64,000 bases of DNA from Eledone cirrhosa. Lineage: Eukaryota. Of the stretch, positions 1 to 64,000 are shown piece by piece. The notes under the pieces are model-generated. The model made no database searches. It was not told the DNA's origin and saw nothing but the letters and a program-made list of their open reading frames with translations. Where the stretch lies: contig OZ024740.1 of NCBI GenBank assembly GCA_964016885.1, positions 270,258,001-270,322,000 on the forward strand, given 5' to 3'. The position numbers were made by a program, and so were the translations under genes. Within the stretch, counting starts at the first letter, position 1. Each line of letters starts with the position of its first letter.

Positions 1-1159
1 TGAAGGCGGATCTGATCCGGGATTGTTTTCACACTCTCGGGCCTGATCTGGAGAAGGATCTCCAGGTCAACCCCGGACCAGTCCTCTCTGGCAGTTCTGG
101 TCACCTCTATAGGGACGGTATCCGTCCCCTCCACAATCACACATACCAGAAGCCACCACATGTCAAGTACTGGTGGGATTCTGGGAATGCGGAGACGGGC
201 CGTTCTTTTTCCCATGTGGGAGGGGTACATTATGACCTTGCTGGTTTTGCAGGGAATCTTAGCATTTTCATAGCGAGGGCTTCTGACTTGAACAACACCG
301 AAATGGTGCCGTACTGTCTGCCCCTCGCTATGTATTCGGTGTCTTCTCTAATGCACCTCAGCGCGACTTGTGGGATTAAAGCTGCCCTTTTGGTTTGTGC
401 TGAGATGCATCTATAATTCACCGTTTTGCGCTCCACTGCCTCAATAGCTTCTACCGGGACAGTTAAGTTGGCCCAGGTTTGCTCTTGCTTGATGAGCTTC
501 CATGCCTGGGCCAACTTTTCATCTTTGTTTGAGAGGTCCATGTTGAAGCATGGCCTCTTTTTTGCTGCTGCTGCGGCAGCGAAAGTGTTCTTCTTTTTGT
601 TGTTGGGGGTGTTGTTGTCGTTGTTCTTGTTGGTGTTGTTGTTATCACTGTCGCTGTTATCATTGTTGTCTTTGTTGCCACCGTTGTTCTCGGTGCAGTT
701 GGTATTGTTGCTGTTGGTGTTGTCGCGATTTGTTTTCATGTTGGTGGTGTTGATATTGTTGTTGCATTGTCATTTTTTTTTGTTATCTGTATTTTTGTTG
801 TCGCTGTTACTGTCATTTTTATTAAAATTAGAGTTCTCATTGGTATCATTGGTGTCTTTGTTTACATTGTTTGTGGTGGTGTTTGTGTTATCAATTTGTG
901 TTAATTTCGCTGTAGCGCTCCTCTCAACTTCTACGTCGTTGTCGTACGCTAGCAGACATATCGCTGGGGGCGTGGCTCAGACATGTTTTGTTTTTTTCTC
1001 CGTAAATTTTTTAAAAGGTAAAACAAGTTCAAATATTTGGGCCAAAATGCCCAACTATTAGACTTTCCCCTTCACAACAAGAAATATTTAACAACAAATA
1101 TTTTTAACAGGCAAATAAAGCGACTTACTGGGAGCGAGCAAAATAAGTCCGATTAGACC

Positions 1160-1160
<1 letters not shown>
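1..1160 (-). mobile_element. Tx1-type non-LTR retrotransposon, 5' end and ORF1 part; continues beyond the window start
   Basis: Reverse complement aligns by eye with 30176-31380 (5'UTR, Asn-rich ORF1 start, VPVEAIEAVERK/R, RQYGTISVLF). The 5' end abuts an (AAT)n run. Confidence 0.85.

Positions 1161-1204
<44 letters not shown>
1161..1204. repeat. (AAT)n microsatellite
   Basis: Direct reading; lies between the Tx1 5' end and the R4/Dong fragment. Confidence 0.95.
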
Positions 1205-1207
<3 letters not shown>

Positions 1208-2188
1208 GACTGTGTTCAGATGGAGAAAAACAACCTACACAAATACGTGACTGATAGTAGGGAGCCAATGCTCAGAATTGTACTGAAGGAGAGGACAATA
1301 GACCAGGGGATGTCCAAGGAGGAAATAACAACACGGAGAAAGAGCAACCTACATGAAAAAATCCCTTCAAAGTACCTTCTTTGAGAAAACTGAATTCAGA
1401 GATCCATAGTCATGGAACTGGTTAAAAAGAGGAGACCTTAAAAAGGCTACAGAAGGAATGCTAATGGCTGCGCAAGAGCAGGCCCTCAAAACGAAGTGGC
1501 TGAAACACCATATTTACAAGGAGGAGGCTAGCCCACTGTGTAGGATCTGTGGAGAGAGAGAGGAGACTGTGGCTCACATTGTATCCGAGTGTAAACACCT
1601 AGCTCAGACTCACTATAAAGGCTGGAGACATGATGTGATTGGCAGGGTGATCCACTGGCACCTATGCAAAGTAAATAATTTACCACATTCTGAGAAGTGG
1701 TATGAGCATAAGCCAGAGTCGGTGATAGAAAACAATCAGGTGAAGGTGCTGTGGGATTTTAGAATACAGACGGACAAGAAACAGGAACACAATAGACCTG
1801 ACCTGGTGGTTTTGGACAAGGAAACAAGATCGTGCCTGATTGTGGATGTGGCCTGCCCATTCGACACGAGAGTGCAAGAGAAGGAGAGGGAGAAAATTAA
1901 CCGATACCAGGACTTAAAGTGGGACGTAAAAAGGATTTGGAACTGCCATGAAGTCAAAGTGGTCCCGATTGTCATAGGCGCACTAGTGACTATCTCAAAG
2001 AGTTTCCAAGGATGGTTAAAGAAAATTGGTCCCGCTCCGCTTTTTGGAATACTTCAAAAGGCATGCTTGCTGGGAACAGCAAGAATCCTGCGATACGTCC
2101 TGAATATATGAGGCTGCAAGTAGTGGCTTGATATTCATTTCAACAAACTTTCCATTTAAATAACATAAATGACTGAGACTCAAAGAAC
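1205..2188 (+). mobile_element. 5'-truncated R4/Dong-type non-LTR retrotransposon (RLE class) inserted in (TAA)n
   Basis: Encodes a CCHC finger followed by a restriction-like endonuclease; flanked by (AAT)n on both sides (1161-1204 and 2189-2215). Confidence 0.85.
1458..2111 (+). CDS. C-terminal zinc finger + restriction-like endonuclease of the R4/Dong-type element (fragment)
   Basis: CRICGEREETVAHIVSEC, RHD, RPDLVVLD, IVDVACPFD and KINRYQDL motifs in the ORF track. Confidence 0.85.
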   Translation: MLMAAQEQALKTKWLKHHIYKEEASPLCRICGEREETVAHIVSECKHLAQTHYKGWRHDVIGRVIHWHLCKVNNLPHSEKWYEHKPESVIENNQVKVLWDFRIQTDKKQEHNRPDLVVLDKETRSCLIVDVACPFDTRVQEKEREKINRYQDLKWDVKRIWNCHEVKVVPIVIGALVTISKSFQGWLKKIGPAPLFGILQKACLLGTARILRYVLNI

Positions 2189-2436
2189 AATAATAATAAT
2201 AATAATAATAATAATATCTCTTGTGCTACTACTGCTACTTCCTCTACTACTACTTCTTCCTTTTCTTCATCCTATTCTTCTTAATCACCAATTTTTCTTC
2301 TTCATTAATCCACTCACTTAAAATTGCAATTAAAATTAATTCCTAAATCTTCATTTTTTTTTACAGCTGCTCAAATATTTTAGTTTCATACTTCTCAATT
2401 GATTTTTCGTTACTTAAATTTCTTCTATTTCATATA

Positions 2437-2548
2437 ATATGCGCTTATAGCACTCCATCCTATATAACATGCGCATATAACATGCGCTTATAGCACTCCA
2501 TCCACTATAACATGCGCATATAACATGCGCTTATAGCACTCCATCCTC
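2437..2548. repeat. About 43-bp tandem repeat, about 2.5 copies
   Basis: ATGCGCTTATAGCACTCCATCC occurs three times. Confidence 0.85.
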
Positions 2549-2595
2549 TAGATGTACTCGTGTATATAACCAGTCTCTCTGACTACAGAACACAC

Positions 2596-2642
2596 TGACT
2601 GATGATGTTAATCATCAATGAAACTTGAAACGCCCTGTCTTA
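2596..2642 (+). ncRNA. Candidate type I hammerhead ribozyme (weak stems)
   Basis: tga-CTGATGA-(gtt..tcat/atga..aac)-GAAA-c gccct g-TC-tta; stem I is only about 3 bp. Confidence 0.4.
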
Positions 2643-2679
2643 TCATATAAGGCAGGCGAGTGAAAATCAATGCAGATAA

Positions 2680-2917
2680 CAGAGAGAGAGAGGGGGGGGT
2701 CAGAGAAGGAGAGAGAGACAGAGAGTGAGAGAGAGAGAGAAAAAGAGAGAGCTAGAGAGAGACAGAGAGACAGAGACAGAGAGAGTGAGTGAGAGAGAGG
2801 GGGAGAGAAAGAGAGAGAGACAGAGAGAGAGTGAGAGAGAGAGAAGGGGAGAGTGAGAGAGAGAGAGAGAGACAGAGAGAGAGAGAGAATGAAAGAGAGA
2901 AAGAGAGAGAGAGAGAA

Positions 2918-3000
<83 letters not shown>
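2680..3000. repeat. Compound (GA)n/(GT)n microsatellite
   Basis: Direct reading. Confidence 0.95.
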
Positions 3001-3002
<2 letters not shown>

Positions 3003-3183
3003 TGACCAACAGCAGAGACAGAAGCAGCAACAACAGTGTGATTTAGAAACTGTAGCTTATACAAAAACAGTACCTCAGACTGACGATCTGGATGTCGTGG
3101 TCTCCCTCCTCCGGTCACAACAATAACAAGCCTGGTTACCTCTTTACAGAAAAAATAAATGATTATTATGTTATATTATATTA

Positions 3184-3376
3184 AGGGCAGTGGATTGGCA
3201 GTATCGGTAGTGGGTTGGACACCATTCTTTGCAGCCTAGAGTTACGGCCTTTTATGGGCTGAGTTCAAATCCCGACGAGGTTAACTATGCTTTATATCCT
3301 TACGGGGTCGATAAAATAAAGTACCAGTAATAAACTGTGTTAACTGCTGGCCTTGTACCAAAAATAGAAACAATTA
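3184..3376 (+). mobile_element. tRNA-derived SINE, family S1
   Basis: A-box-like TGGCAGTATCGG, B-box GAGTTCAAATCCC, core TCCTTACGGGGTCGATAAAATAAAGTACCAG, tail GGCCTTGT..CAAAAATAGAAACAATTA; many copies in the window. Confidence 0.9.
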
Positions 3377-3549
3377 CATTATATTATATTACATTATGTT
3401 ATACTATATTATATTATACTAGGAGAAAAACCGCCCCCCCCCCTCCCCGGGCGGTTTTCTGCTAGCATATGTAGTGTGCATATTGGTATTATACGCAAAT
3501 ATATATATGCATATAGATATATGTAAATTAAAAAGTAAATTGACATAAT

Positions 3550-4185
3550 CTTCTTCTTCGCCCACTTATTTCTGAGAGGGTCGTGGGGACAGAGTCCTTC
3601 TCAAACACTCCTTCCAGCCAGTCTGTCAGTAGCAAACATCTTTAACTGATACAGCTGGATCCCAAAGCCTGACCAGCCAAGCTCATAGATGTTATCCAAC
3701 TATCTTGCTCAGTGTCTACTTCTGAGTCTCTTGCCGGCTGGTTTTGTCAGCGATTCTTTACTGAGACATTCTAACCACATGCTCATAGTATCGGAGTTGT
3801 GATCTCTCAATTCGGAGAAGTAGCGGGTCTACCAGGAGTGACTCTCTGGTCTCTGAGTTATGCACTTTATCGAGTAACGTTACTCCAAAGACCCTTCGGA
3901 GGAATCCCATTTCTGCCACTTTTATTTGCAATTGTATTCTTTTGGTCATTACTCAAGATTCATGATCCTCGGTAAGAGTTGGCAGGAATACCAGGAAGAC
4001 AGCGGGTTTGGCTTTTACACCTACCCCCTTCTTCTGGTTGCTGAACGCTGAGGCTGGCGCATTACTGCATCAGCTTTTGCAATTCTTGCACTTAATCCAG
4101 CCTCCTGCATTCCATCACTCATGAACATGGCTCCAAGATACTTGAATTTCACTAACTCCTTCAGTAGAACTCCATTCACATGTAT
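3550..4185 (-). pseudogene. RTE-clade LINE 3' fragment
   Basis: VKFKYLG and AEMGFLRRVFGVTLLDKV...IERSQLRY; (GAA)n tail at 3550-3559. Confidence 0.8.
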
Positions 4186-4499
4186 ATAAATTTGAGGGAC
4201 TTCTGTCCACGCGTCCATCACGCAATGTGTATGTGTGTTTGTGTGAATGTATGTGTTTGTTAAAGGAAGGAAATGGATACACACATATATATGTCTAACT
4301 TAAAAACAGTGACACACACATGTCTCTAATTTAAGAACGCCGACAAACTCACGCGCGCGCACATACACACACTGTCCTATTACCACTTAAGAGTTTTGGA
4401 CCGGGCAAACTTCCCCTCAATTTTGGAACCATCTGGGTTGTCTTGAATTGATGGGAAAAGTCTTGACGGTCTTACTCTGTGCTCCTGGTCAAGAGGCAG

Positions 4500-4790
4500 G
4501 TGCTTTACCGCCGGGGACGTCACAGTTAGTGACTCTTTTGCTTCTGGATGCAGCTGAACGGAACAAAGTCCTAAAATATCGTGTTCTGTCAGCTAACTAC
4601 ATTATCCAGTCTGTGGCGTTCGAAACGTTTAGGGGAGTCGGGCTACTGACAGCGAGATTCTTATCTTCACTAGCGGCTCGCTAAACTGAGGTAACTGGTG
4701 ATGCTCGTGAGGGCACTTGGTTGTTCCAACACCTCAGCGTCACCCTCACTCCAGGTAACACTGTGAGCGTGCTGGCCTGCCTCAAAAATT
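4500..4790 (+). pseudogene. CRE-like RLE endonuclease C-terminal fragment
   Basis: AAERNKVLKY..L..NY....VAFETF.G.G....RFL..LA.R followed by TGDARE..WLFQHLSV.L..GN. Confidence 0.7.
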
Positions 4791-5367
4791 ATTAGAGAGG
4801 TTTCCCAGTGCTATATTGCTATCTTTTGCTCTGGAAGCGGCTTGTTTTCCCACTCTTTCGTCATTTTGTTCTATGTGGTCTATGTGGTCTATGTCGCCGT
4901 TTTGGCTGTATTACAATACAGACAAGCAAGCAAGCAATCGCAGACTTTTAGTATTATATAGATGTATGGTACATATCATATTTTATACTTTTCTGCTCCT
5001 GTATTTACTCGTGTACTATGGAGGCTTTCTTTTCTGGGATAGTGCTGATTATATTATTAATCACAAATGTAGAATCAGTATTTACGCTCACATGAAAACA
5101 AAACTAAAATCATAATATTAAAGAACTAAAAAAATTAAGAACTAAAATAATTAAGAATATCTAATAATATGACTCAAGAGATTTTCATATTGTGACACGA
5201 GGGGTAATTAACGTATTTGTTAACGAAATTCATTGCAATTGTAGCAGTTTCCTTTTTTTTTCTTTTTCTTTTTTCTAGTGCAGTTCAGTGAACAACAAAA
5301 CAAAAGCTTCTAATGCTCTTGAAGGCAGAATCAAGAATGTACTTCGAAAATGGTGACAATGACATTT

Positions 5368-6226
5368 GGCGACCATAAACGAAGGAACGAAGGATTTTTC
5401 TAGAATACTTAAAACGAAACCTTATGAATGATGAAATTTTAAAATATCACCGTTGTTGACTTTTTCTGTGTTATCTTATAATGCCATTTCACTTCTCTGA
5501 GAAAATCGATGAAAAAAAAATGCCCTATCATTTCGTTTTGTTTTCAAATTCTAATCAAATCAATTTGCAGATTTTAATCGTTAACAACTCTAGGAGATTT
5601 TGTTGCTTGATGAAATCTGATAGTCTTTAAATATTTCAGCCACCATATTCAAAATGTACTCAAGTTGTTTTGGATGGGATCTTCGTGGGTCACTGAAAAA
5701 GTTAATTTTCTAATTGCTATAACACTGTTAATAAAGGTGTGTTGTTTTTATTTACGAAAATGCCACATTATTTTGATGCAGCACACTCTATTAACCGTGA
5801 TAAATTTCACAACTGATATTTCAATGCTGAAACTTAAGGTAATATTTGTAGTTTTAATGAATCAAGAAGTTTGTGGGTTTTTTTCTTTTGTCGTTATACA
5901 GCATGCAAATATAGACGTTAATAGCCGAATCGGCACAATAGTTTGGCAAATCCTCAAAGATCAAACCAAGATATATCTGAGAAAAATGTACATTATTTCC
6001 ATTACACATAAAGAGTATATTGATTAGAATAAAGAAAGAAATAGGTGTGTACATTGATATGTATATATAAAGGATGATAGCTATTTATGTCTGTAGCTAT
6101 TCATTTTCGTCGTATTTTATATACCTGTGTATCTATCTATATATGCAATTCGCGACCATAAACGAAGGAACGAAGGATTTTTCTAGAATACTTAAAACGA
6201 AACCTTATGAATGATGAAATTTTAAA
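5368..6226 (+). repeat. Dispersed direct repeat of about 75 bp (5368-5443 and 6152-6226)
   Basis: GCGACCATAAACGAAGGAACGAAGGATTTTTCTAGAATACTTAAAACGAAACCTTATGAATGATGAAATTTTAAA occurs twice. Confidence 0.85.
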
Positions 6227-6383
6227 GAAAAATATCTCAAATGTTCTGTATCTCTTTCTTTGCGCTATTCCATCCCCCTCTCTCTCTCTCTCTCTCTCTC
6301 TCTTATTATTATATATATATATATATACATATATACATGGTGGTGGTGGGGGGTGTCTTTCTGTCTGTGTATGAGTATACACG

Positions 6384-6422
<39 letters not shown>

Positions 6423-6463
6423 CGAGGGGGGGGGGTGCCTTTCTGTCTGTCTGCATATGAGTT

Positions 6464-6498
<35 letters not shown>

Positions 6499-6862
6499 GA
6501 TATACACATATCATTACCCACACGTAACCGCTTATTTACTAATAACGAATGTGTGCATTCTGTGATATAAGTTTGTATTTCTAACGTACAATTCTTATAA
6601 TATCATTGAGTAAGTGACAACCTGAGCTGAAAGTATTCTCTTCGACTTGCTAGATTACAAGACATTAACTAAATATATGTAACTATTAACACAGGCACAG
6701 AGATACAAAGTTGTTCTACACACTTTCATTCAAAATGCTTTGATCAATTCCAGATTAGAATAGAAGATATTTTACTTAGGTGCCTCTGAAAAAGACTGAA
6801 TCCTAAACCATGATGTAGCTGCAAAGCGAACTTCTTAACGTTTTTCTCTATATATATATATA

Positions 6863-6920
6863 TCCAGAATTAGCCGTCGAAACGGCTTGAGCTCAGCCGT
6901 CGGGGTCCTACTCGTTCCTA
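6863..6920 (+). mobile_element. Family A fold-back element, solo arm in (TA)n
   Basis: Matches 11198-11255. Confidence 0.8.
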
Positions 6921-7196
6921 TATATATATATATAACTGCGTAGTCGGGGACTATAGAAGCAGTTTAGGTATGGTATATCTTATTACTAATTATATCTAAT
7001 GTTTCTTCTCTCTTCATAATGTACATTATAGCTCTGATACTGAATCAGTCTAATCCATTCGGATTGGTTTGTCCCAGTTATTCATAGAGCAACATCGGTT
7101 GAGGTTGGTACCACTAACTCAGGGATATATTTGGATATATTCATGTGTATGTATGTGTCCGCTTGTATCTGTGTGTTTCTCTATATATTATATATA

Positions 7197-7232
<36 letters not shown>

Positions 7233-7278
7233 TGTATGTATATATATAATTATTGATAGAAGATCGGAAGCCATATTC

Positions 7279-7871
7279 AGTTGATTCAGATTTATTTAAA
7301 ACTCCGTTATACATATTTTCACTGAGAACTATCAGTTAAGATAGCCTGAGCTCTTCAGACGACAAAAATTAACCTTTCCTTTTGTTCTTGATTAATCAAT
7401 TAATTAGTCTATTCATTTTATTTTAATCTATTTATTATATAGTTAATTTTGATATTGCTTATAATATTCACAGGTGTTTTGGGAAAATAGGGTGCTGGGA
7501 GGTGTTGGTTGTCACAACTATTATAGCAGCCGCTGTCACTACTACTACAGCAGCTACTGATAGGGAGGGGAGGGAGAAGGGCTACCAACCATTTTCGTTA
7601 CTTCCTATATTGACCAACACTTCCACCAAAATTCTTGGGGTCATACTGATGCCGGCCGTCGAAGAAACAGCACCACGCGTTCGGCTGGCCCTATATGCCA
7701 TGAAAATAAAATATTTTTCGGAGAAATTATTGCATTTTTCCAAATTTAAAGGTTTCTTAGAAACTGTCAATGTTTATTTTAGGCTTTGCCGTCTGAAGAG
7801 CTCAGGCTATCTTAATTTATAGTCCTCAGTGAAATATGCATAACGGAGTTATAAATAAACCTGAATCAACA
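7279..7871 (+). mobile_element. PLE-type 3' fragment with inverted pseudo-LTR arms
   Basis: 7279-7368 is the reverse complement of 7785-7871; both arms contain an HHR fold; TA-rich flanks. Confidence 0.7.
7789..7846 (+). ncRNA. Minimal type I hammerhead ribozyme (mirror copy at 7304-7362, minus strand)
   Basis: ccgt-CTGAAGA-gctcaggctat..atagtcctcagt-GAAA-t atgc a-TA-acgg. Confidence 0.7.
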
Positions 7872-8007
7872 TGACGCTCCGTCTTGTACCATTTATACAG
7901 GTCGTTGAGCGCTTTTTTTTTATCTGCTTCACAACCGACAGACCATGGTGTGATCAGCACATCCCACTTCTGTTAATCCCATACTGTAATATATATATAT
8001 ATATATA

Positions 8008-8203
8008 TAGAAAAATGTTAAAGACCCCGACGGCAGAGCTCAAGCCGTTTCGACGGCTATTTCTGAGAAATAGCCGTCGAAATGGCTTGAGGTCTGCTGT
8101 CGGGGTCTTTAACATTTTCCTATTACCCACTCTACTATCCTAAGTATTGAGTACTCTGGGGCGTTATGGTCCATCTGGTTCCTTACCACACTCCCTTCGT
8201 TTT
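8008..8203 (+). mobile_element. Family A fold-back element in (TA)n
   Basis: About 55-bp inverted arms plus an about 80-bp tail shared with the 11130, 14984, 51292 and 55878 copies. Confidence 0.85.
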
Positions 8204-8274
8204 AGACATATATATACATATATATGTGTGTGTGTATGTGTGTGTTTATATACATATATATATATTTATATATT

Positions 8275-8395
8275 CTAGCAGAAAAACTACCTAGGGTGGT
8301 TTTCTGCTAGCATGTGTAGTGTGTATATTGATATTATACGCAAGTATATATACATGTAGATATAATAAGTCAAATAAAATAGTAATTGACAATAT
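8275..8395 (-). mobile_element. Helitron-like 3' end, same family as 3419-3545
   Basis: CTAGCAGAAAAACTACC..GGTGGTTTTCTGCTAG hairpin; downstream sequence matches 3465-3545. Confidence 0.55.
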
Positions 8396-8779
8396 AAACA
8401 GAAATTGAAGAGAGTCTGTGTTACACTGTCTTATGCAATCAGTAACGTAAAAAAAGACGATATTATATATAAACTGCATTAGGAAAAAATTAGTGACAGA
8501 AAATGAATATGTTTATTTAAGCGATCGCCACCGGAAGTGTTGACATTTGAAAATTTTAAAGAAGTGAATCTTTAAATAAATAATATAATATATTTAATGA
8601 ACAGCCACGAAATTTAGTAGATAAATTATGTAATATTCACTCATTATTTATTCAAAGTAATCTAACTTATTTTACTAAGTGGATAAACAATTATAAACCG
8701 TACGCTGTCCCGCGCTTCTTACTTTATTATAGTTCAGATATATAGAGAGAGAGGGTGGAGGTGTATTCAATGAAGATTG

Positions 8780-9287
8780 GTGGTTCACCACTGGATAGAA
8801 TTGGTCATTCCGTATAGTTAATCATGATGTAGTAGTAGTAAAAGCACTCGACGATAGGCAAGTGTTGGATCCTATTGGTGGTGCGGGAACGGAGTTAATT
8901 ATTATTGAATAAAATGACATCAAGCCGGACTGATGAATTTCCTTCAAAGCTTTATTGTTGGAAACATTATATATATTTCAGTGGTCAGTTTACGTAGAAT
9001 GCTGGTGACATCATCTGGTGTATCTTGCATAATAGTTACACAATAAAGGTGTAAAGGTAAACACAATCCGAGAGGGTACGAGGAGAGAAAATAGGGGAAA
9101 ATATATAAAATATTTTATTCGAAGTCGGCCTATGGGCTCGGCTTTTATAGTGCGACTGAGCACCTCCCAATAAATATTCTTGTCAATGTATAACAATGTA
9201 TATATATATATATAATGTTTGCAACAATAAAACTTTGAAGGAAATTCACCAGTCCAGTCCGGCTTCCTGTCATTTTATTCAATAATA
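8780..9287 (-). mobile_element. Family B PLE pseudo-LTR element with inverted segment and decayed HHR (CAGATGA core at about 9011-9017)
   Basis: Homologous to 43020-43225 and 44136-44420; 8901-8970 is inverted at 9212-9287. Confidence 0.7.
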
Positions 9288-9454
9288 TATAACTATATTA
9301 TTGAATAGAATGAAGAATATTGTATATTATTCAGATGATCCCGTAAAGGGGTGAAAGCAGCGATTCTTTGCTTAAACTTTAATCTGTACAAATAATAACT
9401 ATTTGTTCTACGGGTTATATATATATATCGGTTTATTGGATTGCAGTTAATACG

Positions 9455-9550
<96 letters not shown>

Positions 9551-9706
9551 AACCAATCTTAAATAGAGAGATAGAAGTAGGATAGGAGAGATTGGTCACG
9601 GTGTTAGAAGCCAAAGCTTAAAAGTGGGTGCTCGATGTGCAATATGCAGTGGAAAGCAGTTGGAAAACTGGATTCATGCTGAGGTTAGGTGTACAGAGCT
9701 AATGTA

Positions 9707-10375
9707 GCTACCAACATCCCTAAACGCTTCTTCTCCATCCTATCTAAACATCCCCCCCCCCCCCCAACCATAGATATTACAAGCTCTTTAATAAAAACAA
9801 TATTAAAATCTCCTTCTCCACTACACAGAACCTAGCTAGCTACATCGCATTTAGCAACTATGATAAACTAAAAAAATATAACTCCTCCCCTGCGGCACCC
9901 CCCCCCCCCCCATAAGTACTCCACGTAGCCGTACCAATACTCATCGTAATAACAGAATACCCCCCTCCAATCCCACTAGTACACACCAGCCCCATAGTTT
10001 AAACAACCCTACTCCTACTAATCGCAACCGTAATTGCAACTGTCGTAACCCCACTGCGTGCCTGCTTAACGGCCAGTGCCTTACGCCCAATATCGTATAT
10101 AGGTGCAGGGTTAGAACGGCCTCATCCACTAGCTCTTATATTGGCTCTACATCAAACCCTTTTAAGGTTCGCTATAATGCGCACTCATTTTCCTTCTGCG
10201 ACCCTAGCAATAGATGCTCAACTTCTCTGCGTTTAATGGGAGTAAAAACTCTTGCGATATCTGTCTTACCAAGGCCTATCACATAACTTTGTCAAGGCCA
10301 CCCTCCATCAATGACAGGAACAAATTGATCATAAAGCTGCCACCACCGCAGAGCAAGTTCCTTCGCCAACAGAAT
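9707..10375 (+). pseudogene. Penelope-like element fragment (RT thumb + GIY-YIG endonuclease)
   Basis: Manual translation gives TNIPKRFFSILSKH..HRYYKLFNKNNIKISFS, CNCRNPTACLLNGQCLTPNIVYRCRV..SYIGSTSNPFKVRYNAHSFSF and CDICLTKAYHI. Confidence 0.8.
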
Positions 10376-11086
10376 ATTCGACTCAGCTTAGCCTATCCTT
10401 TAGTCATGCCCCTCCCTAAAACTAACAAATTAATGACATCATTAGTCCACCACATAAGCACATATAAGTTACAACCCTTGCATTATCTTAGCTACAAATC
10501 CCACTGCAACTATACCTATAAGCTACCTCCCTACCCTACCTTGGTTACAGCTCCTAGTGGGATTCTTGGCTCTCCAAGGAGTTACCACCTTGAAACCCAT
10601 CTCTATACAATAAGATAGTTTTCCTACAAGAAGCCATTTTGGTGTGTGATAGGCAGCAGTGTTTACCTTCAGCCTCGACAGACATCTAATGTTTATTTAT
10701 ACCATACACATAAAATTCTCCAGTGCCAAGGTGCCCCATCTAGGGAGTTGCTAATCTAAGAATTCTTTGCAGACACGTAACCCTCCCATTTTATTTTTAT
10801 TTTTATTTTTATTTGATCTTTATTTTGATTTCTGCTTTATATATAGTAATAATCTCATTATCTTTCCCCAAGTTTCGAAGATCTGCTCCATAATATTATT
10901 CTATGTTACTTATATTTCTCTGCACCAAATTAATAACTTTCTTACCAGCGATTGATCCAGAAACATTATATGGAGTAGTGAAACGACATTACTATCCCCT
11001 TTCTATATTAAACTGCACTTAATGTTGATACTCTGTGACTAATGCATTCTATGTGAATTTGTGGTTTGATTTGATTAACTACTGAA

Positions 11087-11129
<43 letters not shown>

Positions 11130-11132
<3 letters not shown>

Positions 11133-11334
11133 AACGAGTAGGACAGCGAGGGCTGACCTCAAGCTGTTGCGGCGGCTAATTCTGGACTGAATTAGCGTCC
11201 AGAATTAGCCGTCAAAACGGCTTGAGCTCAGCCGTCGGGGTCCTACTCGTTCCTATTACCCACTCTACTACCCTAAGTATTGAGTACTTTGGTGCGTTAT
11301 GGGCCATCTGGTTCCTTACCACATTTCCTTCGTT
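11130..11334 (+). mobile_element. Family A fold-back element in (TA)n
   Basis: Inverted arms plus shared tail; (TA)n on both sides. Confidence 0.85.
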
Positions 11335-11366
11335 ATATATATTTATATATATATATATATATATAT

Positions 11367-12010
11367 AAACAATTAAGTTAAAAATGTACATCTACATATG
11401 CATACTGAAATACTAGTGTGTATATGAATATACACACGTATACATATGTAGGTGTAACAAGTCTTTCACTGGTTGCTTTACTGTGAGCAACCCAGCTATT
11501 CTGTATGTAAACACACAGACAAACCGGTTTTTAGAGTCATACTGGTTTTCGGGGGAACACCTTCCTCTATTCTCCAGAAAGCCAGACAAGGAATATTGAA
11601 CTAGTTTCGTTGTTGTTACAACTCATCAGCAATATTTACCTATCTACCGGCCCTTCTGGAGAATTGTAAAAGCACATATCGTTATATGCTTTTTCTATGA
11701 AAATTAGTAGTGGGCAGACTAATTTGCATAGAGTGTGAGTACGCACCGGTTCAGCGGAGACGATAAAAACAAATAACGAAACGAAATTAAATTTCGTTTC
11801 GTTTGTAACTCACTTTTGTATGACTGACGCTTAAACAATTAAGTTAAAAATGTACATCTACATATGCATACTGAAATACTAGTGTGTATATGAATACACA
11901 CACGTATACATATGTAGGTGTAACAAGTCTTTCACTGGTTACTTTACTGTGAGCAACCCAGCTATTCTGTATGTAAACACACAGACAAACCGGTTTTTAG
12001 AGTCATACTG
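11367..12010 (-). mobile_element. Family C non-coding element: 466-bp unit plus partial second copy, with one HHR (retrozyme-like or pseudo-LTR)
   Basis: 11367-11544 is repeated at 11833-12010; flanked by (TA)n; no ORF. Confidence 0.8.
11592..11636 (-). ncRNA. Minimal type I hammerhead ribozyme
   Basis: aatattg-CTGATGA-gttgt aaca acaac-GAAA-c ta g-TT-caatatt; 7-bp stem I; palindromic ACTAGT at stem III. Confidence 0.85.
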
Positions 12011-12691
12011 TTTTTATATATATATATATAGTAATAATAATAAATTTAAAGACTAAAATCCAAAGAGGGCTCGATAAGGATAAATATATATCAAATATAT
12101 AAGAACCGTAGAGCAAACATGAACTTTCAGAGATGAAGCAAAATGTGACAAACACATAACTTACTCCAACAAATGGCTTAGTTGAACGACAGAACTCTAA
12201 ATAAATTAAATTATACACACTGGGTTTCTTGTTTTCATGAAGTGCCATCCGCCCACAAAATAGCAGTTCAATGATCTACCGATCTCTTGCTTTACGTCTC
12301 TATAACCATACACTGAAAGTCTCTGTGTCTCAACTATAATACAGAATCAACGAAGGATATGTGATTTTGATGAAGATAATGTAGTGGAGTGGCAGAGACT
12401 ATGCAATATATTTGGGAGCATTGGAAAGTGTTTGCTAATCCAAGTATTCAGAAATCACAAGCTTAACCAAAATGGGATAACAAAAGCAATCTTATAGTTA
12501 CAAGCCAGATGAGCTAAAAATAATAGGAATCGTGTGAGCAGGTAGAATTATAGTCATTTACTTCCATGGAGATTTCTCATCAAAACTGAAATATAACTAG
12601 CTACAATCATCTGCGTTTCTTACTTTATGTATCATTGACATGTCCACCGTTGAGAATTTTGTTCCATTGAATTTATGTATTTTAATATAGA

Positions 12692-13012
12692 TGCATGGCT
12701 TAGTGGTTAGAATATTGTACTTACAATCACGAGGTTGTGAGTTCGATTCTCAGACCGGGCTTTGCGTTGTGTTCTTAAGCAAGACACATTATTTCACGTT
12801 TCACCAGTTCACTCAGCTTCAGCAATATGTTGAGACGTCACTGTTGCCAAGCTGTATCGGCCTTAGCCTTTCCCTTGCAGAATAACGGTGGTGTGGAGAG
12901 GGGAGACTTGCATGTGCAAACAACCTTGCTTGGAAGTGTGCCCGGAATTGTTCCTCGGAGGGGAATTTTTTAGGTGCAAATCGCATGGTCATTTGGGACC
13001 GAAGGGGGTCTT
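12692..13012 (+). mobile_element. tRNA-derived SINE, family S2
   Basis: A box TGGCTTAGTGG, B box GAGTTCGATTC, then a TGTGTTCTTAAGCAAGACAC core-like block. Confidence 0.7.
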
Positions 13013-13149
13013 TAATATAAATGCATAAGCCATTTGATTTTCTATATGAAGTTAGCTAATGAAAATTGAATCCAAGTGTTCTTGTATTCGATATGCATCT
13101 CTTCAATGAAGTCTCGTCTAGTCAGTTACAATTACAGTTATTTTCAATG

Positions 13150-13620
13150 ATATTGCGTTCAGTCTGGCATTTTTTCTGTCAGATCGCATTACTTGATTCA
13201 CTCGCAACAGAAAACTTTTTGCACTCTTTTCCGAAGTAAAGACGAATACAATTTAAAATTTCGTTTGGTGGAATGATGTTCCTATTGTGGACACTTCCAG
13301 AAAATGATTAAATATTCAGTAAAATAATTTTTCTGGGGCCTCCAAAGAATGAGATCTTTTCCCATCCTAAGGATACCGGATGAAAATTCCAGCTGTGATG
13401 TGTGGTATTCATTGAAGCATGGCTGCTAAGTATAGATTAAACAAGGTGGGAGCAAGAACATCACACCCTTTGGCACCCTGTCTTATCTTTATAAAGGGCT
13501 TTGACAAAAGTTAAGAAACGAAGCAGGCATCCGTGGTGCTTAAAGATCTTATACACAGTCTCACGTGACACTGAATGGAAAGAGTTGAAACGATCACAAC
13601 ATTCTAAATGGAGACACGTC
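13150..13620 (-). pseudogene. Degenerate RTE-like reverse transcriptase fragment
   Basis: Minus strand 13400-13505 reads ..VLAPTLFNLYLAAML; boundaries uncertain. Confidence 0.5.
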
Positions 13621-14189
13621 GTACTTGCTAATCAATAACCATCTATAGAATACAATGTTTTACGTACCATAGGCCGCATTTCGCACTTGATAGAGGATTG
13701 TGAGCACCAACCATTTCAACGGCGAGGCGGTCAATCTTACTTTTCACTTGACCGAGGGCCTCAGTTCCCTCCAATGAACGAACTAGAGTCTGAACGACCA
13801 TTACTTTTAGTAGAAACTTTCTGTTATCTTCTTTTCGTTCTTATAGTCCATAACAATATATTCTCTGATGCTTAATTCCTTTTGACGTCATTTACTCAAT
13901 GTTTAATGTGAAATCCTCTTGAATGTTATAAAGATTGATGCCTTCTCTTTCATTTCTTTTATGATTTCTTTCGTACGATAAGTTCAGTGAAGAAAATTAA
14001 ATTAGACTCAAGTTATGGACAGATCAATATAAAAGAAGAGATAAAACACACGTTTCAACTTTCATCATATACAAAGACATTTTTAATTATAAACCTGAAA
14101 AATATCGAAAGCAATATTTTTTTGGTCGCTAGTTTCTGCACACAATCAAACAGATTTACATATAGAACTACATATATATCATGATCACA

Positions 14190-14370
<181 letters not shown>

Positions 14371-14434
14371 ACCAGAAGGGGTATTTTTCAGAGAGACAAA
14401 GAGACAGAGAGATATCTGTTTAGTATGTTTATTT

Positions 14435-14810
14435 TGTTACGCATGTTTCCTCCAGTAATTAGGTTCAAAACACCTCTCAATTAACTAACCTTATGTAACA
14501 GTACGGTCCGACTTCTTAGGTCTCAGGCTCTTCAGATGTTTTAAAACATCAATATTTTTTTTAAAAGTTAACTTTCTGTTTTCTTTATTTCGTTCATGTT
14601 TATTGACCATTGTAATAAAATTTCTGATACTAAATCCTTCTACAGGCGTCACCTATACTTAACATTTGATTAAACTATCTCTTGAATGCTATAAAGATTG
14701 TTTTAAACAGTTAATGTCTAAATACATCTGAAGAACTAGTGACCTAAAGTAACGTAATTGAGAGCAGTTTTGAGCCTAATCACTGGCGAAACGCCCGTAA
14801 CGGAAAGCTG
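14435..14810 (+). mobile_element. Old inverted pseudo-LTR pair with decayed HHRs (14724-14803 plus strand; 14435-14539 minus strand)
   Basis: acat-CTGAAGA-actagtga...tcactggc-GAAA-c gccc g-TA; the mirror arm has CTGAAGA...GAAA-catgc-GTA. Confidence 0.55.
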
Positions 14811-14983
14811 TAATTTCTTTCTTCTGTAATTAAAACTCTAAAAAGAAGCGAGAAATCGTCTTCTGGTTCGTTACAACTTTCCCTCGAAAACAAATTATAT
14901 CGATCAGTCATGAACGTGGTTTACGAATGTATTAACTGCAATCCAATAAACCAACATATATATATATATATGTATATATATAT

Positions 14984-15162
14984 AACAAAGAAGGTGTGGT
15001 AAGATACCAGGTGGACCATAACGCAGCAGAGTATTCGATACTTAGGGTAGTAGTGTGGGTAATAGGAAAAGAGTCAGGACCCCGACAGCTGAGCTCCGGC
15101 CGTTTCGACAGCTAGATCCGAAACGGTCGGAGCTCAGCCGCGGGGTCCTGACTCTTTTCCTA
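14984..15162 (-). mobile_element. Family A fold-back element (subfamily 2)
   Basis: Tail and arms homologous to 51292-51427. Confidence 0.85.
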
Positions 15163-15369
15163 TGTATATATATATTGTTATATTTGGGGATGGTTACGTT
15201 GTTATAATACTGCAAAAATATATAATAAAACACACTCACTGTTTGGTTCGGGTTGGTTTTCGCTTCAGTATATTTTATATCTCTATAGTTAATTTAGCTG
15301 ACAATCCAAGTTTATCATTGTTTCAACACACGGTTCAATATCAAAAACCTTGCAATACAAATTCATCGC

Positions 15370-15700
<331 letters not shown>

Positions 15701-15871
15701 GAAAGAAAATTTTCGCTCTACATGGCTGAATACAATATATGTAATCTGAGTTTTTCGAATATTAATAATAACATTCGATTCGTTTGCAATGATGCAAACA
15801 AGCCTCAATTTTATAGCCATGTCAGTAGAATGAACCCTTCATTCTTGCTCTTGTGTTGGCATGTAAACAGA

Positions 15872-15917
15872 ACTGCAGACACTAATGTTTCTGGGTATCA
15901 CCCTTCATCAGTACAGC
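15872..15917 (-). ncRNA. Type I hammerhead ribozyme, mirror copy
   Basis: Reverse complement of 16136-16181. Confidence 0.85.
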
Positions 15918-16135
15918 TCACTGTTCACCTGCCAGACTTTTTGAAAATATATGCTATTTTCAAAAATACACAGTGACTGATCGGCCTGATTTGCATATTA
16001 GCAGACTGGCTGATCAGTCAGATCCGCATATTAGCAGATCCACTGATCAGCCAGATTTGCATATCAGGCCGATCAGTCACTGTGTATTTTTGAAAATAGC
16101 ATATATTTTCAAAAAGTTTGGCAGGTGAACAGTGA

Positions 16136-16181
16136 GCTGTACTGATGAAGGGTGATACCCAGAAACATTAGTGTCTGCAGT
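16136..16181 (+). ncRNA. Canonical type I hammerhead ribozyme
   Basis: gctgta-CTGATGA-a gggt gat accc a-GAAA-ca ttag tg-TC-tgcagt; predicted cut after C16175 (GUC). Confidence 0.88.
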
Positions 16182-16438
16182 TCTGTTTACATGCCAAAAC
16201 AAGAACAAGAATGAAGTGTTCATTCTACTGACATGGCTATAAAATTGAGGCTTGTTTGCATAATTGCAAACGAATCGAATGTTATTATTAATATTCGAAA
16301 AACTCAGATTACATTTATTGTATTCAGCCATATAGAGCGAAAATTTTCTTTTTTATTTGAATTTGGCAAAGCCGGCCATTTATCGCTCGTATGCAGGAAA
16401 TGTGACTGGCCAGTCTGCTGATATGCAAATCTGGTAAC

Positions 16439-16488
<50 letters not shown>

Positions 16489-17028
16489 AGTGTAATTTTC
16501 TACACAAAACGAAGGTTATAGAGAAAATTGAGGTTGGTAATGGCACATGGAATATATAAGAGACAGAATACTTTTTTGTGAAAAAACATATTTTTATAAG
16601 GTAAGGAAATAATAAAGGGTATAAAAAAATGACCGGTTTCGATGGGTCTGCAAAAGCCATCTTTTCAAATGTTGATTAATATTAAGAAAAATTAATAATA
16701 CGAAGAGTTAAAATTTGAGACTTGAAAATTCAAGTATAAAATTCATTGTGGGATTTCATAGCAGTTTTCATCTAAGTAGCAACAACAGGTTGACTGCTGT
16801 GTCCCTTTCTGGTAGTGAATGAGAAGTTATTTGGGGTGTGGGTTATTTTATAAAGGTCAGATTTAGCAATCACCAACTGGCCAGCTGCTGGTCAGTGAGG
16901 GGTGGAAGCAATATACATACACATATCTTCCTGTGATGGGTAGGAGAGTGGAGCGTGATAGAAAGGGATTTAGTGCACTTACACCTATATATACACACAT
17001 ACCTTCATCCACACATACATACATATAC

Positions 17029-17071
<43 letters not shown>

Positions 17072-17138
17072 CACACATACATACACACACACATACATAT
17101 ACATACACACACACACACACACACACATATATACACAT

Positions 17139-17189
<51 letters not shown>

Positions 17190-17228
17190 TATATATACAT
17201 ACACATACATCCAGATACACACATACAT

Positions 17229-17259
<31 letters not shown>

Positions 17260-17262
17260 CAC

Positions 17263-17300
<38 letters not shown>

Positions 17301-17468
17301 CCCCACACATACATACACACACACACACATATATATATACATACACACATACAAACATACACACACACACACATATATATACACACATACACACACATAT
17401 ATATACACACACACACACACACACGCATATATATATATATATACACATACGCATACATCCAGATACCC

Positions 17469-17499
<31 letters not shown>

Positions 17500-17699
17500 C
17501 AATACATACATCCACATGCACACACATACACACACACACACATATACACATACATACACCCACACACAGAGAAATGGCCTTCAAATATATATATATATAT
17601 ATATACATACAGACACATATATTTTTTCCATAATATAAGAAGTTGAGGCAGTGAAATTAAAATACAAGTCATTCTGATCACATTGAGTTCTTCATGTAG

Positions 17700-19730
17700 A
17701 AGGGAAGAAATAAAGCACTGGACACGTACTGCGAACACATCACCAACTTTCCCTATGAAAAAATTACAAATAAACACACGAAATCAAACCTATCTACACA
17801 CGAATGGGAAGAATTATTCACACTTAGAAACAACCCTGAGATAACTATCAAAGAAGCCGATAAAGGCAGTACTGTTGTCATTATGAATACGGACTACTAT
17901 AGGACCCTCGCACTTAACATTTTAGAAAACAACACATACTATGAAAAAACAGAAAACTACAAACACACCAAAACAATGGGGAACCTTTTGACCTTACTGA
18001 ATAAATACCGCAACAGCTTAACCACAAAAGAGTTTAACTATATAAGCCACTTCAAATGCAATACAAGCTCTTTTTACGGCTTACCGAAACTTCACAAATG
18101 TAAACCCATAAACGATGCATGTGACACCTCAACCAACAATTACATTGAACTAACACCACCAGAAGACCTAAAACTCAGGCCAATTATAGCAGGCCCTACA
18201 TGTGAAACCCACAGACTTAGCAACTTTCTGGACATCCTACTGAAACCCTTTCTACAACATATACAGAGCTACATACGAGATGACCTTGACATGCTGAAAC
18301 ACCTCCCTAAAACAGTAAGTGCAAATACAATTCTTGTCTCCTTTGACGTAATAAACCTCTACACAAACATACCTCACAACTATGGAATAACAGCAGTCCA
18401 ATACTGGCTTAACACACACCCATCAGAAATACCGACACGCATCAACACAGATTTTATCACTGACGGACTCCGCTTTATCCTACAAAATAACTACTTCACA
18501 TTCAATGGTTCAACATACAGACAAGTATCAGGTACGGCAATGGGCACGAAAGTAGCACCCACATATGCCAACCTAGTCATGGGATTCCATGAACAACAAA
18601 TATACAGTCAGTCCCTTCTCTTATTTGGAGACTCTTTCCACACACACCTCAAAGCCAATTGGAAAAGATATCTAGACGACTGCTTTATCCTATGGCAAGA
18701 AGACATGAACTCACTTACTACGTTTAAAAACATGATAAACAACATAGATAATAACATACAATTCACAATGGAATCCAATCCTAAGGAATTAGCCTTCTTG
18801 GATATTCTCATCTCTGTAATAGACGGGAAATTAGATACAGATATATTCTATAAACCCACAGATTCCAAGCAATACCTCTTTTTCACATCAAGTCACCCAA
18901 AACATACAAAACTTAACATTCCTTACAATTTGGCCAAACGTATATGTACCATAGTATCAGATCCACCTAAACGGGAGCAAAGACTAAAGGAACTAAAAGA
19001 CACCCTTATCTTAAGAGCCTTTCCACTTGAAATAATCAACAATGGAATAGACAGGGCAAAACACCTAAATCCCCATCAACTTAACAATCCAAAACAGAAA
19101 ACCACACTCAACACCCTGCCATATGTATCCACTTTCAACCCCAGAAATACCGAAATGTTTGATCACCTACACAAAAACCTCCCCATCCTACTTAAAGATG
19201 TAAAAATGAAGTCTATTCTTGAAACACACAAGATCCTTAAAAGTAAAAGACAACCCAAATCACTTAAACGCATTCTCACTGGACCAAATATACCCAAACC
19301 AATCCTCAACCCTACAGTTACCAAATGTGGTAGAACAAACTGTGGAACGTGCCTCTACCTCACTGAAGGACAAACATTTACATTCAAAGATGGCCAAACA
19401 TTTACAGTAAAAAACAATTTCACCTGCAACTCGGAGAACTTGATTTACGCAATAACTTGCGGTGGGTGCAAACACAACTACATAGGACAGACGGGCACCT
19501 CATTACGCAAAAGAATGACCATCCACCGCCAGCAAATCCGGGACGCTAACACAAGAAAAATGCCCTTGAGCAGCCATATTGCGAACTGCGCAGGAATGAC
19601 ACTACCCAACTTTAAAATCTTCCCCTTCTACAAGTGCTCAGATTCGTTCACACAACAACAAAGAATAAACAAAGAAAATCTATTCCTTAACAAATTTAAA
19701 CCAAAACTAAACGGGTTATCACCCCAATAG
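17700..19730 (+). CDS. Penelope-type reverse transcriptase / GIY-YIG endonuclease (first ATG at 17883; frame open from the truncation junction)
   Basis: IKEADKGSTVVIM, YGLPKLHK, RPII, SFDVINLYTNI, GTAMGT, RYLDDCF, FLD, CGRTNCGTC, NLIYAITC, YIGQT; no stop codon between 17700 and 19727. Confidence 0.95.
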   Translation, partial: KGRNKALDTYCEHITNFPYEKITNKHTKSNLSTHEWEELFTLRNNPEITIKEADKGSTVVIMNTDYYRTLALNILENNTYYEKTENYKHTKTMGNLLTLLNKYRNSLTTKEFNYISHFKCNTSSFYGLPKLHKCKPINDACDTSTNNYIELTPPEDLKLRPIIAGPTCETHRLSNFLDILLKPFLQHIQSYIRDDLDMLKHLPKTVSANTILVSFDVINLYTNIPHNYGITAVQYWLNTHPSEIPTRINTDFITDGLRFILQNNYFTFNGSTYRQVSGTAMGTKVAPTYANLVMGFHEQQIYSQSLLLFGDSFHTHLKANWKRYLDDCFILWQEDMNSLTTFKNMINNIDNNIQFTMESNPKELAFLDILISVIDGKLDTDIFYKPTDSKQYLFFTSSHPKHTKLNIPYNLAKRICTIVSDPPKREQRLKELKDTLILRAFPLEIINNGIDRAKHLNPHQLNNPKQKTTLNTLPYVSTFNPRNTEMFDHLHKNLPILLKDVKMKSILETHKILKSKRQPKSLKRILTGPNIPKPILNPTVTKCGRTNCGTCLYLTEGQTFTFKDGQTFTVKNNFTCNSENLIYAITCGGCKHNYIGQTGTSLRKRMTIHRQQIRDANTRKMPLSSHIANCAGMTLPNFKIFPFYKCSDSFTQQQRINKENLFLNKFKPKLNGLSPQ

Positions 19731-20201
19731 AATTGTCATAAAATATAAACACACATACGCACGGAATCACTACTATTAAAGACCAGAGACCAATTCTGTA
19801 GAATCAGGTTTATTCATTGACAGACCATGCCTTTGTGTGACCAACACATCCATGTTAAACCCTGCACGTGCACACACATATATCTATATATATATGCGCA
19901 CACAGAATTCACCACTGTCGGTTGCGGGGCCCAATCTACATGAAGAACTCAATGTGATCAGAATGACTTGTATTTTAATTTCACTGCCCCAACTTCTTAT
20001 ATTATGGAAAAAATATATGTGTCTGTATGTATATATATATATATATATGCGTGTGTGTGTGTGTATATATATATGTGTGTGTATGTGTGTATATATATGT
20101 GTGTGTGTGTGTATGTTTGTATGTGTGTATGTATATATATATATGTGTGTGTGTGTATGTATGTGTGGGGGTGTGTGTATATATATATATATATATATGT
20201 G

Positions 20202-20232
<31 letters not shown>

Positions 20233-20377
20233 ATGTATATGTGTATCTGGATGTATGTGTATGTATATATATGTGTGTGTGTGTGTATATATATATATAT
20301 GTGTGTGTGTGTATGTGTATATATGTGTGTGTGTGTATGTGTGTATGTATATGTATGTGTGTGTGTATGTATGTGTG

Positions 20378-20418
<41 letters not shown>

Positions 20419-20777
20419 GTATATGTATGTATGTGTGGATGAAGGTATGTGTGTGTATATATAGGTGTAAGTGCACTAAATCCCTTTCTATCACGCTCCA
20501 CTCTCCTACCCATCACAGGAAGATATATGTATGTATATTGCTTCCACCCCCTCACTGACCAGCAGCTGGCCAGTTGGTGATTGCTAAATCTGACCTTTAT
20601 AAAATAACCCACACCCCCAAATAACTTCTCATTCACTACCAGAAAGGGACACAGCAGTCAATCTGTTGTTGCTACCTAGATGAAAACTGCTATAAAATCC
20701 CACAATGAATTTTATACTTGAATTTTCAAGTCTCAAATTTTAACTCTTCGTATTATTAATTTTTCTTAATATTAATC

Positions 20778-20825
20778 AACATTTGAAAAGATGGCTTTTG
20801 CAGACCCATCGAAACCGGTCATTTT
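20778..20825 (+). ncRNA. Minimal hammerhead ribozyme with U3-A8 core variant (mirror copy at 16626-16673, minus strand)
   Basis: aacat-TTGAAAA-gatgg..ccatc-GAAA-c cg g-TC-atttt; palindromic ACCGGT at stem III; identical in both pseudo-LTRs. Confidence 0.7.
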
Positions 20826-20922
20826 TTATACCCTTTATTATTTCCTTACCTTATAAAATTATGTTTTTTCACAAAAAAGTATTCTGTCTCTTATATATTC
20901 CATGTGCCATTACCAACCTCAA

Positions 20923-20996
<74 letters not shown>

Positions 20997-21000
<4 letters not shown>

Positions 21001-21450
21001 ACAAATAACGAAACGAAATTAAATTTCGTTTCGTTTGTAACTCACTTTTGTATGACTGACGCTTAAACAATTAAGTTAAAAATGTACATCCACATATGTA
21101 TACTGAAATACTAGTATGCATATGAATACACACACGTATACATATGTAGATGTACCGAGTTTTTCACTGGCCACTTTACTGTGAGTGTCCAGCTATTCTG
21201 TATGTAAACACACAGACAAACCGGTTTTTCCTTGTCTGGCTTTCTGGAGAATAGAGGAAAGGTGTTTCCTCAAAAACCAGTATGACTCTAAAAACCGGTT
21301 TGTCTGTGTGTTTACATACAGAATAGCTGGACACTCACAGTAAAGTGACCAGTGAAAAACTCGGTACATCTACATATGTATACGTGTGTGTATTCATATG
21401 CATACTAGTATTTCAGTATACATATGTGGATGTACATTTTTAACTTAATT

Positions 21451-21454
<4 letters not shown>
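20997..21454 (+). mobile_element. Family C copy in fold-back form
   Basis: 21065-21229 is inverted at 21290-21454; homologous to 11367-12010. Confidence 0.85.
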
Positions 21455-21500
<46 letters not shown>

Positions 21501-21508
<8 letters not shown>

Positions 21509-22273
21509 GATCGAGTATCGAAAAATCGGCGCACGAGTTCACGATAAACAAGATTCGAAATGAGCGGCAGAGGGCTCAATAATTCAGATGAATTAGAGCT
21601 ATAACTATCGTTAAAATACCGTCACATATAGAACAAGTCTACAATCAACCATACGATAAAAAATCGATAAAGGAAGATTCGGGACAAACAGATAAAAAAT
21701 ATCAATAAAACAATACGTCAATAATTTAAATGAATGTAAAATCATACCCGGACCCACTAGACAGGTGTTAAATCTAGCTTCATGGGTTTCTGTAAATCCT
21801 TAGACTGTACTCTATCAGCTCACATATAAATATAAAAGCCTACTAGAGCAAGCGGAACGGAGTTTTACTTTCTCAACGAGCTTTTTTCCTGGCGGTAGAG
21901 GGGCCAACTACCAGTGAAAAACGCACATGGCATTAGACAAGGGAGATAACCCCTATATCCGCGAAAAATTCGAGGGAATGTGGAAATACACATATCGAAT
22001 TAGAGTGCTCAATAGACATGTTAAAATAAAACAAAAGCTATTCATCACTCAATAGAATCGACAAAAAATGAGCAATAAAATTAACTGGTGGATAGCTATG
22101 TCCAGAGCTAAATATATTAGAAAGATCGAGTATCGAAAAATCGGCGCACGAGTTCACGATAAACAAGATTCGAAATGAGCGGCAGAGGGCTCAATAATTC
22201 AGATGAATTAGAGCTATAACTATCGTTAAAATACCGTCACATATAGAACAAGTCTACAATCAACCATACGATA

Positions 22274-22278
<5 letters not shown>
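21501..22278. mobile_element. Non-coding element: 615-bp unit with about 160-bp apparently identical direct repeats, in (TA)n
   Basis: 21501-21663 is repeated at 22116-22278. Confidence 0.75.
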
Positions 22279-22339
<61 letters not shown>

Positions 22340-22633
22340 CTGTTAGTGTGAAGAGCAAATAGACAAAAATTGCTTAATTTTCTTCCGTAATTAGGGAATG
22401 TATACATACATGCGTGCATGGAGGCAAAGTAAAAAACGGAAGCATGTCAGAATACTGTAAACACCGAGAATATTAGTTTACATTTCAGATATGAGAGAAA
22501 TTCAGTGCAGAAAGTCAGACAAAGAGACATTTAGAAAATTAGGGGCTACATGGTTGCTAAGGCAGCTATTGTGAAAGAAGATCTAGAAAAAAGGAAAATA
22601 CGTTAGTAGCATGGGAACTAAGTAGTGTAATGA

Positions 22634-23456
22634 TGTTTCTACTTTTGGCACAAGGACAGCAATTACCTCAATGCATTACTGGTACTTTATTTTATCGACC
22701 TCGTAAGGATGAAAGGCAAAGTTAACCTCGGCGAGATTTGAACTCAGAACGTAAAGGGTCATAACTCTATGCCGCAAAGCATGCTGTCTGACGCTCTACC
22801 GTTATAGCTAAAACACCGCCTTAAGTAAAGTAATAATGGTTTCTTATATAGGCACAAGGCCAGCAATTTTGTGAGAGGGGAAAGTCGATTAAATCGACCC
22901 CAGTACGTGACTGTTACTTATTTTATCGACCCCCTAAGGATGAAAGGCAAAGTTAACCTCGGCGGCATTTGAACTCAGATCGTTAAGGGCCGTAACTCTA
23001 TGCTGGGAAGCACGGTGTCTGACCCCCTACCATTACTGCCTAACCACCACCCTAAGTAAAGTAATAATTGTTTCTACTTTAGGCATAAGGCCAGCAATTA
23101 ATCAGTACATTACTGGTATATTTTATCGACCCCGTAAGGATGAAAGGCAAAGTCAACCTCGGCGGGATTTGAACTCAGATCGTAAAGGGACGTAACTATG
23201 CTGGAAAGCATGGCGTCCGACCCTCTAGCGATACTGCCATGGTTTCTTATATAGGCACAAGGTCAGAAATTTTGGGAGAGGGGAAAGTCGATTAAATCGA
23301 CCCCAGTTCGTGACTGGTACTTTATTTTATCGACCCCGTAAGGATGAAAGGCAAAGTTAACCTAGGCGGGATTTGAACTCGGATCATAAAGGGCTGTAAC
23401 TCTATGCTGCAAAGCATGGTGTCTGACGCTCTACCGATACTGCCAATCCACCGCCC
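22634..23456 (-). mobile_element. Head-to-tail array of four S1 SINEs
   Basis: Four copies of TCGACC(C/T)C(G/C)TAAGGATGAAAGGCAAAG..TTTGAACTC; spacer TAAGTAAAGTAATAAT recurs. Confidence 0.9.
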
Positions 23457-25409
23457 TTTTTAAGTAAAGTAATAATGAAGACTTAACAAGAGTGGTTAGT
23501 GTAATGACATATCCATATTCTTGCAGCTACATATATGTATATGTGGGTGCTACATGTCTTAGAGTAACCTGGGTGGTTAGTTCAATCTTGACAAGTTTAA
23601 TCTAGTTTAGTTTAACCCATGGTTTAGACAGACATCGAACACGTTTAGATATTTTGTGGAATGACTGAGAAACGAAAATTGAGAGGCGACGGTGAAATTG
23701 TTTACAAGGCGAATATCAAGGAGGTGTTGGGTGAAGCAACCTGACAACAGAGTTCCCCTCGGGTTGATGTAAAGGGCGGGCAACAATGGGTATTGGAGAC
23801 AGAAGATGAGATCAGCTAAAGTACAACTTAATTAATTCGAAGCGTGGAAAGTGTGACTAACGGTATGGGAGCCATGTTGGGACGTTGTTGGGGGAATTTA
23901 GATGTGGAGAAAAAGAACTGTTAACCAAGATGTCACGAGGGTTGCAGGTGCGCTTGAAAGAAAATCGAGATGGGGTAGAGTTGGAGGTTGGTGGAATTTG
24001 ATTAGTGTAGGTAGAATGCATGCATGATCTTATGACGAATGGGTAAAATTGAAGGAGTGCGAGGTAAGAGAAATGAGGGTCTCTATTGTGTTAGCACCAT
24101 ATTGCTGTGTTTTGAAGCATGGTTTACCAATAAGCCGTATTTAGGAAGGTGTAGATACATTCTGGTTCTAATGAGCTTTTGGCATGGCCGCCATGGCAAT
24201 CCTTTCCCTAGATAGCATTTTGATGTTTTAGCAGTGATGTTATGTTTTATGGAAATATAGTACCTTACAAACATTTTTGGTGAGGTATGCAGGACATGAA
24301 CTATAACGCCTACACTAGGCTTTTGGAAGACGTTCTTAACTCCTCTATTGATAAGGTTTTTAGAGGTTATCTTCTATTCTGGAACAGTGAATGAGTATCC
24401 TTCTATGAAAAATGTGATATATCTATTTCAGGTCCAGAAGATGATAATCTTTCTCTGAAAACTGTTAATATCCACAAGCTTGCGGGATATGTTTCCAAGC
24501 ATTATTTTTCGTTGGTATCATGAATGCTTATCCTGCAATATTTTTGTTGTTGTTTTTTAAGTAGGATAGTCCAGCTAACTTTGGGAGGTAGAGCATATTT
24601 ATAGACTGAGTATTTGTTCAAGTGGTCTTTGCATTCTTTCAATATGCTATTGTCAGAACTTTAAATGAAAACTGGGAAAATACAGGAATTGAATTAATGA
24701 GAAACGCCTTTTCTTATATTTGAAGAAAAATTTCGAAAGAGACATTAACAATTTTGAGATGTATTACAATTTCTGTGATTTATTAAAATGTTCTAAGCGC
24801 AATTGTGTTGTAAGCATTCTGAATGGGTTGAAAGCTGCTATTATTTATTGGTAAAGTTTTCTTTCACTGACAGTCTTACTGCAGTTTTCGATTAGCAATA
24901 AAATTAAATACTTGATTTGAAATGTGTTAGTCCTGTAAAAAGACATACATGATACCATGCCTGTACAGCAAAATTAATATCGATCTGAAGATAAAAGAAT
25001 CTGCTAAGGAGAACACAATTGATAAATATAAAATCAAGAAAGAAGAACGTAGTCCAACTTTTACAAAGCGTTTTCTAAAACGTTTTGAAGGCAGATAACT
25101 TGAATGAATAAGAATATTTTTAAGGAGAAACCAAATTGAAATTTATAGGTCGGGATTTCGATTCTCGTTTGTAGACAGTTATCTTAAACCTTCTGCTGAG
25201 AGACAGATGCGTAAAGCTATATCTAGATCTATTTGAAGAAATATAAACATCTATAGTAGAAAATATAGAATTACAATTATACATCTAATCTGATTGAATT
25301 CGCTATATGTTTATATAAAGTTAAACAAGGTTGATCGAAATGCAACTTCTCTAAGTGTGAGTCAAATTTGATTCGATTGAATTTTCATTTTGATTTAGCG
25401 ATTTTGTTT

Positions 25410-25740
25410 CAATACCGTGGGCGCTTTGGTCAATCAATTGGAGCGGTTTTATTTATCGATGACCTGCTCAGTTTACTGTTAGTGAGATGATTCGAAGTTA
25501 TATTTGTATCTGCACGAACAGGAAAGGTCAGTCAAGTCCCAGGATATGCACTCCTCTGCGTTACGGACAACAATGCCTGGTTTTGTGGTCGAAGCGACAA
25601 CGTTGGAGGCTAAGACTGTGTCGCAGCACGTGGCATACCAGATTAGAGATTTACCCCTCACGAACGGGAAAACTGTTATCCTGTCTGGGCACTTATTCTC
25701 GACGGGGTTGAAACCAGCAAACTCCAAGTGTGATGAGAAA
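25410..25740 (-). pseudogene. CRE-like RLE endonuclease fragment
   Basis: PDRITVFPFVRGKSLIWYATCCDT.LASNVVAS..KPG....NAEE resembles the PDG..P...GK.L.WD.TC.DT motif of CRE elements. Confidence 0.7.
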
Positions 25741-26559
25741 CTGGTAAACAAAATGTAACGTTTATACATCAAATGTAAAGTCGAACTAATAACGGTAAAA
25801 CGAATAAAGAAGAGCGTAGGTCACTTTTTGCACAACATTTTGCAGAAGTGTTGTTTTAAATTTTAGAATTTTTTAATTGATTTTCTATCACAGGCTTTTA
25901 TTTGATTGTATTGTGAGGAGGATTTTGTGCTCTGCCGCTTCTAGAATTCTAGAATGAGGGTTCCCTTATATTAAAAAACAAAACAAATATTGTTTCACGA
26001 ATTATAGCCCAGATCTACTGGGTAAGAAAAAAGTAAAGGAAAAAGGTATAAAGAAAGAAGGATCAAGCAACGAAAGAAAGGTGGAGGAGGATGGGCAGTC
26101 ATTAAACCGCAGTCTGAGCGGTGGAACAGCTGCACCCCACGACAAAAGCGTTAGCACAGAGAATGATGAGAGACACCTACTGCAACAGCCACGTCACCTC
26201 ACGGGGTTCCCTCGCCAAGAGGCTGGGAACAGATGTGAAGCATGGGCTTATTCTCTTGAATGTTTAGCGGGAGTTGTCTGATTTACACACCTCATCCCTC
26301 AAACATTGGTTGGATTGTCCATATGCCTATACGTCCGTCCCTCGATTTAATATACATCCTGTTGATGATCCTTTTGATATGAAAGTTACTAGTGGTGATT
26401 ACAATCTTCCTAGTTTTGATATCCAGATTGTGGTCTCAAAAGCCTGGTATAATATCCCAAATGTAAGTGCTTTCACTAGCTCTTTAAAATCATTAAAATA
26501 ATGTTAAATGAAAAAGGCATGTTGATTCTGATCGAGACGAAGCGAGAGTGTATTTGAAT

Positions 26560-26935
26560 ACATATAACAATGAGAAACTTCATCGCTAGAACAGCCGTTA
26601 TAACAGCTCAATGCTGACGTGCGAGGCTGTTTTACTGGTTTAAGAGCTGATGAGGGTGAAGATGCATGTGTGTAAACTTTTCTTCTACACCACCTTTCTT
26701 TATTTCCTTCTTCCAGTCACTTCTATGTTCTCACATATTTCTCCTTGTCCTCTTCCTCTTTCAATATTTTCTATACTTCATCTACCTGTCACCCACTTTA
26801 TGGATTGTCTCTCCTTTGACCACTGGCTGCTGGTCTCAGTCCTCTAAGACATTTTGCCCATCGCTGTCTTTGACAGCATTTAGCTGTTTTAACGGTTGTT
26901 CTAGTGATGAGCTTTTTTCATTTTTATATGTATTA
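26560..26935. repeat. Old inverted-repeat element (arms about 26560-26617 and 26872-26935)
   Basis: CATCGCTAGAACAGCCGTTATAACAGCTCAATGCTG versus CAGCATTTAGCTGTTTTAACGGTTGTTCTAGTGATG. Confidence 0.6.
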
Positions 26936-27199
26936 ACGTAATGGTTTATTTGAAAGCAGAAAAACTTTAATTTCCGCACTTTTTTTAGGCTTGCTTAGCT
27001 ATTAGTTACTCTGACTTTCATCACAGTACCACTGTATGAAACATTAACACTAAGATCTTTTAAAAGGTGCTTCTTTGCATTTTTTCAAAGAGAATGACCA
27101 TATTTTCCAGGTTTGTATTAATGGCAAAAGTTATAAGGAATAATATTCATTATCCGGAAGAATAAACCGTATTCTAATCTAACGTGACTGTATTAAAGG

Positions 27200-27347
27200 C
27201 TATGTATGTATGCTCACACACACACACACACACATGCACACACACACACACACACACACATACACACACACATATATATATATATATATGCACACATGCA
27301 CACACACACACGTGTTTGTATGTATGTATGCATGTGTGTATGCAGGC

Positions 27348-27380
<33 letters not shown>

Positions 27381-27560
27381 TGTATGTATGTACGCATGTA
27401 TGCATGTACGTATGCATGTGTGTTAGTGTGTGTGTATGTAGGTATGAATGTATAAGCATATGTTTCTATATATATATATATATACATGTCCAGGTTCATA
27501 TATGTCAGTATGTGAGGGAGAGTGTGTGCGTGCATGTGTGTGATTGCGCGCAGGTATGTA
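27200..27560. repeat. (CA)n/(TA)n/(TATG)n compound microsatellite
   Basis: Direct reading. Confidence 0.9.
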
Positions 27561-28039
27561 CATGTACATATGAGTGTGATTATGTACATATAAGTGTGAG
27601 TAAATGCTACTTACGTGACAAGATGTCGATTAATGGTCGTATGTATTTAACATCACTTCCGTCACTAATGTCCATGGGATAAGTAAAAACACCATAACTC
27701 TCAACTGTGCTGTGAACGGAGACAATAGAATGAATTATTTATGGGTGAATACAGCTTATCTCGAATGGTTAGATTGAAACCACACAGAGATATGGTGTAA
27801 CTGTTCAGTTTATTATACATATAAGTGTAGGGACGGCTACTATTAATGCAAACATACAAACGCTTATATTTCCACATAAAGAATGTCTATAGGCATGTAG
27901 GGTGGGGGGCGAGTTTGTGTGTGCGCTTGGTGTGTGTGAGTATGTATGCATGTGAGTGTATGTATTATGTGCAGGACAACATGTGTACATGAATATTTGA
28001 ATGCACAAATTACATAACTATATACATATGAATACATTT

Positions 28040-28340
<301 letters not shown>

Positions 28341-29211
28341 GCGGGGTGTAAATAAACCTGTGGGTGTACAGTAATACCATTCCATGATTTTGCATGATAA
28401 TATATTCCATCTGATATCTTGTGTTCTATGGCATACTCCCCCACAAGAACTGTTCGTTGTTTTGCACGTAAACCTTTCACAAAGATATAAACATATCGAT
28501 TACTGTTTACATATGTTATGGAATTCCATCGATTTCAGCGATTTGTTTTCCAGTTTGTCGATCAACAAAACAGCCTGCTTATGAAATTAACATATATAAA
28601 TGGCCGAACACTTCATAAACAGATGTACCATTAATTTGGAAGATTCAGCATGACACAGGGTGCGACAAGGATCGTCTTTTGAAGAAGTGGCTTACTAACA
28701 GTTTCTATCTATCCAATTTTACTCACAATGCATGGTTTACTCTATGTCTACACCATGCCTATATTCTTCTTCTTCTTCTTCTCCTTCTTCTTCTTCTTGA
28801 GTGGGTGACATATGAAGTTACATTGTTCCGTATGTTATATGCACTGTTTTACAACGTTACATATTGAACATTTGTTGCTGTTTTATAGATAAAAGAATCT
28901 TTATGAGATGGTTAATTTTCTCTTCTTGTAGACTTTAGGGGCTAAAGCTGTGTTACTTTTCCATACATGCCTCTTAATAGCTTTTCAAAAATAACATGGC
29001 GGACAACAAATTTTCTTACATAAGACTATTTATTTATAAAGCAATGACAAAAGTGATAACAACTCTGCATAGGTAAAATATAATATAAATTCTCATAATT
29101 AAAAAGCTTTAACACCACCGTCACCATAAAAAATTACAAAGTGAATCGAACACAACAAAAAACAACACTACCATAAACACTGTCCCCACCACTACCTCCA
29201 CCAAGACCATG

Positions 29212-30055
29212 TTAGCGTTCTATAAGTGGTGGGCATGTGCGAAGACGTTCTAGGGAGGCTCTAGACTTCGACATGAATGAACTAGCCAGTTTGTTCCGGA
29301 AGACATTCGAGTCGGGGACTTTGAACAATTTCCAGAAATCCCTAGCCTGGCAGTGCTACCGGAAAGCTCTGCCGGTTCGAGACAAACTCTATGTACGCGG
29401 AAATGCTGTCAGACTAAGCTGCCCAAAATGCACAGAGAGCGACGAAACGGTCTTTATTCACAGGTCCAGTGCCTGGGTATTGCTGACTTGTGAAGTTTTG
29501 TCAAACAACTAATGCCGTGTATAGGACAGGTCCGGCTATCGGCCGACTCCATTGTGAAAAAAGTTTATGAAAGATATTCTTTTAGCCGGAAAGGTCTGGT
29601 AGTTTTCCTGTCTGGTGGCTGTAGCAAAAGAGGTTATGTTGTGACGCGGCTGAAAGAAGTGAAGATAGACATTTTCCCTTTCGGTCAAGCCCTCGTTGAT
29701 CTTGTCAATTTCCACTTACAATGGAAGGTGGGGTGGAAATGGAAATGTTGCCCCAGTAGATTTGTTCAAATGATGTCCCTAGTGTATTCTGAACATGCGT
29801 CTGTGAACTGTAGATTTTCGAGAGGAGTGGTGCACTTTCCAATAGAGCTATTGGCGATTATGGTGGGTTAGGACCTGTGGGGTTCTTAAGTTATTCCTGG
29901 GTGATACTCCCTTTATTGGGGAATTTTTATTGTTATAAATTTTAGTTTATTGTTATCTGTTATGCTTGTTTACACGCTTCCATTTTTTTAAATCCCAACT
30001 GTCCCTGTCTTTTGTGTTGCCCTACATGTTTTGACCCTTGCGGCCAATAAAGAAA

Positions 30056-30088
<33 letters not shown>
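29212..30088 (+). mobile_element. Tx1-type LINE 3' fragment with (ATT)n tail
   Basis: NFQKSLAWQCYRKALPVRDKL..CPKC matches 34610-34730; the 3'UTR ends AATAAAGAAATTGTT(ATT)n. Confidence 0.85.
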
Positions 30089-30089
<1 letters not shown>

Positions 30090-30091
30090 GT

Positions 30092-30175
30092 GATCGATAA
30101 AATAAAGTACCAGTAATACACTGGGTAATTGCTGGCCTTGTGCCAAACATAGAAACAATTATTATTAGTATTATT
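30092..30175 (+). mobile_element. S1 SINE 3' fragment with (ATT)n tail
   Basis: TCGATAAAATAAAGTACCAG..GGCCTTGTGCCAAACATAGAAACAATT. Confidence 0.8.
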
Positions 30176-30380
30176 GAGTCTGAACGGACGTCTTTTTGCT
30201 CGCTCCCGTAAGTTCACTTATTTACCTATCAAAACTGATTTATTGCATTTTTTGTTGTTGTGTAAGGCATACAAGTCATTGGACCTTGCCCTGTGTAAGG
30301 GGAAAGAATAATATTTGGGCCTTTTGGCCCAAATATTTGAACTTTTTTACATTTTAACAAATTATCGAGAAAAAAAAAAC

Positions 30381-32360
30381 ATGTCTGAGCCACGCCCCCC
30401 AACGATATGTATGCTGTCGTGCGACAACGACGTAGAAGTTGAGAGGAGCACTACGGCGAAATTAACACAAATTGATAACACAAACACCGCCACAAACAAT
30501 GTAAACAAAGACACCAATGATACCAAGGAGAACTCTAATTTTGAAAAAAATAACAGTAACAGCGACAACGAAAAACAGATAACAAAAAAAAATGACAAAT
30601 ACAACAACAATATCAACACCACTAACATGAAAACAAGCAGCGACAACACCAACAGCAACAATACCAACTGCACCGAGAACAACGATGGCACCAAAGACAA
30701 CAATGATAACAGCGACAGTGATAACAACAACACCAACAGGAACAACAACAACACACCCCCAACGACAAAAAGAATAACACTTTCGCTGCGGCAGCAGCAG
30801 CAAAAAAGGGGCCATGCATCAACATGGACCTCTCAAACAAAGATGAAAAGTTGGCCCAGGCATGGAAGTTCATCAAGCAAGAGCAAACCTGGGCCAACTT
30901 AACTTAACTGTCCCGGTAGAAGCTATTGAGGCAGTGGAGCGCAGAACGGTGCATTATAGATGCATCTCAGCACAAATCAAAAGGTCAGCTTTAATCCCAC
31001 AAGAAGATGTCGAAGTCGCGCTGAGGTGCATCAGAGAATACATCGAATACATAGCGAGGAGCAGACAGTACGGCACCATTTCGGTGCTGTTCAATTCAGA
31101 AGCCCTCGCTATTAAACACGCTATGACTCCTTGCAAAACCAGCAAGGTCATAATGTACCCCTCAAACATGGGAAAAAGAACGGCTCGTCTCCGCATTCCC
31201 AGAATCCCACCAGGACTTGACATGTGGTGGCTTCTGGGATGTGTGGTTGTGGAGGGGACGGATACCGTCACGATAGAAGTGATCAGAAGGGCCAGAGAGG
31301 ACTGATCCGGGGTTGACCTGGAGATCCTTCTGCAGATCAGGCCCGAGCGTGTGAAGACAATCCTGGACCACATCCGCCTTCAGAATGGGACGGTCATTCA
31401 TATTATGACCGAAGGCAAAAGGCCGCATTATTTTGATTGTGGGGAAAAAATCCATTTGCGAGCCTTCTGCCCTCAACTGCTGAAAGATGCAAGGGGTCGA
31501 AAGGCTCCAGGGCTGCCGACGCCGGGGCGAGGACCACAACCAACACCAGCACCGGCAAACTACCATCAACAACACCAATAGAAAGACCACCATCAACATT
31601 GACCACCCATGGGGGGAAACGAGGAAAGCTGTCAAATCCCCCCCCCCCACAAAAAAATACACACACCAATAAAACCATAAACTCACACACAGACACACTT
31701 ACAGACACAGACCCCTCATCTACTAGTAGTGAAGATGAGGGAAAACCCAAATCCCCCAAAATACAAAAAAGGAAACACAAAAAGAAAAAAAAAATCAACA
31801 AAGCACAAAATCACCCACAATAGAAAACGCAGACACCACCCACGCAAACATCTCCTATAACACCAACATCAACACCACCATCACCATGACCAGAATCCCC
31901 CAAACGCAAACAACCTAAACAGACGCAAGAATAGATACACACACAACCATCTGAAACCACAGACACCGCCCTCACAACAATAGACACAACCGAAACAACA
32001 CCACCAAAACCATCACCACCACAGCCACGCAAACAAATAAAATCACACCAACAAAACATTCAAAACTTCGTGCTCGTCAGGAGGGCCAACAAGGAACTGA
32101 TGGCTCTCGTAGCACGAAGTAAAAATATACAAAAAGAGGGGGAAATTTTTAAATCGAGCACATTTCGCATACCGGAAGATTTGGTTCTGGTGCGAATGTC
32201 GCTCGATTTATACAAAGAAATACGAGACAACTTTCCTCGGGACGTGGGAACCCCGAACGTAAAGCCCACTTCAAGACTTTTAAAGGGGTTCCCAAAAGAA
32301 ATCCCACCAACTATGGAGGTCGAACCACCCGACCTTCACAAGAGCCCGGAAGGTAAGTAA
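30381..32360 (+). pseudogene. Tx1 ORF1 (gag-like, zinc knuckle), frameshifted
   Basis: Asn/Thr-rich N terminus; YFDCGEKIHLRAFCP (decayed CCHC; compare CFKCASTSHLKASCP in 63421-63873). Confidence 0.75.
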
Positions 32361-32391
32361 CGTTTCCTCTCTCTCTTTTTAACCTGCCAAC

Positions 32392-35083
32392 ATGGCCGTA
32401 TTAAGAGTAGGATGTTTAAATATTCTAGGCCTGGGATCGTCCTGGAAGCAGGGTCACCTGCTCAACGACCTCAGGTCTCTAGAAATGGATGTAATTGCCG
32501 TGAGCGAGACCAGGATTTCCGACACGCGCGCACTAGCCTCCATTTTCGACGACTATCAGATCTTTGAATCTGTTAGCCGGCTGGGAATGGGAGGCGGGGT
32601 GGCAGTGCTGTTTAGGAAAGGCCTGGATCTCGAGGTAAGGTCGATCTTCCGGGACCCAGACGGGAAGTTGGTGGTCCTGGACCAATAACGAAGGTGGTGC
32701 CTTTAGACTGGTGGGCGTCTATGCCCCTACTGGGGCAGGACGGCGGGACTTCTTTAGACGCCTGGAAGCCTTTCTGGGTACGTCTCACCCTTTAGTGTAA
32801 GCGGGGGACTGGAACGGCATCTTAGACGCACGCTGGGACTGTGTGGGAGTATCCGATTAGAGCGGGGGGTGCAAAAGCCTCAAGAACCTGATCAGCCAGT
32901 TCCAACTGTCTGACAGGTATCGACTAGATTTCCCTAATGCGCCAGTGTGGACCTGGACTACATTTTGCTCGGTTGTTCGGGGGAAGTGGCAGGTCAGAGA
33001 CGGTGGCCGACTTCAGTCCCTACCTCGATGGCTCGCAGCAACTCTCGGCGGCTGACGCTGGGCGCTGCGAAAGGCCAATTACTTCAGCTGAGATTCAGGA
33101 TGTCCTTCTCGGCTGCATGAGGCGCAAGTCACCCGGTTTGGATGGTCTGCCCTACGAGTTTTACGTAAATATGCCAGACTTGTTCTCCGATCTCCTCGAA
33201 GGCCTCTACTGCAACTGGCAGCAAAACGGGAGTATTCCCAGTTCTGTGAGCCGGGGCGTAGTGACGCTGATAAGGAAAGACGATTTCAGGCCCATAACTC
33301 TTCTCAACACAGAGTTTAAGATTTTGGCCAGGGTGTTAGCGAAGAGGTTGGCGCTTGTAGTCGGGGATTTGGTTTGGGAGGCGCAAACTTGCGCAATCCC
33401 AACCAGGTCCATACGCGACAACCTCCACCTAATGCGATACATCATAGAGAGGGTGGGGTGTAAACCTGGCTTCGGTGGGGCTCTGATCAATTTAGATCAA
33501 TCGAAAGCATTCGATAGAGTCGACCATCGGTACCTGGAGGCTGTCCTCAAGGCGGCTGGCTTCGGCCTCGTCTTAAGAAGCTGGATCGCTGCAATGCACA
33601 GCGGCACCTGCTCGATGGTCAAAATTAATGGCCACCTCTCGGAATCGTTTCAGGTCTCCCGATCGGTCCGTCAAGGGTGCCCTCTCTCCTCCCTTCTGTA
33701 CATATTGACTCTCGAGCTTTTACTGCGGAAGCTGGAGCTGTTGCAGGGCATCCCGCTCGAACCGGGACGCGGAAAGGCTGTGTCGGCTTATGCGGCGACA
33801 TCACCGTGAAGGTGTCGGACACCTCAGAAATCGAGGTGGTCGGCAACTTATTGGAGGAATATGAAAGGTTGACGGGAGCAAAACTTAACCCGGAAAAGTC
33901 GGTGGGCTTGCAACTCGGCAGCTGGAGAGGCAAGTCCATTCCGTCCAACAGCGTCGTTAGGCGCTGGACGGACGGACCGGTAAAGTTGCTCGGGGTTTGG
34001 TCGAGCCAGACCTCCAGGTAGATAAGAATTGGGACGAGGTGACGGGCAGGGTAGCCAGTCTCACCCAGAAATGAGCTGGGATGAAGCTATCACTGGAAGG
34101 TCTGTCGGAGGTGGCGAACGCGTACATCGCGTCCGTCATCTATTACCGTCTGACCGTTGTCCGTTTCCCCCGTTCGCGCCTCGCCTTCTTGGAGCGGCTC
34201 CTCTTCAAATTATTTTGGGTGGGTCAGGTTCCGCTGGTGAGGCGTCCATCCGCTGCCAGCACCCTCTACGTGGAGGGCTGGGCATGCCGTGGCTGATGAT
34301 GCGCAGGCACGCACTGAGGCTGCGGCATCTCTAGATATTCTGCCTAAACGGTGAACAGGTGTGGTCGCTGTTTGTCAGACGGGCCTTTCCGCAGCTCGTT
34401 TCTTTGACTGAGATGCAGTCTTGGGTCAAGAAGAGACCGAGACTGGGTGACTGGCATCTGGCGGGCAATGCGGTCAGTGGAACTTCCACTCTCGAGTTCT
34501 ATAGAGGATTAGTGGTGGGAAAGTGCGACGACGCACTCGGAGAGGCTCTGGGAGTCAATGAAGTCGAACTAACCAGTCTGTACTGGAGGACTTTCGAGCC
34601 GGGGACGATGGATAATTTCCAAAATTCCCTCGCTTGGCAGTGCTACCGGGGGGCACTGCCGGTTCGAGATAAACTCTACAGGTACAGAAGTGCTGTCAGA
34701 CGGGCGTACCCGAGATGCGCGCAGAGCGACGAAACTTGTGGAGTTATGTTGGACAGCTGCTGTCGCGTGTAGAACGGATCCGGCTATCGGCCGAATCCAT
34801 AGTGAAAATCGACCCGCCGCCTTCTTTTAGCCAGGAAGCGCAGGCAATTTTCCTCTGTCTTGTGGCAGTAGCGAATGAGGTTGTATGGTGGACGAGGTTG
34901 AAAGGACTGAAGACAGACACTTTTCTCTTCGGCCAATCCCTCATCAACTTTTTCAAGTTTCACTTGGAAAGGAAGGTGAGGGAGGAGAGATAAGTGTTGC
35001 CCCCCAGTACATTTGCTGAAAGGTGGGTGAATGTGGCGTGAATGGCCCGTGTGAATGGGCCTACTCTGGTCATGCAGCTGTAG
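32392..35083 (+). pseudogene. Tx1 ORF2: AP endonuclease + reverse transcriptase, disrupted
   Basis: GCLNILGL, VSETRI, GGGVAVLF, KSPGLDGLPYEFY, FRPITLLNTEFKILA, LDQSKAFDRVDH, SVRQGCPLSSLLY, GGLGMP. Confidence 0.92.
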
Positions 35084-35327
35084 GTAGGTAAATTTGAGGA
35101 GGTAGGGGTGCCCTTCCAGGGTGCTCTCGAAGCGTTGGGTCGTTCAGGATTGGCGGGGTACCTGAGCGAACCCTGGGTGGTCATCCCCCCTATTGGGGAA
35201 TTTTTTGTTGTTGTAATTTTATTGTTACTTTGTTATTGTTATTCATATTGTTTACTCGATTTTTCTGTAAAACCCCACTGTCCCAGTCTTTTGTATTGTC
35301 CCCTATATGTCGGCCCTTGTGGACAAT

Positions 35328-35782
35328 ATTGGCAGTATCGGTAGAGGGTCGGACACCATGCTTTCCAGCATAGTTACGTCCCTTTACGATCTGAGTTTAA
35401 ATCCCGCCGAGGTTGACTTTGCCTTTCATCCTTACGGGGTCGATAAAATAAAGTCCCAGTAATACACTGAGTAATTGCTGGCCTTGTGCCTAAAAGTAGA
35501 AACAATTATTATTAGTAGTAGTATTATTATTAGTAGTAGTAGTAGTAGTAGTAGTAGTGAGGGCGGCGGATTGGCAGTATCGGTATAGAGTCGGACACCA
35601 TGCGTTGCAGCATAGAGTTACGTCCCTTTACGGTCTGAGTTCAAATCCTGCCAAGGTTAACTTTGCTTTTCATCCTTATGGGGCCGATAAAATAAAGCAC
35701 CAGTTACGTACCGGGGTCGATTTAATGGACTTTCCCCTTCCCCCAAATTTCTGGCCTTGTGCCTATAGTAGAAATCATTATT
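35328..35782 (+). mobile_element. Two S1 SINEs (35328-35512 and 35560-35782) with ATT/AGT tails
   Basis: Match to the S1 consensus. Confidence 0.9.
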
Positions 35783-36235
35783 AGTAGTATTGGTGGTGGT
35801 GCTGATGGTGGTAGTGTTGGTGGTGGTGGCAGCAGCAGCAGTAGCAGTAGTAGTAGTAGTATAGTAGTAGTTGTTGTTCCATAAATATATCTTTGCGCTC
35901 TTTGATGCTTAATCATTTTAAGGAGTCATTCACCATATAGATTAATTATATTTAATTTATATTTACAAAAATTAAATGTAATGATATTGAATTATTTTTA
36001 ATTATTATTTAAAGCTATTTCGTCTTCAGATCTCAAGATGTTCAGCGAATTATAGTTGAAATAATTTGTATCAAATAGAACTATCATAAGAGTATCAACT
36101 TTAAAATATTTAGTCTATAGAAGGGCTAATAGCATTTAATTTTGTCTCCACGTTCTAACTTTATATCCGTATGATTAAAAGAATTATTTTAAGATTTTGT
36201 GGTTCCAAGTTCAGTCCCACTAAGCTGAATTAAAT

Positions 36236-36740
36236 AATTCTTTCTATTTTGGCACAAGGCCAGAAATTATCTCAGTGCATTACTGATGCTTTATTTTACC
36301 GACCCCGTAAGGATAAAAGGCAAAGTTAACCTCGGCAGCATTTGAACTCAGACCGTAAAGGTGTGTATCTCTATGCTGCAAAGCATAGTGTCCGACCCTC
36401 TACCGATGCTGCCAATTCAATGAATTAAATAATTTGTTCTACCTTTACCACAAGGCCAGTAATTAACCTAGTGTATTACTGGTGTTATATTTTATCGACA
36501 CCGTAATGATGAAATGCAAAGTTGACCTCGGCTGGATTTGAACTTAGAATGTAAAGGACCGTGGTGTCTGACGCTGCACCAATACTGCCAATCCACATCA
36601 CTGAATTAAATAATTGTTTCTACTTTTGGCACAAGGGCAGCAAATGCCCAGTTCATTACTGGTACTTTATTTTATCTACCCCGTAAGGATGAAAGGCAAA
36701 GTTAACCTCGGCGGGATTTGAACTCAGACCGTAAAGAGCC
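36236..36740 (-). mobile_element. Array of three S1 SINEs
   Basis: Spacer TGAATTAAATAATT precedes each copy. Confidence 0.88.
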
Positions 36741-36984
36741 TGCTTAAGCAACAATGTTATATCAGAAAATGAGTGGAAGTGTTATACCTGTTTTTTTTAT
36801 GAATGTATGGTCCGATAGCAGCTGATGGAGTCGTAGAGACACCGTAGTGATATATGGAACATATTGCGTCTTTTAAACCTCGCTGAACACATCATTCTCC
36901 ATGACTGAACATGATTTCTCCCAGAATAGAAGAGTAATAAAGACATGAGGAAGAGATATAGAGAATGAATTGATCCCCAAAAAT

Positions 36985-37600
36985 TGGATTGGTATTTCAT
37001 TTATCTACTTCAAAATAATGAAAGGTAAAGTTGGCCCCGGTGAAATTTGAACACCGATTGTAAAGGACCAGATCAAATATAACAGGTCATTCTATCCGGC
37101 GTTCTAACGGCACTGCTTGATGCCAGTTTTAACACAACTATTAGTAGCTGAGTACAACTATTATAAGCATTCAGAACAGGTCTCTAGTTTGAGAATAGTC
37201 CATTAATCATGGTTCTTTTACCCCTATCCCACCAGGTCTACCAGTGTGGTATGAACTGCAAATATCATTAGCTCTGCCCTATCTACTTCTAGATACACCG
37301 ATGGGTGGAATTGAAGTTCAAGCATATGTCTTGTTAGTTTCCCTGTTAAATGTACTACCTGTGTTTTTTATTCATTTTTATAATGGTTTCTGATTTAGGC
37401 ACAAGACCAACATAATCGGGGGAGAGAAAAGTCGATTAAATCAACAACAGTGCGTTACTGATACTTTATTTATTGATCCTGTTAGAATGAAAGGCAAAGC
37501 TAACTTCGACAGAATTTGAACTCAAACCCTAATGGAATGTAGCTATATGCAGCAAAACTTGTTGTCCGACGCTCTACCAATATTGCCAATCCACGCCTTA
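36985..37600 (-). mobile_element. Two diverged S1-related SINEs (about 36985-37115 and 37381-37600)
   Basis: GAAAGG(T/C)AAAG..ATTTGAAC motifs. Confidence 0.65.
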
Positions 37601-37604
37601 CTCA

Positions 37605-38897
37605 TCTATATACCTAAAACAGAGAATGTCTGTCTGTCTGGCTCCCTAAAACTCGAGAACCACCCAACCAATTGTTTACAAATTTACGCATGTAATACTT
37701 ATGGTCATGTGAGTGTTTTGAGCAAAGAATATTTCAAATTTTCAATGCCCTAGGGACCGCGATTTAGTGATCTCTCTCTATAATTCTTAGTCTTTCTTTT
37801 TAGATAGATACATAGATATATGCATCCTTATGCTATCTGTCTGTATGTCTGGCTGTCTGCATTACGACATTATGACAAAAGAGTCACTAACTATGATGTC
37901 CCAGGTAAGATACCTGCCTCTTGACCAGGAGCACAGAGTAAGACCGTCTAGTTTCTCATCAATTCAGGACAACCCAGACGGTTCCAAAATTGTGGAGATG
38001 TTTGTCCGGGCCACAGCTCTTGAGCGGTAATAGGTGTGTGTATGTGCGCGTGCGTGAGTTTGTCGGCGTTCTTAAATTCGAGACATGTGTGTCACTGTTT
38101 TCAAGTTAGGGACATATATGTGTGTATCCCTTTCTATCCTTTTACACAGACATACATTCACACAAACACACATACACATTACGTGACAGAGGGTGGACAG
38201 AAGTCCCTCAAATTTATATACATGTGAATGGAGTTCTACTGAAGCAGTTAGAGAAGTTCAAGTATCTTGGAGTCGTGATGGAATGCAGGAGGCTGAATTA
38301 AGTGCAAGAATTACAAAAGCTGATGCAGTCAAGCACCAGCCTCAGCAATCAGATGAAGCGGGGTAGGTGTAAAAGCCAAACCCGCTGTCTTCCTGGTATT
38401 CCTGCCAACTCTTACCGAGGATCATGAATCTTGAGTAATGACGAAAAGAATACAATTGCAAATAAAAGTGGCAGAAATGGGATTCCTCCGAAGGGTCTTT
38501 GGAGTAACGTTACTCGATAAAGTGCATAGCTCAGAGACCAGAGAGTCACTCCTGGTAGAGCCGCTACTTCTCCGAATTGAGAGATCACAACTCCGCTATT
38601 ATGAGCATGTGGTTAGAATGTCTCAGTAAAGAATCGCTGGACACATTTTACAGGCAAAACCAACCGTCAAGAGACCCAGAGGTAGACCCTGCGCAAGATA
38701 GTTGGATAACATCCATGAGCTTGGCTGGTCACTCTTTGGGATCCAGCTGGATCAGTTAGAGATGTTTGCTACTGACAGACTCGTTGGAAGGAGTATTTGA
38801 GAAGGACTCTGCCCCCACGACCCTCTCAGAAATAAGTGGGTGAAGAAGAAGATATTGTCAATTTACTTTTAATTTACATATATCTATATGCATATAT
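37605..38897 (+). mobile_element. Helitron-like element carrying the same CRE-edge + RTE cassette as 3490-4540, inverted; 3' end missing
   Basis: Starts A|TCTATATACCTAAAACAGAGAATGTCTGTCTGTCTG; 37876-38897 is the reverse complement of about 3505-4540. Confidence 0.65.
38222..38851 (+). pseudogene. RTE-clade LINE 3' fragment
   Basis: ORF 38438-38629 is nearly identical to 3758-3949; (GAA)n tail. Confidence 0.8.
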
Positions 38898-41800
38898 GGA
38901 AAAGAATGAAAGGAAATTTCATTTCTCACTCTTAGTACGGCTGATACTTAAATGTAAGTATGTATACGTACATACATATATGTATACAGATGTACAGTAG
39001 TATGTATATATATACATACATGCACACACATATATATATGTACGTATGGGTTTACCGAACATTTATTATAATGTTCGGTTTGTTTGTACCACCTGTTAAC
39101 CTAATTAATCCGAAGTTCTGTGTTTTCATATTATACTGAGAAGTACATTGAAAGTATAATAATTGATTTACATGTTTCTTCTTGTTAACACAAGATATCA
39201 TAGACATGATTCGTAGTTGAACCATTAATAATCCTTATTTTATCATCACTTATTATAACATGAATTTCAGTGATTAATATGTAATGAAGGATAAATGATT
39301 TTCCTCCTACACAATTTTTATTGCATTTACTCTTGCTGGGTGTGCACAAAAGACCAACACTATCCTGTCGGAATTCTAGGTTTTGTTGTTGTGTAGCCCT
39401 ACGTTATCTCCGATTATGCATATCTATTCTATGCCACATATGATAACACGAATGACTAGATGAAATGCACAGACCTGTTGTATCTGATATAGAATAGCTC
39501 CGCTTTGCGGTGTATCATATGGCGTAATTTAACTTGTTATCATCATGGCCTGACTTCGCTAATGAATATTTATGATATATATATATATATAATGATTTAT
39601 TATGCAATGTGGCAGTCCACGTCTATTTTGTTTCCCAATTGTCAGTCGATTATTATTTTAATTGGTATGCTGTACCATCTCGTGATGACCATAATAAAGG
39701 CAATTGAAGAGGACACACTGAGAGGTAAACAGATGTTCTTCTGCTAATATCGCCTGTGGTGAGCATCCTATCACAATGTTCTTTGTGCATGTGCTATTTT
39801 AAGGGTGTTAGTATTGAGTTAGGAAAATATAACGTTTTAAGAAAGGTGATATAGCAATGTACGGAAGGGCTGGAAACGTTTCGAGCATTTACGAGTTATT
39901 GCATATGTTGTTGCAGGCACACTGATGGTCTTTTAGTTTGAGTATTATAGATCAGGTGGGCATGTGTTCTGTAAGCAAACTGTGCCGATGTGAAGGTTAT
40001 TGTTTCGTGCTCGTTTTTATTGTTTGGAGGTTAAGGTCTAGACAGAGATAATAGGATTCATGATAGACCTAATATCTTATATGCAGATAATTGTTGTTGT
40101 TGTTTAACAATTGTGGTACTTTTGAGTGCTCTAGATATGTTTATGTGTCATTTACCTTTCTTTGGTATTTCTTGGAAATTTGACTATTATATGTAATCTC
40201 ATGCCACTCAGTGAATTGATGACGCACAATAAAGCTGGGCAACTAGCCTCTCCCATGTCGACGACCGTCTTGCGTGGAGAAAATTCACATACTACACGAG
40301 GTGTCTCTGATATGATTATCATTGGATAGTCTTGCAGAACAGGTCGGATCAAAATGAGTAAGCCTCGATAAAAATCCTGATTGTCTTATAGTAAGCAGTA
40401 ACTCATGCGAGGATCGTCAGTTTAATTAGATGACACCCACGTCGTGAATACCAGTGGCTTCGCAGCATATGCATGTGTTGTAGGCCACATATATTCTAGC
40501 CATTAGAAAAAGCAAAATCAATGCCTCGCCTTCGAATGAGGGATGTATAAAAAAGACGTCATTCCTAATAGTTTTGTTTTGAATACGAGTAACAGTTTAT
40601 GAGGATTTTATGTGAGAATGGAGCTTATGGGTTTCGTAGTTACTACTTTGTCTATTTATTTCGGAGTGAGAGTACCTTTCGGTGCTATGTCGATAGGGTG
40701 GATATATCTAACGTGACTATACTGATCAACTTCGTGTGAAACTGTGTGGATATTTTGTGCAAATGTGGTAACAAGAATGTGTAAGGAATATATTAAAATT
40801 CGTTGATGACGTCATTACTAGGAATAGTGGTGAATGAGGATTTCTTGTTTGTTTTGAAATCTAATTATATTAGTACTATTACACTAAGGCAGCGAATTTC
40901 GGGGGAAAGGTGTCGAATTATATTTGTTCTTGCTCACTGTGCACTGAGTTTAAATCTGCCGTAATCAATTCGCCTTTCATCCTTTCTAGGTCGATAAATT
41001 AAGTACTAGTTTCGCACGGCATTTCGGGGTTAATGTTTAATTCAAAGGTTTGCAAAATTTCTGGGCTTTTTTTGCATGCGTTTGGTATTTCTATATTTAG
41101 TTGTTTGATGTTAGGTTTACTTTCTGTTTAACGGTGTTTTCATGCTGTTTTATACGACAGAGTGTTATCACTTGAGGGTCTTTTCACTGCTAATCAGGTC
41201 GAATGACTGCATAATGGTTTGCTCGTTTGATCGTTTGAATTCCAGTAGCTATCTTTCATAAACTTTTTTCATGTTTGATTATTTTGCTTTTTCAAATTCC
41301 TTAACATATTGTTTCTTAGTGTAAATTTTATTTAAACAAATAAATCATGTTATTTTTTTAATAACAAGAACCAAAGAACAAATTTGTAGATTTATTTTCT
41401 CTCTCACAGAATTATTATACCAATATGGAGGTTTTGAACACGTTTATTAATCGATAAGAAAAAGTTCAGGATTTTTTTGTTGTTTTCTGTTGTTTTTATT
41501 GTGTTTATCTTTTTGCAACAAAGCTCTCATGGAATAAATATTTTTTGTTTCATTTCATATCGTGTAATCTATAAATAGTATCTTTATGATTGGTGAATTG
41601 CTTAGAATTGTTGGTATATTTACTTAACAATGAAAGAAATCTGTTATCGCTAAGTATAGCAAAGGATTACTATAGTAGATAGCGTCGAATACTATGATAA
41701 GTTACTAGTTGTATTAAAGAACTTGACTAAACTCATCGTACCTTTGTGTGAATTTAACCGAATACTTTGAAAAGATATGAAAAGGGAAACGCCATAAGAT

Positions 41801-42054
41801 ATATCTACGAAAGAAACTTCAATATAGTACTTATTTACAGAAAAAATCAATATATATATGTAATCAGATTGAAGATAAGTATTTTTCTGACAAGAATAAA
41901 ATGTGTGGGATTACTTATTCTTCTAACCGGCGTAGAAAATTCACATGAAAAATCGTGTTCTTACAGATAACTTGATTATGATAATTCTAAGCAGTAAATC
42001 AAAGCCCTGAGTTTTATCATTTTCTTGAATTTCTTTAAATATTTATTATCTTTA

Positions 42055-42443
42055 TAATTGTTTCTACTATTGGCACAAGGCCAGAAATTACCCAGTACAT
42101 TACTGGTACTTTATTTTATCGACCCTGTAAGGATGAAAGGCAAAGTTAACCTCGGCGGGATTTGAACTCAGATCATAAAGGGACGTAACTCTATGATTCA
42201 AAGCATGGTGTCCGACCCTCTACCGATACTGCCAATTCTAAACAATGTTGCAATAATAATTGTTTCTACGTTTGGCACAAGGCCAGCAATTACCCAGTGC
42301 ATTACAGGTACTTTATTTTATCGAACCCGTAAGGATGAAAGGCAAAGTTAACCTCGGCGGGATTTGAACTCAGAATGGCAAGGACCGTAACTCTATGTGT
42401 CATGGCGTCCGACCCTCTACCGATACTGCCAATCCACCGCCCA
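42055..42443 (-). mobile_element. Two S1 SINEs head-to-tail
   Basis: Spacer CAATGTTGCAAT(A/G)ATAAT at 42243 and 42442. Confidence 0.9.
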
Positions 42444-43020
42444 ATGTTGCAATGATAATAATGTTTATTTTCAATCAAATTTCCACAATGGTCCAATGCT
42501 TTTTTAGAGTTTTAATGGACACTTTGGTTCTATTGGTCTCACTATTAAAATGAAATATAAAATAATTGAATTAAAAGCGCTAAAATTTTTGCTTTAAGAA
42601 ATACAGAAAAAATAATTATTCTTAATTTCTTTTGAGTGGTTATAAAAAAACTTTTTAGCTATGTATTTGTTCGTTTATTTATATATTCATATAATTAGTT
42701 TGCAATGTGCCGTATTGAATTAATCGTTTGTGAATGTAACCGAAAATACCTTACAACTTCTGTTTATGTACATTTATAAAAATAAATCATAGCTACAAAT
42801 TATTTTTATGGTTGTTAATTTAATTTAACTGATTGCATTACCTTGTCTGTGTTCTTAAATTTATTTACATGGTTTATACGATAGCATTGAATAATAAGTC
42901 AAGACGAGCATGTGTGGTTGGGTATTTATATATGTTTATATATATATATATAGCGTGTGTGTGAGTGTGTGCGTGTGTGTATTTATATGATATATTTATG
43001 TAAATATATATATATATATT

Positions 43021-43225
43021 TAGGTTTGAAGGTTCATCACTGGATAGAGTTGGTCATTCCGTATGGTCAAACTTGATGTAATAATATGGAGAGTACTCAA
43101 CGTAAAGCAGCTCAACCGTCTTCGTTTGTGTAGTTGTTGGTGCGAGTACGGAGTTAATTATTGAAATGATCATATTATAATAAACCTTTCAAGGATTTAC
43201 ACAAGTCCAGCCTCCTGTTATTTTA
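43021..43225. mobile_element. Family B fold-back fragment
   Basis: 43021-43160 matches 44136-44275; 43161-43222 is the reverse complement of 44285-44346. Confidence 0.8.
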
Positions 43226-43231
43226 TTATAA

Positions 43232-44520
<1,289 letters not shown>

Positions 44521-46280
44521 TACTACCGGTCAAATAAATGAAAACAAAAAGGAAAAGAAACATAAGTCAGCGTTAATATCATGCCACAAGAAAAAAGAAA
44601 GAAAGAAAGAAGAGAGAAGAAGGGGGATGGAAGAAAAGGAATAAGAGAAGCCAAGGTTAATGTCAGCTATGAGAAGAAAGACAGAAAGAAAGAGGAGGAA
44701 AGGTCGGTATTACAGTCAGGCCAGGAATGTCGCGAAAAAAAAATGTTAATCTAAGGGACCCGTATCTTAACAACTACTACCGGTCAAATATAGGCAAACA
44801 AAAAGGGAAAGGAAGATAAGTCAGCGTTAATAACATGCCACAAGGAGAAAGACAGAAAGAAAGGAGAAGAGAAGGAAGAAAAGGAAGAAGAAGAAAAGTC
44901 AGGGTTGATGGCTACAAGAAGAAAGGTAGACAGAAGAGGAAGAAAGGTCGATATTAATGTCAGACTACAGTCAGGCCAGGAATGGCGCGAAAACAATATT
45001 TTCAAAGGGACCCGTATCCTTGCAGAGGTAAATAAATTTGGGGTCAGTATGTTATAATGTGTGAGCAGAAGATTGGAACGTTACATTTTGTTTAGACTTA
45101 TAGGATGAAGTTAAAATATTAATATTTATTATTAACATTATAAAGTTAAAGAAACTAGAAAATTCAAAGTTAAACAGTTTAACATTTTTAAGGTTGCGAG
45201 GTTTAAGCAAAGAAAGAGTCTTTTATGAAGCCACTTAAATTTTATTATAGAGTAAAGATTATGTATTTGTTTAGCCGTCAAACAGCATGCGCCGACTACA
45301 AGCTTGGGCAGCCCATCACTCCGAGTGATATCGCCTAGCGAAAGATATGGAAATCAATTTTTCCGAGCACTCTAGGAATGTATAACAGGCTTCAGGTGCT
45401 CCAGCAGGAAGTCAGCCCGCATCATTTAGTCCATCCTTGTACAAAAACCAGTACTATTCCTTTACCCAGGAGGGGGGATTTGCTTAAGTAGAGGGAGGCG
45501 TGATACATCTAATAGTTCTGATTTAATCTGAAATTTAAAGGTACTATATGGCGGTCAAAAAACCGGCTGCGCGCCGGGCCCCTGGGGCGAATCCAGCCAC
45601 TCCGAGTAGTTTTATTTACCGAAAGAAGCGGAAATTTATTTTTCCAAGCACTCAAGGTAGGCCTATGCCCCAGGGGGCTGGTCCCGCCGCCAGGAAAACC
45701 AACCCAACAGTCCGACAGAAAGTTGGAACGTTAAAATATTGTTAAGATTTATAGGATGAAGTTGAAAGAATTCAGAATAACATTATAAAATTAAAGAGTA
45801 AGAAGATTGAGAATTGAACAAATAGAAAATTGAAAATTAAACATTTAAAAAAACTTTTTTAAGGTTTTGGGTTGCGGGCTTTAGTTAAAGAGAGTCTTTT
45901 ATGAAGAAACGTTAATTGTATTATGTAGATCTTCCATAAGTTATCCTAGTGGGATGTAGAGTAAGCGATATTTATTTTTGTTCTCAGGGGGAGACATTCT
46001 AGTGTCGTGTGCTAATGGGTACAAGTGAGCAAAAGTCCCAATAAGAGGAGTAGAAATACATGGACACATAGAAGTAGAATACGTGGAAAAGCACATTAAT
46101 AAAGCAAAGGTATAAATATATAAATAAACGAACAAGAGTGTTGGTGGAGTAAGATGGAGAAATCAAGACATAGGAGAAATATAGTTCACGTTGCAGTATT
46201 TATGTTCCCAGGGGGAGACATTCTAGTGTCGTGTTCTAATGGGTACACGCAAGTAAAAGTCAGAATAAGAGTAGTAAAAC
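44521..46280. repeat. Three successive pairs of diverged direct repeats (44521/44775, 45072/45722, 45985/46209)
   Basis: TACTACCGGTCAAATA..AAGGGACCCGTATC x2; TTGGAACGTTA..TAGGATGAAGTT x2; CAGGGGGAGACATTCTAGTGTCGTGT x2. Confidence 0.75.
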
Positions 46281-46795
46281 ACACACAATTGTCTTAATAG
46301 GCATTTGAACTGTCAACAGGCTGCGGTTCGCACACACATCCCTGCTGACCATTATCACAACAACGAACCTCTTTACTACTACTACACACGCACACATATT
46401 TGTTGCGAAAGACTTATTTCTCAGTCAGCCGACACAAACCTACATTTGGCGCAAAATCAATTTTTTACATTCACATGACCTCTACCGACCAATCAAAATT
46501 GTTTTGACCACAAGAATTTTTGCAACACGAATTGGCGCAAAACTTGTTTTAATACCGCTGGAGCCACTTTTTTAACATAAAAACAGGTAGAATTCCCGAA
46601 ACTAATCAGAACAGAGCAAACATCACGGACGCTCTATCTCAAAATTATTTTTTGAAAAGCATTAGAAATGCGCAACCGGTAAAACAAAAAACCAAAACTG
46701 AATACTAATCAATACTATTACTAATTCTCATTTATTCCTAATTAAACTATTTTTCACTGTGAACAATTTGTCAGCATTTTCTATTCCGTTTACCA

Positions 46796-46830
<35 letters not shown>

Positions 46831-46851
46831 TATATAATTTTTAAAATGTTT

Positions 46852-47025
46852 CGCCATGTCAGTAGAATGAGCCCCTCATTTTGCTCTTGTGTTTACATGC
46901 CAACACAAGAGCAAGAATGAGGGGCTTATTCTACTGACATGGCTTTAAAAATGAGGCGTGTATGCATAATTGCAAACGGATCGAATATTATTATTAATAT
47001 TCGAAAAACTCAGATTGCATTTATT
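46852..47025 (+). mobile_element. Family D fold-back fragment lacking the HHR
   Basis: 46890-47025 matches 16184-16320; 46853-46893 is an inverted arm. Confidence 0.8.
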
Positions 47026-47659
47026 ATATATCTTATATATAAAGTGAAGTTGGGCGTTGTTTGTTTGGTGTCCCGAACTTGCAGGCTACATCGTTCATCC
47101 GATTTTCATCAAACTTGACACATATATAAAACTCGACCCATAGATTGGAATAGACCTCTTGAAATTTTCGAAAAATTGATAATCGGGCCCCCAGAAGCCA
47201 AAGATCAATATTTTCAAAAATCGTCCGATTTCGATGAAACTCGATGCAAGTGTGTATTTTGATCCGGGGCTGAACGTGGGCTACATTAAACTTTCGAAAA
47301 ATCGATAATTGGTTAATCAGATATTTACGAAATTTGTCCGATTCCAATGAAATTTGACGGAGGTATGTATTTTGATGCGGGGATCAAAGAATCGATAATC
47401 GGACCCCAGAGGCAAAATCCGGCAATCGAAAAACGCCATTCTTCTTGCTTCCATTTGTCGCGACTCCCGCCATGCACCGTAAGTCTCTTTAAATTAACGC
47501 TCACCATATTCAGCAAACCTTTTATGCCGATTCTCCATTTTTTATATAAGGACTTTCAAGACTATACCGCTGCGCATCATCCTGTATTGGGCCCAGTCTT
47601 CTCAAGCGATCATCGAGCCTACATGTGTTCTCTTCATTCCCGTGGTCCCACTACCGTAG

Positions 47660-49340
47660 CATAATGAGGCATCCGTCAACCCTGCTCTCTCCCTTCCCTG
47701 CACGACGTCGACCCACTGCATCGTTGTGCATCACCATGCGCATCTCTGCCTTGTCAGCTGCAATTCATTCCCCGGCCCTTTCCATTGCCTTCCCTCCGTG
47801 GTCCCTAAGGACTGCCACGGCTCAACATGCCGAATCCCTTCCACCGTTCACCCCTGCCCATTACCATTGCCTACACTCCGAGAGAGCTCAAGACCTCCAT
47901 GCCTGACCAAGCCGCATCCCTGCCACCGTCAACCCTGCCCTCTCCCTTCCCTGCACGCCGTCGTCCCACTGCATCGTCACGCCTCACCATGCCGCATTAC
48001 TCCCCTGTCGGCCACCATCCCCTCCTCAGCTCTTTCTTTTGCCTGCCCGCCGTGCTACTTCAAGACTACCATGCCTAACCAAGCCGCATCCCTGCCACCA
48101 TCAAGTCCTGCCCTCTCCCTTCCCTGCACGCCGTCGTCCCACTGCATCGTCATGCCTCACTGCATCCATGCTCTGTCAGCCGCCATGACCTCCCCTGCCC
48201 TCTCCCTTACCCGCACGCCTTGGTCCTTCACGAGTGCCATGGCTCACCATGCGGAATCCCTGCAACCGTCAATACCGGCCATCTCCCTTCCCTGCACGCC
48301 GTCGACCCACTGCATCGTTATGCCTCACCATGCCGCATCCATGATCTGTCAGCCGCCATCCCCTCCTCAGCCTTTTATTTGCCTGCCCGCCGTGCTCCTT
48401 CAAGACTGCCATGCCTAACCAAGCCGCATCCCTGCCACCGTCAACCCCTGCCCTCTCCCTTGCCCGCACGCCTTTGTCCCTCACGACAGCCATGGCTCCC
48501 CATGCGGCATTCCTGCCCTGTCAGCAACTTGCTCAAATGTCATCAGCATGGTTTATTCCTGCGCCGCACATAACCGCCCATTATCGCAGACCAAAGAGAG
48601 CACCGAACATGAAGACGATCCTGTGTAAGTCTTTTTACATTCATTTTGACCATATTTAACAAAATTAAACAACAATTCATCCCTTTCACCTCCAAAACCT
48701 ACCGATCATGTATGGCCGATAAACATCCTGCTTTGCACCTGGTTTTCTCAAACAATCATCGTGCCTCCCGGTGCTCTTTACATTCCCGAGGTGCAACTCA
48801 ATTGGCATGTCGCATCCACGCCCTGTCAGACGCCATGCACCCTGTCCTTTCGTCATGCCTCATCGTGTTGCATCCCTGCCCTGTCAGCCGCCATCCACTC
48901 CCCGACCCTTTCCACTGCCTAGGCATGGCAGTCTTGAGGGACCAAGTCGCATCCCTGCCACCGTCAACCCATGCCCTCTCCGTTCCCTGCACGCCGTCGT
49001 CCCACTGCATCGTCATGCATCACCATGTCGCATCAATGCTCTGTCAGCCGCCATCCTCTACTCGGCCCTTTTTTTGCCTGCCCGCAGTGCTCCTTCAAGA
49101 CTGCCATGGCTCACCATGCGGCATCCTTGCCACCGTCCACCCCTGCCCTCTTCCTTGCCTGCTGGCTGTCGTCCCACTGCATCGTCATGCCTCAGGATGC
49201 CGCATCCATGCACTGTCAGCCACCGTCCCTCCTCGGCCCTTTCTTTTGCCTGACCGCCGTGCTCCTTCAAGACTCCCATGGCTATCTATGCCGCATCAAT
49301 TCCTTTCCACCCGCTTAAACATCATCAGCATGGTTTATTG
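47660..49340. repeat. GC-rich minisatellite (about 170-bp unit with subrepeats) inside the Helitron
   Basis: CAAGAC..CCATGCCT at 47889, 48061 and 48401; CCCTGCACGCCGTCGTCCCACTGCATCGT recurs. Confidence 0.85.
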
Positions 49341-50937
49341 TTGCCCCTTTTGACCACCGATTTTTGCAGGCTAAACACAACACCAACGTGCACGATAGTC
49401 CATGGTAAATCTTTTTAATTACATATTCATCATGCTAAGCAAAGGATGAATAGCAACTCTTTCATTTCTTCTGACATGCCTTTCTGTCAATTTTGGTCGA
49501 GAAGCATCCTGTGTAGCATCGCGTCTTCTCAAGCGATCAGAGTGCCTTCCACTGTCCTCACAATTGACTCACAACGCCGCATCTATTCCCTGCGACGCCC
49601 CTAAACATCATCAGCATGGCTTATTTTTTCTGCCGCGTTTAACCGGCCCTCATTCTAGGCCATAAACAACAAAACTGCACGATGATGCTGCGTAAGTCTA
49701 TTTAAATTAATGGTCAACATGTTCAGCAAAACAATTGTACCAATTCTTCACCTCCAAGGCCTATCCATTACTTCTTAGAGATCGGGATTCGCAATTTATA
49801 CGATTTCAATATTGACAGGTTTTTCGGCACATGTTGCTCCGATAGGAATATCAACGTGATTTTCACTTAATTCGTAAGTGTTCAGTCTTCCGTATGCTTT
49901 TATTTTTTATTGATACAACACCGACTACAATCATATAACTTCACTTTGTAGGCTAGACGCGAATCACAAGGAAAACAATCCCCACCAAATTCTTTGGTCT
50001 ACCTAGATTTCAATGGTTATATCCTTTGCTTTAGTACAGTTGTACATATGACAATGTCGCAAAACATTATTCCACTTGATTCTTACCTTTCAGCTATAAA
50101 TTGGGCAGTGCCTTAAAATCCCGGTTTATTTGCGTGCAATTTTGGGGTATCTTATGAATGGAGAATCGAAAACTCTTTTTCTCATAACCTGATACAGGCG
50201 TTACACATGCTCCATGGATGTTTGTGGACTATTTTTTCAAAATACCAATATCACAGATTGGAGCACAAAAAGAAGCGTTTGTTCTTCATTTATTTCGGTT
50301 AAAGCATCCTGCTGGAATTTAGCGCAGACTCGTTTAAATCCAGCGCCTTATAACCCCGAGTGTAACCGGGTACACCAGCTAGAAAGACAAATGGAAACAT
50401 TGTTATCTCGGTCCGATTTGACGAAAGTCGATTTAGTTCCACAACAAATTAACAAACGATACTTGAAGATACGTTGAGGCTGTTGCAAAGGGCAATAACC
50501 CTAGACACAATTTTGATCAACTTTTTTTCACCTATAGCAAATTTACCGGGACAGGTTTTTAGCTATTCAAATCTACTTCAGAGGTCACGCATTCATGTAA
50601 AAAATCAATAAAACTGAAGCGGGGGTTCGACTTTGCGTAAAAAGCAAGGCAAAGTTGCACATGGGGAAAACTTTTTACAAGAACGTCCGATTTTCTTGAA
50701 AACTGTCGCAAAAGACTCGCCATTATACCGCGGTTCAGATAAAGTCCCTTTTATTTCTTCTTCTGCACATGTGAGCGCGAAAATTGTTAAAAAAAAAAAG
50801 GCTGTGAAAAAATCGACTTTTTCACCCTGCTTTAAAAAGCAACTGAAAATTCAATTTCAAGTGAATTTGACTTCCGTCAGTCGTGCAAAGAACAATTTCA
50901 ACGATACACTGTGAACCTACAATTGATCCATTATTTA

Positions 50938-51123
50938 TGTGGATTGGCAGTATCGGTAGAGGGTCGAACGCCATGCTTTCCAGCATAGTTACGTCCCTTT
51001 ACGATCTGAGTTCAAATCCCGCCGAGGTTGACTTTGCCTTTCATCCTTACGGGGTCGATAAAATAAAGTACCAGTAATGCACTGGATAATTGCTGGCCTT
51101 GTGCCTAAAGGAGAAACAATTAT
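50938..51123 (+). mobile_element. S1 SINE nested in the Helitron
   Basis: Match to the S1 consensus; ATTATTTATG on both sides (probable TSD). Confidence 0.9.
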
Positions 51124-51291
51124 TTATGCTCAATTACACACCTGCGTGTACTAACCTCTGTTTTTTCCTTGAGGTTCGAAGGTTTTTGAACCTGTGATGC
51201 GCGGGAAGTAACTTTCACACATTTTATCAACAGAGAGCAAAGGTCAACTTACACCTGGGCAACGCCGGGTACTTCTGCTAGTATATATATA

Positions 51292-51425
51292 TAGGAAAAG
51301 AGTCAGGAGCCCCACGGCTGAGCCCCGGCCGTTTCGACAGCTAGATCCGAACCCACTCTACTACCCTAAGTATTGAGTACTCTGGTGCATTATGGTCCAC
51401 CTGGTATTTTACCACACCCTCTTTG

Positions 51426-51427
<2 letters not shown>
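51292..51427 (+). mobile_element. Family A fold-back fragment
   Basis: Inverted arm joined directly to the shared tail; (TA)n flanks. Confidence 0.8.
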
Positions 51428-51479
<52 letters not shown>

Positions 51480-51600
51480 GGGGGGGGGGATTGAGTGAAT
51501 AAAAGTAATAGTAAAAATAACAAAACAAACGACACAGTACATGGAAGAAATATATTAGTTTAATGCTTGAAATATAAATATAATTGATAACGATATTATT

Positions 51601-51663
51601 TCTATAGACCATAGCCTATCATAAGAATCAATTTGATTCTTATGATAGGCTATAGTCTATAGA
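51601..51663. repeat. Near-perfect 63-bp palindrome
   Basis: TCTATAGACCATAGCCTATCATAAGAATCAA-T-TTGATTCTTATGATAGGCTATAGTCTATAGA. Confidence 0.9.
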
Positions 51664-51752
51664 CTGACATAGAAAAGATGAGTCCGGGTAGACAAACATG
51701 TGAGCGATAAGTACTACCAGATAGAAATGTGGAATGTTGGTTTTATTACTTA

Positions 51753-52154
51753 CTCTCGGGTCTCGAATAATCGTACCACTCCTGCTTATCAATTTTTTAG
51801 AATTGTTTCCAACCCTCATGTTCTTATTTCACCCCATCCTACTCCCACTTATTACATTTTGTTAATCTACCTCCGGTTTAATTTTATTTTAAGTGGCGGC
51901 ATTTCTGAGACAATAAATTTTCTTCATACATTAAAAAACATTATACATGACAAAAACAAAATACATTACTGGAATTCGCATACTTTATAAAATAAATAAG
52001 GTGAGTTGGGGTCTCAATATGTAAACTAAACGACTAATTCTGATTATTTAAAAAAATCAACGGAGATAACCTAGGAAAATTATCGACCCCACCCCATTAT
52101 TCCAACATTCCCGTTTATTCCATCCCCACCCTTCTATTATTTGGGACCGTAGAG
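51753..52154. mobile_element. MITE with imperfect TIRs and TA target duplication (Tc1/mariner-pogo type)
   Basis: TA|CTCTCGGGTCTCGAATAA ... TTATTTGGGACCGTAGAG|TA. Confidence 0.65.
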
Positions 52155-53335
52155 TATATGTAACAGATTGGATCTAACAGACAGGCATATAAAAGGCGTT
52201 ACATCACATAAAAGTAGGTTCAAACAACCCTGTAAGAGATAGGTTTACCAGACTGATTTATAAAAGTGCTGGTCAAGCGGACGCACTGGCCAGTGTCCGC
52301 AAAAATGCCTTTGCAGTTGTGTCCGCGCGACGCAGCCGTAACACTGCAGCAACCTAGGTGTAAAGTCTATCACCTTCTCCCCTTTATCCTATCTTTCTTC
52401 CGTTGCCTATAAGTCTTTGCTCTTTCCTTCCTTTTTTTTCTCATTTATAGCATTTATAGTCCTTTCATTGACCCCCACCCCCACCCCAACTCCACCATTT
52501 TTTTTGTTTCTTTTTTAATATCTCTATTATTGTATAACCTTTCTTTTTAATATATAGTTGATATAAAAGATTCATTCTATATAGAAGCATTCTTCTAGAC
52601 ATGTATGGGAAAAATTGATTGCAAGGGAATCCATTGGACATACATATGAATTAACGATTTTTCTAGACTGGTATTTGACAGATGGTTTCTATATCAAAGA
52701 CACAGTGTGAAGATAACGTCTTCAATGCATGCCCAGTCGACGAATCTAATAACTCACTATACTCTTGTGATATATTTATTGATTTTGATGATGTTGTTTT
52801 ATTGTTGTTTAGCCCCAGGGCAGCTCTGATTGAGAAATTCTATGATCATAGATATTCCAATTGTTACAATTCCTTATTTTAGGTGTGTAACTAGGACTAC
52901 CTCTAAGACCTGTCAACTCTCCCTGTATGACGGGGAGATCTACCACCCACGTTTGGTGTGAGTGAGAGATGTCTTCTCTTGTGAAAAGTGGTATAGCTTT
53001 CATTATGTAAAATCTCCCCATTTTGCCTCATTTCTCCCCGTTTTGGGGCCCGTTTTTTCATGGTACTTTACGTTTGGGTTTTTAGAGGTTGGCAGATCTG
53101 ACCTTAGCAAATGTGTATTTCTTTTTTAACGGAAGTGTGTTATTGAAGAAATATTTTTACTGCTGTGTATTTCCGACTGAGTGACCAAAAAGAGGCTCCC
53201 TTATTTGACTCTTTAAGTAAATTTCTAGTTTAATGCCTGGGAACTGACAATAATTTACGTTATAATTTAAAGATAGATCAACTCACTCGTTATCTTCTCT
53301 GCTCTGTATCTTCGTTTTTCTCCTAGCCGTTTTGC

Positions 53336-53510
<175 letters not shown>

Positions 53511-55554
53511 CTTACTCCATATTCTGCTTTTCTATAATTTTCCCATAATTATATTTTCAGTTTATTTACATATTTTATCACAGATCAGACCTTTCTCGAC
53601 CATATCTTTTATTCTAATATTCCTCCTTTTAGACGAGGGTCATATATGAGGTGAAAAAGCTCTCAGTGAATTGGCTCTGATATATGGTTTCATGTTTTTG
53701 TTAATGCAAATCAACTCAATCCAACAATTTGTGTTTAGAAAATATATAATGTAGCATATCTTTCCATTTCCTCCTGACTTACTTAATGAAAAGTATAATA
53801 ATTATTCATCTCTTTAAAGTTATTAGGGCCCTTAAGAAAGGTGTGAACCATGCAGAAATGTGTGACTTTCTTCCATTAAATTTTGACCTGGTTTCTAAAT
53901 AAATTAGTTACTCCCATGACGCTTGCAATGCAACAGCATGACAACACTTCATACACTTTAAGAGTATTATACTTAAATGTAAGGGATAATAAACCTAATC
54001 ATATTTGCGAACTGTATCACACAGAGGCCATGTTGACAGAATCCACTCTTCTCCATTATTTGATGTTGCTGCATTATTTTACGTTTGCGCAAACGTAAAT
54101 AATCTTTATTTCATGACAATATGGTCGTGTCTTCTTTTCCTCTTTTCTTGTCCTTTTCTCACTCACTCACTCCTAATTCTTTTCTTTGCTATCGCATCTA
54201 CGTCTTCTATCTTCTTCACTTTCTCGAATCTCACTTTTTCTTTCCTCAATAAGTTCTACATATTTTTTCTCTTCCTATTTATGCCTTTCTCTCATTCCCA
54301 TCGCTCACTCTGCTACCATCACACAATAGCAAGCTTTAACATGATACGACATATTTCCTGTTTAGTGGAATGTTGGAAATGATTTATAACTATGTACGGA
54401 GGGAGTTTTCCCTTCTTTCTATAGTAAATCGGTTACTTTTGTATCTCAAAACCTCAAAGTTTCCCTACTTTAAAAGATAATAAAACATGATATTCTTGCT
54501 TTCTTTCTCTCGACTATAGATGGTGCAAATCTGAGAAAATAGTTGCACATGAGGCCATGACAATATATAGGGGCCGTAAATTTTTCACTACATCTATTTG
54601 TCGTCTACTGAAAATGAAATAAGGAATCCACTATGTGGTCACTCGATCTACTAAAGTAGCAACACAAATCTGTTAAATCTCACAAACAAATACTAGAGGC
54701 ACTGTATAACCAAGTTCTATATAAACTAGGTTAGAAAGAATTGAATAGTTATGGTATCGATGTCCTTGACCAGACGTCTGCTCAGTCGAGGCTGATATAA
54801 AGCTAACATTTAACAACAAAATACTTTAGTTTTACTTGAGAATTCATGGTGGGTAATTTTAATTAATGTGTTTTAAATTAAAACATTAAGATAATTCTTA
54901 AGAAATAATTATTATAGTTTATCAGAAAAGAACGTCTGCACAACTCAAATGTTTACAAAACAAAATGTTCGTTTCCCATTATAAATTCATCATTGCAAAA
55001 CACAGAATGAAAATATGTGCTTGTGTATAAACAATGAAGTTAGACTGTTATTATCATTGCTGCACTTTTTCTACGTCACTCAAACAGCTCGTTTTAACAT
55101 AGTTCTATTGTGAATAAGCCAATTCATTATTGATTCAATGTATTTTCCGCTGAACGTAGATGATTATCTTTCCATCAGACAAGATTTAAAAGAAAGTTTC
55201 CAAAACAGCGCGTGTCTTGCTTACAGGTAAATTACTACCAGTTTGATATAAGGATTTGATTTTTATATTATGGTTATGGTTATTAATAGTGACTCGATAG
55301 ACTGACGTTACAGTTAGCTTTAGGTTTGAGCCAATTCACTTTATCAATGTTAGATGAACTTTTGCGGAGTATATACACTACATAATTTTATTTAACTCTA
55401 TTCTATATTTAACTCTTCTGTTTTACTTATGCGTGTTCAGTACTTTTTTGTAAAGTGTGTGTGTGGGGGGGGGGAGGATTTCCAATTCTAAATATGTTTT
55501 ATTTTGTCGAGTCTAAATCATATATTTTAGAAAAGGAGAATATTAGGAAGACCA

Positions 55555-55741
55555 CTCATACACATACACACACAGATATATACATATATATATATATATA
55601 TACATATTTATATATATATATATATATATACGTATTTATATATATATATACATATTTATATATATATACATATATATATATATACATATTTATACATATA
55701 TATATATATATACATATTTATATATATATATATACATATTT

Positions 55742-55817
<76 letters not shown>

Positions 55818-55836
55818 TTATATATATATATATACA

Positions 55837-55877
<41 letters not shown>
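55555..55877. repeat. (TA)n tract with recurring CATATT interruptions
   Basis: Direct reading. Confidence 0.9.
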
Positions 55878-55879
<2 letters not shown>

Positions 55880-56072
55880 CAAAGAAGTGTGGTAAGGAAC
55901 CAGATGGACCATAACGCACCAGAGTACGCAATACTTTGGGTAGTAGAGTGGGTAATAGGAAAATGTTTAACACCGACGGCTGAGCTCAAGCCGTCTCGTC
56001 GGCTATTTCTGGACTGAGTCCAGAAATAGCCGTCGAAATGGCTTGAGCTCTGCCGTCGGGGTTAAACATTTT

Positions 56073-56076
<4 letters not shown>
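55878..56076 (-). mobile_element. Family A fold-back element in (TA)n
   Basis: About 60-bp arms centred on GGACTGAGTCC, plus the shared tail. Confidence 0.85.
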
Positions 56077-56126
<50 letters not shown>

Positions 56127-56277
56127 AATATACAAAATCCTGTCTCTATTTTTGTACCCTTGAAGAAGAGCTAAAGACCAACACGTTGAAGTTCCTTTCC
56201 CCTTTTTCATATAAAGCATGAAACTAATGACATTTTGTACCTCTGTTTATTGTTTCCTTGAACTATATATATAATAC

Positions 56278-56358
<81 letters not shown>

Positions 56359-56379
56359 TATTATATTTATTGTTATATA

Positions 56380-56587
56380 CAGGGTGAGCATAAAGTATTG
56401 CTTTTTGTTTCATAGGTGCCATTTTGTTACTGAAAATTACAACTTCCTGCAGGAGTGAAAATGTAAAACATGTTCAGAAAAACTTTAAACTTGAAATTTA
56501 TAAATTAAAATAATGTAAAAGTAAAATCTCAAATAATATCTAAGTTATGGTATTTTATAATCAGGGAAAGACTTTATGCTCACCCTG
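56380..56587. mobile_element. 208-bp Tc1/mariner-type MITE
   Basis: Perfect 17-bp TIR CAGGGTGAGCATAAAGT; TA on both sides. Confidence 0.9.
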
Positions 56588-57389
56588 TACATTGCTCTAC
56601 TTTGGATGGGTGTGCTGATAATATAAACACACGCACAGGTTGATGATAATATACACACAGTCGACTCTTTTCCTACTAATCCAATATTCTATTTCACTAG
56701 ATCTCAACCCATCTCAACCCATTTTGCCCCTCGAAATCACGAAACGCCTCCCTACCCTATTTTTCCATTTTTCAATATACTACTGATTTTGATATCAGTA
56801 GATTACTGAGCCAAATCAAGTTATCTTAGAATCTTTAAAAAATACTCGTACGAATTAGATACAAAAAAGTATCAGTCCAAAACAGAAGCAAACTATTTCA
56901 AATTATATATTTTTGAAAAATAGACGTGAATGTTCTCAAAGATTTGATCTCAGTCGAGGAAGCTTTTTCTTTTTAAATTCTATATTTCACTGTTAGCTGG
57001 TGCAATATTTTGAGTGGATAGACAATTCTACAATTCAACCTGTAAACTCAAAATACAAAAGATGCAAAATATGAATAATTTCTTACCTTTCTCTGAAATC
57101 ACAAACTCAGGGGGAAAATAGTACCTTGCAAAATAAAATACCTCGTAGCAAAATAAAATACTTAGTAGCAACGAATGAATTGAGAAGCTTGGTGACAGTG
57201 AGAAAGAAATATCTGTATTCCTTATAGATATACATAGATAGACATACACACACGCACACACGCACACACACATACACACACAAAGTTCTGTGTGTGTGTG
57301 CCTTGGTTTTGGTACAGATTGAATTTTGTCTCCAGTTTTTATTACCAGGTCGAAGGCCACTGCTCTTTTCAACAACGCCAAATAACAAC

Positions 57390-57424
<35 letters not shown>

Positions 57425-57425
57425 T

Positions 57426-57747
57426 TATTTAATGTATAATAAACAATACAGTATAAGACGAATACAAGAATCATCCGCATTCGTTCGTCAGACAAGGCAA
57501 TTTAAAACATACTGAAATATTTGAAAAATCTCCTCAAGAAAGGCAAAGGTTTAACGGGCCCAAAAAATAATAAATAAAAGTAATAATACAAGAGATGTAT
57601 AAAAAATAAAAATAAAGAAATATAGTATGGGGATGTGTGTAAATATGTGTATATGCACATACATATGTACATATCTTGTATTCGTCTTATTCGGGAAACC
57701 TCTGGTAATGAGGTAATTATACTGTATTGTTTATTATACATTAAATA
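57426..57747. mobile_element. Fold-back element whose two arms each retain half of an HHR
   Basis: Minus strand 57475-57497: ccttgt-CTGACGA-acgaat; plus strand 57689-57713: attcgg-GAAA-cc tct gg-TA-atgagg. Confidence 0.6.
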
Positions 57748-58037
57748 TTTAGCTCTTTAACCTACATAGAGCACTCTTCATTCCTAATTTTTTTCAATTT
57801 TCAACGGAAACTTCAATACCTATATATATATATATATATATCGTTTCTGAATTTGTTTAGCAAGATTCTTTATCTGAAAACGTGTGTTGAAACCGATATT
57901 GTTATGCTTTGGGAGGGTCATGTTGCCAATAAGAAACACACGCACCAGTGCTTTCACTTCAATTTATTATAAATTTAAGAATTTATAAATTTCCGGTTGG
58001 TTGGTTGGTTCCATAACTGGACGGTTGTTCATATATT

Positions 58038-58080
58038 GTCAAAGTTCTTTCGTCACACATTATGTGACCTCTTCAGTGAC
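58038..58080 (-). ncRNA. Minimal type I hammerhead ribozyme in a PLE 3' pseudo-LTR
   Basis: gtca-CTGAAGA-g gtcaca taatg tgtgac-GAAA-g aa c-TT-tgac; about 200 nt downstream of the PLE stop codon. Confidence 0.75.
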
Positions 58081-58278
58081 TGGGGATTCTTTTCTTTGTT
58101 TTTGTGCCTCTCCTTTGTTCTGTCCTACGCCATCTTGTTTTGTGTGCGTTGCGTGCTTAGTTTGCGCATGTGTTACATCCGGGTGTCTGTGTGTGTTTAT
58201 ATTTGTTTATTTATTTGTTTATTTACATGTTACTGGTTGGTTGTTTGTTCTATGTGTGTGTGTGTTTTCATTTTGTCC

Positions 58279-59025
58279 TTAATTGTAAGTTGTGATGTTG
58301 CTATTCCATTCATGTTTTCTATTTAATTTTGGTTGGAGTTCATTTATGTTTATTGCCTCTGTGATTTGTCTAAACATTGCGTCTTTTCTGTATGTAGATT
58401 CTATTTTTATTTCTATGTTCTCTACTTTGCGCTTATGTTCTATTTTAGCATGTTGGTGGAGTATTAATGATTCTTTTTTGTCTTGAAGTTCTCGCCAGTG
58501 TTCATTTAACCGTTCTCCTATACTACGAGCTCTCTTACCTATGTGCACTATATTCTTATCTTTACATTGTCTTTCTACTATCTTAATATTAAGTTTATGT
58601 TTATCTAGGGCCCTTCTAAATTTGTAAGCTAATTCACTTCTAGGGGATGTATTGATAAACATTACACTCTGGTATTTATTGCTATCATACCATGAGTTTA
58701 TTCTATTAACCTTATTCCTAGTTCTTTCTATTCTATTCCAAAATTTGCTCCTATACAAGGGGCAGGTCCCATTTGTATCATTATTTACCATTTTTTCCCA
58801 TTTGGTTCTGGCTCCTCTATATACTCTGATTTTATCTCTCTGATTGTAACCAGAGAACTGCATACGGTGAATGAAGTGTTGTATGTGTCTCTCTAGTTCT
58901 TTGGGGTTGCACATGCGGGACACGTTTCTCATCACCCGTACCAAATCCGCAATCAGTATGTTGATTTTGGTATGGTCCGAAACAGCTGAGTTTCGGTGGA
59001 TCAGATATTTGGAAGTGGGTTTAAA
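58279..59025 (-). pseudogene. Penelope-like element 3' fragment (RT thumb + internally deleted GIY-YIG)
   Basis: KPTSKYLIHRNSA, MQFSGY, PLYRSKFW, HIGKRARSIGERLNEH, RQITEAINI..PKLNRKHEW. Confidence 0.8.
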
Positions 59026-59140
59026 AGCTTGACAAATTGAAGTCATTTCGTTTAAAAGCTTGACAAATTGAAAATTGCGATAGGCTAAACCCAACTATAC
59101 AATACCAAAAACAACGAAAGAATTAATCAGGTAAAACAAT

Positions 59141-59183
<43 letters not shown>

Positions 59184-59224
59184 GAGAGAAAGCGGGAGGG
59201 ACGGAGAGAGTAAGAAATGTGTGT

Positions 59225-62200
59225 ATGTGTGTTTGGTGCACGTCTATATATCTATCTAACATGAAACATTGAAAGGGACCTTCCCACATGATGTGGGACC
59301 CCCCCCCCCCCCCCCCTTGCCAAAAAACCCTTAACTGTGTCCTACTAAAAGGATCCCCCCCTCCCCAAACACCCCCAATCTGAACATGGAGATCGAACAA
59401 CCCGATCAGGAAACGAAAAGGTTCCTGCCTTTTCTCTCCCTAACTCTTCTTCACCAACATGGCGACCATACAAGTTGGATGTTTGAATGTACGTGGCCTG
59501 GGCATGCCCTGGAAAGAGGACCAGCTTTTAAATGATCTCAGGTCACATTGTATAGATGTGTAGCCATCACCGAGTCCAGGATTCAGGACAGGCAGCAGCT
59601 AACCCCCATGTTCGATGACTTTGAGATCTACGCATCTCTCTGTCAGCCACGGGGTGGAGGGGGAGTTGCTGTTCTGTTTCGAAAAAACTTGGGTCTCAAA
59701 GCACAAACGATTCACTTGGACCTGGAGGGCAGCTTGGTGATCCTGGATGTGAATGGTAGTGAAGGTGGTGCTTTCAGACTGATGGAGATATATGCCCCGA
59801 CAGGGACATCGCGACCAGAGTTCTTCAAGTGTATGTAGCCATTCCTGGGAACGTCTCGCTCCTTAGTGTTAGCGACAGACTAGAATGGCATCTTAGATGC
59901 ACGTTGGGACTATGTAGAAGCTTGTGATAATAGAGGGGCGAGTAATAGCCTCAAAAATCTCATCAGCCAGTTCCAACTGTCTGATAGATATCGACTAGAC
60001 TTCTCAAGTGTACCATTGTGGACGTGGAGCAACCGCACTGGGTCTTCTAGATCGTATTTAGATATATTTTTAATTAGAGAGAAAGATAAGGAAACATTAA
60101 ACTGTCCATAAATGCACATGGTTGCCTACTCAGACCACAAATTAGTCACCTGCGTAGTCAACCTTGATAGAACATATAGACAGGGACCCGGATACTGGAA
60201 GCTAAACAAGTCACTTCCGGCGCGTAAGGCCTACAGTAAACGGATTAGCACCTTAGTTAAGTGCCAGTTGACGGGGGCGATCGTCAACAACAGGTGGTGG
60301 AGCTCTCTCAAGAGAGCAATTAGAATAGAATCGATAGCATTTAGCAAGGAAGTAGCTTTAGAAAAAAACAAAACCGATAAGGAACTGGTAGCTAAAGTAG
60401 AAGAGGCCCTTAGGAATGGCAATATAGCTGACGTGATAGCGTTGAGAACGGCATTAGACCAGCTCTTTAACGTGAAACACAAAGGTTGTATTGTCAGAAG
60501 TAGAACACGAGCTCTAAGAAACGAGGTAGCCAAAGTTGTTAGCTGGGCCCGAGTGGCAGAGGCAAAAAGTGGCAACACATCCACAATTCAGTCCTTGCAA
60601 GACAAGATGGACGCATTATACTTGAATCCAAGCAGATGTGCACGGCCTTCCAGCAGCATTTTGCACAACTGTTCGAGCAAAGCGGTACGTCAAGAGAGGT
60701 GATGGACTTCAGCTCCTACTTCGACGGCGTACCACGACTCTCGAACACGGATGCAGAGAGCAGCGAAAGGCCGATCACAGCGGGCGAAATAGAAGATGCC
60801 GTAGGCCCCTGTGGGAAACGCAAATCACCCGGTTTAGATGGTCTACCCTATGAATTTCACATAGGCATGCCGGACTTATTCTCTGGTATCCTCGAAGCGG
60901 TCTACTGCAACTGGCAGCTGAACGGGAGGATACCAGTTCAGTAGGCAGAGGCGTAGTAACGCTGATCAGGAAAGATGAGAACAAGGGGGATGAGATAAGC
61001 AATTTCAGGCCCATAACTCTGCGCAGCACAGAGTTAAAGATTTTGGGCAAGATGTTAAAAGCGAGGTTGGCGCTTGTCGTCAAGAATCTGGTAGGCGAAG
61101 CGTAAACGTGTGCAATCCCGACAAGGTCTATGTACGACAACCTCCACCTCATGCGATACATCATAGAGAGGGTAGGGTGTAAAGCTGGCTTCGGTGGGGC
61201 TCTGATCAATTTAGATCAGTCTAAGGCATTTGATAGGGTCGACCATCAATACTTGGAAGCGGTTCTCAAGGCGGTCGGCTTCGGTCCCGTCTTCAGAGGC
61301 TGGATCGCTGCCATGCACACCAGCATCTGCTCGGCAGTCAAGGTCAATGGCTACTTATTGGAGCCATTCCAAATCATGCGTTCCATCCGTCAGGGGTGCC
61401 CTTTCTCCTCCATTCTGTATGTACTGACTCTCGGGCCATTACTGCGGAAGTTGGAGCTGTTGCAGGGCATCCCGATCGAACCAGGACTGTCGAAAGCAGC
61501 GTCGGCCTATGCCGACGACATAACCGTAATGTAATGGTGTCGAAAACCTCGGACATCGGGGTAATCGGCAACCGATTACAGGAATACGAAACTTTGACAG
61601 GAGCAAGACTAAACCCAAACAAGTCTGTCGGTTTGCAACTCGTCACATGGAGAGGCAAACCCATGCCTTCCAAACAGTGTCGTTGGACGTTGGACGGAAG
61701 GACCGATGAAATTGCTCGAGGTCTGGTTTGGTCCAGACCTCCAGATGGACAAGAACTGGAACGAGATCACGGCGAAGGTGTTTGCACTAACTCAGAAGGG
61801 GGCTGAGTGCAAACTCTCCTTGAAAGGTCCAGCGGAGGTGGCGAACACTTACATAGCGTCCGTCATCTACTACCGCTTGACAGTCGTGCCTTGTCCCCAC
61901 GAATACCTCACCAAAATGGAACGCCTACTCTTCAAGTTCCTCTGGAAGAAACAGGCTCTATTGGTGAGGAGATCCATCTGCTGTCAACACCCTTCTAACG
62001 GAGGGTTGGCCATGCCGTGGCTGATGATGTGCAAACACGCGCTGTGGCTACGCCATCTCCAGGTGTACCTGACCGACGAATTGGTGTGGCTGTCGTTTGT
62101 GAGACGAGCTCTTTTCACAACTCGTCTCACTAACAGAACTGCAGTCTTGGGTCAAGCGAAGACCGAAAATGGGCGCCTGGCACTTCGAGTGCCTTCGGGC

Positions 62201-62670
62201 GCTCACAGCTCTCTACCAAGCGGAAACGGCAATCAGCGGAGACTCCACTTCGAGATTCTATAAGGGATTAGTGGAGGATAAGTGCGACGACGTTCTCGAG
62301 GAAACTCTAGGCATCGAGGAGGACGAACTGACCAGTCTTTTCAGGAGGACTTTCCGTCCAGGGCCTATGGATAATTTCTAGAGGTCTCTGGCCTGGCAGT
62401 GCTATCGAGGAAGATAAACAGAGGGAAGACGGGAACACCTACAAAACGTGTTCCTGGTGTTGAGGGTTGTTCTATCCACGGGGTGTAAAACAACCCCACA
62501 GTAGCGTTACCCCACCCCCTAATGGGTATTTCAATTACTTTATTTTTATATAGTTTATTGTTATTTTCATTGTTAAAGATTTTATGTAAAACCCCCGCCG
62601 TCATGTCTTGTAATGTCCCATTTTTGTACGCCCCTGTGGCAAATAAAGAAAGATATCTATCTATCTATCT
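59225..62670 (+). mobile_element. 5'-truncated Tx1-type LINE (second subfamily): ORF1 tail, disrupted ORF2 from 59459, (ATCT)n tail
   Basis: AITESRI, GGGVAVLF, YSDHK, GPGYWKLN, KSPGLDGLPYEF, LDQSKAFDRVDH, RQGCP, AYADD. Confidence 0.9.
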
Positions 62671-62689
62671 ATTACTTATAAAAAACAAA

Positions 62690-64000
62690 AAATTTTGTTT
62701 AAAAAATATACTATTGTAGTATATTGATTGACCCTCCGACTAAATTTTCAATGGGTGGGTCATTGAAAATTTCAGAAAATTTATAACAATTGATTTTATA
62801 ACTATGAATGATAAAATTGAAGCGTTTAACGCCATAAGTGGAAATGGGAGCGTTGAAATGAATATCACTATGACAACAGGTAGTGTCTGTGAAAAATCAC
62901 ATCAAAACAAAAGTATGGAAACACAAACGGCACAAAAAAAAATTGAACAAGAAAAAACACAACTTCACAAATCAACTCCACAACCACAAATCAAGCAATT
63001 GAGAATAACAATAACAACGACAACAATGACAACAATAACAACAACAACAGCAACCATAAAAAAAATTTTGCCTCAATAAGCAAAGGAACATTTACAAATA
63101 TTGATATTTCCAATGCGAAGGAAATGATCAATGAAGGAAAAAAATATATTACCTTCGAGGAAAAAGGGGGCTTTAAAATTACCTCTCCGCCACAAATCAA
63201 AGCCGACACAATGCGAAGGACTGAGATTTTTCGCACGATTTTGAACAAACAAAAAACCGGCTTTCCTTACTCTTTAAAAGGCAATGCTAGACATACACTT
63301 CATACAAAGGGCTAAACTATATGGAAGCATTTCTGTGCTCTTCAAAAGTGATTCCCTTGCGAAAAAATACTCAGTGACCCCGGTCATCTCTGCCACACAC
63401 ACACCTTTTTCCCTACATACATGGGGAAAAGAACACACAAAATAAACATTACCAATATACCACCCAACATTAACATCTGGTGGATTCTGGCAGGGTTCTT
63501 GGAGGAGGATGAAGACACAATACTGTCGATTCAAAAATCCACAAGAAACACCTGGAATGGCACAAGCTTGGAAATTTTGATCCAAATGAAACCGGACAGA
63601 ATTTTTAAGATACCAGAAAGAGGGCCAGTAGAAAATACAAACTATATACACATTTCGGCAGAAGATGGTAGGCCACATTGTTTTAAATGCGCAAGCACAT
63701 CGCATTTAAAGGCCTCCTGTCCCCCCTTACGAACAAACACCACCAACCCCAAAAAGTACTTTTACCAACACCAACTCCAAAACCACAACAACAACACACA
63801 AAACAAGCAAGCACACAAAAACAAACAACTGCTCAACCACAAACAACAGAAAAAACACAAACAATTCCCTTGAAAAACACAGTCCCACCCCATCCCACTC
63901 CATCCAACACTACCACAATCACACACACAAACACACCATCACCACACAACTTACCCCTCCCACACGTCCCTGACGATTCATCGCCAGACGAGGCTACTTC
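62690..64000 (+). mobile_element. Tx1-type LINE 5' part (ORF1 with CCHC knuckle); continues past the window end
   Basis: MGKRTHKINITNIPPNINIWWILAG and RPHCFKCASTSHLKASCP are homologous to ORF1 at 31168-31480. Confidence 0.8.

What the first reader, a model, noticed from the sequence alone, without database searches (positions are those of the whole stretch)
20778..20825. The coding Penelope element carries a hammerhead with a compensatory U3-A8 core (UUGAAAA instead of CUGANGA)
Seen in sequence: both pseudo-LTRs read TTGAAAA-gatgg..ccatc-GAAA-ccg-GTC, with intact stem II, a palindromic stem III and a GUC site. The only core changes are C3>U and G8>A. Established knowledge: positions 3 and 8 form a Watson-Crick tertiary pair in the active hammerhead, and U3-A8 is a rare natural covariant. 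Inference: this is a selected functional variant rather than decay, and standard CUGANGA searches would miss it.
Basis: partly seen in the sequence, partly recalled or inferred. Interest (0 to 1): 0.8.

Follow-up and report, generated by a model that had tools for sequence, protein, structure and literature searches.

The report
Penelope hammerhead with U-A core pair
About 2,000 copies of a young jumping gene carry a small RNA motif that likely cuts itself and has a U-A pair where most such motifs have C-G; the swap is real and recurs across related elements, but it was already published for this class of element.

Summary
UUGAAAA, a 5-bp stem II, GAAA, the ACCGGU palindrome and GUC are present at 20783-20820 and, inverted, at 16631-16668. 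It is not a private double mutant: 1,990 of 1,998 genome copies with this stem II are U3-A8 and none is C3-G8. Three related Penelope families (endonuclease-RT 45-68% identical) and a retrozyme family also carry U3-A8. Among 33 hammerheads beside related elements from other organisms, positions 3 and 8 always form a Watson-Crick pair (25 C-G, 6 U-A, 1 G-C, 1 A-U), and U-A arose repeatedly. Selection therefore likely keeps the pair; nothing shows U-A is better, and it tends to sit in AT-rich elements. Corrections: the two window copies are not independent, the element is 5'-truncated, and stem I has only 2 bp, with a competing fold predicted. Cleavage was not tested. U3-A8 hammerheads in Penelope elements, with this exact UUGAAAA core, were published in 2014 (PMC4209133), and this scan noted them in two other genomes. 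Side finding: full-length copies have an upstream ORF joined by a conserved U UUU UUA site, likely a -1 frameshift. Verdict: new member of a known kind.

The parts
20783..20789 (+). Hammerhead core positions 3-9, UUGAAAA (U3 at 20783, A8 at 20788)
20790..20810 (+). Stem II (5 bp, G10.1-C11.1 first) with an 11-nt loop
20811..20820 (+). GAAA, palindromic stem III (ACCGGU) and GUC triplet; predicted cut after 20820
   Evidence: the cut site is inferred from the hammerhead consensus
20781..20822 (+). Stem I, 2 bp only (20781-20782 with 20821-20822), then a C.U mismatch; same short stem in sister family D
16631..16668 (-). Second, inverted copy of the same hammerhead
17700..19730 (+). 5'-truncated RT plus GIY-YIG-type endonuclease frame, 676 aa open: DKG, YLDD, CX4CXXC linker, YIG
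19731..20929 (+). 3' untranslated part and direct pseudo-LTR with an internal TG/TA microsatellite; ends 109 nt past the GUC in (TC)n(TA)n
16480..17700 (-). Inverted 5'-truncated pseudo-LTR copy; ends 151 nt past the GUC (42-nt tail) in (TA)n

Best explanation
This is a Penelope-type minimal hammerhead motif whose 3-8 pair is U-A in nearly all copies of a young family, and it likely works as a weak, dimer- or protein-assisted self-cleaving ribozyme kept by selection on the pairing rather than on U-A itself. Shown: the motif, its fixation, its conservation across four families of one clade, repeated independent C-G/U-A switches, and insertion ends 109-151 nt downstream of the GUC. Inferred: U3 pairs with A8 as C3 does with G8 in the active fold; the ACCGGU palindrome lets two copies share stem III; the 2-bp stem I and a competing hairpin keep most transcripts uncut, so reverse transcription can start downstream of the site; AT pressure drove the C-G to U-A swap.
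For: Family A: U3-A8 1,990, U3-G8 1, U3-C8 1, U3-U8 2, C3-A8 1, A3-A8 3 (all three at junctions), C3-G8 0, of 1,998. Sister family D: 87 of the first 100 of 379 matches are U3-A8 (2 of them family A variants), none C3-G8. Families B and F are also U3-A8. A, D, F and B form one clade (SH-aLRT 100) next to a C3-G8 relative with the same CCGG stem III. Across them stem II, N7, H17 and stem I change while the core stays. Outside this genome, 33 of 33 retained hammerheads have a Watson-Crick 3-8 pair. U-A needs 8 changes on the tree, at least 6 forced by well-supported branches, and is rejected as one clade (AU p 3e-39). Position 8 follows position 3 in 5 of 5 independent pairs. An unrelated retrozyme lineage holds both C3-G8 and U3-A8. 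All 42 scored 3' ends lie at +109 to +112 or +151. In a tested Penelope-like element the hammerhead needs the protein, depends on 3-8 pairing, and uncut RNA is the main template (PMC11167929).
Against: No cleavage assay. Stem I is 2 bp; the hammerhead stems of family A score +0.4 kcal/mol against -9.0 for a fold that pairs the core A-run with the cut site, and the shared-stem-III dimer (-18.5) loses to an alternative dimer (-24.1). Genome copy counts are descent from a few masters, not independent tests. The independent-pairs test cannot reach significance with 5 pairs (p 0.0625). The tree is the quick one and holds a long branch. 54 of 87 outside loci gave no retained hammerhead, and 4 antisense hits were dropped, 3 of them mismatched at 3-8. 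The 2014 supplement lists one Penelope hammerhead with U3-G8 (Saccoglossus). The AT trend is modest and not corrected for kinship (p about 0.03).
Confidence: 0.72

Rival explanations
1. U3-A8 was inherited from a working ancestor, but in families A and D the motif no longer cleaves; it is kept as a protein-binding or structural signal, or carried along.
For: 2-bp stem I in A and D; predicted pairing probability near 0 for stem I and 0.03-0.09 for stem II, against 0.2 and 0.87 in family B. Hammerhead mutants did not affect insertion in vitro in another element (PMC11167929). No insertion ends at the cut site (0 of 42).
Against: Every catalytic position stays fixed between A and D (about 77% nucleotide identity over the ORF) while the loop, N7 and H17 change within their allowed sets. 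Active Drosophila virilis Penelope also has a 2-bp helix I (PMC4209133).
Confidence: 0.15
2. U3-A8 was positively selected to slow the ribozyme, so that enough uncut RNA remains for reverse transcription to start downstream of the cut site.
For: The U-A clade includes the most numerous matches to the patterns searched in this genome (about 17,000, mostly family B). All 3' ends lie downstream of the site. In family A the core A-run takes part in the competing fold.
Against: C3-G8 elements also start reverse transcription downstream of an uncut site (PMC11167929). U-A goes with AT-rich elements. The tandem retrozyme family C, which would be expected to need cleavage, also has U-A. The competing fold is not the same in D, B or F.
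Confidence: 0.11
3. The window copy is a decayed, private double mutant of a CUGAAGA family.
For: None found.
Against: 0 of 1,998 copies with this stem II are C3-G8; the 40 best-scored genome matches are 100% identical over 211 nt.
Confidence: 0.01

Closest known systems
U3-A8 minimal hammerheads of Schistosoma mansoni Cercyon Penelope-like elements (Cervera and De la Pena 2014, PMC4209133; main text parts 1-2 of 4 and supplement file 2 part 2 read)
   Same: Type I hammerhead in the pseudo-LTR, U3-A8 core (one listed example has the same UUGAAAA), G10.1-C11.1, palindromic stem III, over a thousand copies.
   Different: Here there is no extra base between 9 and 10.1, stem III has a 2-nt palindromic loop, stem I is 2 bp, the family is young and homogeneous, and the element is a two-ORF Neptune/Nematis-like type.
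Drosophila virilis Penelope hammerhead (PMC4209133)
   Same: 2-bp helix I, small palindromic helix III, many identical copies in an active family.
   Different: C3-G8 core, bulged stem II, intron end at helix I, single ORF.
Poseidon element PAc of Anolis (Frangieh et al. 2024, PMC11167929; passages and section 3 part 2 read)
   Same: Two reverse-transcription start sites downstream of the hammerhead, giving a tail of about 40 nt; AT-rich targets; 3-8 pairing matters for cleavage.
   Different: C3-G8; its ORF starts inside the hammerhead. Here ORF1 starts 174 nt past the cut site, and activity is untested.
Natural U3-A8 hammerheads (Perreault et al. 2011, PMC3088659; passages read)
   Same: Same covariation, stated there to be active in vitro.
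   Different: Described as rare examples; here it is the fixed state of a whole element clade.

Membership tests
Type I hammerhead ribozyme | Core U4 G5 A6 N7, A9, G12 A13 A14, A15.1-U16.1, H17 | tested here: met
Type I hammerhead ribozyme | Watson-Crick pair between positions 3 and 8 | tested here: met
   U3-A8 by sequence; covariation across lineages. The tertiary pair itself is taken from the literature (PMC3884650 passages).
Type I hammerhead ribozyme | Stem II closed by G10.1-C11.1 | tested here: met
   5 bp; differing but still paired stems in families B, D, F
Type I hammerhead ribozyme | Stem I flanking the cut site | tested here: inconclusive
   Only 2 bp; not in the predicted fold; 4 bp in families B and F
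Type I hammerhead ribozyme | Self-cleavage after H17 | not testable with these tools
   Needs an assay
Rfam hammerhead models | Match at E up to 1 | tested here: not met
   No match at 20783 or 16668; the canonical motif at 11576-11647 matched HH9 at 38.6 bits, below its gathering score of 52
Penelope-element minimal hammerhead | Lies in the pseudo-LTR; palindromic short stem III | tested here: met
Penelope-element minimal hammerhead | [quoted passage not shown] | tested here: not met
   A9 is followed directly by G10.1; the same holds for near relatives L273, L274 and L349
EN+ Penelope-like element | [quoted passage not shown] | tested here: met
   RVT_1 E 3.5e-07; homologs of equal length carry PF00078 and PF01541; the GIY-YIG profile did not hit this protein itself
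EN+ Penelope-like element | Direct or inverted pseudo-LTRs and a 30-40 nt tail | tested here: met
   Direct repeats 4.7-4.9 kb apart in 6 of 6 fetched loci; ends at +109 to +112 and +151
EN+ Penelope-like element | Single ORF (canonical description) | tested here: not met
   Two overlapping ORFs in full-length copies
Neptune/Nematis clades | CX2-5CXXC linker before the endonuclease; (TA)n targets | tested here: met
   CGRTNCGTC at residue 543; ends in (TA)n or (TC)n; definition from PMC8557442
Neptune/Nematis clades | Placement with named reference elements in an RT tree | not tested
   No named references in the tree

The most novel reading that the evidence does not exclude
Penelope hammerheads sample all four Watson-Crick pairs at 3-8 in nature (including A3-U8 in L296 and G3-C8 in L291), and this two-ORF, frameshifting clade has turned its U3-A8 hammerhead into an off-by-default switch: a 2-bp stem I and a hairpin that buries the cut site keep the RNA whole until the element's own protein refolds it.
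Probability: 0.2. Interest if true: 0.6.

Novelty: new member of a known kind. Interest (0 to 1): 0.33.

Why it matters
What Penelope hammerheads do is still open. Finding that the tertiary 3-8 pair is kept through repeated double changes argues that these weak motifs are under selection for the catalytic fold. The young family A gives a clean test case: about 2,000 near-identical copies, with natural C-G and U-A relatives. In practical terms, a CUGANGA search would miss over 19,000 motifs in this genome while the matching C3-G8 pattern finds 9,769. The U3-A8 variant itself is in print, which limits the surprise.

Tried and rejected
Run search for RNA: no RNA holder listed. Contigs of four runs were laid on the stretch: no other letter was listed at 20783 or 20788, but contigs cannot show cut ends and the two other organisms have only 3 records each, so nothing is drawn from them. 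I first took family D for a C3-G8 sister, from its hits in the mismatch lists; one search showed it is U3-A8. I considered reading the core as CUGAAGA plus an AA insertion and rejected it, because GAUGG/CCAUC forms a full stem II and D has UUGAUAA in the same frame. A claim that U3-A8 is the commonest hammerhead of the genome overall is not made: the patterns covered one architecture, and several C3-G8 families of other shapes turned up in flanks. A single origin of U-A within retrozyme lineage C could not be rejected (p-AU 0.175); its C3-G8 member is a single copy. For own-genome C3-G8 elements K, N and O the link between hammerhead and ORF is adjacency only (no second copy). The Fisher table was entered one count off and is not used. 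The careful tree did not finish; the quick tree is used. Pfam gave no credible family for ORF1. A search for old low-copy U3-A8 families gave 83 matches, below its control of 272, mostly decayed copies of A-D. Three papers were not held (Lunse 2017, Przybilski and Hammann 2007, Arkhipova 2017), so what they report on 3-8 variants and frameshifts was not seen.

Full report
Observation. The window reads UUGAAAA (20783-20789), a 5-bp stem II with an 11-nt loop (20790-20810), GAAA, the palindrome ACCGGU and GUC (20818-20820). The same motif lies on the minus strand at 16668-16631. A generic descriptor gives 3 hits in the window and 0.015 per shuffle. Rfam at E up to 1 did not report either copy, though it found a canonical hammerhead at 11576-11647. 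Stem I is only 2 bp, followed by C.U.

The element. An open frame at 17700-19730 encodes RT (RVT_1), a CX4CXXC linker and a GIY-YIG-type endonuclease; 748 public proteins are homologous. It is flanked by a direct pseudo-LTR (to 20929) and an inverted one (16480-17700), the arrangement described for Penelope-like elements (PMC8557442 passages). The two hammerheads come from one insertion. Six fetched loci with direct repeats give a unit of 4.7-4.9 kb with two ORFs. The window copy begins at residue 83 of the second ORF. The linker motif and (TA)n targets point to the Neptune/Nematis type; no named references were in the tree. The host is an unnamed 3.0-Gb animal genome.

Is U3-A8 the family state? 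Yes. With stem II and A7 fixed, 1,994 copies have U3, 4 of which lack A8, and 4 copies lack U3. This gives U3-A8 1,990, U3-G8 1, U3-C8 1, U3-U8 2, C3-A8 1, A3-A8 3 and C3-G8 0, of 1,998. The 40 best of 778 candidates are identical over 211 nt, so the family is young. These counts refute a private double mutant but reflect descent, not selection.

Related families in the genome. A generic pattern with a C-NN-G stem III gave U3-A8 17,133 (control 296; matches starting G-A excluded; 93 of the first 100 are family B), C3-G8 9,769 (control 217; the first 100 all a tandem retrozyme; 184 remain without it), C3-A8 218 (control 48) and U3-G8 226 (control 71). Family D, the older sister of A, gave 379 matches; of the first 100, 87 are U3-A8, 5 U3-G8, 4 U3-C8, 2 C3-A8, 2 G3-A8 and none C3-G8. 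It has the same 2-bp stem I. Family F is also U3-A8. RT-EN identity to A is 68% (D), 58% (F) and 45% (B). Across these families stem II, loop, N7, H17 and stem I differ while the catalytic positions stay. A 316-bp tandem retrozyme family, C, has 543 matches; the first 100 are A8 and 30 of 30 loci are U3. Its homologs carry U3-A8 or C3-G8, which needs at least one switch; a single origin is not rejected (p-AU 0.175).

Covariation outside the genome. An alignment of 46 proteins fetched 87 loci from metagenome and genome contigs. A descriptor free at positions 3 and 8 found hammerheads in 36 loci. I dropped 4 antisense hits (L307, L341 and L343 inside the ORF; one in L355, which keeps its sense copies), 3 of them mismatched; the reversed control gave 2 mismatched hits. 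The 33 retained loci are C-G 25, U-A 6, G-C 1 and A-U 1, with no mismatch; three are near-duplicates. On a quick RT tree of 41 rows U-A needs 8 changes, at least 6 forced by starred branches. A, D, F and B form one clade (100) beside L277, a C3-G8 element with the same CCGG stem III. U-A as one clade is rejected (AU p 3e-39). Position 8 follows position 3 in 5 of 5 independent pairs (p 0.0625, the least possible for 5). U-A and A-U loci are AT-richer than C-G and G-C loci (flank G+C median 0.31 vs 0.34, locus 0.30 vs 0.38; 7 vs 23 loci; p about 0.03, kinship ignored). Against strict pairing, the 2014 supplement lists one U3-G8 example.

How it likely works. In the active hammerhead C3 pairs with G8 (PMC3884650 passages), and U3-A8 is stated to be active in vitro (PMC3088659 passages). 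The palindromic stem III is the dimer design proposed for Penelope hammerheads, whose activity in vitro is low (PMC4209133). For family A the hammerhead stems score +0.4 kcal/mol against -9.0 for a hairpin that pairs the core with the cut site (z -0.71), and the shared-stem dimer (-18.5) loses to another dimer (-24.1). All 42 scored 3' ends lie downstream of the GUC: 20 at +109 to +112 and 22 at +151; 6 further copies run on into ORF1. The template was therefore uncut at its 3' hammerhead, or circular. This matches the Anolis element, where the hammerhead cuts only with protein, needs 3-8 pairing, and uncut RNA is the main template (PMC11167929). I infer a weak, assisted ribozyme that occasionally yields unit-length RNA with a 5' end 174 nt before the ORF1 start. 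Selection keeps the pair, and AT pressure likely chose U-A. Cleavage is not shown.

What is known. U3-A8 in Penelope hammerheads was reported in 2014 (about 1,300 hits in S. mansoni), and the supplement lists a UUGAAAA core (supplement file 1 could not be searched). Natural U3-A8 was reported in 2011. This scan noted it in two other genomes. Searches for natural A3-U8 or G3-C8 returned only an engineered G3-C8 mention, and a search for cephalopod Penelope hammerheads listed three papers, none on this topic by title; three key papers were not held, so absence from print is not established.

Side finding. In 5 of 6 full-length A loci, and in 2 of 2 B loci examined, U UUU UUA lies in the ORF1 frame where the -1 frame opens into RT-EN. 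Among 43 outside loci examined, 10 close relatives (31-54% identity) have U UUU UUA or U UUU UUG in register with no Met before the RT match; two other close ones (L314, L340) do not. Looser slippery-like words are common in either frame (29 vs 21 of 43), so only this specific site counts. That this heptamer causes -1 frameshifting is recalled knowledge. A review describes EN+ elements as single-ORF (PMC6431247), but a figure legend allows a frameshifted ORF1 without naming the clade, and this scan noted it in another genome.

Verdict. A real, fixed and covarying U3-A8 hammerhead core, already known for this class of element: new member of a known kind, interest 0.33.

Noticed in passing
L043 (minus strand, ORF1 5316-6578), L044:4036-4100, L356, L358, L269-L271, L274-L279, L349: Full-length elements of this clade have an ORF1 of about 420 aa overlapping the RT-EN frame, with a conserved in-register U UUU UUA (or UUG) heptamer: a likely programmed -1 frameshift in an endonuclease-bearing Penelope element.
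   Followed up: partly
L296:1969 and L291:117: Hammerheads with A3-U8 and G3-C8 cores and good stems I-III in pseudo-LTR positions; one contig each.
   Followed up: partly
window 11576-11647 (-): Canonical C3-G8 type I hammerhead of a tandem retrozyme family (466-470 bp unit, about 9,600 pattern matches); many copies have U at position 17.
   Followed up: partly
window 16142-16190 (+): A C3-G8 hammerhead of another family, about 300 nt outside the inverted pseudo-LTR; also seen in L177, L365 and L370.
   Followed up: partly
L045-L072, L356: Family B: roughly 16,000 U3-A8 hammerheads with a 4-bp stem I, mostly in short inverted pairs; the largest family found.
   Followed up: partly
L129-L158, L200, L358, L367, L159, L373: 316-bp retrozyme lineage whose subfamilies rewrite stems I-III with compensatory changes; stem III is long enough to fold as a monomer.
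   Followed up: partly
L111, L114, L173-L175: A repeated C3-A8 hammerhead-like motif with a poor stem I, seen 8 times in the first 100; it may be a chance look-alike in another repeat.
   Followed up: no
window 19970-20460: The pseudo-LTR carries a long internal TG/TA microsatellite that differs between the two copies of the same insertion.
   Followed up: no
window 22634-23503: A cluster of 3-4 diverged copies of a short interspersed repeat.
   Followed up: no
L349-L355: Penelope-like RT-EN elements sit in bacterial genome bins, likely as host contamination.
   Followed up: no
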